Of a DNA stretch of 64,000 bases, positions 1 through 64,000 are shown piece by piece. Location of the stretch: the NCBI RefSeq assembly GCF_000315625.1, contig NW_005434651.1:703177-767176 (forward strand). The letters run 5' to 3'. The position numbers and the translations under genes are program-made. The notes below the pieces were generated by a model, which saw only the letters and a program-made list of their open reading frames with translations, did no database searches and had not been told where the DNA came from. The stretch is from Guillardia theta CCMP2712. Lineage: Eukaryota; Protista; Cryptophyta. Every line of letters begins with the position of its first letter. The stretch's first letter is position 1.

Positions 1-177
1 GAGAGGAGAGGAGAGGAGAAGAGAGGAGAGGAGAAGAGAGGACAGGAGAGGACAGGAGAGGAGAGGACAGGAGAGGAGAGGACAGGAGAGGAGAGGACAG
101 GAGAGGAGAGGACAGGAGAGGAGAGGACAGGAGAGGAGAGGAGAGGAGAGGAGAGGAGAGGAGAGGAGAGGAGGAGA
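1..177. repeat. (GAGAG/GACAG)n pentamer microsatellite, intronic
   Basis: Directly visible tandem gagag/gacag units. Confidence 0.95.
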
Positions 178-180
178 AGC

Positions 181-555
181 AGCACTTGTTAGAGGGGTCG
201 TATCCTCCAGACTGCTGGGTCCGATGGGAGTGAGCATGACGAACTGAAGGATCTTGTCGTCGCTCTTGACGGAGGAAGGATCCACCTGCGAGCAGAGTTG
301 AGGGATGTGACGAGAGAGGAGGCAGCGAGGGAGGAGAGAGAAGATGGAAGGAGGAGTGGAGGAGAAGAGATGGAAGAAGGAGGGAGAGAGGGGAGGGAGG
401 GGAAGAGAGAGAGGATACAGCAAGAGAATAGAGTAACACAAGGACAGGAGAACGAAGCAAAAGAGATGAGAGAGGGAACAAGGGAGGTGGCGGTGTGAGG
501 CAGTAGAAAGAGGAGGAGGGCGAGAAAGAAAGAAACGGAGAAAAGGAAGAGGAGC

Positions 556-589
<34 letters not shown>

Positions 590-1367
590 ATACATGACAT
601 GCACTTCACCTTGGACGGAAGTCCNNNNNNNNNNNNNNNNNNNNNNNNNNNNNNNNNNNNNNNNNNNNNNNNNNNNNNNNNNNNNNNNNNNNNNNNNNNN
701 NNNNNNNNNNNNNNNNNNNNNNNNNNNNNNNNNNNNNNNNNNNNNNNNNNNNNNNNNNNNNNNNNNNNNNNNNNNNNNNNNNNNNNNNNNNNNNNNNNNN
801 NNNNNNNNNNNNNNNNNNNNNNNNNNNNNNNNNNNNNNNNNNNNNNNNNNNNNNNNNNNNNNNNNNNNNNNNNNNNNNNNNNNNNNNNNNNNNNNNNNNN
901 NNNNNNNNNNNNNNNNNNNNNNNNNNNNNNNNNNNNNNNNNNNNNNNNNNNNNNNNNNNNNNNNNNNNNNNNNNNNNNNNNNNNNNNNNNNNNNNNNNNN
1001 NNNNNNNNNNNNNNNNNNNNNNNNNNNNNNNNNNNNNNNNNNNNNNNNNNNNNNNNNNNNNNNNNNNNNNNNNNNNNNNNNNNNNNNNNNNNNNNNNNNN
1101 NNNNNNNNNNNNNNNNNNNNNNNNNNNNNNNNNNNNNNNNNNNNNNNNNNNNNNNNNNNNNNNNNNNNNNNNNNNNNNNNNNNNNNNNNNNNNNNNNNNN
1201 NNNNNNNNNNNNNNNNNNNNNNNNNNNNNNNNNNNNNNNNNNNNNNTGACTCTGAAACCTCTCCTCCTCCCTCCTCCCTCCCTCCCTCCTCCTCCTCCTC
1301 CTCCTCCTCCTCCTCCTCCTCCTCCTGCTTGCTGCTCCTCTCCTGCTTGCTGCTCCTGCTCCTGCTT

Positions 1368-1404
<37 letters not shown>

Positions 1405-1861
1405 AGTTTCTTACCATTATCAACGTCGTTGTACTCCTTTGAAGTGAAAGGATCCGCAAGAGCGGCTGAGCCTTCGGCATTGACAGTCGCTGATCCAAGA
1501 ATCCTAGAGAAGAATGAGGAAGGGTAGGGAGAGCAGGAAGAGGAGGGCGATGAGGGGAAGGCGAAGACAAGGTTGAGGTCAGCTAGAAAGATGATGATGA
1601 TGAGGAGGAGGAGGAGGAGGAAGGCGAGGAGGAGTTCGAGGAGGAGGATGTTCACATGGCAGGGAGGACCAAGCTTGCTCGAAGAATGAAGGTTCTCCTG
1701 TCTATGCTGCTGTCTCGTTCCTCAACCATCCTCAGCTTCAGGGGCATGGAGCTTCTCCTCTGCCAGGAGCGCAAGGAGATTGGTGAACATGACGGAGTGA
1801 AGGCCATGGCGTTGTGAGAGGCTAGAAGGATCGTAGCCAACGTGAACAACCGAATCATCAT
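181..1861 (-). CDS. Thylakoid-lumen protein with tripartite (signal + transit + twin-arginine) presequence, possibly PsbP-domain; 3' end lies in or beyond the repeats/gap
   Basis: Exon 1861-1655 reads MMIRLFTLATILLASHNAMA-F (bipartite plastid leader) ... IDRRTFILRASLVLPA (Tat RR motif). Exon 1503-1415 reads MILGSATVNAEGSAALA|DPFTSKEYNDVDNG (AxA cleavage; Y-x-D-x-x-N-G resembles the start of PsbP domains). Further exons at ~624-594 and ~286-181. GT-AG junctions seen. Confidence 0.6.
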
Positions 1862-2167
1862 CTTCAGAAGTGCTGGGAAATTAGCTGATCCACGTGGTGT
1901 TGTACTACTTGTTGATCTTTTGTTGATCTTCTTGATCTTGATCTTGATCTTGTTCTTATTCTTCTTGTTGTTGTTCTTGTTTCTCCTTCACTCGCTTCTC
2001 GCTGTTTGCGGCGGATCCCTATCTGCCTTCTATGTCAGAACAAAACTTCTTGAGCTTATTCTCTTTTCAAATTAGCTTATTGTGTTTCACGCTGGTAACG
2101 TGCGTGGCCCCCGTAAATGCCAGCAAAAAGAGCATGAGGAAGAGGAGAAGGGAAGGGGGGGCGGGAA

Positions 2168-2181
2168 GGAGCAGCAGGAGC

Positions 2182-2235
<54 letters not shown>

Positions 2236-2308
2236 GGCAGGAGCAGGAGCAGGAGCAGGGGCAGGAGCAGGAGCAGGAGCAGGGGCAGGAGCAGGAGCAG
2301 GAGCAGGG

Positions 2309-2376
<68 letters not shown>
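2168..2376. repeat. (GAGCAG)n hexamer microsatellite with periodic GGGCAG variants, between divergent genes
   Basis: Directly visible. It produces the spurious EQ/RS/CS ORFs in the track. Confidence 0.95.
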
Positions 2377-2493
2377 GAGGTTGCAAGTGACGGAGACAAT
2401 ATTTGATGTTTATTTGATCCCCAGGCCACTGCATCTATCTCTCTAGTGAGCTAAGAGCAGCAGCAGCAGCAACAACAACAACAACAACGGAGC

Positions 2494-3951
2494 ATGGCGC
2501 GAGCAAAGCTCTTCGTCAGGACGACAGTCGTCTTCCTCTTCTTCGTCCTCACCAGCGCCCAGCTCGTCCTCGAGGACGTCCCGGTGGAGCAAGAGGACAA
2601 GAGGGCGCAGGGCGCAGGGCAGGCGGCAGATCCTATGACTCGCATGCTGCAGTGGGGAGTAGACCATACAGACAAGGAGACGCTGGCGGAGAGAGCGAGA
2701 GCTATCAGGGAGGGGAGAGCGCAGCCGACAAAGATCGACCGGGAGGTGATGGACGCGCTGTTCGGGACCAAGGTCAAGTTCCTGCAGAAGGTGGTAGAGC
2801 GGCTCCTGTCGTCGGTGCGGAGGGACGAGGCTGGGGAGCTAGTGGAGGTGCTGGAGGAGCTGGAGGGAGAGATCACCGACATTGACAACGCCAACGACCT
2901 TGATAAAGTCGGGGGCCTGCAACCAGTGCTGGAGCTCCTGTCTCACAGGGAGCGGGAGGTGAAGACGGCGGCGCTGTGGGTGGTGGGGACGGCGGCACAG
3001 AGCAATCCTGTGCTGCAGGAGCTGCTGGCGGGGAGACACATAATGGCGAAGCTCCTTGCACCGATGGAGGAGGCCGGGGCAGCAAAGGAGGTACAGGAGC
3101 TGGATCCAAAGCTGCTTGCCAAGTCGCTCTATGCTGTCTCGACGTTTGTGAGGGGGTGCAGGAGCTGCTTGGAGCAGTTCGTGGAAGGAGGAGGTGCGGG
3201 CTATATCAACTCCCTCCTCGCCCTCCTCTCCCGCAACTCCCCCGAGGTGCCTCAGGCTTGGCTGTCCCCTGCCAGGAAGACTGTCGCTCTCGTTGGTGAC
3301 CTTGTGCAGGAAGAGAACGCTCCGGTCAACCCCCTATCCCCCACTCCACCTCCCCCTTCCAGCCGCCTCACCTCCTCTGCCTGCCTGCTCCTCGTCCTCT
3401 GCATTCTTTATCCTTCGTTCGACTTTGTATTCTTTTCTTCCTCCCTTCTTCCTTCCGTTCAGCTCCATTTCTTTCTCCCCTTTCCTCACCGTCCTCCCCA
3501 ACCCCCCCCCTTCTCTGTCCCGTCCCTCCTGTCTCCCGCCACCTCCCCATCGCTCACAAGCGCGCAGGCTGCTACCTCTGCCCTCCTCACCAAGTTCACG
3601 GAGGCGGCGCCATCGGGGGGAGGAGGAGCGCATGTGGAGAAATCGTGTCGCTGCTGGGAGGAGGAGACCGGGAGCTGCAGGAGAAGAGCCTGCAGACTCT
3701 GATCGCCGTCCTCCGCGCCCGACCCTCTGCTCTCGGTAAGACCGCGTCTTTTCAACCTGCTCCCTGCGCTGACCAGGACGGCAGAGGCCATGGAGGCGGC
3801 AGGGGTGAAGAGTAAGGTACAGCAGGCGCTGGAGCACGCGCGCAAGGAGCTGGCCCGGGCAGACAACGACAAGTCGTGGGACGACATCGCTGTGCTGAGC
3901 GAGCAGTTTCTCAACATGATGAACAACAGCACAGCTGCTGCTGCCAAGTAG
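2494..3951 (+). CDS. ER-targeted Hsp70 nucleotide exchange factor, Fes1/HspBP1/SIL1 armadillo family
   Basis: Signal peptide MARAKLFVRTTVVFLFFVLTSA; MLQWGVDH (Fes1 N-motif); EITDIDNANDLDKVGGL and ALWVVGTAAQSNP (HspBP1/Fes1 hallmarks). Introns at ~3324-3567 and ~3735-3776; stop TAG 3949-3951. Confidence 0.85.
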
Positions 3952-4196
3952 AGCATCGGTGTATGTAACAAACTTGTAGATCTGCTCTTCTCGAATCACA
4001 AGGCGGAACTCCCTCCGCCACTTCAGCTGCTTCCCTCCTTCACGTCCTGCACACCCGCTCTCAGCCCCTCCCCTCTCCTCCTCCCGTCAGCTCTCGTCTC
4101 CTATTCTTCCATCTCTCTCCTCCCCCCTCCCCTCCTCCCGTCTCACTCCCCGCCTCTGCCTCACCCCCAGTCACCCTCTCTGCCTCTTCCTCTAGC

Positions 4197-4590
4197 TCAC
4201 CGAAGACTCGACTTGAGGTCTCTCGACCTCATCGACCCGAGCGCAGTTGTACTGATCGCAGTATCTGCCAGGAGGCTCAGCGAGTCAGACCAACAGCACG
4301 AGCTGAGAACCTGTGAGGACGCCGAGGCTTCCCGCATTTCTTACAAGGAACGATGGAGTAATCCCAACTGATGATCATCGTTATGAACATTCCTCCTCCT
4401 CCTCATCATCATCATCATCATCGTCATCATCGGAAGCGACAACAAGATCGCCGTCACATCGCATCTCCCTCCTCTCCGGTATCACATCCTCAACTTCAAC
4501 CCTTCCATCATCCTGATCATGTTCCCAACCGTTCCCGCCCCCCTCATCCTCTTCATCCTCTTCCTCCTCTACATCATCATCATGATCATG

Positions 4591-4622
<32 letters not shown>

Positions 4623-5209
4623 GATCATCATCATAGCTTTTGATCTCACTTCAACGCCTTCGGCGCATTCCGCACGTCACGTCTGAGAGAACGAGAGGGT
4701 CAGAGGGTTCGGACAGGTTCTGAATTCACTTACCTCGCTGCTGACACCCTCTTCTTAGGAACCGCAAACCACAACCCATCCAGCAGCTGCTGCAGCTGTC
4801 AGAGGAGCCCCAGCACAGGAGCAGGAGACGGTGACCTCGCTCAGCCTCTCAGGCAGGGAAGGCGATGAGATCGCTGACTCCGAGCACGCCGAGCTCCTGT
4901 GGAAGGAGTCAGATGCCATGGGGGCCAGACGGACTAGCTCACGTCTCATACGACAGCATCAAACGCTGCTGAGGCCTCGGGACCAGCCTCTCCGCCCAGA
5001 ACGCAAACCTCTGTGTCAACCTCTGCCATGCCATCAGCGGACTTAGGGCACAAGTTGCTCGTGGGAGGAGTTTCTGTATGGTTGGGCCGACATGCGACAT
5101 GGGCAAGAGCAAGAGTCAGCCCCACTCGGCTCATCGTCCTCAGAGTTGGGAGGGAGCAGGCATCTCTTTCTGAACACCAACGCCCCTTGATCTCGCACCG
5201 TACCATCAT
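4197..5209 (-). CDS. Hypothetical multi-exon protein; boundaries uncertain
   Basis: Minus-strand donor/acceptor signals flank short coding-like blocks (e.g. VLSSCCWSDSLSLLADTAIST at ~4310-4200). No recognisable domain. Confidence 0.3.
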
Positions 5210-5764
5210 TCTGTTCTATCTGGCTTGTTACTCCTATCTTCACTGAAGCTCATCCACTAGGTTCTTCTATGACTCCCTGTGTCCTCCTCTCCTCCTCTTC
5301 TGCTCAAATCCTCTGGATATCCTCCTTCCCCCCTACCAACCCCCCTCGTCTATCCCAACCTCGTCCTCTTTAACCCTCTGCTATGACCGATCTCGTTGAC
5401 ATGCCGTGTAACACTCTCCCCCGACTCCTCTCCTTCATCTCTCCTCCTCGTTCCCTCCTTGATCTTCCTCCATGGGATCCTCCTCGGTTTTGCTCCTCTC
5501 CCTCCTCCTTCTCCCCTCCTCCTCCTCCTCTCCCCTTCTGATCCCCTCTTGCTTACCTTCAGCATAGCCGCACGCCCTAATTTTCTGAGTGGGGTTGGGG
5601 TCTACAGTCAGAAATTTATAGGGGTACCTCTCATAAGTTGGGGGTCATTTGATATGAAAACATATCTAAACAACACGGGTATGTTTCGTATTTTTGCAAG
5701 TTTTAGGGGTAGGGGTAGTAAAACAAGGGGTGTACATCAGGGGTAGTCAGAATTGTGGAGAGCC

Positions 5765-6350
5765 ATGGTGGATAGAGAGGAGCTGGAGGCGGGGGGGGGA
5801 GGGGAGGAGACGAGATAGAGGAAGAGGGCAGGAGAAGAGGAGGAAAGAGCAGAGAGATGGTGATAGCTGTGACGAGATCTCGCTAGCGACAAGTTGAGTG
5901 AGAAGAGAGAAGGAGGAGAACTTGAAAAGTTTCGATGAAACGTCGTCGGGTGTTGTTACACCGTGGTGTGAACTGACGTGCGCGTGTAGACACAATCTCC
6001 TCCAATGATCTTCCAGATCCTTGAGAGGCCTCGACCAGACCTCTTCAGCAATGCAATCATCGACAAGTGCTTCGCTGACGTGAGATGCTTGCTGGTTGTC
6101 TAGTTTGTCGTAATGCCTCACCTTACCAGTATGGCGCGGAAGATGAAGTGAAGGCATGCATCGAGAAGCTGCATGGCGACAAGCAGGTGATAGTCGCCCA
6201 AGGCGGTCGACATGGCGGTCGACATGCTGACTCTTCATTGCGCAGTCCATGGATCCTGCCAGCGGGGGACCGAAGGTATTGAACAACACATACAGCATGT
6301 GGCATCAGCCGGCGCAGGTTCGGCCGACGAGCATGCTGAAGCCGAAGTGA
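5765..6350 (+). CDS. Small hypothetical multi-exon protein; start uncertain
   Basis: In-frame spliced exons ILERPRPDLFSNAIIDKCFAD | YGAEDEVKACIEKLHGDKQ | SMDPASGGPKVLNNTYSMWHQPAQVRPTSMLKPK* separated by short GT-AG introns. Confidence 0.45.
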
Positions 6351-6614
6351 CGCTGAGTTGATGCAGGAATGGACAGTCGTGGGAAGTTAACTCGAGAAGA
6401 TGTGAATGAAAGTAGACGGGCAGGGGAAAGCAGACAATTCCTTTGTTCAAATTTGTGTTTTGTTAGTGATTACGTCAAACCCTGTTGATTCCTCTGTTGC
6501 CTGCCTCTTGCATAATAACTTGTCAACATGTCAACATGTCATGAGCTAGATCTGATCTCAAATATCCTCCTCCATCTCATGCTTCCGATCCAGGATGCAT
6601 CATCTGCCGCAGTG

Positions 6615-9600
6615 TTAGGGAGGAGGGAGGAAGTGGGAAAACAGCCTGACCGATGCGACGGTGCCGATGATTGCGCAAACGACACCCACCATGGTGCCAG
6701 CGACGTTGATGATCCTCTCGAACCAGGAGATCTGAGGAAGGAAGAAGTTAGAGGAGGAGGAGAGGGCGAGGAGGAGGAGGAGGAGGAGGGCAGCGCTGAC
6801 GGGCAGAAATTAAGGGAGAGATGGGAGATAAGAGGGGAGGGGAGGGGAGGAAGCGAAGGATGATAGAGAGAAGGAGGAAGAGAGGGAGAGGAGGAAGGGG
6901 GCGGGCAGGAGGAGGAGGGGGCGGGTAGGAGGAGGAGGGAGAGACCTCGTTCCAGAAGAGCTTCACGTAGCACCAGCAGGGGAAGGTAACGGAGATGGTG
7001 AAAGCACAGAGAGAGCCCATGACGCCGAGAACCTGAGGGAAGGAGGANNNNNNNNNNNNNNNNNNNNNNNNNNNNNNNNNNNNNNNNNNNNNNNNNNNNN
7101 NNNNNNNNNNNNNNNNNNNNNNNNNNNNNNNNNNNNNNNNNNNNNNNGGCAGACTCAGGGCAGGGCAGTGAGGGGAAGGGGGCGAAGTCAGGACAAGGAG
7201 AGGAGAGGAGAGGAGAGGAGAGGAGAGGAGAGGAGGAGGAAGAGGAGGGAGGGAGGGTTACCATGATTAAGCCGATCACTTTCGTCAGCGAGTCCAAGTG
7301 AATGTCGTCGGTCGGGGATGGACGAATCAAACTTCCCGTGCAAGGAGCACTGTGACCCGCGACAGCGTGAGATAAATGAAGGAGGAGGAAATCATCATCA
7401 TCATTATCATCACCATCACCACCACCACCACCATCACAATCATCATCATCCGTCTCCATCGTCATCGTCATTGTCGTCGTCATCATCATCGTCACCATCA
7501 CGATTATTGACATCAAGATCGATGATTCGACCTCACCTGCAGTACTTCTGGTTGGGAGGAATGCTTTCCCACAGTCCGGTGATCGCAACCCCTGAAGGAA
7601 ACATGCTCAGCAACTTTTACCCTCCCCTCTTCTCCCTCCTTCTTTCATCTCCTCTCGTGTTTCCTCTCCTTCCCAATCCTTCTTTTCAATACGGTTATCC
7701 TTACCCCACCTTGGCCCACCTTCCCTCCTCCTCTCTCTCTCCTCCACTGCTCTCCTCCTCTCTCTCTCTCCTTCACTGCTCTCCTCCTCTCTCTCTCCTT
7801 CACTGCTCTCCTGCTCCTTTCTTACTCCCTCCTCCCAAACTCACCGACCAACAGCATGATAGAAGAGAAGACGCCGAGAGCACTGAAGTAAGACAACCAT
7901 GACAAGTTCCGGAGCAGAACTGATGGCAAGACCAGGCATGTGTCACCAACACGAACAGGACAACAACGATGCAAAAAAGCAGCTTGCGATGATCAGCACG
8001 AGTGTAGCGCAGGTGTGAACATCGTCACGATCAATTGGGTTGAGATGAAGCTCGACATGAAGACAACTCTCATCAACCTGTTGGTAGGAAGAGGACCGCG
8101 GACAGGACCATGAAGTCTTGCCTCGCCCAATCTTGAAACACCTGCAAGAAATCCCTCCGAGTGAACAGGTCGCACATACCAGGTTCGCATCGCTACCGCG
8201 ACATTTGCAAACTGATGATGCAGATTCTCTCCTTCGATGATCAAGTAACACAGCAGTAACTGTGACGACAACAGTCAGGATTTCACTCCCCGACTTCTCC
8301 ATCGTAGCACCCGAAAGTTTCAGCAATGAATAAGATAGAGATGAATAGTTTCCCCCAGTTCCCGAAGACAACATAACCTGTCAAAGAGATCAACTGCACG
8401 TCAACCGTACCAATCTGTATGTCTTGCCCATATCATGAAACCCATAGATAGTGTAGGCCCCCGGTCCCTCACGAAGCTTGCTCTTCGGGGTATACTCTGA
8501 TAAGCAGGGTTAGGTTTCCTCCCAGCATCATCCTCTACAACTTTCTTGTCTCCACAACCACCACCGATACCACTTCTACCTCCACCACCACAAACACCAA
8601 CACCTTCGTCTCCTCCAATACCTTCTAATCCTCCAAAACATCATCATCATCATCATCATCATCATCCACAGGTGCCGCTGCTGCTATGCTGCAGCATCCT
8701 CTCCCCTACAATCCCCGCCATAATATCGAACATCGTGATTGCTCCATCATCACAATCTCAACAACGTCCATCGATTACCAACAGCAGACAAAGGACAAAC
8801 CTTGCAGTCGACCCAGCAGCTTTGCCGTGTAGCAAGTAAAGAGAGAAAAGATGAGGAGGATGACCATCCCGAACCATCCTGATGCAAGCAAGCGCTTTCA
8901 AAACAACAACACCTCATCCTCCTCCTCCTCCTCCTCCTCCTCGTCGTCCCTCCTCTTCCTCCTCCTCCTCGCATTTTACCTGCAAGTCTCATAGCGTACG
9001 GCAAACTCAACAACCCAACTCCCATCAACAGGTTGAGGGCGTTGAAGACAGTCTTGCGACTCCATCAGCGACCGCAAGCAGCACACGGACAGCACAAACC
9101 TGTCCGAACGAGGAGAGAGCGACTTCTCCTGTCGCGGATATCCTTGCCGACGATCGTCCACTTCATCATAACAAAAGGTCAGCAAGTTCGTCTAGAACAA
9201 GCACATTTTATTCACCTTCCTCCCATGATGTCATGATCGGACAACAGACTCTCTGTCTCTGCTGCATACTGACCCAGCCCTCCTGATCATCGTGTTGAGC
9301 ATTACGGCACACCGCACAATCCTCTTCTCTGCATACTCTGCGCTACATCAAAGTCCTCCAACGACTTCAATCCTGACACAACCGTCAGACTTCTCAGAAC
9401 CACAGCATGCGGCGTCACCGATGTTCTTCATGTGCGAGCCCGAGCTCTCCTATCACCACAGTCACCACAAGCGCCACCAGCCGCCGGCGAAAGTTTCACC
9501 CTCATCAACATCAACGAGTTGGAGCGCGACGAATGCTCGCCAGTCTCCCTCGCCTTCCAGTTCATCTCAGCACGCAGAAGCAGCGCAGACGGGACACGAC

Positions 9601-10189
9601 TCGTCACCTCCTGCGACGTGAGGGACGTGCTGAGGATGGGAGGCTGCGCCGAGGCATGCGATAGCGACCTGCAACTAGTATCAGAAGAGCAGGAGGACAC
9701 GATGCCCGGGCTTGCCTCGCCCTCTGCTCCTCCATGGGGTCTGCTGACATGGTCTCGCTGTAAACCCAGGGGGAGCGACTCTTGAGCAAGTACTGCAAGC
9801 CTGTCAGCAGAGGTTCTGTGCATGATCCGAACGAGCGATCGCAACACAGCAGGACCAAGACGTCACTCCTTGTCTCCTTCCTCCTCCCCTCCCCCTGCCT
9901 ACCTCACTTTCTCACCCCACTCCCTCCTCCTCAACGAAATACTCCTCCTCCTCCTCACCACCACCACCACCACCATCCGCATCCTCTCAATCATCAACAT
10001 CATGCATGAAGGAAGTGAGACAGGAGGACTGAGCAAGGGTCCTGCACTCACCGACATCTCCAGTGATCGTGAAACAGCGTCGACCCATGACCCAGCCTCC
10101 GGCATACTCTCCTCTCCCATCCCTTCCTCTTCTCGACCCGCTCCTCCCGAGATCGGGAATGGCCGGGTCTCTCGAGACGGGTCTGCCAT
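6615..10189 (-). CDS. Amino-acid transporter, Aa_trans/AVT1-like (vacuolar), multi-exon
   Basis: VFNALNLLMGVGLLSLPYAMRLAG (Aa_trans TM1 motif); HAVAGHSA (A-x-x-GH motif); long hydrophilic N-terminus; last exon ISWFERIINVAGTMVGVVCAIIGT...*. Contains an N gap. Confidence 0.85.
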
Positions 10190-10679
10190 GTTGCCTGCAA
10201 ACCACGAGTCAACCCTGTTGCACTGACATGCACGTTTTAGTCGCCATCGTCTTTCTTTCTCCTCCTCTATGACTGTGCCGGTATGTGCACGATGAGTGCC
10301 AACATCTTCAACCCGAGCGCACAGCAGAGCGACGGAGAGTCTATCGCTAGTGTTGCATGACATCCCTGCTCTGCTTTCTCTCCTGTACATATTTCCATCG
10401 AATTCCCTCCTGCTAATCCTATTCCTTCTGTTTCTCCTCCTTCTACCCCTCCATCGTCATTGTCACCATAACCACTACAATCTCAATCTTTTCTTCACTA
10501 TCACATCCCCAAGATCAGTAACGTGAACACCCTTCATCCTGACTCCTACGTCTATCCTCCATCGCCTTGGTACCCCTACTACGTACCGCAGGGGACTGTT
10601 ACTACTGAAGTTTTACTCATAAAAAACGAAAAGAAAGAAACACAAAAAAAACGCAAAAAAGAGGCTTTGAGAGGTCCTA

Positions 10680-11600
10680 TCCCGGGATCGGCGTACCCTG
10701 GCAGCCCTGACGGCGGCCGGCCCGGGCCCCGGGCCGGCCGGGCCCGGTCGGACGGTACCGTACGGTCCGTGGCAGCGTGACAGGCTACTCAGTCTTTTCT
10801 CAGTACTATGGAAAGCACAGCTCGGACCGTCTCCGGGCCCGGGATCAGGCCCCCGGCGTCCCCAAGCCCCGGGCCACTGACCGGCGTCTGGCACTCGTCC
10901 CGAGTCCGCCGGGCCGGGCCGAGTGATCCGAGTCAGCCTCCGGGGAGCCGCGCTTCCGGCGGCGTACCGATCAGCTGTGGCCCGGCGCCGGCCGTCCCGG
11001 AGTCCCATCCGGAGTCCCCGAGTCACCGTGGCACTGCTGGCCAACCGGCGTCCCGGCGCGGCCGGGCGAGTACGGTCCGAGCTGGCACGGTCCGATTCGA
11101 ATCAACTGAGTTGAGCGGATCGGATCATGATCATGATGGTGGCGTGACGGACGGTCGCCGGGCCCGGGCCGCCCCCGGGCCGGTGACCGACCGCCGGCGT
11201 CACACTCGCCTCCCGGAGTCACTGAGCAGCCCGGCGGCCCGGGGCCCCATCTGCCGCCGCCGTGCCTGCACGGTGTCACTGTGACCGTCACTGCGCGGCC
11301 GCGCGGCGCCGCATCCCGGCGCCGTCCGACCCGGCCGCGCGATCGACAGGCCGCGGAGTCCAGTGCTTCGGAGTGAGAGGCTTAGCGGCGGCAATTGCGG
11401 AAGTTCAAACTTGCTTGATTGAGCGACTCAGGCCACGGTCGGATTGAATGGCAATGCTGCCGCCGCACGCCTGCCAGTCACTCCTGCCATCATCTCATCC
11501 CGGACGGCCCCCGGGCCCGGGCCCGGGCCGGGCGGCGGCCCGGCCCTCCCGGCGGGAGGCCCTCGCCGAGTCGCGGCTCCGGCGAGCCTGAGGTGATGTC
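10680..11600. promoter_or_regulatory. GC/CpG-rich island dense in CCGG/GGCC/CCCGGG palindromes in a divergent intergenic region
   Basis: Composition is directly visible. Lies between the 5' ends of the transporter (-) and the 13236 gene (+). Regulatory role is inferred. Confidence 0.45.
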
Positions 11601-13235
11601 ATGAAAGGGGGTCGTAAATCCGATCGGCATTTAGTATTACGGGATGAGACCCTTGAGTTACGATGAGAGACAGATAAAATTAATAAATATGAAACAACGT
11701 GAGTTTAGGGGTTCATATATTATTTGTAGGTTAATTTGTACCTACTATAATGGTGGTTTATTGCGGATACATTTTTTAAAAACAGATGGGTCACGGGACA
11801 CAAAAACAGAGTCCGGGCCGTATCTGAGAGTTTATACACTTTTTCAAATATTATCCCTAAATTTCAAGTATTGTTTCATTTATTTCAACTACAAGCACTC
11901 GCCCCCCGTCGCCCCCCATCCTTTCCCCTTCGATCACCCACCCTATCATATCGTAGGGAAATACACCCTACCCCACTCGTTGAACATCTACCCATCCACA
12001 TGACCTCCGCGTTTCCATCGACGCCTCTGCTGCAAAATTCTCTGAACTCCACATATCAAAAGTCTCTTGAATCCTCTACCGGACGTATACCCTCCCTCTT
12101 TCCACTACCCCCACCCACCAACACCAATGAACCACCTTGCTTACATAATCAAACCTTCCGTTCTACCCCCTATCGCTCAGATCCGTAGAAGTCTGATCGT
12201 ACCCCCACCCTCGAATTTCAGATGACCGACTGCAACTACCCATCTCATCATATGATTGTACCCGGTACTTCCACTTTCACTGTTGTCACACACCCTGCTT
12301 ATTTGTACCCCACCATGGCCCTCAGTTTTAGAACGAATTTTAAGGGGGTTTGCCTAAAAGTATTATAGTAGTATCTCAACAACCCCAAAGATACGACCCC
12401 CACCCCCTACCCCTCTTGTTGCATCACTACCCCATTGTCCTAGTACCCTACCCTAATTTTTCAATGCATTCAATTCGATGAAATACCGGTGATCAAGTAC
12501 GTATACCAATCGTCAGATCACCCTACCCTTTATTGCCCATTCCATTTTCCATCCCCCTCGAGCAAGGAATTTCAGGGACGTTGTGAATGCAGCGAGTAGA
12601 AGGCCAATGGTTGACGAAGAGAGACAGAAAGCGACGGGAGGAAAGATGGAGACGATAGGAAGATGAAAAGACAAGAGAGCCTGAAAGTGCTGATGGAAGA
12701 GAGGCAGATTCAGAATCACGGGGAGAGCGATATAGGGAGAAAAGATTGAAAAGGTCAAAGCTTTGTGAGTCCAGACTCAGGTATACATAGAAGGAAGGCT
12801 ACCAACAATCTTTTTGAGATACAAATGAGAATCACAAGAAAATGACATAATTGAGAATTGATCGCAATGAGTTTGGCGGTTGCCAGAGAGTATAAACAAA
12901 AGCAATCAAGGAACTTGGATCAGGATGAAGGGTGGAAAGGTACTGATCACAGTCAAGGCAAACAGGAATAAGGTAGAAAACGTATTGCTGTCGATTTTGT
13001 GGTGCGTAGAGCCCATCAAAATAGAACATGATTCTTCTAAGGGTGCGAAAATCAAAGAGTGGGGGAGTGTGGAGGTATTTGAACATCAAAGTGCAGAATA
13101 CGGAGGGTTAAAGCACAGTTTCTAGAAATGATACGTTGTATGTAGGCTGACTTTCTTATCAGGTTGCTAAAAGATTTGTTCAAGAGGCTTTTCCCGGATA
13201 TCAGTGATGCTAGTCTTGTGCGGCCTTGCCTGAAG

Positions 13236-13643
13236 ATGAGAAGTGTGCTCTTGTCAATCTCAGTCTTTCTGCTTGTCAGTGGTCAGATTTTCGCAGAACA
13301 AATCTGTGGAAGACATGATTCCAGCGCGCAAACCAATCCGCATGCCGTGAAACAGGAAGGAAATACGCAGAAGAAATGCCATTTTGGACAGTCCTGCCCG
13401 TGCAAATCATGGGCAAGCACTATACAGAGGGTTTCCTCATCCGATTCCACGCCTGAGTGGCCAACTCTGCAGAGGAGCCTTTCCGATCTCGAGAGGGAAC
13501 TTCAGGAACTTGGCGGTGTAGATATTAGCTCGTACGTTCAAGATCGCGCAAACCAAAACACAAAGATGATGCCAAGTTACCAGACAACTGAACATCGCGC
13601 AACCGTTGACAGGATGCAGATGAGAATGGTGTTCAGGAAGTAA
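13236..13643 (+). CDS. Secreted hypothetical protein (~135 aa)
   Basis: Signal peptide MRSVLLSISVFLLVSGQIFA; Cys cluster KKCHFGQSCPCK; uninterrupted ORF. Confidence 0.55.
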   Translation: MRSVLLSISVFLLVSGQIFAEQICGRHDSSAQTNPHAVKQEGNTQKKCHFGQSCPCKSWASTIQRVSSSDSTPEWPTLQRSLSDLERELQELGGVDISSYVQDRANQNTKMMPSYQTTEHRATVDRMQMRMVFRK

Positions 13644-13886
13644 TCATCCAATGCACATCTCCGAAACCTTGAACGTACAAGATGTAGTGTATCTGGACCG
13701 CACGGTCCTTTCTGTAAATGATAAATAACGCAAAAGCAAGTTTGACACAAGTGGATAGATCTCTTGGCTCGTGTTCGCCAAAGACATAGCTGTTTGATTC
13801 GAATTGATAGTGAGAAGAGTGGGATCAAGAAACATTTCATGCTAAATCAAAACAAGAACTTGTCGTGAGACTGCCACTATACAAGC

Positions 13887-14995
13887 TTAATGTCCAATCA
13901 CGTAGCTGCTGGCGTAGGGAAGGATGTTTGCAGGCTGGCTTCCTGGAATTCCACCAAGATTGTTCTCATCCGTCGCCTGTCAAACAAAAATCAGCTTGAG
14001 TCCCAAAAAAGTGTATGACAAGTACCGTGTGAGAAAAAGCGGGTCCAGCCATGTTGATCTGCTTGGTTCCTGCGCCAGTGTAGAACTGATCTGCGGGAAG
14101 ATAGGTTCCCTCCATATCTGGCATTGTCCATGTCAAAACACAAACAAACGAGGCTTGTAACGGGTGACGAAAGCTTACCAGCCGACCATTCATACAACTT
14201 TTGGGTCTTCAGGGCCTTGGTGCTCTGTCCAGATCCATCTCCCTTGTTGATGAAGGCAACGTTCGTGCCTTCGGCATTCAACTTTGACATGTGGCCAAGG
14301 CCGGAACCATCTCCAACATTTGCAAACACTTTGTTGGTGCCCATGCCCCCAGCATTGGGAAGAGGGATATAGTTCAACTTGGGAGTATCAGCAAGCATCT
14401 GAACCCTGCTCTTGGTGCTCTGACCGTCTCCGTCGCCCTTGTTCAAGAAAGCACGGTTGGTTCCCTGCTTGTCATGGAAGCTTGGGAGAGGAGCGTACTG
14501 GGGTCCAGCCTTCTCAGCAAGCATCTGAACCCTGCTCTTGGTGCTCTGACCGTCTCCGTCGCCCTTGTTCAAGAAAGCACGGTTGGTTCCCTGCTTGTCA
14601 TGGAAGCTGGGGAGAGGAGCGTACTGAGGTCCAGCCTTCTCAGCAAGCATCTGAACCCTGCTCTTGGTGCTCTGACCGTCTCCGTCTCCCTTGTTCAAGA
14701 AAGCACGGTTGGTTCCCTGCTTGTCATGGAAGCTTGGGAGAGGAGCGTACTGGGGTCCAGCCTTCTCAGCAAGCATCTGAACCCTGCTCTTGGTGCTCTG
14801 ACCGTCTCCGTCTCCCTTGTTCAAGAAAGCACGGTTGGTTCCCTGCTTGTCATGGAAGCTGGGGAGAGGAGCGTACTGAGGTCCAGTTTGCTTCTGTAGG
14901 AGGAGGAATGCAGGGCTATGGATTTCCCTCTCGTTAAGCGCCACCATCGTGCACAGCACGGCCACAACACAGGCGGCAGCTACTGCAGCCCGCAT
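13887..14995 (-). CDS. Secreted/type-II anchored tandem-repeat protein with 4 near-identical 42-aa units and 2 degenerate units
   Basis: Hydrophobic leader MRAAVAAACVVAVLCTMVAL. Exons 14995-14179, 14117-14026 and 13976-13887 (introns 61 and 49 nt, GTAAGC and GTACTT donors) give the C-terminus ...TQKLYEWSADMEGTYLPADQFYTGAGTKQINMAGPAFSHTATDENNLGGIPGSQPANILPYASSYVIGH*. Confidence 0.8.
14391..14887. repeat. Coding minisatellite, 126-bp unit x4
   Basis: Units start at 14391, 14517, 14643 and 14769. Confidence 0.95.
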
Positions 14996-15428
14996 TTCCT
15001 TTTGTCGCGGCTCTTCGTAATTACCCTTCACAGACTACCCCCTCCTTATCCATGTGGTGTTACACTCCACTCAAAGGGGTGGGGTTTACTCTGATGAAAC
15101 TGGACGGGTACTCCAGAGGCTTTCTGGTACCTACCCCTAAGGGTACCGATATTGGTGCTGGACCCGTCACTAGTCTTCAGGGAGCATGCTAGGGAGGGTG
15201 GCCATCGGGGAATAGTACCCTACCTTCTCCCCATAATATTGTGAGGAAACAAGGGGTTTTCGGTCCGGGGGCACCGAGAGTTCAATAATAGAAGGCCGTC
15301 GGAGCCGGCGGAGCGCCAGTGGCCGCGGCGCGAGCCGCCCGTGCCCGGCGGCACCGTACGGCGTGCCCGGGGCCGGGCCCGCTGGCCCGGCCCCGGGCCC
15401 CGTAACTGGGCCCGAGTCCGAGTCTTAA

Positions 15429-15503
15429 TTAACTTTGAGTAAAGAGAGTATCAGTCTCCTGATTGTCCTGGTACTGCCATTTTTAACTTAACTTTGAGTA
15501 AAG
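15429..15503. repeat. Copy of a short dispersed element with TTAACTTTGAGTAAAG motifs (homologous to 31962-32064)
   Basis: 16-mer at 15429-15444 and 15488-15503. The 22-mer at 15455-15476 matches the reverse complement of 31993-32014 at 21/22. Confidence 0.75.
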
Positions 15504-16257
15504 GCCTAGTGAGCAGGACTGACCTTCGGGGTGAACTCACAGTCATGAAAATGAACCTGCCACGCTGACGGGCACGAAAGGGGACACACAACCCCCTCCC
15601 ATCCCCAGATTATTGGTGGACCCCTCCTGGAGAGACGGGAAACTCCACTAGGACCTTGGAAGGCTAGGGCCCTTTTTAATCCGCAGGGTACACCTACCTC
15701 TTGAGTCCTAGGAGAGGGAATAGAGCCCTAAAAATTAAAACCTATCGAATACGACCACTTACCCCTTTTACCACGGTACTGGAATAGCACTTTCCTAGGA
15801 CCCCTTTATTACTCCGCCTTTTAAAATGTTTTTTGTGCCCCAAAACTCGTTTACGGGATGATGGACCCCTACCCACATCATTTACCAGAACATTTTCACA
15901 CACCCCTGAAATTGTAATGTACATCATTATCCACACAAAATCTTCAATTGGCTCATCGATATTCAAACTACAAGCATCTATCCATGTGTACCCCTACCCC
16001 CAAATGTTGAACCCCTACCCATCACAAATCCACCAAAGTCTAAAATCGGGTAGCCTTGCAGGCAGGATCCCTTAGCAAGCATCAACCCTCGTAGTTTTCT
16101 TGATCCCCTCCTCCTGCCTCCTCATCCTGTCCTGCTTGTTCTTCCTAGAATCCTCCTGCTCCTCTGTTCGCCAGTACTCCTCGCTCCTGCACCCCTCTGA
16201 GAGACCTCTAGTACACTTTAAGATAATTCCACCCAGATTATTCGACTGAAAGCAGAT

Positions 16258-16761
16258 ATGTCAATAGGGAAGGCAGCGAAAGTGGAGGACGATATGGATC
16301 AATCGAGATCAATCTCCTCCCGTGCGACTGTCACCATCTTGAGCGAAGTGGAATGCTCAGATTGTATCGAGGAGCTTGATGCAACTTTACCCCTGGAATC
16401 TTGGGGGGAATCCACAGGAGAAGATGAGCACGATGTGTTTTCCAATTGTACCATAGAAGAGATCCTACTCAATGTAGCTCTGGGACATACCCTTGTGGGC
16501 TCACAGAGTACTTTCAGATGGCTCTCACAGGATGTTCTACAGCATGGAATCAAGCCTGCAGTCGAGAATGCGCACCAGCGAGCCTTGATGGCGCGAGGAT
16601 ATAGAACCCCACCAAATCATCAAGAACCGGAAACAGAGCACCTTGGACCCCCTCCTGTCATCAGGAAGTCAAAGAAAGCGGATAGTTCCATAATTGTTGT
16701 GAAAGCAACGCGCCTGGCAACTTCAAAGTTCACAGAATTTCCCCATGCACCATTTCAATGA
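16258..16761 (+). CDS. Hypothetical protein (167 aa)
   Basis: ATG-initiated, normal-complexity ORF convergent with the 17518 gene. No domain recognised. Confidence 0.45.
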   Translation: MSIGKAAKVEDDMDQSRSISSRATVTILSEVECSDCIEELDATLPLESWGESTGEDEHDVFSNCTIEEILLNVALGHTLVGSQSTFRWLSQDVLQHGIKPAVENAHQRALMARGYRTPPNHQEPETEHLGPPPVIRKSKKADSSIIVVKATRLATSKFTEFPHAPFQ

Positions 16762-16836
16762 GTACAACAAGAGCTATTACTTGGATAGGACACTGTAAAT
16801 TCAATATTTAACATGCATCATTTATTTATTTGACAT

Positions 16837-17518
16837 CTACAGCTTGAGTAGCAGCATACAAGAAAGTAGAACCACAAAAAATCTTTCAATACGATCCGTT
16901 GAGCCAACTTCAGGTCTAGCTCGACTCGGCAAGAAATTTGCGAAATTGCCTATGGAATTATTTAAATACATAAATCCATTTGAAATCACATCAAAGAAGA
17001 TACATTTCGACTCAGTGCAGCATTGCTGATACTGATGGACTTGGATCCCATCACCTGTCGTCCATCCTGTCGTCTGGTTGTTGCAATGTATCAGCAATCC
17101 CATCTGGTACAACTTTCAACTTACATTGGTCTTGCATTCAACGAAGCAGCTCTTCTCAAGATAGTAGTAACTTGGGGCTCCCACCCTGAAGTTCTTCACG
17201 AGAGGTCAGTCCGCCGATGAGTTCATGACGAGCGTACTGTAAAACATGCCGATCCTGCGCTGCAATTCACAAGAACTCCGATGTCCTGCATGAAGTTTGA
17301 GCCACGTTGAACATTACTTCTTCCCTTGTTTGCCTGCAGACAGCCTCCATCGTATCCACTGTTCACAACGCACGGCTGTTGAGTTGTGTAGCATTCAATG
17401 CAACAACCTGCCATACGGAGCAATTAGAACATCTCGAGACTTCAATTACTCTTGTCCCCTTACCAAAGTTAACGAGGCAGATGCCTGTGAAGCTTAAAAA
17501 AAACCTCTTCCATGGCAT
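16837..17518 (-). CDS. GPI-anchored Ly6/uPAR (LU, three-finger)-like protein with 10 Cys and a CCxxxxCN terminus
   Basis: Exons 17518-17464, 17407-17334, 17285-17238, 17193-17125, 17073-17004 and 16949-16837 (introns 56, 48 [GC-AG], 44, 51, 54 nt) splice in frame to MPWKRFFLSFTGICLVNFGCC|IECYTTQQPCVVNSGYDGGCLQDIGVLVNCSAGSACFTNFRVGAPSYYYLEKSCFVECKTNTTGWTTGDGIQVHQYQQCCTESKCN-FANFLPSRARPEVGSTDRIERFFVVLLSCMLLLKL*. Confidence 0.7.
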
Positions 17519-18235
17519 GTTTGTTTCTAGGAACCGGCGGCACAAAAGGATGAAAACGTCTTGCTTCTTGAACAAAGCATTAACATGCCGCCTGCTTCCC
17601 AAACGTGTCAGTGCAATTGTTAGGATGTCATGCACTGCAGTTGTATGAAGGTGAAACTGGAAGAAAGCAATCACTATGACATGCTACAGCAGATGATGAA
17701 GGATTGTCATTCGCCTAAAACAAGAATACGCTTCTACGAATCAACTGTCTTGGACTTTTAGCGATATGATTTTTGTCTCTCTCGCGTCTCCCTCCCACTC
17801 TCTGTTTCCTTTTCACCCTCCCTAACAGCTGATGGATGTCATTTTAGCCTCATATTTCCTCCTGAGCCTTCATGGGATAGATTGGGGCCAGACACAAGAG
17901 CATGAACTTTTGTCTCTATTTCTACGAGCATGAACGTGCGAGGACGGCATCAAGAGGGTGCCATCAGATGTCGATATTGTCATTCAGACAGGAGCGTCTG
18001 ACAGCAGCTTCCACCATGCAGCGCAGGACAGCACGACAGCCATCTCGGTGCTGGCATCGCTCATTTCTCGTCACCAGTAGGAACGGCATCGGCTTTCTGG
18101 GGTGGGTCATGATGGGGGTACGTTCTGGAGTAGGAGAAGGGGTGGTGTAACATATTTGTAGGAGGGGGTGGTCTGCAATGTTAGGGTAGGGGTGGGGGTT
18201 GAAATTGGTTGGTTGTCTCTTCGCGCGCAGGATTC

Positions 18236-21200
18236 ATGGTGGAGGCGACGGGACGGAGGAGGAGGAGGCAGGGGGAGGCAGGGGAGGAGCATGCAGTGGG
18301 AAAGAAGATGGCGGGCTCAAAGGCGAAGGCACACGGGGCAAAGTTTCGTTCGAAGACATTGAAGGTAGAAAGGATGAAGTTGTTGGAGATGGGCTACCAA
18401 GCAGAGGAAAAGCGACAGTTTCCCATTCCTCGCTTCCCCCTTACATTGGCAAGCTATGTTCTTGTCTTTCAGACGGATGATGAATGGATAAGTGGTGAGG
18501 GTGTGTCCTACGCTAAGCTAACTATGCAGCCTATCTTGGATAAGCTCCGATCTGCTGACATCATCGTCCGAGAGTTCATGAGCTCTGATAACAAGTACAT
18601 GTTTGCTCTTGTGTCCATCGCCGAAAAACGACAGAAGATGATAGCAGAAATCATGGGAGAGTATGAGCTCATCAGACTAAGACTTCAGAAGTTGGACGAC
18701 GAGATGAATGAGATCAAAGGGGCAGGCGCTTGGATGCATTTCCAGGGACATCTTGCTCCGCATTATGAGAAGTCGACAGAGGGGACTGTGTTCTCTAGCT
18801 GCCAGCAACAACACATAATTCACTTCCTGCTCAATGACGTTGATGAGCGAGTGCTAGGACCACAACTGATGCAGAAGGAGGCTTGCGAACCTGGCAACAG
18901 CATATTGGAACAGCTGCAGATAGACGAGAAGATAGTCGATCATTTCCCATTGCATCAAGAGAACAAGAGGGAGTGGCTGGAGAAGTTTTGGGTAAATTCG
19001 TATGCCAACAAGCAGCCGATAGAAGACATCCGCGAGTACTTCGGTGAAGAGATCGCTCTTTACTTTGCTTGGTTTGGTTTCACGCTGAAAATGATGTGGA
19101 TTCCTGCCATTCTTGGGGTAACAAGCAACTATGAGGAGGTTGATGAATTGAGTTTGGTGCAGGTATTAGTATTTGCTGCGCAAATCATATCAATACAATC
19201 GGGCTCTGTCGACAATCCGTTCACTCCATTGTTCTCGCTATTCGGTGAATCGTGCGAAGCTACGAGATGAAAGCTGATTTTTCACCTCAGTCGCAGCCTG
19301 GGGCATTTTCATGACGAGTGAATGGAAGAGACTTGAAATAATATATCAGAATGAATGGAGCCTTGCCGAGTATGAAGACAAAGAGGTACCCGTTGGACCT
19401 GATACCATGAAACATTTTCTGAATTCCAACAGAGCGACCGAAGAGAGTTTGTACAAAATTCAAAGACATACAAAAGATTGAACAACATCACCTCGAAAGA
19501 GGTTGAGTTATTATGCCATTCTTGCGATCTCGAGGTTGTGTAACAAGTTCTTTCAACCAGGAGTTCTATCCCGATCCAATTTGGAGAAGCATATTTCTTA
19601 CAGCGAGCGTGACCGCAGGTGAATTTGCATTATCTCTTCTTCTTGTTGTTATAGCAGTAGCCGAACTTTTCTGCCGCAGTATCTGGTGTGATCTTTCTGA
19701 TCACGTTAACGACTTTGGGGTTGGAAGTTTTGAAGTCTAGTCTTGGGAGCATCGAAGGAGGATCCGGTTTGCTCAGAGCTTTCTGACCCCCAGGGCTGCC
19801 ATGACTGATTCTCTCAGAGTGGATTCCTCGGGTTATCGGCACTCTACTGCAGGCGATCCTGATCCTAGCCTTCCGTTGGGCATCAGAACATCTTTGTGAG
19901 TACTTCACTGCCCTCGAGAACTGGAGATTCGATTCGCAGGTCATTGTGATCCACATTTGTGGTGGCTGTTCTAACCTTGCCTTGTAGTATCGAAATGCGT
20001 ATGTTTCAAAACTATTGTCGATCACGTTCATCAACGAGTTCTTTCCGATATTCTGCGTTGCGTTTTTGAACAATCGCTATCAACCTTTTGGTGCATACAT
20101 GGGTTGTCCGGTGAGGCCAAGCGAGATTCTTCTGAGCGGGATCTGATGTGTGATTTAGGGGTCAAGCTGTGTCGATTACTTGGAGATTGTTGTCTCTATA
20201 GTGTTCCTCACTCGGCTAGTGAGCAGAAGAGTATTCGAGATGATGCGAACATCCAATCGACCAAACGAGGAGTCAGTCGATGATATCGGTAAATGCTGTC
20301 ATCGCACTTATTTGCTTTCGCTGACAACCACCTGCCGTGAACAGAAGAGGAGGTTGGGCGAGTTGAAAATGTGATGATCTATCGTTCATATGCGTGTGAT
20401 CTGATCAGCATGTGTGTACAGGAGTTCAAGAAGCCCTCGTTCCCAGGGATTGACCATTTCTTCGACTCAAGGGTATCAGTTGCCAGGCTCAAAGCAGCCC
20501 CTGTTGACATGAACTTCAGGTGGTTGACTTAGGCTACATCTTGCTGTTCGGATCAGCGTTTCCGCTCATGGTGCAGCATTACGGTACAGCAAGCTTCAAG
20601 AGCTGACCAGCTCTCTATCAGATTCTCATCTTCGTTGCAACGAGCATCTTTGAGCTCAGAGGAAGAGCACGACAACTCTTGTTCTCTCTGCGACGACCTC
20701 TGTGAGTCCCACGAATCAGAGGGGGCAGGAAATAACTTTCAGTGTCCTTTAGGTACAGATGCTCGCAGACAGTGGGGGCATGGGGGATCATTCTGGACAT
20801 CATAGTGATCATGAGCATTGTTACGCAGAGCGCGTATATCTGCTTCACATCTAATGCTGTCTTGTACTACTTTCCCAACATCACGGTTGGCCTTGCTTCA
20901 TGGTGCGTATGTCGTGATTTGATCTTGATACGTCAGATGTACGGGCGAACGGCACTAGCGCTAGCGCTAGAGCACATCTTGCTCTTCATCAAGGCAGATT
21001 TCCATGACTCGATGCGATCAAGTCGCTGAACTTCTGCTCGCAGATTGTGGTGGAATCTCAAGTCGACATTCCGGGCGATGTCGACATCGCCTGCAAGCGG
21101 AAGCTGCACGAGAAGTCAGTCTTTCTTGACGGCCTGGGAGAGTATGACGAGGTATGAGGACCGTGAGGCTCGTGACTGAGTTCGGCTGAGCATCCCCACT

Positions 21201-21261
21201 GCAGGAAAGGAACGTGGCCTTCTATACCTCTGACGAGGGATACGCAGAGTACGCGCAGTAG
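18236..21261 (+). CDS. Anoctamin/TMEM16 family channel/scramblase, multi-exon
   Basis: QPIEDIREYFGEEIALYFAWFGF (anoctamin signature); LTALENWR-like motif; LGYILLFGSAFPL; LRRP...VGAWGIIL; LALEHILLFIK; stop 21259-21261. Confidence 0.92.
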
Positions 21262-21524
21262 ATTCAGATGGTGTATGCATAGACTGTGAGAGTACAGCTC
21301 CACACAAAAGAATGTCTTGTACAGTACAACATTCAATGTCCACGCCACATACTCGACACAGTAGAATAACCAATCATGTTCTCATCGATCTTGGAAACAC
21401 TTTACCTCAGTGACAAGTGCTTTACGAGTGTAGCCATGCTTTCTGTGCATTGCGGACCACGAATCGTAAGTGTTTATTCGCGCTGTCTAGCGATACTTCG
21501 GAAACACCAACAGTACTGAGTGAG

Positions 21525-22702
21525 CTAGAACGGAGAACCGATACTGTTGATGCTCTGACCGTGAGGTGAAGTCTCCGATGAAGCAGTGCTTGAATCGTCA
21601 AAGTGGAGTTGCTTGTTGATAGATCCCTCCACGCTCGTCCTGTCCTCAGCCCTACTCTTACGCGCGCTGAACCATATGGGCATGTCCTCCGGCCTCAAGG
21701 CTGTTTCTTGGGAGGACCCCTGATGGCTGTGCTGAGAATAAACAGTCGACTTGAGTTCGTCGTCGCTCGAGAGGTTTCTTGAACGCAACTGTTTGTTTCG
21801 AACATCTTGAACTGACACAGCTCTTCTGTGTTGACTCTGAGCCATGTTCACCTGATACTTTCTTCTTGCAGCTTCTCCTGCCTCGACAAACTTCATCTGT
21901 GTTATTCGATCTTCGTACAAAAAAGGGTCTTGCCGATGCGACGCCTTGGAGCCTCTGCCATCAAGGCGGAAGGTGTCAGTAACCATCCTGACTTGACATG
22001 CTCATCGCAACACGGGCGAAGAAAACAAGTGAAGGGTAGCAAGGAGCACAGGAGCCTCAGCTCACCTTGTCTTGGACTGGTAGTTCAAGGACCCGTAAGA
22101 GATGATGTCAGCGTAGATGGGAGGAACTGTAGGCACTGCCTTGAGGTTGAAGCTGCTGCTGGAGAACTTGGACTCGATGATCGAATTGTCTCTTATCAGG
22201 GTGACAAAAACAAAATCAAAGCTCTCCCCTCCTCTGCCGTGCAGGGGCCTCGCAAGGTGAAGGTTTACTGCTGTCTCTGCAGGGCCCTCTAGCAGTGCTG
22301 CTACGACATCAAGGTCGTACCCCTTGACGATGTTGCTGTCAACAGCCAGCAGCCTGTCTCCCGCCTCCACCTTGTTCTGATGGAACTCCACATTGTCTGA
22401 GAACACCCGCATCACCACGATGGATCCAGTCTTGGACTCCCCCAGCTCCAGCCCGAGGCAGCAAACCTTCCTTTCCCTGGTGACCTGCCCCACGCTATGC
22501 CGCATGCTCCTCGCCCTCTCCTCCTCATTCGCCTCGATCGACTTGCCGTGCCCTGCTGCTTCCAGCTTGTGGCCGCTGCAGATACCCACGAGGTACTTCC
22601 AGAAATCCATCTTGTCGTACATACCCTACACAAGAATGTTAGCAGGTGATCCAGGTGTTGAAGATTTCATCGCTCCTCCGACATCGCCATCCTTACAGCC
22701 AT
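21525..22702 (-). CDS. PDZ-domain protein
   Basis: CLGLELGESKTGSIVVMRV...VEAGDRLLAVDSNIVKGYDLDVVAALLEGPAETAVNLHLAR is a PDZ. Tiny first exon MA|gtaagg; low-complexity C-terminal exon. Confidence 0.8.
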
Positions 22703-23973
22703 GGGGTCAAGATCTCTCGCGCACTACCAATGGTCAGAGGTGCCCTTCGCATATTTCTCCTCCTATCATCTCCTTCTATGGCTTCACTCATCGTGCGTCC
22801 TTTTGGACGTGTCTGTCCCTTTTCCCTTCCTCCTCCTCTGCCCTCCCTCTCCTTCCCTTCCTCACTCTCATGACATATCATAGTATTGATTCACCTTCCT
22901 ACCTCCTACTCCACCATCTCGCCTTGCTTTCCTATCCCACGTTACTTGCTCCCCTCAATCATCTATCGCACACCCTCTCGTTTCCCTTTGCAATCTTACA
23001 GCCATCACTGAGGGTACTGCCATCAAAGGCGCGTCCCTGCCTCCTTCCTGTCATCCTGCACCATCTACCTCCTCTCATCCTGCCTTCCTCCTCCTCATCT
23101 CTCCTTCCTCTCCCTCTCCTCCTCCACGTCCCCTCTTTCCCACTCAGGGCCGCAGCCATACCGTGGTTTTGGTCTGTCGGCCGTTACTGCCGTTGCTCTC
23201 GGAACGGAATCTCCGACCGGCGCTCCAGAAATAGACTCGGGGGGCCGCTCGGGCCCGCCGGCTCCCTGAAGTCCATTGCGGCGGCCCAACTCGCAAGGGA
23301 TTTGACATGGTGACCCGCAGTGACCTACTTGGCCAGCCCCGCCACTCTCAGCACACATGATGCGTTGTGAAACTAGCCAGAACTTCCGGGAGTCCCGGCC
23401 CACCGCCGGGGGGCCGGGCTGAGCCCTTTGCAAGTTGGGCTCACGGCAGTGAGGCTCATCAGTCGCGGCCCCCCGCTCATAAAAGTTTCTTTTTTGACTG
23501 AAAAGCAAGGCGAAACAGAGCAAAGCGTGAAAGGACCACGCAAGCGACGGCACTGGCATGCTCAGGACTCCGGGATCAGGATCGGACAAACGGATTTGAC
23601 AGGGGTAGTCAAATAGATAAGACTTGAGTTGCGATGGACGCGCGCAAGGCGTCGAGCCTCGGAGTGAGGTTCAGGGACAGCCTGGCATGCAGACATGGGC
23701 ATAGCGAACTTAGGAGGGAGATGGCAGCGACTGAGAGCGACTGAGCGGGAGAGAGAGTAGGTGGGAGAGGAAGGACCATGAGTGAAAGGGAGGGAGGGAG
23801 GGAGGGAGGGAGGGAGGGGAGGGGTCGGAGGGACGGTTGAATGGGTTGGGGAGCAACATTGTGAAATCGATCGGCGAGACTGTAGCCTTGACAGAAGAGG
23901 ATGCTCTCTAAATGTACATGCAGCATGGCCCGATGAAAGATATGCTCTGCTTCCTGGCAAACGGCAGAACGAG

Positions 23974-26900
23974 ATGAGGTTTTGGTTCTGCGCTACGTTC
24001 TTGCTATGTGCAGCTACCTCGCAGACTATCCTCTGGTCAACATCAGACTACCGGTACCTTCTCTTGCTCGTGCCACCATTGAACCCGCACTGGCTTGACG
24101 CAGCGTTCAGCTCACAATGGCAGGACTGGAGGGTTGCTCTTGATTCGGGCACCCTCGACGTCGTAGTCTATGATGACGCTATCGCGAGCCCCGACAGTCT
24201 GCTGAACAGCAAAGCCACCTGGTGGTACCTGTTCCCGGAGAGCTTCCTTCGGTTGGGCCCCGGTCAGTCCTCTCTCTCCCCTCCTCCTTCCTATCTGTCG
24301 TCTCCCGCCTCTCCCTCTGTCTTCTCCCTCCTTCTCCCCCTCAGTGATGGGACGGTGAAGCTGGAGCTGCAACCTGTGAGAGCAGAGCTATGCGCACCTC
24401 GCAGCTGCTTATCCTCCCCTTCATCCTCCTCTCGCTCCCCTGCCTCCCAACGGAAGTGACAGAAGAGCAGCAGCGACGAACCCGACATGTAACCTGAGCT
24501 CTCTCGTTCCTCTCACTTCGTTCACCGCCTCTCGCAGCATCATCAGCACCCGCTGCGGATCGAAGCTTGGTCTCTTCGGAGCGGTGAAAAGTCTGCCTGC
24601 CTCCCTGCCTCCCTCCCTCCTCCTCCCTCTCTCCTCCTCCCTCTCTCCTCCTCCCTTTTGTCCCTCTTTCTCGACCGACCCTCTCCCATCCAGGTTACCC
24701 CCGGCCGAGTCGTGCGCACTGCGACCTGTCTCAACTTCCTCCCCTCCTCCAAGTGGTTCCTCATCAGCAAGAGGAACTCCGGATACCTCAAGCTCCGTCC
24801 GGCCTCCGAGCAAGATCTCGTCGGAGCTCTCTGGCACATTGCTGGTAGACTCGAGAGCTTCTCCTGCCTCTCCAGCTCCCTCACGTTCCCTTGCAGGCCT
24901 TCAGCTGAGAGGGAAGTACTACCGAGGGGAGGAGAGGACCCGCCTCTCTCAAGTGTCCTTGCAGCTTCTACCGGGCAGCAGGACCACAGCTGGAGGGGAG
25001 ATCTTTGGATGCTGCAGGAATGGGACGTCGAGGCTCTGCTCCCGGGCTGCTGGAGAGTCAGTCTGCAAGGGGGAGGGAGGAAACGGTCAGGCAGCGACGG
25101 GGAATGTTGACAGGAGAGACTGGGACGACGGGCGATGGCCCAAGGAGGGGGCGGTATCGTGCCCGACAGTCTCATCGTGGCAGCCGAGAATCTCGAGCTT
25201 CTGGCCCAGGAGGGGCCGAGCTGGAGGGGGAGGGACCCTAACAGTCTACGGGGAGAACTTCGGTCTGTACGGCAGCCGCCCTCTGATCCGGGTGGGGCAG
25301 GAGGAAGCCAAGTGCGGGTACCCTCTGTCGCAGTGGACGGCAGGGAGCGCGCCCTCTGACCCGATGCTCCTCCCCTCGCACTGCAGGGACGGGCTGCTCA
25401 ACGGGGGAGAGGATAAGGTAGACTGCGGAGGGGCCGACTGCCAGCCCTGTCAGCTCATGCAGCTCAACGAGCACTGTAGCGATGGGGTCCAGAACTTCGA
25501 CGAGACTAAGGTGGATGAGGGAGGAAGGGACTGTCTGCCCGAGCATTGCTTCACAGCTGCTGTCGGGGACGAGACGGGAAACAACTGCGGAGGGTCCTGT
25601 CAGGTACGTCCAGCTCTTGCCTTGCTCGATTCCAGCTGAAGTCCCTGTCCCTCCCTCCCTCCCTCCCTCCCTCTGCTGTTTTCCAGCCGTGCAACCCAGC
25701 CAGGCAGGATGTCTCCCCGCAAACTTCAGTCCTCCTTTGCAGCATCCCACCAGGCACGATGGCTCGAGAGCCCCTCCAGGTCGCCATCCCGCAGGGCGAA
25801 GTCGGACACGTCATGCACACCTCCTGCGCCTCCTATCTCTCAGCTGGGGACCTCCTTCAGTACGGCAGCGTGGAGATGAAGTGGTCCAGCTTCTTGAAGC
25901 CCTTGACCGACACCTCCCAGCTGCAGGCCAGCTCGCTGGCCGTTGACACCGTCACGGGGGCGATCTTCGTCTCCGGCTCCCTGCTCGGCTCGATGGCCAC
26001 AGGGACCACGAGGGGGGTCAGCTCGTTCCAGCTGGGGGAGGTCAGGGAGGCAGCTGGGGGGAGGAGCTGCTCTGCGGCTCTTCTACCGGGGGTTGTCGGG
26101 AGTTTTCTCGCTCGTTTCGAAGCCTCCGGCAGCTGCTCGTGGCTGACAACAGCCGAGCCCTTCACGTGCGTCTTCTCCGGTGACTGCACAGATGGAAGGT
26201 AGAGCTGCTGCTGCTGCTGCCCTCCTCCTCTTCTTGCTTCTACTTCTTCCTGTCCTTCCTGCTCTCCCTGCATCTGCTGCGGCTGCGGCTTCTTCTTGCT
26301 CCTGCTCTACACGCCCTTCTCGCATACCCAAAATTCATCCTCCTGTTCCTCCTTCGCTTTCTCCTCCTCCCCCTCCCCCTCCTGCTCTGTCTTCCTCTCC
26401 CCTCTTCCCCTCCTCACTGTCACCTCAGGCTGCAAGACGGAGGGAGTCTCAGCCTTGACGACCTTGTCCTCTACTCGACGCCGAGCGGGAGGAGGAGGCT
26501 CATCCTCTCCGGCGTCTTCGCCAAGTCTCCCGCCATCCTCTACAACGTCGACCCCGTCACAGGGCTCAGCATGAAGCAGTCAACAGCCCCTTCCTGCCCT
26601 TCACCCGTCTACAGGGTGGCTGACCCGAACTCCCGCCCCTCCTGCTCCTCCATGCGCATCGATCGGAGCTTCCCTTCCTCCAGCGGCTTCATCGCGGTCT
26701 TCACGGACACCGGCATCCTCGAGCTGCTCGTCCAGGGCGTCGCCTCCTCCTCCTCCTCTTCGGCAGCTCTTCCTTCCCCCCTGATGCTGACGCTCTCCCC
26801 CGCTAACGTCATGCAGCCTCCTCCTCCCCTCGTCTCCTCCTTTCCTCAAGGAACCGTCGGATCCCTCCTCTACTTCGCTGGTACCCTCAGCGTTCGCGCG

Positions 26901-28335
26901 AGCTCGACTCTGGTCAACATCTCCTTTCCCCAGCTCAACTTTCAGTCCTCCCAGTCCTTCGCGGCAGCCGTCGCCTCCCTCCTGCCCTCCTCCGACTCTT
27001 CCGTTGGCTTCGTGGGAAAGGCCTTCTTCACCGAGTCCTCCTTCCTCCTCCTGTGGGTTCGCTTCCTCTCAGATCTTGGCGCGCAGTCAGGCGTCAACCG
27101 CGTCAAGTCGTTCTCTGCCTCTTCCTCCTTCCTCGTCCTCTCCGCCACCTTCGGCCCTCCACCCTCCTCTTCCGTCAAGACTGTCAGTGTAGAGAGCTGC
27201 CAAGGAGGGATACCCGGCATGAGCGTGTTCTGTGCAGGAGGAGGAGGAGGAGGAGGAGGAGGAGGTCAGCTTCTTAGCTTTTCTCTGGCGGAGAGCTTCA
27301 CCTACGATGGACCGGCAGGAGGATACAACAGCCTGGTGATCTGCTTCAACGAGGACGGCAGCATTGCCTGGAGCAAACGGCTGAGTCAGATGATCGTGAT
27401 TTCCTCCTCCTCCATCTTCGAGGGCGTTCGCTTCCTCCGCAACCGCCCGGAGTTCACCAGCGACGCCTCCTCCGTCCCCTTCTACGCACCGAGCATGGAG
27501 GAGGCGGTCAGGAGGTACGGGGAGGAGGCGATCGACTTCACTGCCGTCACCTTCGTCGTGGTTGCGGGCACCCTGGGATCGAGCGGGAGCAGCGAGCAGA
27601 GCTCGGTCTCAGCTGACTTTGGGGTGACGCGGCAGCCGCTGGGCTGCAGCAGGAGGTTCAAGGTGGGAGAGCAGGGAGGAGCCCCCGCATCAGAACCTTG
27701 CAGCGGCTTCCTGCGGCCGCAGGGGACGGGGTCGGACTCGTTCCTGGTCAAGTACGAGGTCTCGTCGGGGCTGCCGGAGTGGGTGAAGCTGGTTGGGAGT
27801 GCGAATCAGCGGGAGGAGGTGACGACGGTGAAGGTGAAGGAGGAGGACGGGAGCATCGTAGCTGCGGGAACCATGGTCACTCCGTTCCTCTCCTTCTCCC
27901 CTGGTGTTGCTCTGGATGTGTTCGGGATGGTGAGGAGCGGGAGGCCCAACGCTGCAGGATGCAACGCGGTGTATGGGAACGCAGCGATCATGAAGGCGGA
28001 CACTGCGAGGTAGGGGAGGAGAGGAGGGAGGGGAGGGAGGGGAGGGAGGGGAGGGAGGGAGGGAGGGAGGGAGGGAGGGAGGNNNNNNNNNNNNNNNNNN
28101 NNNNNNNNNNNNNNNNNNNNNNNNNNNNNNNNNNNNNNNNNNNNNNNNNNNNNNNNNNNNNNNNNNNNNNNNNNNNNNNNNNAAGGAGAGGAAGGAAGGG
28201 AATGGTTGAAGGACTTGGAAGGGAGAAGATGCAGGTAGCGGGGACAGTGGAAGGGGAGACGGAAGGATGTGGATTGGTGGTTGATGAGGAGAGGAGAATG
28301 CGAGAAGTGAAATGCTGCGGCGTGCGGCTGCGGCA

Positions 28336-28406
<71 letters not shown>

Positions 28407-29595
28407 TGATGATGATGATTTATGATGATGATGAGGAGTAGGGAGAGGAGTTTCACAGACAACCTGACGTTTTCGTGACCTCGTCGACAGAGTGATGGGC
28501 TGGGAGCTAATCAACTTTCTCAACAACCTCGTCGACATCCCCGCACGCTTTCTCTCCCCAGGCGCCTCCTCCTGCCTCCTCGTCCCTCAGGCCCCCAGCA
28601 GGAGTGTAGGTGAAGACTGCAGACTTTCTTGCCCCTCCTCTGACGTCTTCTGCGTTTCTCTTTCCTTCCTTTCTCTCCCTCGCTCCCTCGCTCCTCTCCT
28701 CTGCCCTCCCTGTCATACCCTCTTCCTCCCACCTCGAAGGATTTCTCCTCAAGGTGAGAAGCTTGTTTGATCTGCGACCGAAAGTCTCAAGTCTGTCAGA
28801 TCGTCGACGGCCTTCGACCTGTCGTTGTCAGCAATCAAGGTGCCTTCTCCTCCCCTGCCGTCTGCCTCTCTGCCTCTGCCTTCCTACCACCACCTCCCGC
28901 TCTCTCCCAAAAATCATTCCCTCCTCTCATTCCCCTCCCTCCCTCCCTCCCTCCCTCCCTCCCTCCCTCCCTCCCACTTATCTCCTTTCCTCCCCCTCGT
29001 CTCCTCCCCCCTCGTCTCCTTCCCTCCTCTCACTCCCCCTCTCCTTTCCATTCCCTCTTCCTCCTCGTCCTCTTTCACCGTCTGCACGCAGACGGCATCG
29101 AGTGGGAGGAGTGGATCCCAGCAGAGCACGGGAGCTGGAGCAACTGGAGCCCTCCTAGGACGTGCTCGTGAGTCGATCTTTTCGCTCCCTTCAGATGCTG
29201 AGAAGCAGGCAGGAGGGCGAACTTTCAGGACCAGTGGGAGGTACTGGGTTGCTCTGCTGACGGCCTTGTCTGGGCGAGGTAATTTCCTCCCTCCTCCCTC
29301 CTCCTTCTCCATCCCTCACTTCCCTCCTATCCCCATCGTTTCCCCGTCTTCCTCTCCCCCCTCCTCCTCCCCCCACCCTCTCCCTCTCTCCTCTTCCTCC
29401 TCCTCTCTCCCTCTTGATCTTGTGACAGTCTGAGCAGGACGATAGCTACGGGGAAGAACATTATGAGCCTCCAGGAGGTCCTTCCAGCCTCTTCAAGACC
29501 TTCCTGACCCTCTCCCAGTCGTCCGTCCCCGTCCTGTCCACCAGCAAAGATGACATATGTTGAGCTCTTTCCCCACCCCAATCCCCCTCCCCCAA

Positions 29596-29670
<75 letters not shown>

Positions 29671-29678
29671 CTTGCTCT

Positions 29679-29723
<45 letters not shown>

Positions 29724-30215
29724 TCCTGTTCCTGTTCCGTCGTTTTCTCTCTTCTGTTCCTTCCTTCCCTTTGTTCATTCCCAACTCCTTTCCTCTTCCT
29801 CTCCCCCCTCTCCCTTCCCCCTTCTTCTGGCTCTTGCTCTCTCTTCCTCCTTCTCTTCCTCGTGCCATCGTCCTAACTTCCTCGCAGTCTTCGCCAGTGA
29901 CATCGCGGGCTTTCAGGCCTCGACCGGCGGCTTTCAGCCTGACGACCTTGCGCCTGATGTCAACGGAGGTCAGATCATTCGCTCGTTGCTTCCGTTACTG
30001 ATGCTTCCGTTACCCTCTCATCCTTTCAACTCTAACTAAACCCTGTCATCCTGTTGTTCTCGTCTTTTCTTGTGATTGTTTTCATGGATTTGTTTGCTTC
30101 TTGTTTGCTGCTGTGCCTTGTCCTCCCCCCTGTTGCTCTGATTGAGACGCTCTCAGGGTTCTTTCTCTCCTCCACCTCTCAACTTGCTTCTGTCCTGACG
30201 GTTCTTTCCGAATGA
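23974..30215 (+). CDS. Large secreted/surface protein with IPT/TIG domain, Cys-rich CxDGxxNxxExxVDCGG repeats and beta-propeller-like repeats
   Basis: Signal MRFWFCATFLLCAATS; PRISSFWPRRGRAGGGGTLTVYGENFG (IPT); HCRDGLLNGGEDKVDCGGADCQPC and HCSDGVQNFDETKVDEGGRDC; DSFLVKYEVSSGLPEWVKLVG (propeller blade). Many introns and one gap; some junctions uncertain. Confidence 0.65.
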
Positions 30216-30357
30216 GCTTGGAGATGTACTCTAGACATGAAATATCTACTCTCAACCTGAAATATACATTCTTAACTTGAAATATACACTCTGAATTTGA
30301 AATCTCCCAACCATCCTTCGGGAAAGTCGACTGAAGGCCGTCAGACTTCCTTTGACT

Positions 30358-30418
30358 TCAATGCAACTCAACGCCTTCCCTGTCCGCATTGTGCTCCAGC
30401 AGCACCCGAGCCACCTGA

Positions 30419-30462
<44 letters not shown>

Positions 30463-31546
30463 GCATAATCATCATCGTCGTCGTCGTCATCGTCATCATC
30501 GTCGTCAAAAACATCATCATCATCGTCACCATCGTCATCATCATTATCAATATCGTCATCAAAACATCATCATCATCATCACCACCACCACCACCACCAC
30601 CACCATGATCATCCTTTCACACATCACATCGCTCTCACGTCAAGATTTCCGTAGCTCATCGCTGAGTTCAGCGCCGAGCATCCTTTCTTGTCTGCCGCGT
30701 TCACATTCGCCCTGCTGTCGATCAGCAGACGTGCGACCTCGACCGACCCGAAGATGCAGGACAGCATGAGTGCTGTCTGTCCTGTCGCGTTCTTCCCTTC
30801 CACGTTCGCGTTCCTCGCCACCAGGGTCCTCACCACGCCTCCATGCCCCATCCTCGCCGCCACGTGCAGGGGCGTCCAGCCGTTGGCCTTACACGCGCGG
30901 AGGTTCGCCTTGGCATCCAACAGGCTCTTGACCACCTGCAGCAGGAGCATCTCAGCCCTCCACAGGCTCGCCATGTCGAGCAGCCTCTTCAGCTCACCCC
31001 TTCATCCCCCTGCTTCGCCGCCAGGTACAGCACGCTCTCATCGTAGACCTGAACGTCAACTCGCGCTGAGGCCTCCAGCAGGGCCTCAACTGTCTTCACG
31101 TGCCCGAACTTCGCTGCGAGGACCAGGGAGGTGGTTCCGTTGGCGAGCCCCTGCTCGATGTCCGCCTGCGCCCTGAGCAAGCTCTGCACGACAGTTGCAT
31201 GTCCCCGGTGACTCGCAGCCATGAGCGCGCTCAATCCTGCTCGGTCCACTGCATGGAGTTCAGCTCCACACGCTACCAGCAGGTCAACAGCATCCTTGTC
31301 TCCGTTCCATGCTGCCTGCGGCAGGATGCCTTTGCCCTTTGCCGACCGGAGGAACTGTTCCACACGAAGCCTTCCTCCCTTCCTTGCTGCCGCCACCAGC
31401 TCAGGGAAGTCCCGCTCCCGGACGGATCGCAACATGGACGCAACAAACGCCTTCCTCTCCATGTTCTCCGCCGTCTCACGCGCCAGTGCCAGCATGAGCT
31501 CCTCCACTTCTCGTCGCCCTGCCTCGCTGATCTCCTCTTCCTCCAT
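30358..31546 (-). CDS. Ankyrin-repeat protein
   Basis: GLSALMAASHRGH, GTTSLVLAAKFGH, GWTPLHVAARMGH, GQTALMLSCIFGS; last exon VARVLLEHNADREGVELH*. Confidence 0.92.
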
Positions 31547-31961
31547 GTCGCTTTCACCGGTCCCGCTGGTACAACGGTTCAACGGCTAGTCATTCCGAAG
31601 TTCCCTCTCTAGGTTCTGGCCCTGGCACAGTGTCACTGGCAACACCCGGTCCGAGCCTCTCCGGGCCCGACGGACTCCGGGAGAGACCGTGTACGGTCAC
31701 AAACCTTTTACTCAAAGTTAAGTTACCCGTTTGAACGATGACGGCAGCGCCGCGAAGGAGAGGGAGGCCTAAGTTGACTCCTGTTCAACTGGTTCCGAAG
31801 TTCCGACGTCGGGTTTATCAGGTTAATTGTTACTAAGTTGAGTTCAACTACCGTACGTGGCACTCAGTACTGGTGGCCCAGCGGCCCGCGTGGCAGAGCT
31901 GACTCAGAACGGTGACTGACTCAGTCATGAGGCTGATCATGAGTGCTCATGATTACCTGAC

Positions 31962-32064
31962 TCTTTACTCAAAGGCAAGTTAAGTTAAAGATCAGTACGA
32001 GGACAATCAGGAGAGTCGAGGATTACCCCGGTGAGTTCTGATTTAAGTTAACTTTGAGTAAAGA
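31962..32064. mobile_element. ~100-bp MITE-like element with 13-bp terminal inverted repeats
   Basis: TCTTTACTCAAAG (31962-31974) and CTTTGAGTAAAGA (32052-32064) are perfect inverted repeats; the interior is homologous to 15455-15503. No TSD confidently identified. Confidence 0.4.
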
Positions 32065-33137
32065 TCAAAAAAGTTGGAGCCTTCAAGGGCCAAGGGGGTA
32101 AACTGAGGGGCCCCGGGGAGATACCCCGGAGATACAGGGTCAGCTCGTGTAAATGTCTTTACTACTGCCCCCCCCGGTAAAGCACGACACAGGAGCAAAA
32201 GTGGATCGCCGCAATTCCGCCCCTTTGACTCAGTGGACAGCCTAGCAGGGTACCGGGTACTGAGGTGCTGGGAAGCAGTAGGAGGAGGGGGTAGAGGTCG
32301 CACCCGGCACCCCCCAGCCTAATGGTACGGTCACAAAAGGTCGCCGCTATATGAGGCCTCAAGGAGTCGCTGAATACTGCACCAGATGCGACCCCGTGCC
32401 CCTTCGGCACTGCTGGGCCTCAAACACGGATCTCGGCCCCTGTAGGGGTCAACTTGCAGATTTCTATAAGTGAGATCATATGTTCAGAGCCAATAGGTCA
32501 CTAGTGGCAGTCAGGTCCACTGGGACGTGCCAGCCAGTCTGGCGATTGAAACTCCGACGGTGCCGAGGCCAACTACACTTTTAAAAATCGCTCATATCTC
32601 AGGATGTGAGCGGTACTGCATCATTTTAAAAGTGATATTGTTTTTTTCAATTTGTACCAATGTCGGCTATATATATTTTCATGGTACAGAAGCTGTCTGG
32701 TACGCATTCCCTTCTCGTCCTTCGATCGGTCGTGCCACGTATCACAAACAGGCTGCGCTATGGACCCTTCACCCCCTCCGGACCACCCCCTCCTCCAACC
32801 ACCCCCCATGAAATCGAGGCCCTCTTACTATACCACCCACCCTCGAAAGAGAATTCCTGGCAAGGAGATTCAACGAGATTTCTTTTTTTCCCAATTTACA
32901 ATAATAGATAAATGTAATATAAAATACGAACTGTGCCAGCCGCCCCTCATAACTTGGGTCCCGCCCTCCCCTCCAACGCTCCCGTCCCGCCCTCCCGCCC
33001 TCCCGCCCTCTCCTCCTGCGCTATCGTCAGATCTTGCTGTTTCTTCTGAGCGACACCTTCTTGTTCACATCTCAGCCCTTCCTTCGTCCGTGTTGTGCTG
33101 CAAGTTATCCAGTTCCAAAAAGCTCTCTTCAGACATC

Positions 33138-33624
33138 ATGCACGCGTACCAAACCATCCTAACATCGAGGAGGAAGAAAACTGCCCTACTCACGGCAGAT
33201 TTCATTCAAAGTCTCTTCGTTATGCGGCAGCAAGATGCTGCCGACATGCTGGTGAGTCTCCGGGCGAGCGAATGAACTTGAGCTTCTGACGTTGCTTTCA
33301 TAGGGCTTCTCTATCACAACCATGAAACACGTCTGCCGACGCCTTGGAATCCGCAAGTGGCCATACTCACGTACCCGAACAAGTCCATCACAGCTCCTTG
33401 AGGATCGCGAGAGCGCGTCTGTAGATAGTTTGGCTGAGTCGCCCACCCTGTCCTCTGCAGAAGAGCAGATCTGTTCACCAGTTCAGAGCATAGACATTTC
33501 GAGCCATCTACAGCCGTGGGATGAAGCGCTGAAGGAATCGATGATGATGGAGGGCCATGAAAAATGGAGTGCAGAGATGGGGGAGTTGTTCAGAGATGCT
33601 CTAGAGCATGTTGACATGGTCTGA
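33138..33624 (+). CDS. RWP-RK domain transcription factor
   Basis: LTADFIQSLFVMRQQDAADML|GFSITTMKHVCRRLGIRKWPYSR with a ~52-nt GT-AG intron (33252-33303). Confidence 0.9.
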
Positions 33625-34309
33625 ACGCGAAAGCGCCATAGCTACCCTGATCAAACCACCAACCACATCAGACAAACAATGTCAGTGTTGAAAGTTAGCT
33701 TTACTTGCTTGTAATTATTGTTTCGATTGCCATACTCTTGGGGATACTAATAAAAACGACAAACTGATCTAGTTTGAAGGTCAACGATCACCATCCACAA
33801 CGAGGGATGCAGGGAGTTTCCGTGCACTTGAGCTTCGTTAGAAGTTATGTGCTCCTGCATTTCTGCAGTGATCCAGGCAGTATACACAGATCGACGACTC
33901 ACCATGATAGATTGAACAATTACATGCAAGTGAGAATGAGTCGCTTTACTCAAGATTGGAATGTCGCAATTGCGACAGCGGTTTCCGAGAGAAGCACAGT
34001 CCGAGTCGAGCGTATTTGTGGGGCTGGTGTTTGCCACATGTGCTCTGAGATGAAGTTGCTACCTGGCACTTCACTGATGTCCGAGCTTTCAGACGTTATT
34101 CAACGCCCATCTTGTCAATCAGATCGGTCATTGACACTCCGGACCAGCAGCAGTTGATTTTGCCACAGCCCACTTGATGGAGAACAAAATTCTAATGAAA
34201 TCAACAAAAACAATGCAACCTAGGGGAAGTATCGAAAGCTTCGCTAGATAAAATCTAGTTATGTGTCAGCTCGTCATGTTACAATCGAGGTCTGGACGGC
34301 GGCGAGTCC

Positions 34310-35887
34310 TCAAGCATCGTTGGAGTCCAGCAGTGAGTGCATAGCGAAGTTGGGTGTGCTTGTCTGGACAGCACTGGTGAAGCATCGGAGCCGTCAGATT
34401 CACGGATGTGCCAGTAGACAGCAAGGTAGCACCTTGACGATGACGGCTGGACCCAAGTTCCCCAGGGGCCCGAGGGATGGCTGGGGTCCATTAGCGCCTC
34501 CGCCTCAGACTCGCCTCCTGGCCATGGCCGGCAGGTCAGGCATGCCGGGAGGCGGCGGATACACTTCACCTGTCATGCTCTCCTTCAAGCTTCCAACAAA
34601 GTTCCCAGCCTTCTGAACGCCAGCTGTCAGCAAACCATGGACGCAATGGCTATCCTCGCACCTGATCCTTCTTGCCCTGGGAGTGGGAGGGTGCCGGGAA
34701 GCCGAGGTCAACTGCGCCGGAGGAGGAGTGCTGGCGTTGTCAATCTGTCAGTTCGGAAGGATGCCGAGACATCAAATGTCACTTTGGCTGAGTTTCGCCT
34801 CTGGCCCGATGCAGTCAAGGCAGGGAGGCCCAGGTCAACCGCGGCGCTGGTCGATCCTGATGGCTGCTGACGCCATCAACGTCAGCGTCTCAGGGAGGAT
34901 TCGCTGACGAAGAGAACCTTCCTTGCCCCCTTGGAGTTGGAGAGATGCGGTAGCCCGAGATCGATGTCGTGACCTGTGTCGTGTCTGTTCGATTTCTGTC
35001 TCCCCATCACTTTCCTTGGAAGCAACCTGCACTTCTTACCTTGGCCTTCGATCCAGGATCGACCCACACGCCCCAAGGGCCTGAGGGATGCGATGGGTCC
35101 TCTAGTGCCTCAGCATACGAATCTTCGTTGAGATCCTTCACCGAGAACAGTTGCTGCTTTGTAACCTAGTAAAGCAGTCATAGAAGGAGCGCAAGAAAAC
35201 ATGGGAGTTGGTGCTGTGAAAACATGGGAGTTTAGAGGCAAGCAGTGTTATCGTGATGCAGGAAAGCGCCAAAAAGATAGCTGTTCTCTACCGGATCATT
35301 CTTTGCTGGCTTGGATTTCAACGAGGCTGACGGTTTGGAATCTTTGAAGTAGTACATGGAAGGAGGATAGTAAGAGAACGTGTCCATCACGTCAGCAACA
35401 GGGTCGAAGCGTGAATATCTAGCCTCCTCAGGCATGTAGTAGCCATGCGTCGCCAGCCATAGCTCTCTCTGTCTCCTCCATGAGCTCCTCTGCCTCTCCA
35501 GGATGTAGGCATACAGATCCCTCTCTGCACGCTTCTCCTCCACCTTGCGCCTGTACTGCTCCTGGGCCCATCCCTGCTGCAGCGCATAAGGCAAGAGCGA
35601 CCTGGCATACTCCCTCTGCACGCTGTAACTGTCAGGATAGATCGGAGTCATCCCGTCTTCCCACAGGGGATACGGCTGCACGAGATAAAGTAAGCTCCCC
35701 TCATCCTCCTCCTCCATCTCATCACCTCGCCGTAGTACTGTGGCCGGTATCCATACCCTCTAGGCGACCAAAGGCGCTCACCCAGGACAGTCTCTCTTCC
35801 TCTCCAGCTGAATGCCACCAACATGCCCAGCACTAGCGCCGCTCCTCCCCCAACTGCCGCCGCCATCCCAGCCCGGGCCCTCGCCAT
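34310..35887 (-). CDS. Type-II anchored/secreted multi-exon protein with internal repeats (DPSHPSGPWGxWVxP x2, DLG[LF]P x3) and a QQL motif
   Basis: MARARAGMAAAVGGGAALVLGMLVAFSW leader. Exons 35887-35726, 35675-35292, 35165-35040 and about six more short exons ending ...AVQTSTPNFAMHSLLDSNDA* (stop 34310-34312). The repeats appear only in the spliced frame. Confidence 0.6.
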
Positions 35888-37073
35888 GTCCAAGAGCCGT
35901 CTACTGGTCATCCATCTCCTGCGGACTTCAACGGTTTTATTCTGAGGGGAACTTGTTTTCCCCTCCTCGTCAGGCCTCATTGGAGAAGGGGTAGGGGTAA
36001 CAATCATAGGGGTACTGAGCAAAGATATAAGTTTGGGCGCAATTCCTAGGGGGTATTTACTACAAAATACCTTCAGAAAATGGTGGGTACTTGTCAGATC
36101 GATTATATTGAGTGGGTAGGGGTACTTTTTTGTGGGTCCATTTTCCACGGGGGTTGATGTTGTAAAGGAATGGAGCCATATAAAGGGGGTGGTGAGGTAT
36201 GAGGGGGTAGGGGTAGTACTTTCACCCCGTCAACAAGCACTTTATGTAAAAGTTGGGGTACAGGATTGTCAATTACGAAAAGTACCGGGTCATCTAAGGG
36301 AAGAATACTGATGTAAGAAGGGGTATAGTATTTTTGTGGGGGGCGTTTCTGTTTACAAGGGGTTGAAAGCTGTCGGCTAGGGGGTGGGTGCTGCAAACAG
36401 TGCGTCATGAAAGGGGTCACAGCGAATGCCGGGGGGGAAATGGCTGAAGGGTGGAAAGGCGAGGGGAAGGGAAGGACAAGAAGGAAGATGATGGAAACGT
36501 GAGAGAGGATAACGGGAAAATGAATGAAGAGGAGGAAGGATGCATTGTTTGAAATGGGAAGGAGAGAAAGAAGTTTGTATGTGCATGAGGTAGGGGTTGA
36601 CAAGGAGCAAGTATTTGAGGAACGGGCCATGGGTTGTAAAGGACGGAGGAGATGAGATATTGAGGAAGGAGATAGATTCTTGAACAAAAAGTGTAAGATC
36701 CCCTTTCTCATCAACCTGGGAAACTCAAGCCTGAGCTGGTAGTTATTTGATGTGGGAACTCCCAAAGCAAATCAACGCATGGTGGGAAAATTCTACCTGT
36801 AGTCGAAGAAAAGGAAAAAGAGCATATTTTCAAGGCATTGATCTGAGAGAATTCAGAGCTGGACCGACTCATTTGTATGTTTGCAATACACGAAATTGAA
36901 ATAGTTGTAATTTCTACCATGTGACGTATAGCTGTTCCACGGAAAGAAAGCAAAGATGATCTACAATCGTTTTCTTGCTTGTTTGATTGTTATTAACCTC
37001 TTTGCAGGCTGGCAACGACGGGCTAGGACGAGGTCTGAATGAGGAGAAGGTTGCTGCGGGACAAGCGGCGGCG

Positions 37074-40000
37074 ATGAGAAGGAAGATGTTTCCGACCCCC
37101 CGCAAGGGCTTGTTGTTCCTCTTCCTCCTGAGCCATTTCCATCCTGTTCATCTGTTCCTCCACAGCCTCGATGTGACTGGACGGGCAAGCTCATTAATAG
37201 GAGGAGGAGGAGGAGGAGGAGGAGGAGGATTCAGGTGCTCGATGTTCAACGCGCATCGAACAGGCCTGAGACGGGCAGCTTCAGTGAGAATGATCATGCC
37301 AGGTCAGCCCTTCCAGGAGGCAGAAGAGGTAGCAGAGAGGATCTTCAGGAAGCAGGCGAGGGCCTCGCAGAGCAAGGGCACGAGCAGCAAGGGGGAAGGA
37401 GAGGAGGAGGAGGAGGAGGAGCTCGCACCGGCGGAGGGCAAGTACACCTACGACGTTGAGCTTGAGATACCGATCGGGCTGACTCTGAAGGAGGTAGTGG
37501 GCTACGGGGTGTACGTGGATGCGGTGAACGAGGGATCGGCGAGAGAGGCTGGGGTGCAGCGGGGGGACAGGATCGTGGCTACAGCGGCGACCATGGGCAA
37601 TCAGATGTGGGAGAAGAACACTATGGAGGGTGTGATGGCTTCTGTTCACTCCGTAGGCCTGCTGAGGAAGAAGATCAAGATCAGGTTCGAGAGAGATCCC
37701 GTCCTGTCCTCGCTCGTGTGCTTCGACTCGCAGGACGCGCGGGACACTAGCAGGGTCGACCTCCCCCGTGCTCTCATCTCGGTGGAGAAGGCGCGGATCC
37801 GCATCCAGGAGACGGCGACGGAGACGTTCGAAGTCTCCCTCCCCCTCCCGGGCAAGGACAAGCGCTTTCTCCGCGACAAGAACCTCTTCGATGGCGAGCT
37901 CCCCTATGGGCTCAAGCTCGTTCAGGTGGCAGCGGAGGACGGGACGACGGCGGTGGAGGTTGCGAGCATCATGCCTGAGGGGACGGCAGCGGCCAGCAGC
38001 CTCCTCCGTGTGGGCGACCGCATCGTGGCGACGCAGTCGAGCGTTGGTAACGGGATGTGGCCCAAGACGACGCTGGAGGGGATCCTGTCGGCAGTGCGGA
38101 CGAGGATGGACAGCAACATCAGGATCAAGGTGGCGAGGAAGGTCAACTTGGGGGCCTGGGAACAGTCTTCCATGGATGTGATCAAGGCCAGCCCGACCGA
38201 CAAGATTCCCTACCTCACGACGAGCGGAGCTGGGGCGAACCTCCGGGCCGAGGCGAGGACGGGGAGCGAGGCGTCGACCCTGCAGGGCAAGAGGAGCACT
38301 TTAGGAACGTCCCTCGCGGTCCTCCCGGATGGGAAAGGATGGGACGTCGTGCAGAAAATCAGGCAAGTTCACGACCGGCAGGTGGACAAGTGGCCTCCCC
38401 ACCTCATCCTCCTCCGCCCCTTCGTGCGCGGCGAAGACTTCGCCGTCGCGTCCTCGCTCCTCCTGGAGGCGCTGGAGGGAACGGAGCCCTTCGAGCTGAG
38501 GATGGAGCTGACAGTGAAGGTCTACCACAACCGCAGCGCCTCCGTCTGGCTCGTCCCCGTCGGGGAGTCCCGGGACTGTGTGCTGGAGCTGCAGGCACAG
38601 GCGGCGGAGATCTTCCCGCAGTGCGTGAGGAGGGGGTCGAAGCTGTTCGACTACACCCCCCACCTGACCCTCGGGCAGTTCCCCAGCGAGTCAGCAGCTC
38701 GGGTGTTCGTGGCCCTCGTGCAGGACAGCTTTGCTAACTTCTCCTTCAGCGTCTCCCACCTCTTCCTCCTCTCCCGCCAGGACAGGTCCTCTGCTGGGGT
38801 CGACCAGCTCAGGATCAAGCTGGGCAGGCGGGGGTTGATGGGGACGCCGGTGTCGGTGGCGGCGTCGGAGTACGGCGTTCTCCGCCGAGCTGGGGCAGAG
38901 CTGAACTCGTCGACGATGAGGAGCGTGCTGCTGGAGAGGAGCTCGTTCGACCTGCTGGCGTACGGCAAGCAGGGGAACCTGAGCGCGATCGAGAGCATCG
39001 TGAAGGAGCTCAAAGAGAACGAGGTCGAGATCGACTCGAAGCTGCTCAACATCATCATGGGCTCCTACATCCTTTGCGACCGCCCAGCCTCCGCCGTGGA
39101 GGCTTTCAGCTACTTCTCCAGCAGCCAGCACCCCCCGTCCCTCCGTCCCTCCGTCCACTGCTACGGCACGCTGATCAAGGCCTACGGGCAGCTCGGGCAG
39201 CTGGAGGCGGCGTTCGAGACGCTCAACGGTATGGTGAAGGGTGGGCCCGCCCCCTCGATCCGCGTCATCAACGCCCTTCTGCAGGCGTGCGTGCGAGCTG
39301 GGAACCTGACGGCAGCTCAGACGCTCTTCTCGTCGCTGCGGGGGGTGCGGGGGGAAGGATTCGCTAACTTCCTGACGCCGGCGACGGAGGCCGGGCTGTG
39401 CATCTCGCTGCAGCCGACGGGAGTCTCTTTCAATATCATGGTGAACGCGTACGCGAGGAGGAGGAAGGTGGAAAAGGCCTTCAAGATGCTGCTGGAGATG
39501 CGCCGAGCTGGCTGCAAGCCCGACCAGATCACGTACACGACCCTTGTCAAGGCGTGTGTGGCTGCTGGGCAGTTTGACAGGGCGGAGAGGCTGCTGGGGG
39601 AGATGGAAGAGCTGGGGATCCCGCCCAACGCCTACTCGTACAACTGCATCCTGTACGGGCTGGCGCAGAAGTTGCAGTGGGGGAAGGCGACGAGGCTCCT
39701 GCAGAGGATGGAGGAGGACGGGGTGGAGGCGAACCTCTTGTCCTACTCCTACTGCATTCTGGCGTGCGTGAGGGCGAGGCGAATGAAGGAGGCGAGCGCG
39801 CTGTTCGAGGAGATGCGCAGGAAGGGGATCGTTCCGAACCTGTTCGTGATGAACACGATGATGTCAGGGTACGCGGCCAAGGGGATGGTGGACGAGGCGC
39901 AGGGGATCATGAAGCTGCTGCAGGACATGAGGATCAAGGCTAACGCCATGACCTTCTCCTCGCTGATCGAGGCCTTCATCAACGCCGGGTACGCGGACAA

Positions 40001-40916
40001 GGCGGTGGAAGTGAAGAGGAAGATGGAAGAGCTCGGGGTGGAGGTCGACATGGTGGTCAGCACGCAGATGCTCAAGGCGTACACGAGCATGGGGAAGGTG
40101 GAGGAGGCGATCGAGAAGCTGGAGGAGATCGTGAAAGAGGCGTCTTCCCCTGTGTCCTCCAGGACCTTCGACTCGGTCCTTTTCCAGTGCTCCAAGAGGG
40201 GCAGCAAGGAGGAGGCGCTGAGGGTACTGGGCCTAATGCTCAGGAGCAGGGTAACACCGAGCAGGACGACCTGCCAGCTGCTTTCGCGCATGGAGAAGCT
40301 ACAGGGGTCGATCCTCACCCAGTACCTCCTCGACGTCATCAGCCTCCTCCGATCCCACAGCGTCCGCCCCCCCGGCCCACTCTACCTGGCCGTCCTCCGA
40401 GCCTCCCTTGATGCCGGGGAGACGGAGCTTGCGACGATGGTAGTGGAGGAGAGGATCCTGGGGAAGTTTTCCGTGTCGAAGCAGGATGAGGAGGAAGCGG
40501 AGAAGCTCGAGATGAGGATGATGAACCTGCTGCAGGTGGGCCCCCGCGTTGCTCCTCTCCCTTCCACCTCCCCTCCTCTCCCTCTCCCTCCTCTTTCTCT
40601 GTCTCTATCGCTTTCTCCTCCTCTCTTTCCTTCCTCTCCCTCCCCCGTCCATACTTTTCTCTGAGCTCGAGTACAGGCTTCCAAGGGAAACTGGTACGAT
40701 CGCCCGGGCGTCGGGAAGAGGATGGGGCGGCTGGGAAGCTACTTCAGCGGCAAGATGGAGGGGCAGTGGGGAGGAAGAACGAGTTCTTTGTCCTCATCCC
40801 CCGCGAGGAGCAGGGGGTATGAGGAGGAGTGGGAGTACTTCAACGATCAAGCTTACTCGCGGGGAGGGACGGGGGTAGGAGCAGAGAGTTCAGGGACTTA
40901 CGATGATTGGATGTGA
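37074..40916 (+). CDS. Probably plastid-targeted PDZ-PDZ + 2H phosphoesterase (LigT-like) + PPR-repeat protein
   Basis: Two MET1/ZKT-type PDZs (GDRIVATAATMGNQMW; GDRIVATQSSVGNGMW); 2H motifs WPPHLILLRPF and YTPHLTLGQF; ~9-11 PPRs (PDQITYTTLVKAC, PNAYSYNCILYG, PNLFVMNTMMSGY). Last exon 40677-40916. Confidence 0.88.
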
Positions 40917-41375
40917 AGGAAGTTGAACTGAAACACTCCCTGCTGCCCCCTGCTGCTCTCACCTTCCCCCTCCCCTTCCACTCAAACACTCGTTGCCGTC
41001 CATCCATGTTTCATGCTGCTGCTGTCTCTACCCTCTCCTCCTGGTTCGCACAACTGAGTCTGCTGATTTCGCCGTCCTGCCTCTCCTTGCTTTCTCCTTC
41101 ATGTCCTCCCTCCTACCTGCCTCGCTCTCCCCTCTCCCCCCTCTTGTTCCCCTCCCTCTCCCTCCTCTCTCATACTCCTCCCCCACCCCATCTCACCATA
41201 CCTGCTCTCTCCTGCTCCTCCTTGACCTTTCCAACGCTGATCCTCATAGAAGCATGTGGTTTATTCACTCCAATCAAGTGCAAGTAGCAGGACTGACCTC
41301 TCCCTTCCCCTCCTCTCCTTCCTCCTGCCCCCTTCCCTTGTTCCTCTCCTCCTCTCCTCCTCTCGCAGGATCTTT

Positions 41376-43372
41376 CTAGTTGATGCCGTTTTGAGGGTCC
41401 ATGGAAACTCCGAGGAAGGTGAGGAAGGTGAGGGCACCTGTAAACCATGATAAGGAGGCCCAAGAGGAAACGAGCAGAAGGAGAGACGAAAAGGAGAGGA
41501 GGGAGGAGGGAGGAGGGAGGAGGGAGGAGGGAGAAAGAGAGGAGAGAGGAGAACGAGAGGAGGGAGGAGAGAGGAGGGAGAAAGAGAGGAGAGAGGAGGG
41601 AGGGAAGAGGCAGGGAGAGGGAGAGGGAGGAGGACGAAGTTTCTCAGTAAGTAACTCACCGCCGAGCACAGCAGCAGCAACCAGCGCCTTGACCTTGTCG
41701 GTGTTCGAGGGGATGTCAATGATGGTCTGCGAGAGTACAGTCTTCTTTCCGCTCACATCCTCCTCCTACACATCATGTCAGAACGCCCCGCCCAGTACAG
41801 CTCCTCTCTGCTCCCTGCTCCTTCCTCCCCTCTCCCTGCTCCCTCTACTCTGCTCCCTGTCTCGCTCCTCTCATACCGTTCTCTCCCCTCCTTCTCTCTT
41901 CCTACCTGCACTCTGTACACCCACACCCCGGGGCTAGAAGCACCATCCACGTAGCTGTACTTGCCGTTGAGCTGAAAGCAGCGTCAGCCCAGGCGGGTTC
42001 CCTCCTCCTTCACCTGTCCAGCAGCAAGGTTCGCTCCAGGAGTGAGGTAGTCCGCAACCAGCTGGTACGCGTCGTCGGCAGATCCTCCCGGTCTCTTGGT
42101 GATGACGTAGCCCTTGCTGTTCGCCTCCTCTCCCACAGTGAACGTGAGCTTGACCTCGTCTCCAAGCAGGGCAGCCTGGAATCCTCCTCCTCCTGCTCCT
42201 CCCAGCTCCTGACCTCTCGCTGTGAAGTCGAACTCCCTGTCCTCCTTGGAACGCTTGTCCACTCCTGCATGCAGGTATCAGGGCCCAAGTTAGAATCTCC
42301 GAAGCGCGATGTTGTTCAGGTGGCAGGCCAAAGATCAGATACGGTTGATGCAAAGGTTATCATAACTATCATCAACATAACATCATCATGTCATGATAAT
42401 CAGATTCATAAGCATCATCATCAGCATTCTTGTCTGTTCTCTTCCTCCTCCTCCTCCTCCTCCTCCTCCTCCTCCTCCTCCACATTCGTCATCATCATCA
42501 CTCACGCTTCTTCGACGGCCCCTCATTGACCTTTCCGACCATCCATGGCGCATATGGCTTGCCGCCAGGTCCGTAGAGCGACGCTGGGTTGACTGAGGAG
42601 ATCTTCAAGAAGTCGTCCTCGAGTCCAAGACGCTGAACGTCCTCGTAGTAACCTGCAAAGCCCCGTCACTGGCTTCCTGGCAATCAGAGCAAATTCTCAA
42701 ATTCCACTGCCACTAATACATTCCTTCTCAGTCCTTTCAATCCTCCATCTCCTCCCCCGTCCTCCTTCTCAGTTCTCCCAGCATCAACCTTCTCATCATC
42801 GTACTCACCAGGATACGGCTCTTCGGCTGGCTTGGTGCCAATCTGACGGGCGAGTTTGCGGATCTCGTCGTCCGCGATGTCCTGCAACTTCTGCTTGACC
42901 TCGTCGACGCTGTTGGCTGGGATGACAGAGTTGGGAGGAAGGCTCAGCTTCTCACACTCCTCCTCAGTCAGCTGCATCTCTCCATCTGGCGTCATAGTCG
43001 CCATCCTCAGACGCATGGCCTTGCCTGGTGGGGCACAGGCAAGGTCAGTATACTCCAACAACGCGCTCAAATCTGCTTCTACACGAGGATCCCTCCTCCC
43101 CCCACTCGCTCTCACTCTCCAACACCATCTCCTCCTCCCCATGTGAAGATCCCACCACCATCTGCTAGCCCCAACTCCTCACATAGACTACAGTACGCAC
43201 CTCGGACTGGAGCTAGGGAGATACCGGCATGTCCTGGGCCTCTCAAGCTCCGGGCAGAGAGGGCAGAGGAAGTCGGAGCGGCAGGAGCAAGGGAGGAAGG
43301 AGTGCTTGGAAGGAGGAATCCAGCCGCTGGTGCCGCGCATAGCGCAGTGATCGCCGCAGCCGCTCTGAGCAT
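41376..43372 (-). CDS. Plastid-targeted protein with FN3/Ig-like domain and C-terminal transmembrane helix
   Basis: MLRAAAAITALCAAPAAG-F bipartite leader; VKLTFTVGEEANSKGYVITKR...YSYVD...PGVWVYRVQ beta-sandwich motif; hydrophobic ALVAAAVLG; ends MDPQNGIN*. Confidence 0.7.
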
Positions 43373-43872
43373 TTTTAGACGTCTCTACCCTTAGATGTGA
43401 CGACCCTTATTACTGTTGTAAACGAGGTTTAAAAGTCCCTAAAAGTACTTATAACTAAATTATAAGAATACTGAGGACAGGTGTACCAGGAGTTTGGGAT
43501 GCATAAACGAGCTTCAGCTATAATGAGTTATAAATAATGTTAAAATCCCATGTTTGTACCATAAAAATATATTTTGACACAGTCCCGGATCCTCAGTACA
43601 TATTGACCGCCGTAACTTGGATGACTCCTAGCTTATAGTTGTAAATTATGTACCAAATATTTTAAACTTTGTAGGAAGACATGTAACAAATCAGGAATAT
43701 GTACCTAAAAGAAGGCTTCTAAAAACTAATTTACAGGGGGGTCTTTACAACAATGTATAATTGTTCCTTTTACGGAACATCGATCGAACGCCGGGACTTT
43801 GACCGGGCCCGGAGGCACTCCGAGTTTCCGTTACATTTGAAAGTATCTGTAACGGCAGGTCGAATTTTCATC

Positions 43873-45325
43873 ATGGCCGAAGAAGCGAAAGCAGTAGGAT
43901 GGGGCATCCTGGGGACGGCAGACATTGCCAGGAAGCTTGTGCGAGCTATCTCCAGAGCCGGAGGCTCCAGACTAGTGGCCGTAGGGAGCAGGACGCTGGA
44001 GAGGGTAGAGTCATGGTGCGAACAGAACCAGATCCCCAGTGAGGTAGCAAGGTACGGAAACTACGAGGAGGTCCTGAGGGATGGGAAGGTGGATGTTGTG
44101 TACATTCCACTCCCAACATCCATGCACAAAGAATGGGTACAGAAAGCAGCAGATGCCGGCAAGCATATCCTCTGTGAGAAGCCGGTAAGTGTGAAGTTCG
44201 AACGATGTGTGGACCCCGTGATGCCGTGTTCAGGTTGGGATGAATGCTCAAGAAGTAGAAGAAATGATCGCCTGTTGTGAACACAACAACGTACAATTCA
44301 TGGACGGGGTAGAAGCATGCACTTGATGGAATGGACCACGTGTGTTCACTTGCTCCGTGCAGGTGATGTGGATGCATCACGTCCGGGTCCCAGTGCTGAG
44401 GAAGGCGGTGGACAACCAGGACATGGTGAGGCAGTGCCGATCTATCTCTGCATGCTCTGACGCGAGCAGATGGGCGAGGTCGTTCGGATCGTGACATCCT
44501 TCACGTTCTTCGGGGGAGAGGAGTTCGACCGGACTAACATCCGCATGAAGAGCAACCTGGACGGGCTGGGATGCGTAGGTGACAAGGATTCCTGCGCGTG
44601 CTGATCGCTCGAGGTGACGAGGCGCGCAGGTGACTTAGGATGGTACAACGTGAGAGCCATCGTCTGGGCCTTCCAAAAGGAGCCCAATGAAGTCTGAGAT
44701 TCACATTGGAGGCGAAGTGTCCTTACAGGACTACCAGGTGTATGCGGTAGCTCACAAGAGGAACTCAGAGGGAGTCATCAAGAGCTTGAACGCTACTCTC
44801 TTCTACGATGACGGGAGGTTTGCTTCCCTGGACTGCGGCTTCGACACCAACTGCCGCCAGACACTGGAGATCGCCGGTAGCTGTCGGCTCCTTTGAGGCC
44901 TCTGCCTGCCACTGAGATGGTTCAACCACCAGGAACGAAGAGTTCGATCCGTCTGGATGATTTCGTCCTCAACGCTAGTGAGGAATCCTCCTCTTTCATC
45001 GTCAACACATCGGTATAGCTGCTCTGTGGTGCATCAAAACTTCGAATCACCTTCCAGCAGGCATTTAAAGATAGCGGCATGATCGTCGAGCAGACGTCAT
45101 CAAAGCATGAGGCCGGAGGTTGTTGTCAGGAAGTTCGCATGGTGGAGTGCATGAGCAAGATCGTGAGGAGTACGTGTTTGCGCTGTTTCACATGCCTACA
45201 TCTGACATGCATATCCAGCAAGGCAACTCGAAGACTACTGGCCGAAGATCGCTCTCCAGACCCAGCGAACGATTGATGCGATCATGAAGTCTGCTGAGAG
45301 CGGGCAGCCAGTCAAGCTCAAATGA
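43873..45325 (+). CDS. Gfo/Idh/MocA family oxidoreductase
   Basis: VGWGILGTADIA; VDVVYIPLPTSMHKEWVQKAADAGKHILCEKP; DLGWY; stop 45323-45325; many short introns. Confidence 0.93.
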
Positions 45326-45416
45326 TTCTTCTAGTTGGTTATTCATCACTGCTCGGTGTCGGCTCGATGGCTAGAAGCTGGCCCCCAGGTGACCAAAAAT
45401 GTTGCAACCACCCATG

Positions 45417-45800
45417 TTAAGAAGTTGAAGAGTCCTTCCTCATCTTGGCTAGATTTGGATCCTCTCTCCAGCAGCCATTCTCCCACCTCCATGTTGACAT
45501 CAAAGAGCATTCGACCTGGGCCGCGGTCTTGAAGTACTCGAACGAGACGTCAGTCCTTGGCACTTTGATGGGCCGGAGTCCGATGCTCAGCAAGGAAGAC
45601 TCGAAATATTCCTTGTTGTTGAGGACCTTGTCTCGATTCACCACCCCTGTCGCTGGGTATTTCATGCCGCAAGTGTCGATCTCGTCGAAGATCCTCTTCA
45701 GTTTGATCTCCCTTGAGACGCTCAGCTTCCGACAAGCTTTCACCATCCCCCCGTCCTCATCCCCTTGCACGGGGACTGCACTAGAGATATTGCAACCCAT
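45417..45800 (-). CDS. Small putatively N-myristoylated/palmitoylated protein with EF-hand-like segment; 3' end uncertain
   Basis: Starts MGCNISS; LKRIFDEIDTCG...GVVNRDKV resembles a divergent EF-hand. Confidence 0.5.
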   Translation of the reverse strand: MGCNISSAVPVQGDEDGGMVKACRKLSVSREIKLKRIFDEIDTCGMKYPATGVVNRDKVLNNKEYFESSLLSIGLRPIKVPRTDVSFEYFKTAAQVECSLMSTWRWENGCWREDPNLAKMRKDSSTS

Positions 45801-46807
45801 TCTCGTAGGGTCAAAACACCATGGAACCGTATCCCAGCAGAACGACAAAAGGCGTAGAGATACCAGGCGCAGGACGACAAGTCGGAAGAGTTCAAGAGTT
45901 TGAGGTTAGGAAAGAAGATGCGAGGAGGATGTTGAAGGAGGTACCAACAGAACAAGGCACAGATCAGCTAGAGAGGACCAGGAGACGAGGGAGGGGGGGG
46001 GGGGCTTGAAGTAGAAGGCAGGGCCGGATGAAAGAACAGGAGCAAGGAGCGACGATTTTAATAATAACAGGAATAACCACCCCCTGTCATCTAGGGTTCA
46101 TACCCTACCCCCTTTCTCGTCACTTCAAGGTTATTTCCTACCCACCCTTTGTTGCTTTTCTCGTACCCACCCCCTGATCTCCATTTTCAGACATGTCATG
46201 GCTACCCCCTTCGGGTCGTCGGAAGTACCCCTCCACAACACGGAAAAGTAGGGGTACTACTCCAACCAACGGTGGCTTCTACCAAAACAAAAAGAATGCG
46301 TAAAAGGTTAAAAAAAAAATTGAACAAAATTGAGAGGCAAATGGACGAAAAATGAAATATTACTAGTAAACTTGAATATCTCATCGATATTTTTCATAGA
46401 TTCTAGTCAAAGAGTTCAATGTAAGACTGCTCATCCACATGAAAATGAGGCGGCGGGGCGTATCGAAAGGGGGTAGCCTACCATGGTTGTGAGGGATAGT
46501 TGTTGACGCGCATGGCGACAAGAGAACGGAGGGAGAAGTTGCGATGACGCGAACATGAAGAGGGAATGAAGAATGATGGTGTGGAAGAGGAAGATAGGAA
46601 GAAGAAAGAAGTGAAGAGAGGAACTCAGAAGAGAAGGGACGATGGTCAGCGATTTGAAACATTCTCTTTCAGCAATCTCAACGGGAACACAATCAATTTC
46701 CTTGAGGGACCATTGTTCAACCAGACTTCAGGAAGCTCTTCGGCAAGGGGGTTGGAATCCCAAGTCTGCTCCTCCTGCTAGGCGCGGCTACATCGGTACA
46801 AGGCGCA

Positions 46808-48833
46808 ATGGAGAATGGATATCACGGATTCTCCCTCAGGTGGCTTCCTCCTTGTTGTGTTTGCCAAATGTCATCTTTGCACACACAAGGAATCCAGAAA
46901 CACGAGGCAAAAAAGCAAGGAAGGTGAGGAAACTGGTGGATACAGCGAGCGTCATTGTGATGATAAAGCATGACAGCTTCAAGTAATCCCTGAGGTGGAG
47001 ATTGAAAAGACATCACCCCAAGACTTCTTTGAGAAGTGCTTTCACCCATGAGTTTTGCAGATTTTGACATGTCTTCGGCAGCTACATCAAAGCACGCAAG
47101 CCTTGCATTTTGCTAGGGAAGCTGCGAGGATCCAAGTTCGAAGCATGGGACGACGGTTACCTGTACCAGCTTGCTCCTGCTTTCAGTCGGAGACTAAACA
47201 TCAGTGCAGCGATAAGATCGCAGGCACCTGCTCTGTCGACGTCGAATACCGTGAAAGCAATGATTCTGGATACGGAAGGTGAGGAGGGCGAGGGCGGGAT
47301 GAGGGAGTGCTGGGTTTGATAATTGCTTCAGAGGAAACAAGAGGACCATGCTGTTCTCAGAGTTCCTGAAGCGATTTGCATCTGGCGACGACACTCTCTA
47401 CCTCACGACACAACAGGTTGGGTTGATGCTTGCGACATCGCAGCTGACAGATTTGCTTCCCAGGTTGAGGTGGACGAGGAGGGGAGGCCAGATGTGATGA
47501 CTGAACCTGTCACATTGGTGAGATGTTGTGAGCTTGCAACTCTTCAGTGCAGCCTCCTCCTCCATCACTTCTCCTTTCCTTACCCCTTCCCCACCCACCC
47601 GCTCCTCCATGTTCTCTTGCGGATTTCTTTGCCTCCTCCCACTTTTCTGGAGGATGAAGAGAAATTCATCCTCCTTGCTCGACCCCTGCCTTATTTCCCC
47701 CATCTTGAACTCACGCTGGTCTTCAGCTGAAGAACGATTTTCCCCTGAGGTAAGGTACCATCCATGTGCACTTCGATGGTGCAAACGGTGCCAGGCCGGA
47801 CATTATGGGCAACCTGGTCCCATGTAGCTACAACCTTTGGATGGGAAACAATGCAGACAAATCTTCCTCTGGCCTGCATCATGGTAGAGATGATGGTGTC
47901 AGGTTGCGTGCCTGATGCAGAACTCCCTTCAGATTACCATGACAACTTGTACGTCCTGCTGAGAGGTAAGAGAGGAGGATGTAGCAGCGATGACGACGAA
48001 ACGATATGATCACAACGATGAAGGCATGAAAGTAGCAGCAAGAGGGGCAGGGGCAGGGGCAGGAGCTCTTGATCACAATCAATATGATTTTGTAGTCAAA
48101 GACTCTGAGATCTTCATTTCAGGAAAGAAGAAATTTTCCCTCTTCTCTCCGGATGAAGCTGTACATGCTTGTTCTCCCCATCGCCATCTTCGTCTCCCCT
48201 ATCCCCTCTCCAACTTTGCCATCCTTTTCACCTCTCCTCTCTCACTTTTTCCTCCTCAACCAGGATCGCATGTACACTCATGGGACGATCGCCTGCATTC
48301 ACCCCAACGGGAGGATTTGCTATCAAGGGCAGATTACAAGGGCCGACGGCTCGCCTCTCAACGTGCGTTTCTTCCTGCTCCTCCTCCGTCCTCTCACTCC
48401 ACGGGTAGGCACCCAAGGTCGCAGAAGCCGAAGAGATGCAGGTGACAGTCGTGCCGATGGAGTACTCCTTGAACGGGGGGCGCAGAGGAAGGCTGAGACT
48501 GAGATGGAGGAGGCCGAGGCGGCTCTTGCTCGAGGTAAGACTTCAGTGTCTGCGCGGGGGAGAGAGGGAGGAGGATGATGGGGGAGAGCGAGAAATTTCA
48601 TGCGCAGCAAGCGCGCGCTGAAACTTGTCGTGCTGGGCGGTACAGGCGAGAGCGGAGCGAAGAAGCGCCTGAAGCTTGCGAACAAGGAAGCACATCCGCA
48701 TTGTTTCCGCTGCCGTCTGACTCTCCTTCAGGCCCTTGATGCTGCACTGGACGCCATGCTGACGGCGAAGGCCTCTGACCTGTCGGACGGTAGGGTGAAG
48801 AGCGTCTTTGAAGGATGTCACATGAATTGAACA

Positions 48834-48868
<35 letters not shown>

Positions 48869-49969
48869 AGAAGATGAGGAGGGAGGCCTGTTTGGTGAGG
48901 CCAAGTCCTCAGATGATGACGATGAAGGTAGGACAGGAGGATGCATGTATCTGGTTCATAGGACCAACATTTCACCGCAGAGGAGGAGGAGGAAGGAGAG
49001 AAGGAGGAAGCTCCAGCTCCAGCTCTCGTCACAGTAAAGGGGAGCAATGTTTCCAAAGGGAAGGCCAAGAAGGCGGAGCAAGAAAAGGAGCAAGAAAAAG
49101 AGGAGCAGCGGCAGGAGGAGGAGGAGGAGGAGGAGGAGGAGGAGGAGGAGGAGGAGGAGGAGGAGGAGGAGGAGGAGGGCGGCGCTTCGTCCAAGAGGGA
49201 GAAAGTTGACGTGGAGGAGCCGCTCAGTTTCTCTGCCGTCAACTCGAAGATGAGCAAAGAGCATGTGAAAGAGAAGTCAGTGAACCTCCTACCCCTGCTG
49301 CTCCCTATCTATCCTCACGCTCTCTCCTCTCTCATCTCTCATCTCTCCTCTCCCCTCTCTTTTTGCTCAATTTCTTGTCCTCCACACCCCCTCTCCTTCT
49401 CTCTCAAGCCTCGTCTGCTCGAGTAATTTTTGTCTTCGCCGCAGTTTTCCGCTTTTTCTCGATGCTCATCATGAGAACTGCGAGCTCGACGCCTCGGACG
49501 GTTCGATCAAGATGCTCTTTCTACCCGCCGGTTGGTTCCATGAAGTTTTCAGGTGCCAAATCGCTTCCACCTTCGCCTCCTCTCCTCCCTCCCGAATCTT
49601 TTCCGCCTTATGATTCCGCTCGTCAACCCTTGACCTCCGCTGCTCATGAATGCTTCCCTCAAATATTTCCTCCCCCTCCATCCTCTTTCCTCCTCATTTC
49701 ACCTCCCTGCACCCTTCTCCTCACTCCTTCCCTCCCACAGCTACGGCATGGACAAGGGGCACGTTGCCTTCAACTTTTGGTTCCATCCTCCCGATGGAGG
49801 TAAATGCATGCACAGACGCTAACTTGTGGTGACTGTTGTGTCAGATTCCTACGAGAATCCGTACACATGCAAGGTGATGGAACTGTTGAAACTCCAATGT
49901 CGAACATCACTGACACCGCTCCAGTACTGGCAGTACGACTGGGAGCGGAGATTTCCGGCACAGCATTAA
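46808..49969 (+). CDS. JmjC (cupin-like) 2-oxoglutarate/Fe(II) dioxygenase with a long acidic insertion
   Basis: Spliced: MENGYHGF..., YIKARKPCIL, MLFSEFLKRFASGDDTLYLTTQ, NLWMGNNADKSSSGLHHDYHDNLYVLLRGKKKFSLFSP (HxD), MLFLPAGWFHEV (distal His), HVAFNFWFHPP; stop 49967-49969. Confidence 0.9.
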
Positions 49970-50113
49970 CACTAACAAACTTGCCGACTGATGTCATCCT
50001 TTATAACCATCAATCCCACTTCAAACTTGTCTTGGCCACCCTGCAATGAACACAAAGAGACATACACCTATCTACATCCCAGCGCAACTGTACAACCAGC
50101 TCCACGTCCCAGC

Positions 50114-50992
50114 TCAGCTCTCCTCCGAGCTGTGCCGTGACTGCATGTAATCCTGGATCCCTTCAGCGGTGGGGGCCGCTACCCACTGTGGACTACCCTG
50201 CTTGTCATCGCTCGAGCAGCTCATATACGGGGAGGAGTTTGACGTCCTTTCCTCGCTGTTCTGCCCTAAGTCGGTGCTCTCTTTGTTGTTGTCCGACGAT
50301 CCGTTCCCGCCGGACTTGTCGCTTGCCGGCCTCGGCGACTCTCTTTCCTCCTCGGTCTTCTTCACCTTCCTCCTCTTCCTCGACTTGGAGGAGTTGAAAA
50401 CATCCGCCGCCTCTGCTCAACCACCATCAGAAATGCCCACCGGCATACAACCACAATCACCTTGCGAAGTTGAGGCGAGCTGTGCTGCCTTGACCTTGGA
50501 TTGGCGCTTGCTCTGAATCCTCCTCTTCCTCGGCTTCGAATCCTTGGTGCCCGATGGGCGGCCTGGCCCTCGCTGATGGGTCTTGTCGTAGTCTTCCTTT
50601 TCCTGCCTCGTCCACATCTGCCGCGTGATCCTCGCCCACGTCCTCCTGTCCCAGATGTCCCTGACGGACTTAGAACTGATCCCGTACTTGTTTGCTACCT
50701 CGCAGCTCTCCGCTGTCTTGTTCTCCGTGTCCACGTTGCGGTAAGAGTAGATCTCCAGGGCCATCACGGGCGTCAGGATTGCCTTCTTCTTCTTCTTCTT
50801 CACTTCTACCCCCGAGCTGCTAGAAGACTCGCGCGTCGGAGGCTCCCGAGACGACCTGCTGATCTTGAAGCTGTTCAGAGAATCCGCGTCCTCGCTCGAA
50901 CCCCTTTCCTTCTCCAACTTGTCGGGCTTCCTCGGCTCTCCCATCATCTTGTTGGCGATCAATGGAATTCCTTTGGGCAAACCACCTGTCAT
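50114..50992 (-). CDS. Putative transcription factor: HTH (LT...EIY...VANKYGISSKSVRDIWDRRTW) + AT-hook-like GRPSGTKDSKPRKRR
   Basis: Basic NLS KKKKKK, a helix-turn-helix-like motif, a GRP AT-hook-like motif and a low-complexity C-terminal exon. Start codon uncertain. Confidence 0.7.
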
Positions 50993-53223
50993 TGGGAGAG
51001 CAACGCACGGGGAGCAAACTCTACCTGAGCTTCAAGCTTGACAAGAGAAGGTGAAGATATGCAGCAAACGATCAGAAGCAAGAGCTTACGAGTAAGACAG
51101 CAAGATATGGAGACCTGGCGTCTCCATACAAGACGATTCGGGGCCCTTATCCGAACACGATCAAACTGTCAAGACCAATGTCGGATCTTAGAGCTTTCGA
51201 AGTAGTTGCAATTGCTCTACCACAAGCAAGCCCAGAGCAGTGGAGCAGAATCAAGCTAGAAAAACTACTAGAAATCAAAGAAGAGCGGTCTGAAATGAGC
51301 AGTGAGTATGGTTCAGTGGAAGGACACAACCCTGACCTCTTCTGCGATTCTTCGAGGAGTGGAGGGATTATTTGGATGTACGGTATCGACGGATCACGAG
51401 AAAGTCTTATGATGCTTGTCAAGAGACGAGGGAAACGGGACTGATGTTGAAACGTATACCGTGTCTTCGTCGACCAGGACTGTTTCTCTCGGAAGGGGGG
51501 AGGACGAGGCCCTCTGTGTTGTGTCGGAAGGAGGTCGGGAGATAGATCAGAAATGAGAGGAAGGGAGAGAGGGGGTGAATTGTGGGAACGTACTTGGGAA
51601 GGGGGAAGGAAGGTAACAGGGAATGGGAGACGGATGGACTACGGGTGACAATGACCACTGAAGGGGGGGTGGTGTTGGGTACGAAGGAGAACTCATATTT
51701 GAAGGTGGGGGTAGTAGGGGAAGAGATATTGAAGATAGGACAGGGTGGGGGTATATGAATAGTCACTACGGGTACTACCAACCGAGAATGATGCTCAGGA
51801 AATAGGGTAGATGAACTGAGGGGTACTTGCAAGGCCAGGAAGAGAGGCAGTATACGTTATTCAATTAGTTCTTTTCATAGTAAATAGCTATACATGGGTA
51901 GCTTTTATTGAGAACACTTAAATGTTCAGTACCCCCAGTTGATTTATCAATTTGGTTCCCTGATAAGCATCAATATGGGGGTAGGGGTATGTTTTAAAGG
52001 GGTACATTGGTCATATTATGCTCTGCATGGAGGGGACGAATTTTCAAGGGGAGGGTAGTCGATGGGGGTGAGAGCGAATATTAATACAATGGGAATATTT
52101 GTTTGGATTATCAGTGAATTATTGAAATTTGTTCAGTAATATTTAGACAAAATTGGGAATGAAATTTTGAAACTGGTCCCCTGGTTAAAACTCTTCCCCT
52201 TCAAGCATTTCTTCTTCCCATCCCCGGTGAATGTGGTAAAACCATTCCCACAGACCCCTCCTTTTGACCACCTAGTACCCCACCCAGGGGTTGCACGCGC
52301 TAAAACCTCCTTTCGATAAGACGTCATTTCAAATCCATTTCATGTCATGTAGGGGTCCAAATTCATGTAGAAAGGAGGGGTGGGTTCGATGAGGCTGGGA
52401 TTAGACGCACCCACCCCCCCATAAATCACCCCATCATCATCCCACCACCACCCCACCACTAGCCTCCTACCACCCCACCCTAATTCCAGCACCCCTATTT
52501 CCCATAGGCATTACCAGCGGCCTGTGGTGGGGCCGCCTAAAAACAATCCTCACCATCCGTCGCGATTCAAGGTCCGACCGTTAGCGGGGACTGATTCTAG
52601 TCATTCTAGTCAGAGTCAGGACTCCGGGCCCGGGGGCCGGCGTTGGCCGTGACGGTCACCGGTGGCGGCATCCCCGGATCCGACGATGACTGGGCCCTCA
52701 GATCTAGCAGGCCGCCGGGCCCCCGGAACTTCGGAAGGAGTCCAGCATTCACTGTTGTCGCTGCCGAAGACCGGGTTCTCGGATTCTGTCGCAGCCCGGG
52801 GCGCTCAGGCTGGGCTAGCGCCCGGCGCGTGAGTTCGTGGGATTTATTCAATGTCATCATAACAGCAAACATGATGAGTCAGTGCGTAGCTGTTTTCTTC
52901 TTTAGCTGTGCCAAAGCACTTGGCTCGTAGCCGCGGCGTCCAAGTATTTTCTCTTCACTCTGGAACTGAGAATGTCAGCCCATGGCCAGCCGCCGCCCGG
53001 GGTCGACTCGGCAAAGTTTCACCTTGATAGCCCGTGAGCTTCTTGAAGATGAAATCTGAGCCGACACCAAGTCAGTCCAACCACGGGACGGCGGCACAGG
53101 CTACGGCATGGTGACCCGAGCACCTGGGGACTGCAAGTTCTTGAAGCCTTGACTCAACCCGACCCATGCCTCATCTACCAAAGTTTCACCACACGGCAGG
53201 AAGTGACCGGCGACGATTGTGGC

Positions 53224-54765
53224 CTACCGATGTTTTCTCCGACCTCTGTCTGTCGTGATGACCTTCGCGTGTCCTCTACTAGCGACTTCGACGAGGATCT
53301 CCGGCGCACGTACACCTGAAAAGCGAGTCATGCACGACCAATCGCCCCCCCGACGGCGGCCGCTGCTCACGTCGTCATCTTTGAACTTCTTCTCCGAGCG
53401 CTGCAAGCTGTCGGGGAGGGGAGTTATAACCAGAGTCAAAGTCCAAGCATCGATTCACCTTTTCCTGAACATCTCCCGGGACACGATCTGGTGCTGGTAC
53501 TTCATCCCGAAGGCCGGAGATATCGGGCCTCGAACTGAGGGCGAGAGTTTCAAAGTAGCATCCGCCATGTCCTCTTTCTCCTTGCCCAGCCATCCTGCAC
53601 GGAGTCGATAAGAACTTGGGCGACAAGGGATATCGAGAAAATGAGACCTTGCACACTGCTGCTGCTAAGAAGACTCGGGGAATGGCTGAAGATGTTCTCG
53701 AGGCTGTAGTGCTCAACACAGGTCTGGAAGGCGAAGAAAGCTGTCAGAGGAATCCATCTAGCCCTCCTGTTCATCCCAAACAGACCTGCAAAGTCGCGTC
53801 CCTCTCCCCGGATTTCGAGTTCCTACGAAAGTTGAGGGGTCGAGCAGAGCCGAAGGGCGTCAAGGTCCCACCTCTGGTCCAGCTCCTCGTCAAAAGGAGT
53901 CTTTCCCAGACAGACGTGTAGAATCTCGTTGTCAAGATCCACCTGGGATCGCAGAAATCAGGACTTCGCATCCCCCTCGACCAACAATCCTCCATCAACC
54001 TTGTGGAGGTTCACCGGAGCTTCCGGTGGAAGGCACCAGACTGGTATCTACAAGAGGAGCGTCAGCTTGCTGAACTTTCTGCGCAACTCCATCTCTGTCC
54101 TCGCCATTCACAGACATCCGTCCATCTCGCGCTATCAACTGACCCATCACCCTGTTTCCACCTGACTCTCTCCAGCGATCTCGATCAAAGTCTCGTCATC
54201 GACCTGTCGTCGTGCTCAACAACATCCCAGCTCAACATCCCGGCAAGACACCTTCATCTCCGTGTTGCACGACAAACAGACATCTGCAACGGCCTGTGCA
54301 ACGGCTGACGATCGACAACCATGATGACCCTCCAGCCCTCACCTGAACATTCCCGCAGAATGGGCACATTTGTAGGTCCCTGTTGCTCTCCAAGGATGGA
54401 GACCCTTCGTTCTCCTGCACGTCATCTTCCTTCTTCCGTGTGCCGCCTTCAGAAAGCGACAAAGATCTGAAGCCGGCAAAGGTGGAGCGGCGGTTCGTGC
54501 CTGATGAGACTTGGCTGGCCTGGGTAGAGAAGGTCTTGGTCAGGGGTCCATCCTCCTCCTTCACATTGTGCGGATCGTTCTCGATGTCGACGAAGGAGGT
54601 CGATCCAATGCCTTGAAAACCCAGAGACGCTGTTGCCTCAACTAGAGTATCAGGCTTCTTTGGGAAGAAGCAGCGGGGGAGGCAAGACCAGAGCCAGAAC
54701 CGAGGCTTTGCCTCCGCACCGACGGTGCTGGAGGACGACGTCACGGAGCTTGGCTTCATCTTCAT
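53224..54765 (-). CDS. Hypothetical multi-exon protein with CPFC...CLSC zinc ribbon
   Basis: Long first exon, then LQMCPFCGNVQ|AVADVCLSCNTEMK across a GT-AG intron, followed by several short in-frame exons. Confidence 0.5.
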
Positions 54766-55959
54766 TCAGTCCAGGAACTCCACGAGAGGCTTACAAACTC
54801 TAGCTGCGGCCATCCTCGCCTTGCCCACAGCTGACAGGAGAATGTTGATCCCCACGAGTTTGTGGTGCAAGGGCTCCGCTAGGAAACAGCGACACCCCAG
54901 CGGAACCCCGCACTCATCTCCAGCTATCCAAGACAAGAAGGGCTCATGTATACAACAATGATAATGTTGGCAATGAAGTGTCTTCGGAGTAAAAACCAGC
55001 TGTCATCATGGTCCCCCAGGCACCCGAGTCAACGGTATGGGTGCCCAGGGTTTGTGCGGAGTAGGAAGGATGGCGCGGGGAGGAAACGCAACACCCTGCG
55101 AAAAGATAATCATTTCCTTCCAGCTCAGAAAAAAATGAGCAATACAGCAAAATTTGACATGGCATATGATATCTGCCCTTCCTTGCCAGTTCCCATCCCG
55201 GCTCCTTCTCTTCAAATTGTACTCACTTCGAGTAACTCCTCTTTTCCTCCTCCTTCTCCTCCTCCCCTTCTACCCCCCCTTCTGCCTCTCTATACACCTC
55301 TCCTTCCCGATGTTCTCTCACTGATTCGCTGCCTCCCTTCTCCTCCTCCTCTTCCTCCTCCCCGCCTACGGCTTTCCGGCCGGCATCTCCGACCAATCAA
55401 AAGTTTCACTCAACTGCCCAGATCTTGACCCCTCCTCTGACCAGTTGATACCCCCTTCTTCCCCCCTTCCGAGTGCCAGGGGTGGTGCCGGCATTAGGTG
55501 GACTTGACGGTCGGACTCAGTGAAACTGCCATGGTACGGTCGGGCGGGCCCTGAGTCACGAGTCTGGCCCGGCCTGCAGCCCGGCCGGCAGTGCGCGAGT
55601 CCGACCGGCGACCGGCGTCTATACGACATACGACCTCGAACCGTGGCTGCAGATGATGACGGAGCCTCCGTGATCGGGTGCGGACCGTCGCGCCGTCCGG
55701 CGAACGGTACCGTCCGATCCGGCCGGGCCCCGTGACGGATCGGACGCCCGGCCGGCCCGTCCGGGACCCAGCCCGGAGTCGTGGCCCGTGACATCGGCCC
55801 CTCGGACTGGCAGTAACTGAGTTGCACCGACCGTGCGCCCGGGCCGGGCCAGCCGCCGCAAGGCCGGCCGGGCGGCGGCGCCCGGCAGCTTCCGGCGAGC
55901 ACTTGACGCTGGAATTCAGCCTGGAATTGGTTGATCCACACTAACAGCTCCACGCCACA

Positions 55960-57052
55960 ATGGCTGGAGGGCGTGACGGGGGCAACAGGCGAGGAGGAAG
56001 GAGACGAGATCGAGCAAGGTATGTCTCTTGGCAGACCATCTCATGCTCTCCCTCCCATGGTGCGGGTGACGACAGCTCCAGGCTGACCATGGTCGCCTCC
56101 TCCGCCCTTCTAGTAGTGCTTGACTGGATGGTCTCGGAGTGTCAGGGGGAGGCGTCGGAGATGAAGACCTTCACGGAGGACTGGGAGAGCGAGTACAACC
56201 ACAAGATGCTCATGGCGAGTGTTGAATGCGTCGCTTGTAACGCGCTGCAGGTGAGGAGGAGGGGGCAGGGGCTGCAACAAGGCTACTGACCCTTGCCATG
56301 CAGCGCTACGGTCATGCTGGAAAAGAGGACACGTGCATGTCGCACTGCTTCCTTGTCGTTCCTCCGGATGCAGAAGATCAGCACTGCGAAGAGTTCTGTG
56401 AGAAGTTGAGGGCGGCAAACCTCCTGACTTCGCAGGTTGCCCTGTGCTGTTGCTTTTTGCCAGTGAACTGGTTGTCAGCCATGCATGGCGCTCGGACATT
56501 GTCCCGCACCCCTGGTGAGGACTGAGCATCTCAAGGAGGAGATGGCGAGTGAGTACCGTCCTGTGGTCATCATCGGGCATCACAGGGAGGAGACGGAGCG
56601 GTTCGAGCGACAGATCGCCGACTGGACTCGTTTGAGTTTGCCAGGAGTTTACGTTCGTTTGCTCTACCTTGTGAACGAACATGGGACGGAGAACAGATCT
56701 CTCGAGTATGCATACCGTATGATGCTCCCTCTACACAAGCAGGTGAATGGAGGTGGCGCCGAGCCGGAGCAGGATGGTGGTCGAGGGCCGCTGACGGAGC
56801 AAGGCAGATTGAGCGAGTTTGTGAGGTCATAGAGGACGACGGTCGTCTGCAGGGAGGGTTTGACCTGATTGCTATCGGAATGGTGCGAAACTGTCTCGTC
56901 CTTGTCGAAACTTTCAGCTCACGATGAAGTTTCAATGCTCCTTCGCTCCCTAGGGTGGGATCCTGGCACGAGGATACGTGCAGGTCAGATTGTGTAGCCA
57001 CTCTCGTTCTCCTTCCCTTCCTCTGATTCTCTCTGTCTTTTCATGTTTCAGA

Positions 57053-57084
<32 letters not shown>

Positions 57085-57092
57085 AATCATCC

Positions 57093-57185
<93 letters not shown>

Positions 57186-58653
57186 CGTCGTCATAGTCAT
57201 AGTCATAGTCATAGTCATCATCATCATCACCACCACCACCACAACAACAATAACAACATAATCTTCTCCCACAGCTCCCTGCACCTCTCTGAAATCCCAA
57301 CCTCTCAGGCGTGCAACGCTCCTCCTGTCAAGACTCTCATCACCTACAACACGCCGCATGCTGGATGCAAGAAGCAGGCCAAGGAGGACGGCAACAAGAT
57401 CTTCGCGGCTCATCCTGACCTTGAGGGCAAACGTGACCCGTACTCTCCTTTCGTTCAGTCCTGCGTCGCTTCAGCTGGCGTTCACCTCGATCATACAAGG
57501 TTCGGGAGAATGTTTTGCTCTGCTCTGCTCTGCTCTGCTCTGCTCTGCTCTGCTCTGCTCTGCTCTGCTTCGCTCCTCCTTTCTAACTCCTCGCCTACTC
57601 CTCTTCACTCATCTTTCTCTGACCTCTCCTCTTCTTCCCTCTCCCCTCCCCTCTCTTCCTCCACCCCTTCTCATCTAATTTTCACCTTCAGGCCTCACTT
57701 GTACTACTCGAACGCGAGTCTCCTGCCGGATCTAAACCTTCAGCGACCTCAACACAAGTTTCGCCCGCTCGACGCACTCGACAGGATGGTACATCTTCAT
57801 CCTCGCACTACTCCCCTCTTTCCTCTCTCTCCTCTCTTGACCCCAATCCCAACCTACACCACTTCTCTCTTGTCTCCTCTCCCTTCCTCTTTCCTCTCGC
57901 TCTTCTTCTCTCCCCTCTTTCATGTCCCTCCTCCCTTCCTCCCTCCCTTCCTCTCTCCCTTCCTCCCTCCTTTCCCTCCTTACCTGTTCCAAATCTGTTC
58001 TCTCTCCCTCTCTCTTTCCTCTCTTCTCTCCTGGCCCTCTTACTCTTCTCTCCTCTCTCATCCTCCCTCCCTCTCTTCCCTTCCTACCTGTGTTCCTCCT
58101 TCCACAAACGTTCTCCTTATGTCTTCCTTTTCATTTCTCCTCCTCATCATCTCAGATCCTTGTCTACGGCGAAGCCGACGAGGCGACGGATCCGCGAGAG
58201 AGCGCATGGTTCGAGGACGAGGTGATATCGCAGCAGCAGGACAGAAAGGAGGCTGACTTGCGGGCACCAGCAGGCAGAGCTTAAGGAGGAGGCAGCAAGG
58301 AGTGAGGAGGGAGGGGACGGGACAAAACTTCCTCCTCCTCGTCGCTACCATCGATACGCTTCCCTCCACCTCGATTCATTGTTCTCACAAGAAAGGATGA
58401 GCCTCTTCCGAACACAAGCTTGCCGGTGAGAAGAGGAGAATTTTGGCGCAGGAGCAGGAGCGGGAGCGGGAGCAGGAGCAGGAACAGGAGGGGGAGGGGG
58501 AGCAGGAGCGGGTGGAGGAGGAAGGAAGGGAGGGGATGGATCTCTTAAGGATGGTGCAGGTGGAAAGGAGAAGTTACTGAGGAGGAGACGGCTAATTGTC
58601 GACGAGAGATAACGGAGTTTATGATTGCTTTCTTGGACCTCAAGACTCGTTGA
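55960..58653 (+). CDS. Palmitoyl-protein-thioesterase-like alpha/beta hydrolase lacking the nucleophilic Ser
   Basis: PVVIIGH; LQGGFDLIAIGM|GGILARGYVQ; CNAPPVKTLITYNTPHAG; LLPDLN; ILVYGEADEATDPRESAWF. Motif order matches PPT1/PPT2. Start may instead be 56089. Confidence 0.7.
57093..57186. repeat. (CAA)n trinucleotide tract, intronic, flanked by (CAT/AAT) tracts
   Basis: Directly visible. Confidence 0.95.
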
Positions 58654-58950
58654 CGAGAAGGAGGAGAAGGAGGAGAAGGAAGTTTTGTTGACCTGGTTAC
58701 GTTGAGTCTGATAATGTCCAGCACTGCTCGTATGCAGAGAACAGGTCAGACCAAGGTGTCGGTGCATGTTGTTGAATGTCAATCATGGTTGTTTCATCAT
58801 TACGATGTTCATGTCTTTTATCATAAATGTTATGGCAAAGAGTGCTCTGCAAACATTTCCTGTTCATCTCCACCATCTCAATCTTCGGTCTCGGTGCTGA
58901 CCGACACCTCCTGCTCGAAACATTCAGCACAGTCTTGGGATCAAGTGCGT

Positions 58951-61108
58951 TCACCTGAAAGACCAGTCTCTCTCTCCTCCCTCCTGATGGCGGGGATGGC
59001 CCGTCTGAGAGACTTGTAAGTTTGTGGAATCAACTTCGCTTTCATCATCATCACCACCGCTACAACTACCTTCATCATCATGATGTACAGCACCAACTAC
59101 TTCTAGTACAGCATCTTTCACTGCAGAAGGAGGCGGCGGCGGCAGAGGAGGAGGAGGAGGAGGAGGAGGGGGAGGAGGAGGAGGAGAGGGAGGGAGAGGA
59201 GGAGGAGAGGGAGGGAGGGAGGGAGGGAGGGAGGGAAGGAGGGAAGGGAGGGAGGAGGAGGGAGGGAGGGAGGAGGGAGGAGGCGGAGGCGTGGGACNNN
59301 NNNNNNNNNNNNNNNNNNNNNNNNNNNNNNNNNNNNNNNNNNNNNNNNNNNNNNNNNNNNNNNNNNNNNNNNNNNNNNNNNNNNNNNNNNNNNNNNNNNN
59401 NNNNNNNNNNNNNNNNNNNNNNNNNNNNNNNNNNNNNNNNNNNNNNNNNNNNNNNNNNNNNNNNNNNNNNNNNNNNNNNNNNNNNNNNNNNNNNNNNNNN
59501 NNNNNNNNNNNNNNNNNNNNNNNNNNNNNNNNNNNNNNNNNNNNNNNNNNNNTTGATTTGTGACCTGCATTCTGCAATGTGTAGTGCAAGTCAGCATCAC
59601 GAGCAATGAGCGGCTGAATTCCGAGGCTGAGGAAAACTCCCCCTGGTAGACCAAAGTGAGAAAGAGGAGAGGAGAGGAGAGGAGAGGGGAAGAGAGGGGA
59701 AACGAGGAGAGGAGAGGAGAGGAAGGGGCAGGGGCAGATGATAGCTGGAGGAGGGGGGGGGGGGAGGGGGAGGAGAGATGGAGTTCAAATCGGACGCTAT
59801 TGGTGGGCAGCATTGGTCGAGGAGGAGAAGCAAAGGATGCGAGGGGTAGAGGAGGATGTACCAGAGCGGGGACAGGAAGACAGGAGTATACTGATAAAAG
59901 AGCTCCCTCTGTTTCTAAGGAGAAATCAGAAAAAAGATCTCCAAACAAACACACCGCTGCCGCCGCCACCTGGCAACAGACCGAAGCAACAGCAGCAGCA
60001 TCAGCAGAAAATTCACAACCACAACGATAACGACAACAAAAAACAACAAACGAAACAACAAACATCACCACTATCACTATCATCATCACCACCATCACTA
60101 TCTCCATCTCCATCTCCATCTCCCAATACCATCAATAACATGACCCTGGCCTCACCGGCTTCTTTTGAAACTCCTTGTAAGATGCCAGCGACGCTAGTCC
60201 GAAGATCTTCAGAGATCAATTCAGGAGATGTCTTCTCCCCTCCTCTCCTCTCCTCTCCTCTCCTCTCCTCTCTCTTCTCCTCTCCTCCCCTCTCTCCTCT
60301 CCCCTCTCCCCTCTCCACTCTCAGCAGACACCACATCCTCCTCCCTCCTCTCCTCCCTCCTCTCCTCTCTCACCAGGCCGGACATGGAGGTACAGGCAAG
60401 GGTCGCATAATACTGGTCCTCCCCGATCCCCGGCACTAGCGCGCACCCTCCCTTGCGAAGGCATTTCTCAATGATAGAGACGCTCTCCTCGATCGCGCTG
60501 TTCTCTCCGCTCTCTCCGATGGAGTACACGTTCCCCATCCTCCCGCTCAGCTCGTTGAAGAACCGGGCAGGAAGCAGCTTCGACACCTCTGCCCCCGCGT
60601 TGAAGCTCAGCACGTTACCCTTGCCAGCCTGGAGGATGACGATGAGGCTCCTCTCGTCAGGCAGGTTCCAGGCCTTCTTGACCTGCTCCCTCGTCAGCTT
60701 CTCGTCCAGGCGCCTCTCGTCGATTGTCAGAACACGGACGCGATAGTTGGTCTCCTCCTCGAACTTGTTGAGATTTTCCTCGAGCCTCCCGCGCTCGTTG
60801 GAACCAAGAGACCTTGCTTCATCGATGATGGGAGAGGCCGCCAGGCATGACAGAGGAAGCAGCAGCCAAGATATTCCTGCCATGCATGCTCTCTTCTTCC
60901 AGTCCTCAGCCATCGCGACCGAGCCCCTCAGTCCTTCGCGCTTTCGCGAGCAGCGGGAATCAGGGCCGAAGTTTCGCGACGATGGGCGAGACATGGAATG
61001 AGGGGAGCATGCGTAGAGAGGAGAGGATGAGATTGGGGAGGAGAGGAGGGAGGAGGGGGGGAGGAGGGAGGAGGGGGAGAGGACAGAGGAGGAGGGCGCG
61101 AAGAGCAT
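58951..61108 (-). CDS. TPM-domain thylakoid lumen protein (TL15.0-2/At5g52970-like) with C-terminal TM helices; 3' end uncertain (gap)
   Basis: LLLPLSCLA|ASPIIDEARSL...LNKFEEETNYRVRVLT...NVLSFNAG...RFFNELSGRMGNVY...KCLRKGGCALVPG; later exons IFGLASL and GVFLSLGIQPLIAR. Confidence 0.8.
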
Positions 61109-61621
61109 GGCTCCGTTGGCGGTGATGCCCGATAGGCTCCCGTCAGCGTCAGCCGCACTTTTATAGTCAATACACGTTAGTGCTGACACCCACCCACTGG
61201 TTCACCATTATGACTACCCTGTACCCCTCCATTATTCCATGAGGTGGTCTTTACACCCCCTATTTTGATACATAAAATAGTGGTACTCGAAAGATTTGAA
61301 TACCACCTTTCGGGGGTAGGTACCCTACCCTTGTGCTGCTCTCGCCCCCCTCTAAGATTGTACTTTAGCCCCTATAGTCAAAATGTCAACAGAGGATGGT
61401 CGACGGGGGTGGTGTAAGTCGAGGGTAGGGGTTCATCTAGGGGGTGGGTTAGTGCTGACAGGTAGGGGTAATTTGTACGTACTTACAGGGGTGCTAGCTG
61501 ACAATCATACATCCCAGATTCGAAATAGGGGGTGGGGGTCATACGAACACCAAGGTCATCGTGGAAGGGATTTTTACAGGCAACACCGTGTCTACCCATC
61601 TAGCGGGTCGGGCAGGGCGAC

Positions 61622-64000
<2,379 letters not shown>

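Follow-up and report, generated by a model that had tools for sequence, protein, structure and literature searches.

A candidate six-exon gene of the cryptophyte Guillardia theta with a Cys-rich, possibly Ly6/uPAR-like surface product

Does the nuclear genome of the cryptophyte Guillardia theta encode a GPI-anchored three-finger protein of the Ly6/uPAR (LU) type? The LU/three-finger domain is regarded as having arisen in animals, in connection with multicellularity (PMC13719153). [quoted passage not shown] It was carried out with HMMs of clan CL0117 on annotated proteomes, algae not being among them (PMC13719153), and LU genes would escape it if they were unannotated, because annotated proteomes were used. 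Our search of the literature for LU domains in protists found no paper linking the two. The locus that raises the question lies at positions 17518-16837 on the minus strand of a 64-kb window (the whole stretch of DNA analysed), which spans G000:C23:703177-767176 in a host genome of 87.1 Mb in 669 contigs. As detailed below, the sequence observation at 16837-17518 is real, and the six-exon gene model built on it appears plausible, though unproven.

All six minus-strand pieces of the initial annotation were found in the sequence at the positions collected in Table 1, and they join in frame. Joining by script gave a CDS of 429 nt and a product of 142 aa with 14 Cys in all, ten of which lie between IECY and CCTESKCN. 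In the joined translation we could read a signal-like start ending in GCC, the segment IECY...CCTESKCN, a spacer of 22 residues, and the hydrophobic end FFVVLLSCMLLLKL followed by the stop, in agreement with the earlier description. The introns are 44-56 nt long, and they include the GC-AG intron at 17333-17286 and the AAG acceptor at 17194 that had been singled out. One detail needed correction: the pieces are split over four stop-to-stop ORFs, and not over three. Past intron 1, the reading frame that begins at the ATG continues for 62 codons without a stop. The two overlapping hexamers located 7-16 nt past the stop are a possible polyadenylation signal.

Table 1. Parts of the candidate gene model and their coordinates in the 64-kb window
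Feature	Position	Strand	Description
Exon 1	17464..17518	-	first in-frame ATG (A at -3); 18 codons and 1 base; signal-like peptide, MPWKR and hydrophobic core
Intron 1	17408..17463	-	56 nt, phase 1, GTAAGG...CAG↓G; CTAAT 16 nt before AG
Exon 2	17334..17407	-	end of signal peptide (GCC), then IECY...GGCLQ; five Cys; Cys-masked codon LLR +4.1
Proposed intron 2	17286..17333	-	48 nt, GC-AG, in frame and stop-free; without CTRAY motif
Exon 3	17238..17285	-	DIGVLVNCSAGSACFT; two Cys, NCS glycosylation sequon
Proposed intron 3	17194..17237	-	44 nt, GTACGC...AAG; obligatory frame change; CTGAC 12 nt before AG
Exon 4	17125..17193	-	NFRVGAPSYYYLEKSCFVECKTN; two Cys; best codon score of the model, LLR +9.2
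Proposed intron 4	17074..17124	-	51 nt, GTAAGT...CCAG; in-frame TGA; CTGAT 17 nt before AG
Exon 5	17004..17073	-	TTGWTTGDGIQVHQYQQCCTESK and first base of the last Cys codon; codon LLR -3.0
Proposed intron 5	16950..17003	-	54 nt, GTATCT...ATAG, 24% GC; in frame and stop-free
Exon 6	16837..16949	-	spacer with omega-site candidates S114 and G121; 14-aa hydrophobic end; TAG stop; codon LLR -4.4
Two overlapping AATAAA hexamers	16821..16830	-	7-16 nt past the stop

The five introns differ in what the protein requires of them. Introns 1 and 3 change the frame and intron 4 is interrupted by its TGA, so that these three are obligatory, whereas introns 2 and 5 are optional because their lengths are multiples of three and they hold no in-frame stop. 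Retention of proposed intron 2 would add 16 hydrophilic residues and no Cys, and read-through of intron 5 would give CCTESKCI, the Asn of 'CN' being present only when intron 5 is spliced; CCTESKC itself lies inside a single ORF, and all the retained-intron variants keep the same 14 Cys together with CC-x4-C. Competing junctions were also noted. For intron 3, an alternative of equal length (17229-17186, GTCATG...TTCAG↓G) has the consensus CAG↓G acceptor and alters three residues, none of them Cys. For intron 4, splicing to the competing acceptor CAG↓GT at 17055 would mean that CCTESKC is no longer read in frame, and the mature part would then contain an odd number of Cys.

The splice sites were scored with a small matrix derived from 16 homology-supported introns of HSP70 paralogues, which had been aligned to intronless paralogues of the same genome. 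The consensus obtained was AG↓GT(A/G)AG(G) ... CAG↓G. These 16 introns range from 44 to 387 nt, and since 6 of them measure 44-65 nt, the proposed introns are of normal size for this genome. Compared with all GT and AG sites, both sites of intron 1 (donor 8.8, acceptor 8.3 bits) stand at the 99th percentile, and intron 1 is the only strongly supported intron of the model. For the other four, one of which is the GC-AG intron, the scores are average or poor: 1.3 bits (donor) and 6.0 bits (acceptor) for intron 2, 0.4 and 0.0 for intron 3, 4.1 and 2.7 for intron 4, and 0.1 and 1.6 for intron 5. Short GT-AG pairs with at least 8 bits at both sites numbered 11 in 528 kb of real strands versus 4 in the reversed control; two such top-scoring pairs occur in the 64-kb window, intron 1 among them. 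The branch-like motif CTRAY is located 12-17 nt before the AG in each of the obligatory introns 1, 3 and 4 and is absent from the optional introns 2 and 5. Genome-wide, this motif is weakly enriched, and the combined signature of donor, CTRAY and AG is mildly enriched at 50-53 nt (38 vs 16). Unsupervised discovery of introns by ORF bridging and EM gave no signal above control.

Side observations on intron content were made in the course of this analysis. Two intronless and near-identical HSP70 genes of the cytosolic type are arranged head to head about 600 bp apart (G000:C31:298772-300589, minus strand, and 301199-303016, plus strand), and other HSP70 paralogues of the genome carry many introns of 44-390 nt. 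Several of the dynein heavy chain loci (e.g. C32:79833, C67:134405, C109:119498 and C53:241298) have uninterrupted frames of 4,100-4,500 codons, indicating that these genes are essentially intronless in an otherwise intron-rich genome.

How far the choice of junctions shapes the product was then estimated by enumerating all spliced paths from the same ATG, allowing introns of 38-75 nt with GT or GC donors and AG acceptors, exons of at least 30 nt and ORFs of at least 100 codons. As many as 853,074 in-frame spliced ORFs could be threaded, and in-frame joining therefore carries no statistical weight. By summed splice score, the six-exon model ranks 1,815th overall and 526th among 209,417 five-intron models; a number of other paths score higher than this model, and in some of them CCTESKC is lost. 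Random valid paths contain 10.3 Cys on average, because the region is rich in TGY in every frame (13 TGY codons in-frame and exonic, 9 off-frame, 11 intronic). The motif CC-x4-C is kept in 69% of these paths and a hydrophobic tail ends 10% of them, while CC-x4-CN is given by 1.6% and the full set of features by 0.02%. From the last two values it follows that the exact Ly6-like signature is partly a product of junction choice.

These counts bear directly on one alternative, in which the gene is real and its product either adopts some other disulfide-rich fold, as a small secreted or tail-anchored Cys-rich protein, or comes from a different splice form, one that keeps introns 2 and/or 5, splices to the 17055 acceptor or already ends after exon 3; the resemblance to Ly6 would then be in part an artefact of the junctions chosen. 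Strong support for intron 1 only, the dependence of 'CN' on an optional intron with poor sites, and the better score of the acceptor at 17055 all agree with such an alternative. However, the Cys framework is the same in every retained-intron variant, the 17055 variant has an unpaired Cys count in its mature part, and the acceptor chosen for intron 4 in the initial annotation is the first AG past the branch-like CTGAT. Taken together with the searches for family membership described below, we consider another fold or splice form somewhat unlikely.

In the joined model, a basic n-region is followed by a hydrophobic core at residues 6-22, and by the heuristic -3/-1 rule cleavage after C21 would fit. 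Among the omega-site candidates, also obtained by heuristics, S114 stands in the context S-R-A and G121 in G-S-T. The hydrophobic tail has a mean hydropathy of 2.61 and, at 14 aa, is somewhat short for a GPI signal. Two N-glycosylation sequons are present in the joined product. GPI anchoring is feasible in this organism, since two GPI transamidase subunits, Gaa1 (E 1.6e-45) and PIG-T (E 5.5e-27), are encoded in the genome. The architecture assigned to the product, namely signal peptide, ten Cys and GPI-type signal, thus holds for the proposed model and passes both heuristics; its hallmark 'CN', however, hangs on the weak optional intron 5.

The LU consensus comprises eight to ten Cys in a canonical order that includes C1-x2-C2, and the three-finger beta fold of the family has four core disulfides. 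A phase-1 intron where the signal peptide ends is a trait of the Ly6/uPAR family, as is found for intron 1 of the candidate. Like the LU proteins CD59, Lynx1 and Drosophila Quiver/Sleepless (clan CL0117), the candidate is small and has a signal peptide, its first mature Cys stands at position 3 and is followed by Tyr, and its model shows ten Cys, of which the C-terminal seven are in LU order and, if intron 5 is spliced, end in CC-x4-CN, then a short spacer and a hydrophobic end of the GPI type. The gaps between the ten Cys are 6, 9, 9, 5, 17, 3, 20, 0 and 4. From C51 onward they read C-x5-C-x17-C-x3-C-x20-CC-x4-C-N, which we take to be the order of the CD59 type. Unlike in LU proteins, the C1-C2 spacing is 6 residues rather than 2, an atypical feature already pointed out in the initial annotation and consistent with a different fold, and the N-terminal loops are longer. 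The spacing would change if C21 served as C1: cleavage of the signal before C20/C21 would give a start of C-x2-C-x6-C and a domain with 12 Cys. Other differences are that the candidate pieces are without a profile or sequence match, that the gene model is split into six tiny exons, and that the host is a cryptophyte, the family being reported from Metazoa only (PMC13719153).

Comparison with the generic Cys-rich surface proteins of protists, either GPI-anchored or secreted, gave likeness of another kind. The candidate shares with them the signal peptide, the disulfide-rich ectodomain, the C-terminal hydrophobic signal, the orphan sequence and fast evolution; they differ from it in being without the CC-x4-CN end and the LU-ordered C-terminal Cys.

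Membership in the LU family was examined by a series of searches with the unspliced pieces. Pfam detected no family at E<=10 in the unspliced ORF pieces, and the search of PDB sequences with these pieces gave no match. Against the six-frame translation of the genome, PF00021 and PF17064 had no match, and PF16975 and PF00087 found nothing at the candidate locus. Phmmer with the 66-aa ORF against 1.84 billion representatives and the word-index search with the 91-aa ORF were both empty, two metagenome scans gave no match, and no paralogue was detected in the genome at the DNA or protein level, the locus itself being the only match. Against these empty searches stands the protein-language-model search with the 91-aa C-terminal ORF (recognition 2463), in which all the family-bearing neighbours belong to the LU clan (QVR, UPAR_LY6_2, Toxin_TOLIP, UPAR_LY6 and DUF753), at scores of 0.78-0.84 that stay below the lead threshold of 0.9. 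The 66-aa N-terminal ORF was not recognised by the language model (recognition 1044). This sub-threshold list of neighbours is the sole tool result pointing to Ly6/uPAR, and so the family assignment of the initial annotation gained a hint from one method and nothing from the Pfam, LU-clan HMM, PDB and phmmer searches.

Two matches elsewhere in the genome were recorded in the same scans. The PF00087 (Toxin_TOLIP) match at G000:C55:488750-488992 (plus strand; 21.2 bits, E 0.04, at the curated cut-off) proved to be a Cys-free exon of MORN repeats and was rejected as a false positive, which is worth knowing when this genome is screened for three-finger domains. At G000:C5:760995-761159 (minus strand), a weak match to UPAR_LY6_2 (PF16975; E 0.83, 15.9 bits) lies inside an open frame of 1056 codons.

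Structure prediction was likewise applied to the unspliced pieces. Single-sequence AF2 gave models of low confidence (pLDDT 57.6 and 54.5); the model of the C-terminal ORF contains a long beta-hairpin that ends at CC, with pLDDT of about 70, and a terminal helix at 73-89. Searches of these low-confidence models against the atlas and PDB yielded no fold match and nothing usable. For the alternative of another disulfide-rich fold, the lack of LU-clan HMM signal in the unspliced pieces and the six-frame genome counts in its favour, as do the negative codon scores of exons 5 and 6, whereas the exclusively LU-clan neighbourhood in the language model counts against it. As judged from the sequence, LU-fold identity of the product is a plausible reading. 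A three-finger-like binding module would be the likeliest fold, because the Cys framework from C51 is in Ly6/uPAR order, and it could have arisen by convergence or through homology too old to detect.

The route that we envisage for such a product is as follows. It would enter the ER by its N-terminal signal peptide and be cleaved near GCC↓IECY, leaving an ectodomain of roughly 86 residues, disulfide-locked and presumably mostly beta. The C-terminal hydrophobic signal would hold the product at the outer face of the cell membrane, and most probably GPI transamidase would replace this signal by a GPI anchor, attached at S114 or G121. Transcription and the precise junctions (in particular those of introns 2, 3 and 5) are predictions of this scheme, as are cleavage, anchoring and fold. 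That the product of 16837-17518 is a three-finger-like surface protein of the GPI type is our tentative reading, held at somewhat less than an even chance.

The presence of a gene at all was evaluated from the setting of the locus, its codon usage and the chance of its features. Searches of the genome at the DNA and protein level matched this locus and no other, so that it is single copy and not a repeat. On the plus strand, an anoctamin-family gene (first long exon 18209-19270; Pfam Anoctamin E 6e-13) is divergent from the candidate gene, the two starts being separated by about 700 bp. An ATG-initiated ORF of 167 aa at 16258-16761 (plus strand) is convergent with the candidate gene, their stops being 76 nt apart; this ORF has neither a Pfam family nor an exact record, and its codon score is slightly negative (-7.4). 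Farther away, a 346-aa ORF at 13991-15031 (minus strand) combines an N-terminal hydrophobic segment with four near-identical repeats of 42 aa and scores +59 bits, and no credible Pfam family was found for it. The ORF at 13164-13643 (plus strand; codon score -4.6, no Pfam match found) has an internal Met, after which come a stretch resembling a signal peptide (MRSVLLSISVFLLVSGQIFA) and a region with Cys, and may be another small secreted-protein gene, or nothing. Positions 1-2000 of the window are low in GC (37%), with a run of N marking an assembly gap around 600-1500.

Codon usage was scored with a log-odds model trained on 52 long ORFs of the same genome, for which the first long exon of the anoctamin gene (+53 bits) served as the benchmark of a normal exon in this neighbourhood. 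The joined CDS scored +1.9 bits, compared with 22 +/- 14 for true coding pieces and -25 +/- 13 for open pieces in a wrong frame; much of this deficit comes from the 14 Cys codons, which the model penalises. Masking Cys raised the score to +7.1 bits; this value corresponds to the 14th percentile of true coding sequence and exceeds 96% of the open pieces outside long ORFs and 99% of the wrong-frame pieces. The other two frames of the joined CDS gave -17 and -10. Exons 1-4 score positive and exons 5-6 negative, and GC1/2/3 is flat at 0.44/0.46/0.49. Codon usage thus mildly favours coding on the minus strand and is weakest in the exons that carry the hallmark motif. A plus-strand gene across the locus was rejected, as every plus-strand ORF there is negative in codon score.

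The chance of the feature set was tested with a pattern that requires CC-x4-C in an ORF of 40 aa or longer, 15-60 residues behind this motif and then a 14-residue hydrophobic end before the stop. A six-frame search of 333 kb of real sequence met this pattern, the thresholds of which were chosen after the data had been seen, once, namely at this locus. Among 40 million random codons generated from global or local 3-mer frequencies it turned up 0-1 times, or about 0-4 times per genome. If a top-quality short intron is also required on that strand, no more than 700 nt upstream, the expectation is multiplied by roughly 0.01-0.02, and the ATG exon with its signal peptide and 62-codon open continuation lowers it further. 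The combination of features is unlikely to have come from pure chance.

These results were weighed against the second alternative, that the locus holds no functional coding gene and consists of chance ORFs in an intergenic, TG-rich stretch that separates the anoctamin gene from the ORF at 16258-16761, or of a decayed pseudogene or a non-coding transcript. Such a stretch would by itself offer the more than 850,000 in-frame paths and their Cys richness, and short Cys-dense ORFs are common in the window (n=112); the near-zero unmasked codon score beside the +53 and +59 of neighbouring real exons, the flat GC1/2/3 and the failure to find a homologue or paralogue in any library searched point in the same direction. 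We nevertheless regard it as unlikely: the features would occur jointly by chance well under once per genome, the Cys-masked codon score stands above 96-99% of null pieces, the ATG is in good context and its signal peptide is directly followed by the top-percentile intron, and the hydrophobic end stops exactly at TAG, with AATAAA thereafter. A real, or once real, gene is therefore probable at 16837-17518 on the minus strand, most likely a single-copy, multi-exon nuclear gene of the cryptophyte itself. A true animal Ly6/uPAR gene, acquired by contamination or recent horizontal transfer, might be suggested by the detection of the family in animals only in a broad survey (PMC13719153), but is highly improbable, as the locus lies within a contig of more than 767 kb beside algal-type genes of the same short-intron style, and similarity to animal proteins was not detected by the word-index, PDB and phmmer searches with the unspliced pieces.

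With a cryptophyte gene as the preferred reading, two broader proposals were considered. By analogy with Lynx1 and Sleepless, which modulate animal ion channels, the candidate protein might modulate the anoctamin channel/scramblase, whose gene shares with the candidate gene a divergent promoter region of roughly 700 bp; this is much less likely than the wider proposal. The wider proposal is that G. theta carries genuine three-finger (LU-fold) GPI-anchored surface proteins, the candidate locus encoding one of them, as an instance of the fold or a convergent copy of it outside animals that was missed by annotation through its splitting into tiny exons; at present we judge this doubtful. If a cryptophyte does have a bona fide LU-fold GPI protein, either the origin of the fold is much deeper or evolution converged cleanly on a disulfide scaffold, and small genes made of many short exons would be shown to escape surveys that rely on annotated proteomes.

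Follow-up and report, generated by a model that had tools for sequence, protein, structure and literature searches.

A candidate plastid PPR protein of Guillardia theta and other cryptophytes carries a 2H phosphoesterase domain, with a divergent active-site motif in the G. theta copy

Does one gene of Guillardia theta join a 2H phosphoesterase domain to an array of PPR repeats, and would its product act on the ends of particular plastid RNAs? A preliminary description of a 64,000-nucleotide stretch of G. theta DNA (the window) had read two PDZ domains, a 2H domain and PPR repeats in one unbroken frame at positions 37074-40916 (+). The domain stretch, as located with Pfam, is indeed open: from the ATG at 37074 the frame runs for 1154 codons, to 40535. 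The end at 40916, however, is reached only by splicing of 40536-40676. The spliced product of 1233 aa has a presequence, PDZ, PDZ, 2H phosphoesterase and a 14-hairpin PPR solenoid, in that order, and the single intron lies 3´ of all domain-coding sequence (stop codon, 40914-40916). The features of the locus are the following.

37074..37154, +: signal-peptide-like leader, aa 1-27, followed by Phe28 (hydropathy peak of 2.6 at aa 12-20; putative cleavage site)
37155..37289, +: transit-peptide-like segment with a Gly run, aa 28-72 (6 Arg/Lys against 1 acidic residue, 7 Ser/Thr)
37443..37694, +: PDZ domain 1, aa 124-207, algal plastid-type (Pfam PF00595; pLDDT ~90)
37812..38147, +: PDZ domain 2, aa 247-358 (Pfam PF00595; weak PDZ matches in the PDB, confident modelled fold)
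38301..38819, +: 2H phosphoesterase domain, aa 410-582, PF13563 subfamily (Pfam, AlphaFold, Foldseek, VIA, Atlas)
38400..38408, +: 2H motif 1, His443-Leu-Ile445 (HxI; HxT or HxN in orthologues)
38661..38669, +: 2H motif 2, His530-Leu-Thr532 (HxT; sequence comparison)
38919..40535, +: alpha-solenoid of 14 helical hairpins, with 10 profile-scoring P-type PPR repeats at aa 694-1063 (Pfam, repeat profile, TIGR00756, AlphaFold)
40536..40676, +: intron, 141 nt, GT-AG (missing from cDNA contig L009, UniRef A0A7S4PKN5 and EKX48163)
40677..40916, +: last coding exon, a 79-aa Gly/Arg/Ser-rich tail and the stop codon

Because it is spliced and tailed, contig L009 (3799 nt, ending in poly(A)) was taken as an assembled cDNA. 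It matches 37006-40536 unbroken at 99.9% and resumes past the 141-nt intron, with the poly(A) beginning at 40933. Both PDZ domains, the 2H domain and the PPR array all lie within this one polyadenylated transcript, as had been supposed, and the 2H segment is retained after splicing rather than removed or divided off into a separate gene. Together with a second transcript (L004) and a genomic ORF (L012), the cDNA rules out two genes or a gene-model artefact. A look-up of the unspliced ORF gave no exact match, and the spliced protein matches, at 100%, UniRef A0A7S4PKN5_GUITH, which is named only 'PDZ domain-containing protein'. The NCBI gene model EKX48163 covers just the last 557 aa, that is, the PPR half, and this partial model may be why the fusion escaped notice.

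The 2H assignment made from the letters alone was borne out by predicted structure. Pfam PF13563 matched aa 420-570 (E 1.3e-24; range, E 1e-24 to 4e-26), and the AlphaFold model of the domain, which is confident (pLDDT 88), has the bilobed 2H fold. All top 20 VIA matches to this model were 2H proteins, the best being YjcG (Z 16.8, rmsd 2.9 over 164 residues, VIA-align). Foldseek and VIA matches also included archaeal LigT, ThpR, Usb1, AKAP18 (one structure with bound AMP), Arabidopsis CPDase, poxvirus cGAMP PDE, Acb1 and a 2H-fold subunit of the trypanosome mitoribosome. E. coli ThpR/LigT, B. subtilis YjcG, Usb1 and plant CPDase share the fold and the two His motifs (Z 12-17), but their identity to the G. 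theta domain is only 13-19%. The extended HxTxxF and HxTxxR motifs of ThpR are missing from the latter, and the ThpR substrate is therefore not transferable to it.

The nearest relatives lie within the PF13563 subfamily, whose members are often fused to MJ1316, an EEP nuclease/phosphatase domain and poly(A) polymerase; MJ1316 is described as a recognition domain for RNA 2´,3´-cyclic ends that is also joined to domains of RNA repair (PMC6514570). Sequence, tree and predicted fold place the G. theta domain with these MJ1316-EEP-2H-poly(A) polymerase proteins and with standalone and 2H-VWA proteins, in which motif 1 is usually HxN or HxT, and in Atlas the model reached TM 0.81-0.84 to PF13563 and MJ1316-EEP-2H proteins. 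The G. theta protein differs from them in lacking MJ1316, EEP and polymerase domains and in its HxI at motif 1. In a tree of 118 2H domains, the nine PPR-fused copies formed one group (support 98) with standalone and 2H-VWA proteins as neighbours. Two paralogues in G. theta itself were rejected as the source of the domain: the C29 copy falls outside the PPR-fused group, and the C11 copy, which was below the score filter and is not in the tree, is of the LigT/AKAP7 type.

Is the domain likely to be active? The two catalytic histidines lie where the preliminary description had put them (His443 at 38400, His530 at 38661), ~85 residues apart, and are invariant among the cryptophyte copies that cover them (9/9 and 8/8). 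Motif 1 is HxT in six of the nine copies and HxN in two, so that all eight other copies carry the canonical Thr or Asn; the HxI of G. theta, seen in both genome and cDNA, stands alone. Subfamily domains that are not fused to PPR have Asn, Thr or Ser at this third position in 109/109 cases. Motif 2 is HxT in G. theta and in 6/7 covering orthologues, the exception being P0029 (HxA). In E. coli ThpR, Ala in place of the motif 1 Thr abolishes activity (T45A), whereas Ala in place of the distal Thr leaves the enzyme fully active (T127A; PMC4201822). Since Ile445 occupies the site whose ThpR T45A mutant is inert, the G. theta 2H domain is plausibly weak or dead. The earlier worry that HxI might alter activity thus stands for G. 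theta and falls away for its orthologues, and the cryptophyte family as a whole looks catalytically competent, judged from its motifs.

Conservation outside the motifs points both ways. Arg430, Asp434, Trp440, His485 and Gly534-Gln535 have been retained in cryptophyte lineages with no more than 37-52% identity between their 2H domains. Arg439, Tyr448 and Phe483 set the PPR-fused clade apart from the rest of PF13563, being changed in nearly all cryptophyte PPR-fused copies and 83-99% conserved elsewhere in the subfamily, and the clade may have undergone a substrate shift. On alignment, the 2H domain is conserved about as well as the other domains: identities between distant cryptophytes are 37-52% for 2H, 48-64% for PDZ and 49-54% for the PPR core, and those between closer ones 74% for 2H and 71-77% for the PDZs.

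The C-terminal half is a PPR array by several measures (PPR_2, E 3e-64; TIGR00756, E 1e-66), with seven repeats in tandem at 35-residue spacing. Ten repeats, located by a computed repeat profile, agree with the number first given, whereas the AlphaFold model has 14 hairpins. The full-length model (mean pLDDT 83, pTM 0.54) has two PDZ folds, a disordered linker, the 2H domain, a second loose linker and the hairpins, with no fixed domain arrangement or 2H-PPR contact. The Pfam and NCBIfam scans found no SMR, NYN, DYW or TGM domain in the protein.

The residues at the 5th and 35th positions of the G. theta repeats are canonical (NT ND TN NN SN NN SD TS). The commonest code in the family over repeats 3-9 is ND, (T/S)D, ND, SN, SN, SD, TN, with repeats 3-5 and 8 most constant and repeats 6 and 7 more variable. 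By the code that relates these residues to bases in plants (PMC6468296; PMC11094755), it would read U-G-U-A-A-G-A flanked by pyrimidines (~Y-U-G-U-A-A-G-A-Y). As the code is common to three algal groups, it suggests one conserved RNA target for the family. G. theta departs from it at repeats 4, 5 and 7 (TN, NN, NN) and, given its HxI as well, is the odd copy in both code and active site. psbA was not found in the G. theta assembly (87 Mb, 669 contigs), which therefore is without the plastid genome. By our own estimate, a 9-nt motif is expected several times by chance in a plastid genome, and cross-species conservation is therefore required to call a target.

The orientation of the array bears on what the 2H domain could reach. 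PPR arrays bind RNA in parallel (PMC11094755), so a domain N-terminal of the array sits 5´ of the RNA site; the 2H domain would then be best placed to reach the 3´ end of a fragment from upstream, or RNA held nearby. The proposal that the protein processes ends of specific plastid transcripts is in keeping with the transcript, the 2H fold and its conservation; the N-terminal 2H position is, however, awkward for 3´-end trimming of the bound RNA. PPR-SMR proteins (SOT1), the PPR-NYN protein PRORP, PPR-TGM and PLS-DYW proteins likewise join a PPR array with canonical 5th/35th residues to the fold of an enzyme that acts on RNA, and their organellar presequence has a putative counterpart in the present protein; a PPR-TGM precedent exists within G. 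theta (PMC4029402). The SMR, DYW and TGM domains, however, sit C-terminal of the array (PMC4029402; PMC11094755), while the G. theta appendage is a 2H domain on the N-terminal side, behind two PDZs. A PPR array with an enzyme is thus already known, and what is new here is the type and position of the domain. A literature search, as the preliminary description had anticipated, found no PPR-2H fusion, nor any PPR protein with PDZ domains in Guillardia or diatom plastids; subscription journals were mostly outside this search, which makes it weak evidence of absence.

The N-terminal part of the protein provides hints as to partner and location. PF00595 matched two stretches (E 2e-8), and the Atlas matches of PDZ1 were eukaryotic, mainly diatom PDZ clusters (score 0.94). 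The PDZ motif may resemble that of MET1. The Arabidopsis thylakoid protein MET1/ZKT also joins a plastid PDZ to helical repeats, though it has TPR rather than PPR repeats and is of 37 kDa, against two PDZs and ~1200 aa in G. theta. MET1 binds stromal loops of CP43 and CP47 (PMC4754418), and by analogy the PDZ domains of the G. theta protein may tether it to a thylakoid or photosystem II partner.

The bipartite, transit-like leader noted at the outset fits in hydropathy and composition, most clearly in orthologues, but the Phe motif is weak in G. theta, which has no clean ASAFAP. In the Baffinella transcript a hydrophobic stretch is followed by an ASAFAP-like motif, diatom orthologues have a classic Ala-Phe junction, and Geminigera-type orthologues have the Phe motif a long way downstream of the hydrophobic stretch. 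Homology to the orthologues begins at Met73, and hydropathy gave no transmembrane segment in the mature G. theta protein. Following the rule for complex red plastids, by which a Phe motif after the signal peptide directs proteins to the stroma (PMC4329603), the Phe motif behind the hydrophobic leader in orthologues points to a probable location in the plastid stroma.

Relatives were collected by word searches and a full HMMER search. The PDZ-PDZ-2H-PPR fusion is also present in Baffinella frigidus (P0004, whose N-terminus matches KAJ1492618.1) and in Geminigera-like environmental sequences (P0002, P0003, P0014-16, P0023, P0026 and P0214, the last an intronless 1362-aa ORF from a cluster of 46 members); the protein assigned by name to Geminigera, P0017, is a fragment and stops short of the 2H domain. 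No named copy was seen in Rhodomonas, Hemiselmis, Cryptomonas or red algae, where copies may hide in clusters or fragments. About 20 PDZ-PDZ-PPR proteins without 2H, annotated as hypothetical, PDZ or PPR, were found in a haptophyte (Scyphosphaera), diatoms, Nannochloropsis, a pelagophyte, Pinguiococcus, Phaeothamnion and unnamed sources. These align full length except between PDZ2 and the solenoid, and have the same repeat register and C-terminal hairpins and a largely common code (Nannochloropsis GAB5033339.1, Pelagophyceae KAJ1446183.1, Phaeothamnion CAM9397980.1), but 28-161 residues (254 of low complexity in Phaeothamnion) replace the ~300 that hold the 2H domain. No second PDZ-PDZ-PPR copy without 2H was found in the G. 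theta genome, which gave only an unrelated two-PDZ gene on C24.

In a tree built without the 2H columns, by a quick method and with no outgroup, the 2H-bearing rows formed one group (100) joined to a group that holds the haptophyte (98). The simplest reading is a single gain of 2H in cryptophytes; if the root falls on the cryptophyte branch, it would be one loss instead. The PDZ-PDZ-PPR chassis, on this comparison, is the older family and is 2H-less outside cryptophytes, and its core job therefore needs no 2H domain.

We tentatively put first, at a little under an even chance, a model in which an RNA-specific stabiliser or translation factor has acquired a 2H domain that opens cyclic phosphates; the domain would work in most cryptophytes and have degenerated in G. 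theta. The nucleus-encoded protein would be imported into the plastid stroma, where the PPR array would bind one conserved RNA site (~Y-U-G-U-A-A-G-A-Y), probably stabilising or activating that RNA, and the two PDZs would dock the protein on a partner. To this chassis, apparently common to algae with complex red plastids, the cryptophyte lineage would have added a PF13563-type 2H domain between PDZ2 and the array. In most cryptophytes this domain would be an active phosphodiesterase that opens 2´,3´-cyclic phosphate ends; such ends would arise where the RNA is broken or cut immediately 5´ of the PPR site, or lie on a neighbouring RNA, and opening them would allow turnover or repair. In G. theta, where motif 1 has Ile and the PPR code has drifted, the copy has probably lost some or all of its activity. 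Consistent with this model are the single spliced poly(A) cDNA, the 2H fold, the invariant histidines with Thr or Asn in motif 1 of 8/9 copies, conservation of 2H like that of the other domains, the fusions of the subfamily to MJ1316, EEP and poly(A) polymerase, the canonical and conserved PPR code residues, and the Phe motif after the hydrophobic leader in Baffinella and diatom orthologues. Against it stand the changes at Arg439, Tyr448 and Phe483, the Ile of G. theta set beside 109/109 Asn, Thr or Ser and the inert ThpR mutant, the orthologues without 2H in three other algal groups, the lack of a fixed 2H-PPR contact in the loosely linked, low-pTM model, and a G. theta presequence without clean ASAFAP. 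Nor, to our knowledge, do plastid RNase E and RNase J leave cyclic ends. A stronger version, sequence-programmed end-healing in which the array aims an active 2H domain at breaks in one plastid RNA while the PDZs hold the protein at the photosynthetic membrane, is doubtful.

The same observations can be read with the 2H domain as a non-catalytic module that binds a nucleotide, RNA end or protein, which would leave an ordinary P-type PPR stabiliser or translation factor; we consider this somewhat unlikely. Tolerance of HxI in G. theta and of HxA in P0029, the residues altered across the PPR-fused clade, the existence of the chassis without 2H in other algae, and the matches to AMP-bound AKAP18 and the trypanosome mitoribosome subunit all agree with it. 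AKAP18 and that 2H-fold subunit act without catalysis. It sits less well with retention of both histidines and of Arg430, Asp434, Trp440, His485 and Gly534-Gln535 at 37-52% identity, and, the distal Thr being dispensable in ThpR (PMC4201822), HxA need not stop catalysis. An active domain might instead work on a small molecule (a 2´,3´-cyclic NMP, an ADP-ribose cyclic phosphate or a cyclic dinucleotide), in which case the protein would couple nucleotide signalling in the plastid to the mRNA held by the PPR array. Such a role would suit the matches to CPDase, cGAMP PDE and Acb1, the hydrolysis of 2´,3´-cAMP by ThpR (PMC4201822), and an N-terminal position that fits 3´-end work on bound RNA poorly. 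The closest relatives in sequence and structure are, however, PF13563 domains joined to MJ1316, EEP and poly(A) polymerase, and the attachment of the domain to an RNA reader suggests that its substrate is RNA, which makes this quite improbable.

Location offers a further alternative: the protein might work in the periplastid compartment, the nucleomorph or the mitochondrion, one such task being the healing of nucleomorph RNA ends. The range of the 2H form matches cryptophytes, which alone among lineages with red plastids keep a nucleomorph (PMC4329603); the presequence of G. theta is non-canonical, and the Geminigera-type Phe motif is distant; yet Baffinella and diatom orthologues carry the stromal motif, the PPR code is common to algae without a nucleomorph, and plastids and mitochondria are the main sites of PPR protein action, so we rate it very unlikely. 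That the 2H domain is a neutral passenger insertion or the product of a faulty gene model, as the PPR-only span of EKX48163 and the loose linkers might suggest, is highly improbable in view of the spliced cDNA, the second transcript in Baffinella, the intronless 1362-aa genomic ORF with its 46 cluster members, and 2H conservation equal to that of the PDZs.

Few types of PPR protein have an enzyme of their own (DYW, SMR, NYN, TGM), and each has opened a branch of organelle RNA biology; to these a 2H domain would add cyclic phosphate opening, an RNA end chemistry, 5´ of the bound site. The natural HxT, HxN and HxI variants form a ready series with which to probe catalysis. The family is open to knockout in Nannochloropsis, which has it, or in Phaeodactylum if present there. 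Plastid gene control in these algae is barely known, and a code largely kept across cryptophytes, haptophytes and ochrophytes would point to an old, common regulator of one plastid RNA. If the end-healing reading were true, PPR-2H proteins would make up a novel catalytic class within the PPR family and provide evidence of targeted RNA end repair in plastids.

The initial few bases of the spliced, poly(A)-tailed cDNA matching the PDZ-PDZ-2H-PPR fusion gene differ from the genome at window 37006-37008. This mismatch lies at an AG acceptor near 37008 and suggests an intron in the 5´ UTR, though comparison of the cDNA with the genome did not reveal an exon upstream of this putative intron. The reading frame of the gene also remains open 5´ of the ATG (37074). 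Further genes were located in the window and on other contigs of the G. theta assembly (G000):

window 43753-44280, + strand, exon of a Gfo/Idh/MocA oxidoreductase (PF01408, E 1.5e-19)
L011:1051-2938 (G000:C24, about 430,000), - strand, gene with two PDZ domains
L002:1186-3513 (G000:C29, about 671,900-674,300), - strand, second 2H gene, a predicted ORF with domain matches
L015:1078-1929 (G000:C11, about 147,000), - strand, third 2H gene, LigT/AKAP7 type

The oxidoreductase exon is a neighbour unrelated to the fusion gene. The C24 gene encodes a signal-like leader followed by two PDZ domains related to each other, with no PPR or 2H match. The C29 ORF has an odd three-part make-up, with an NTPase_1 domain (PF03266), a Gly-Ala repeat, a RapZ C-terminal domain (PF22740) and a PF13563 2H domain carrying HxN and HxS motifs.

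The RNA site predicted from the consensus PPR code, about Y-U-G-U-A-A-G-A-Y, is similar to the anticodon-loop sequences in both tRNA-Thr(UGU) and tRNA-Tyr(GUA), likely a chance match. The PPR code is largely kept across the PDZ-PDZ-PPR family without 2H, which spans haptophytes and ochrophytes (members include the homologous proteins P0031, P0039, P0047, P0051, P0056, P0145, P0194 and P0207). This family, apparently undescribed so far, deserves study in its own right.
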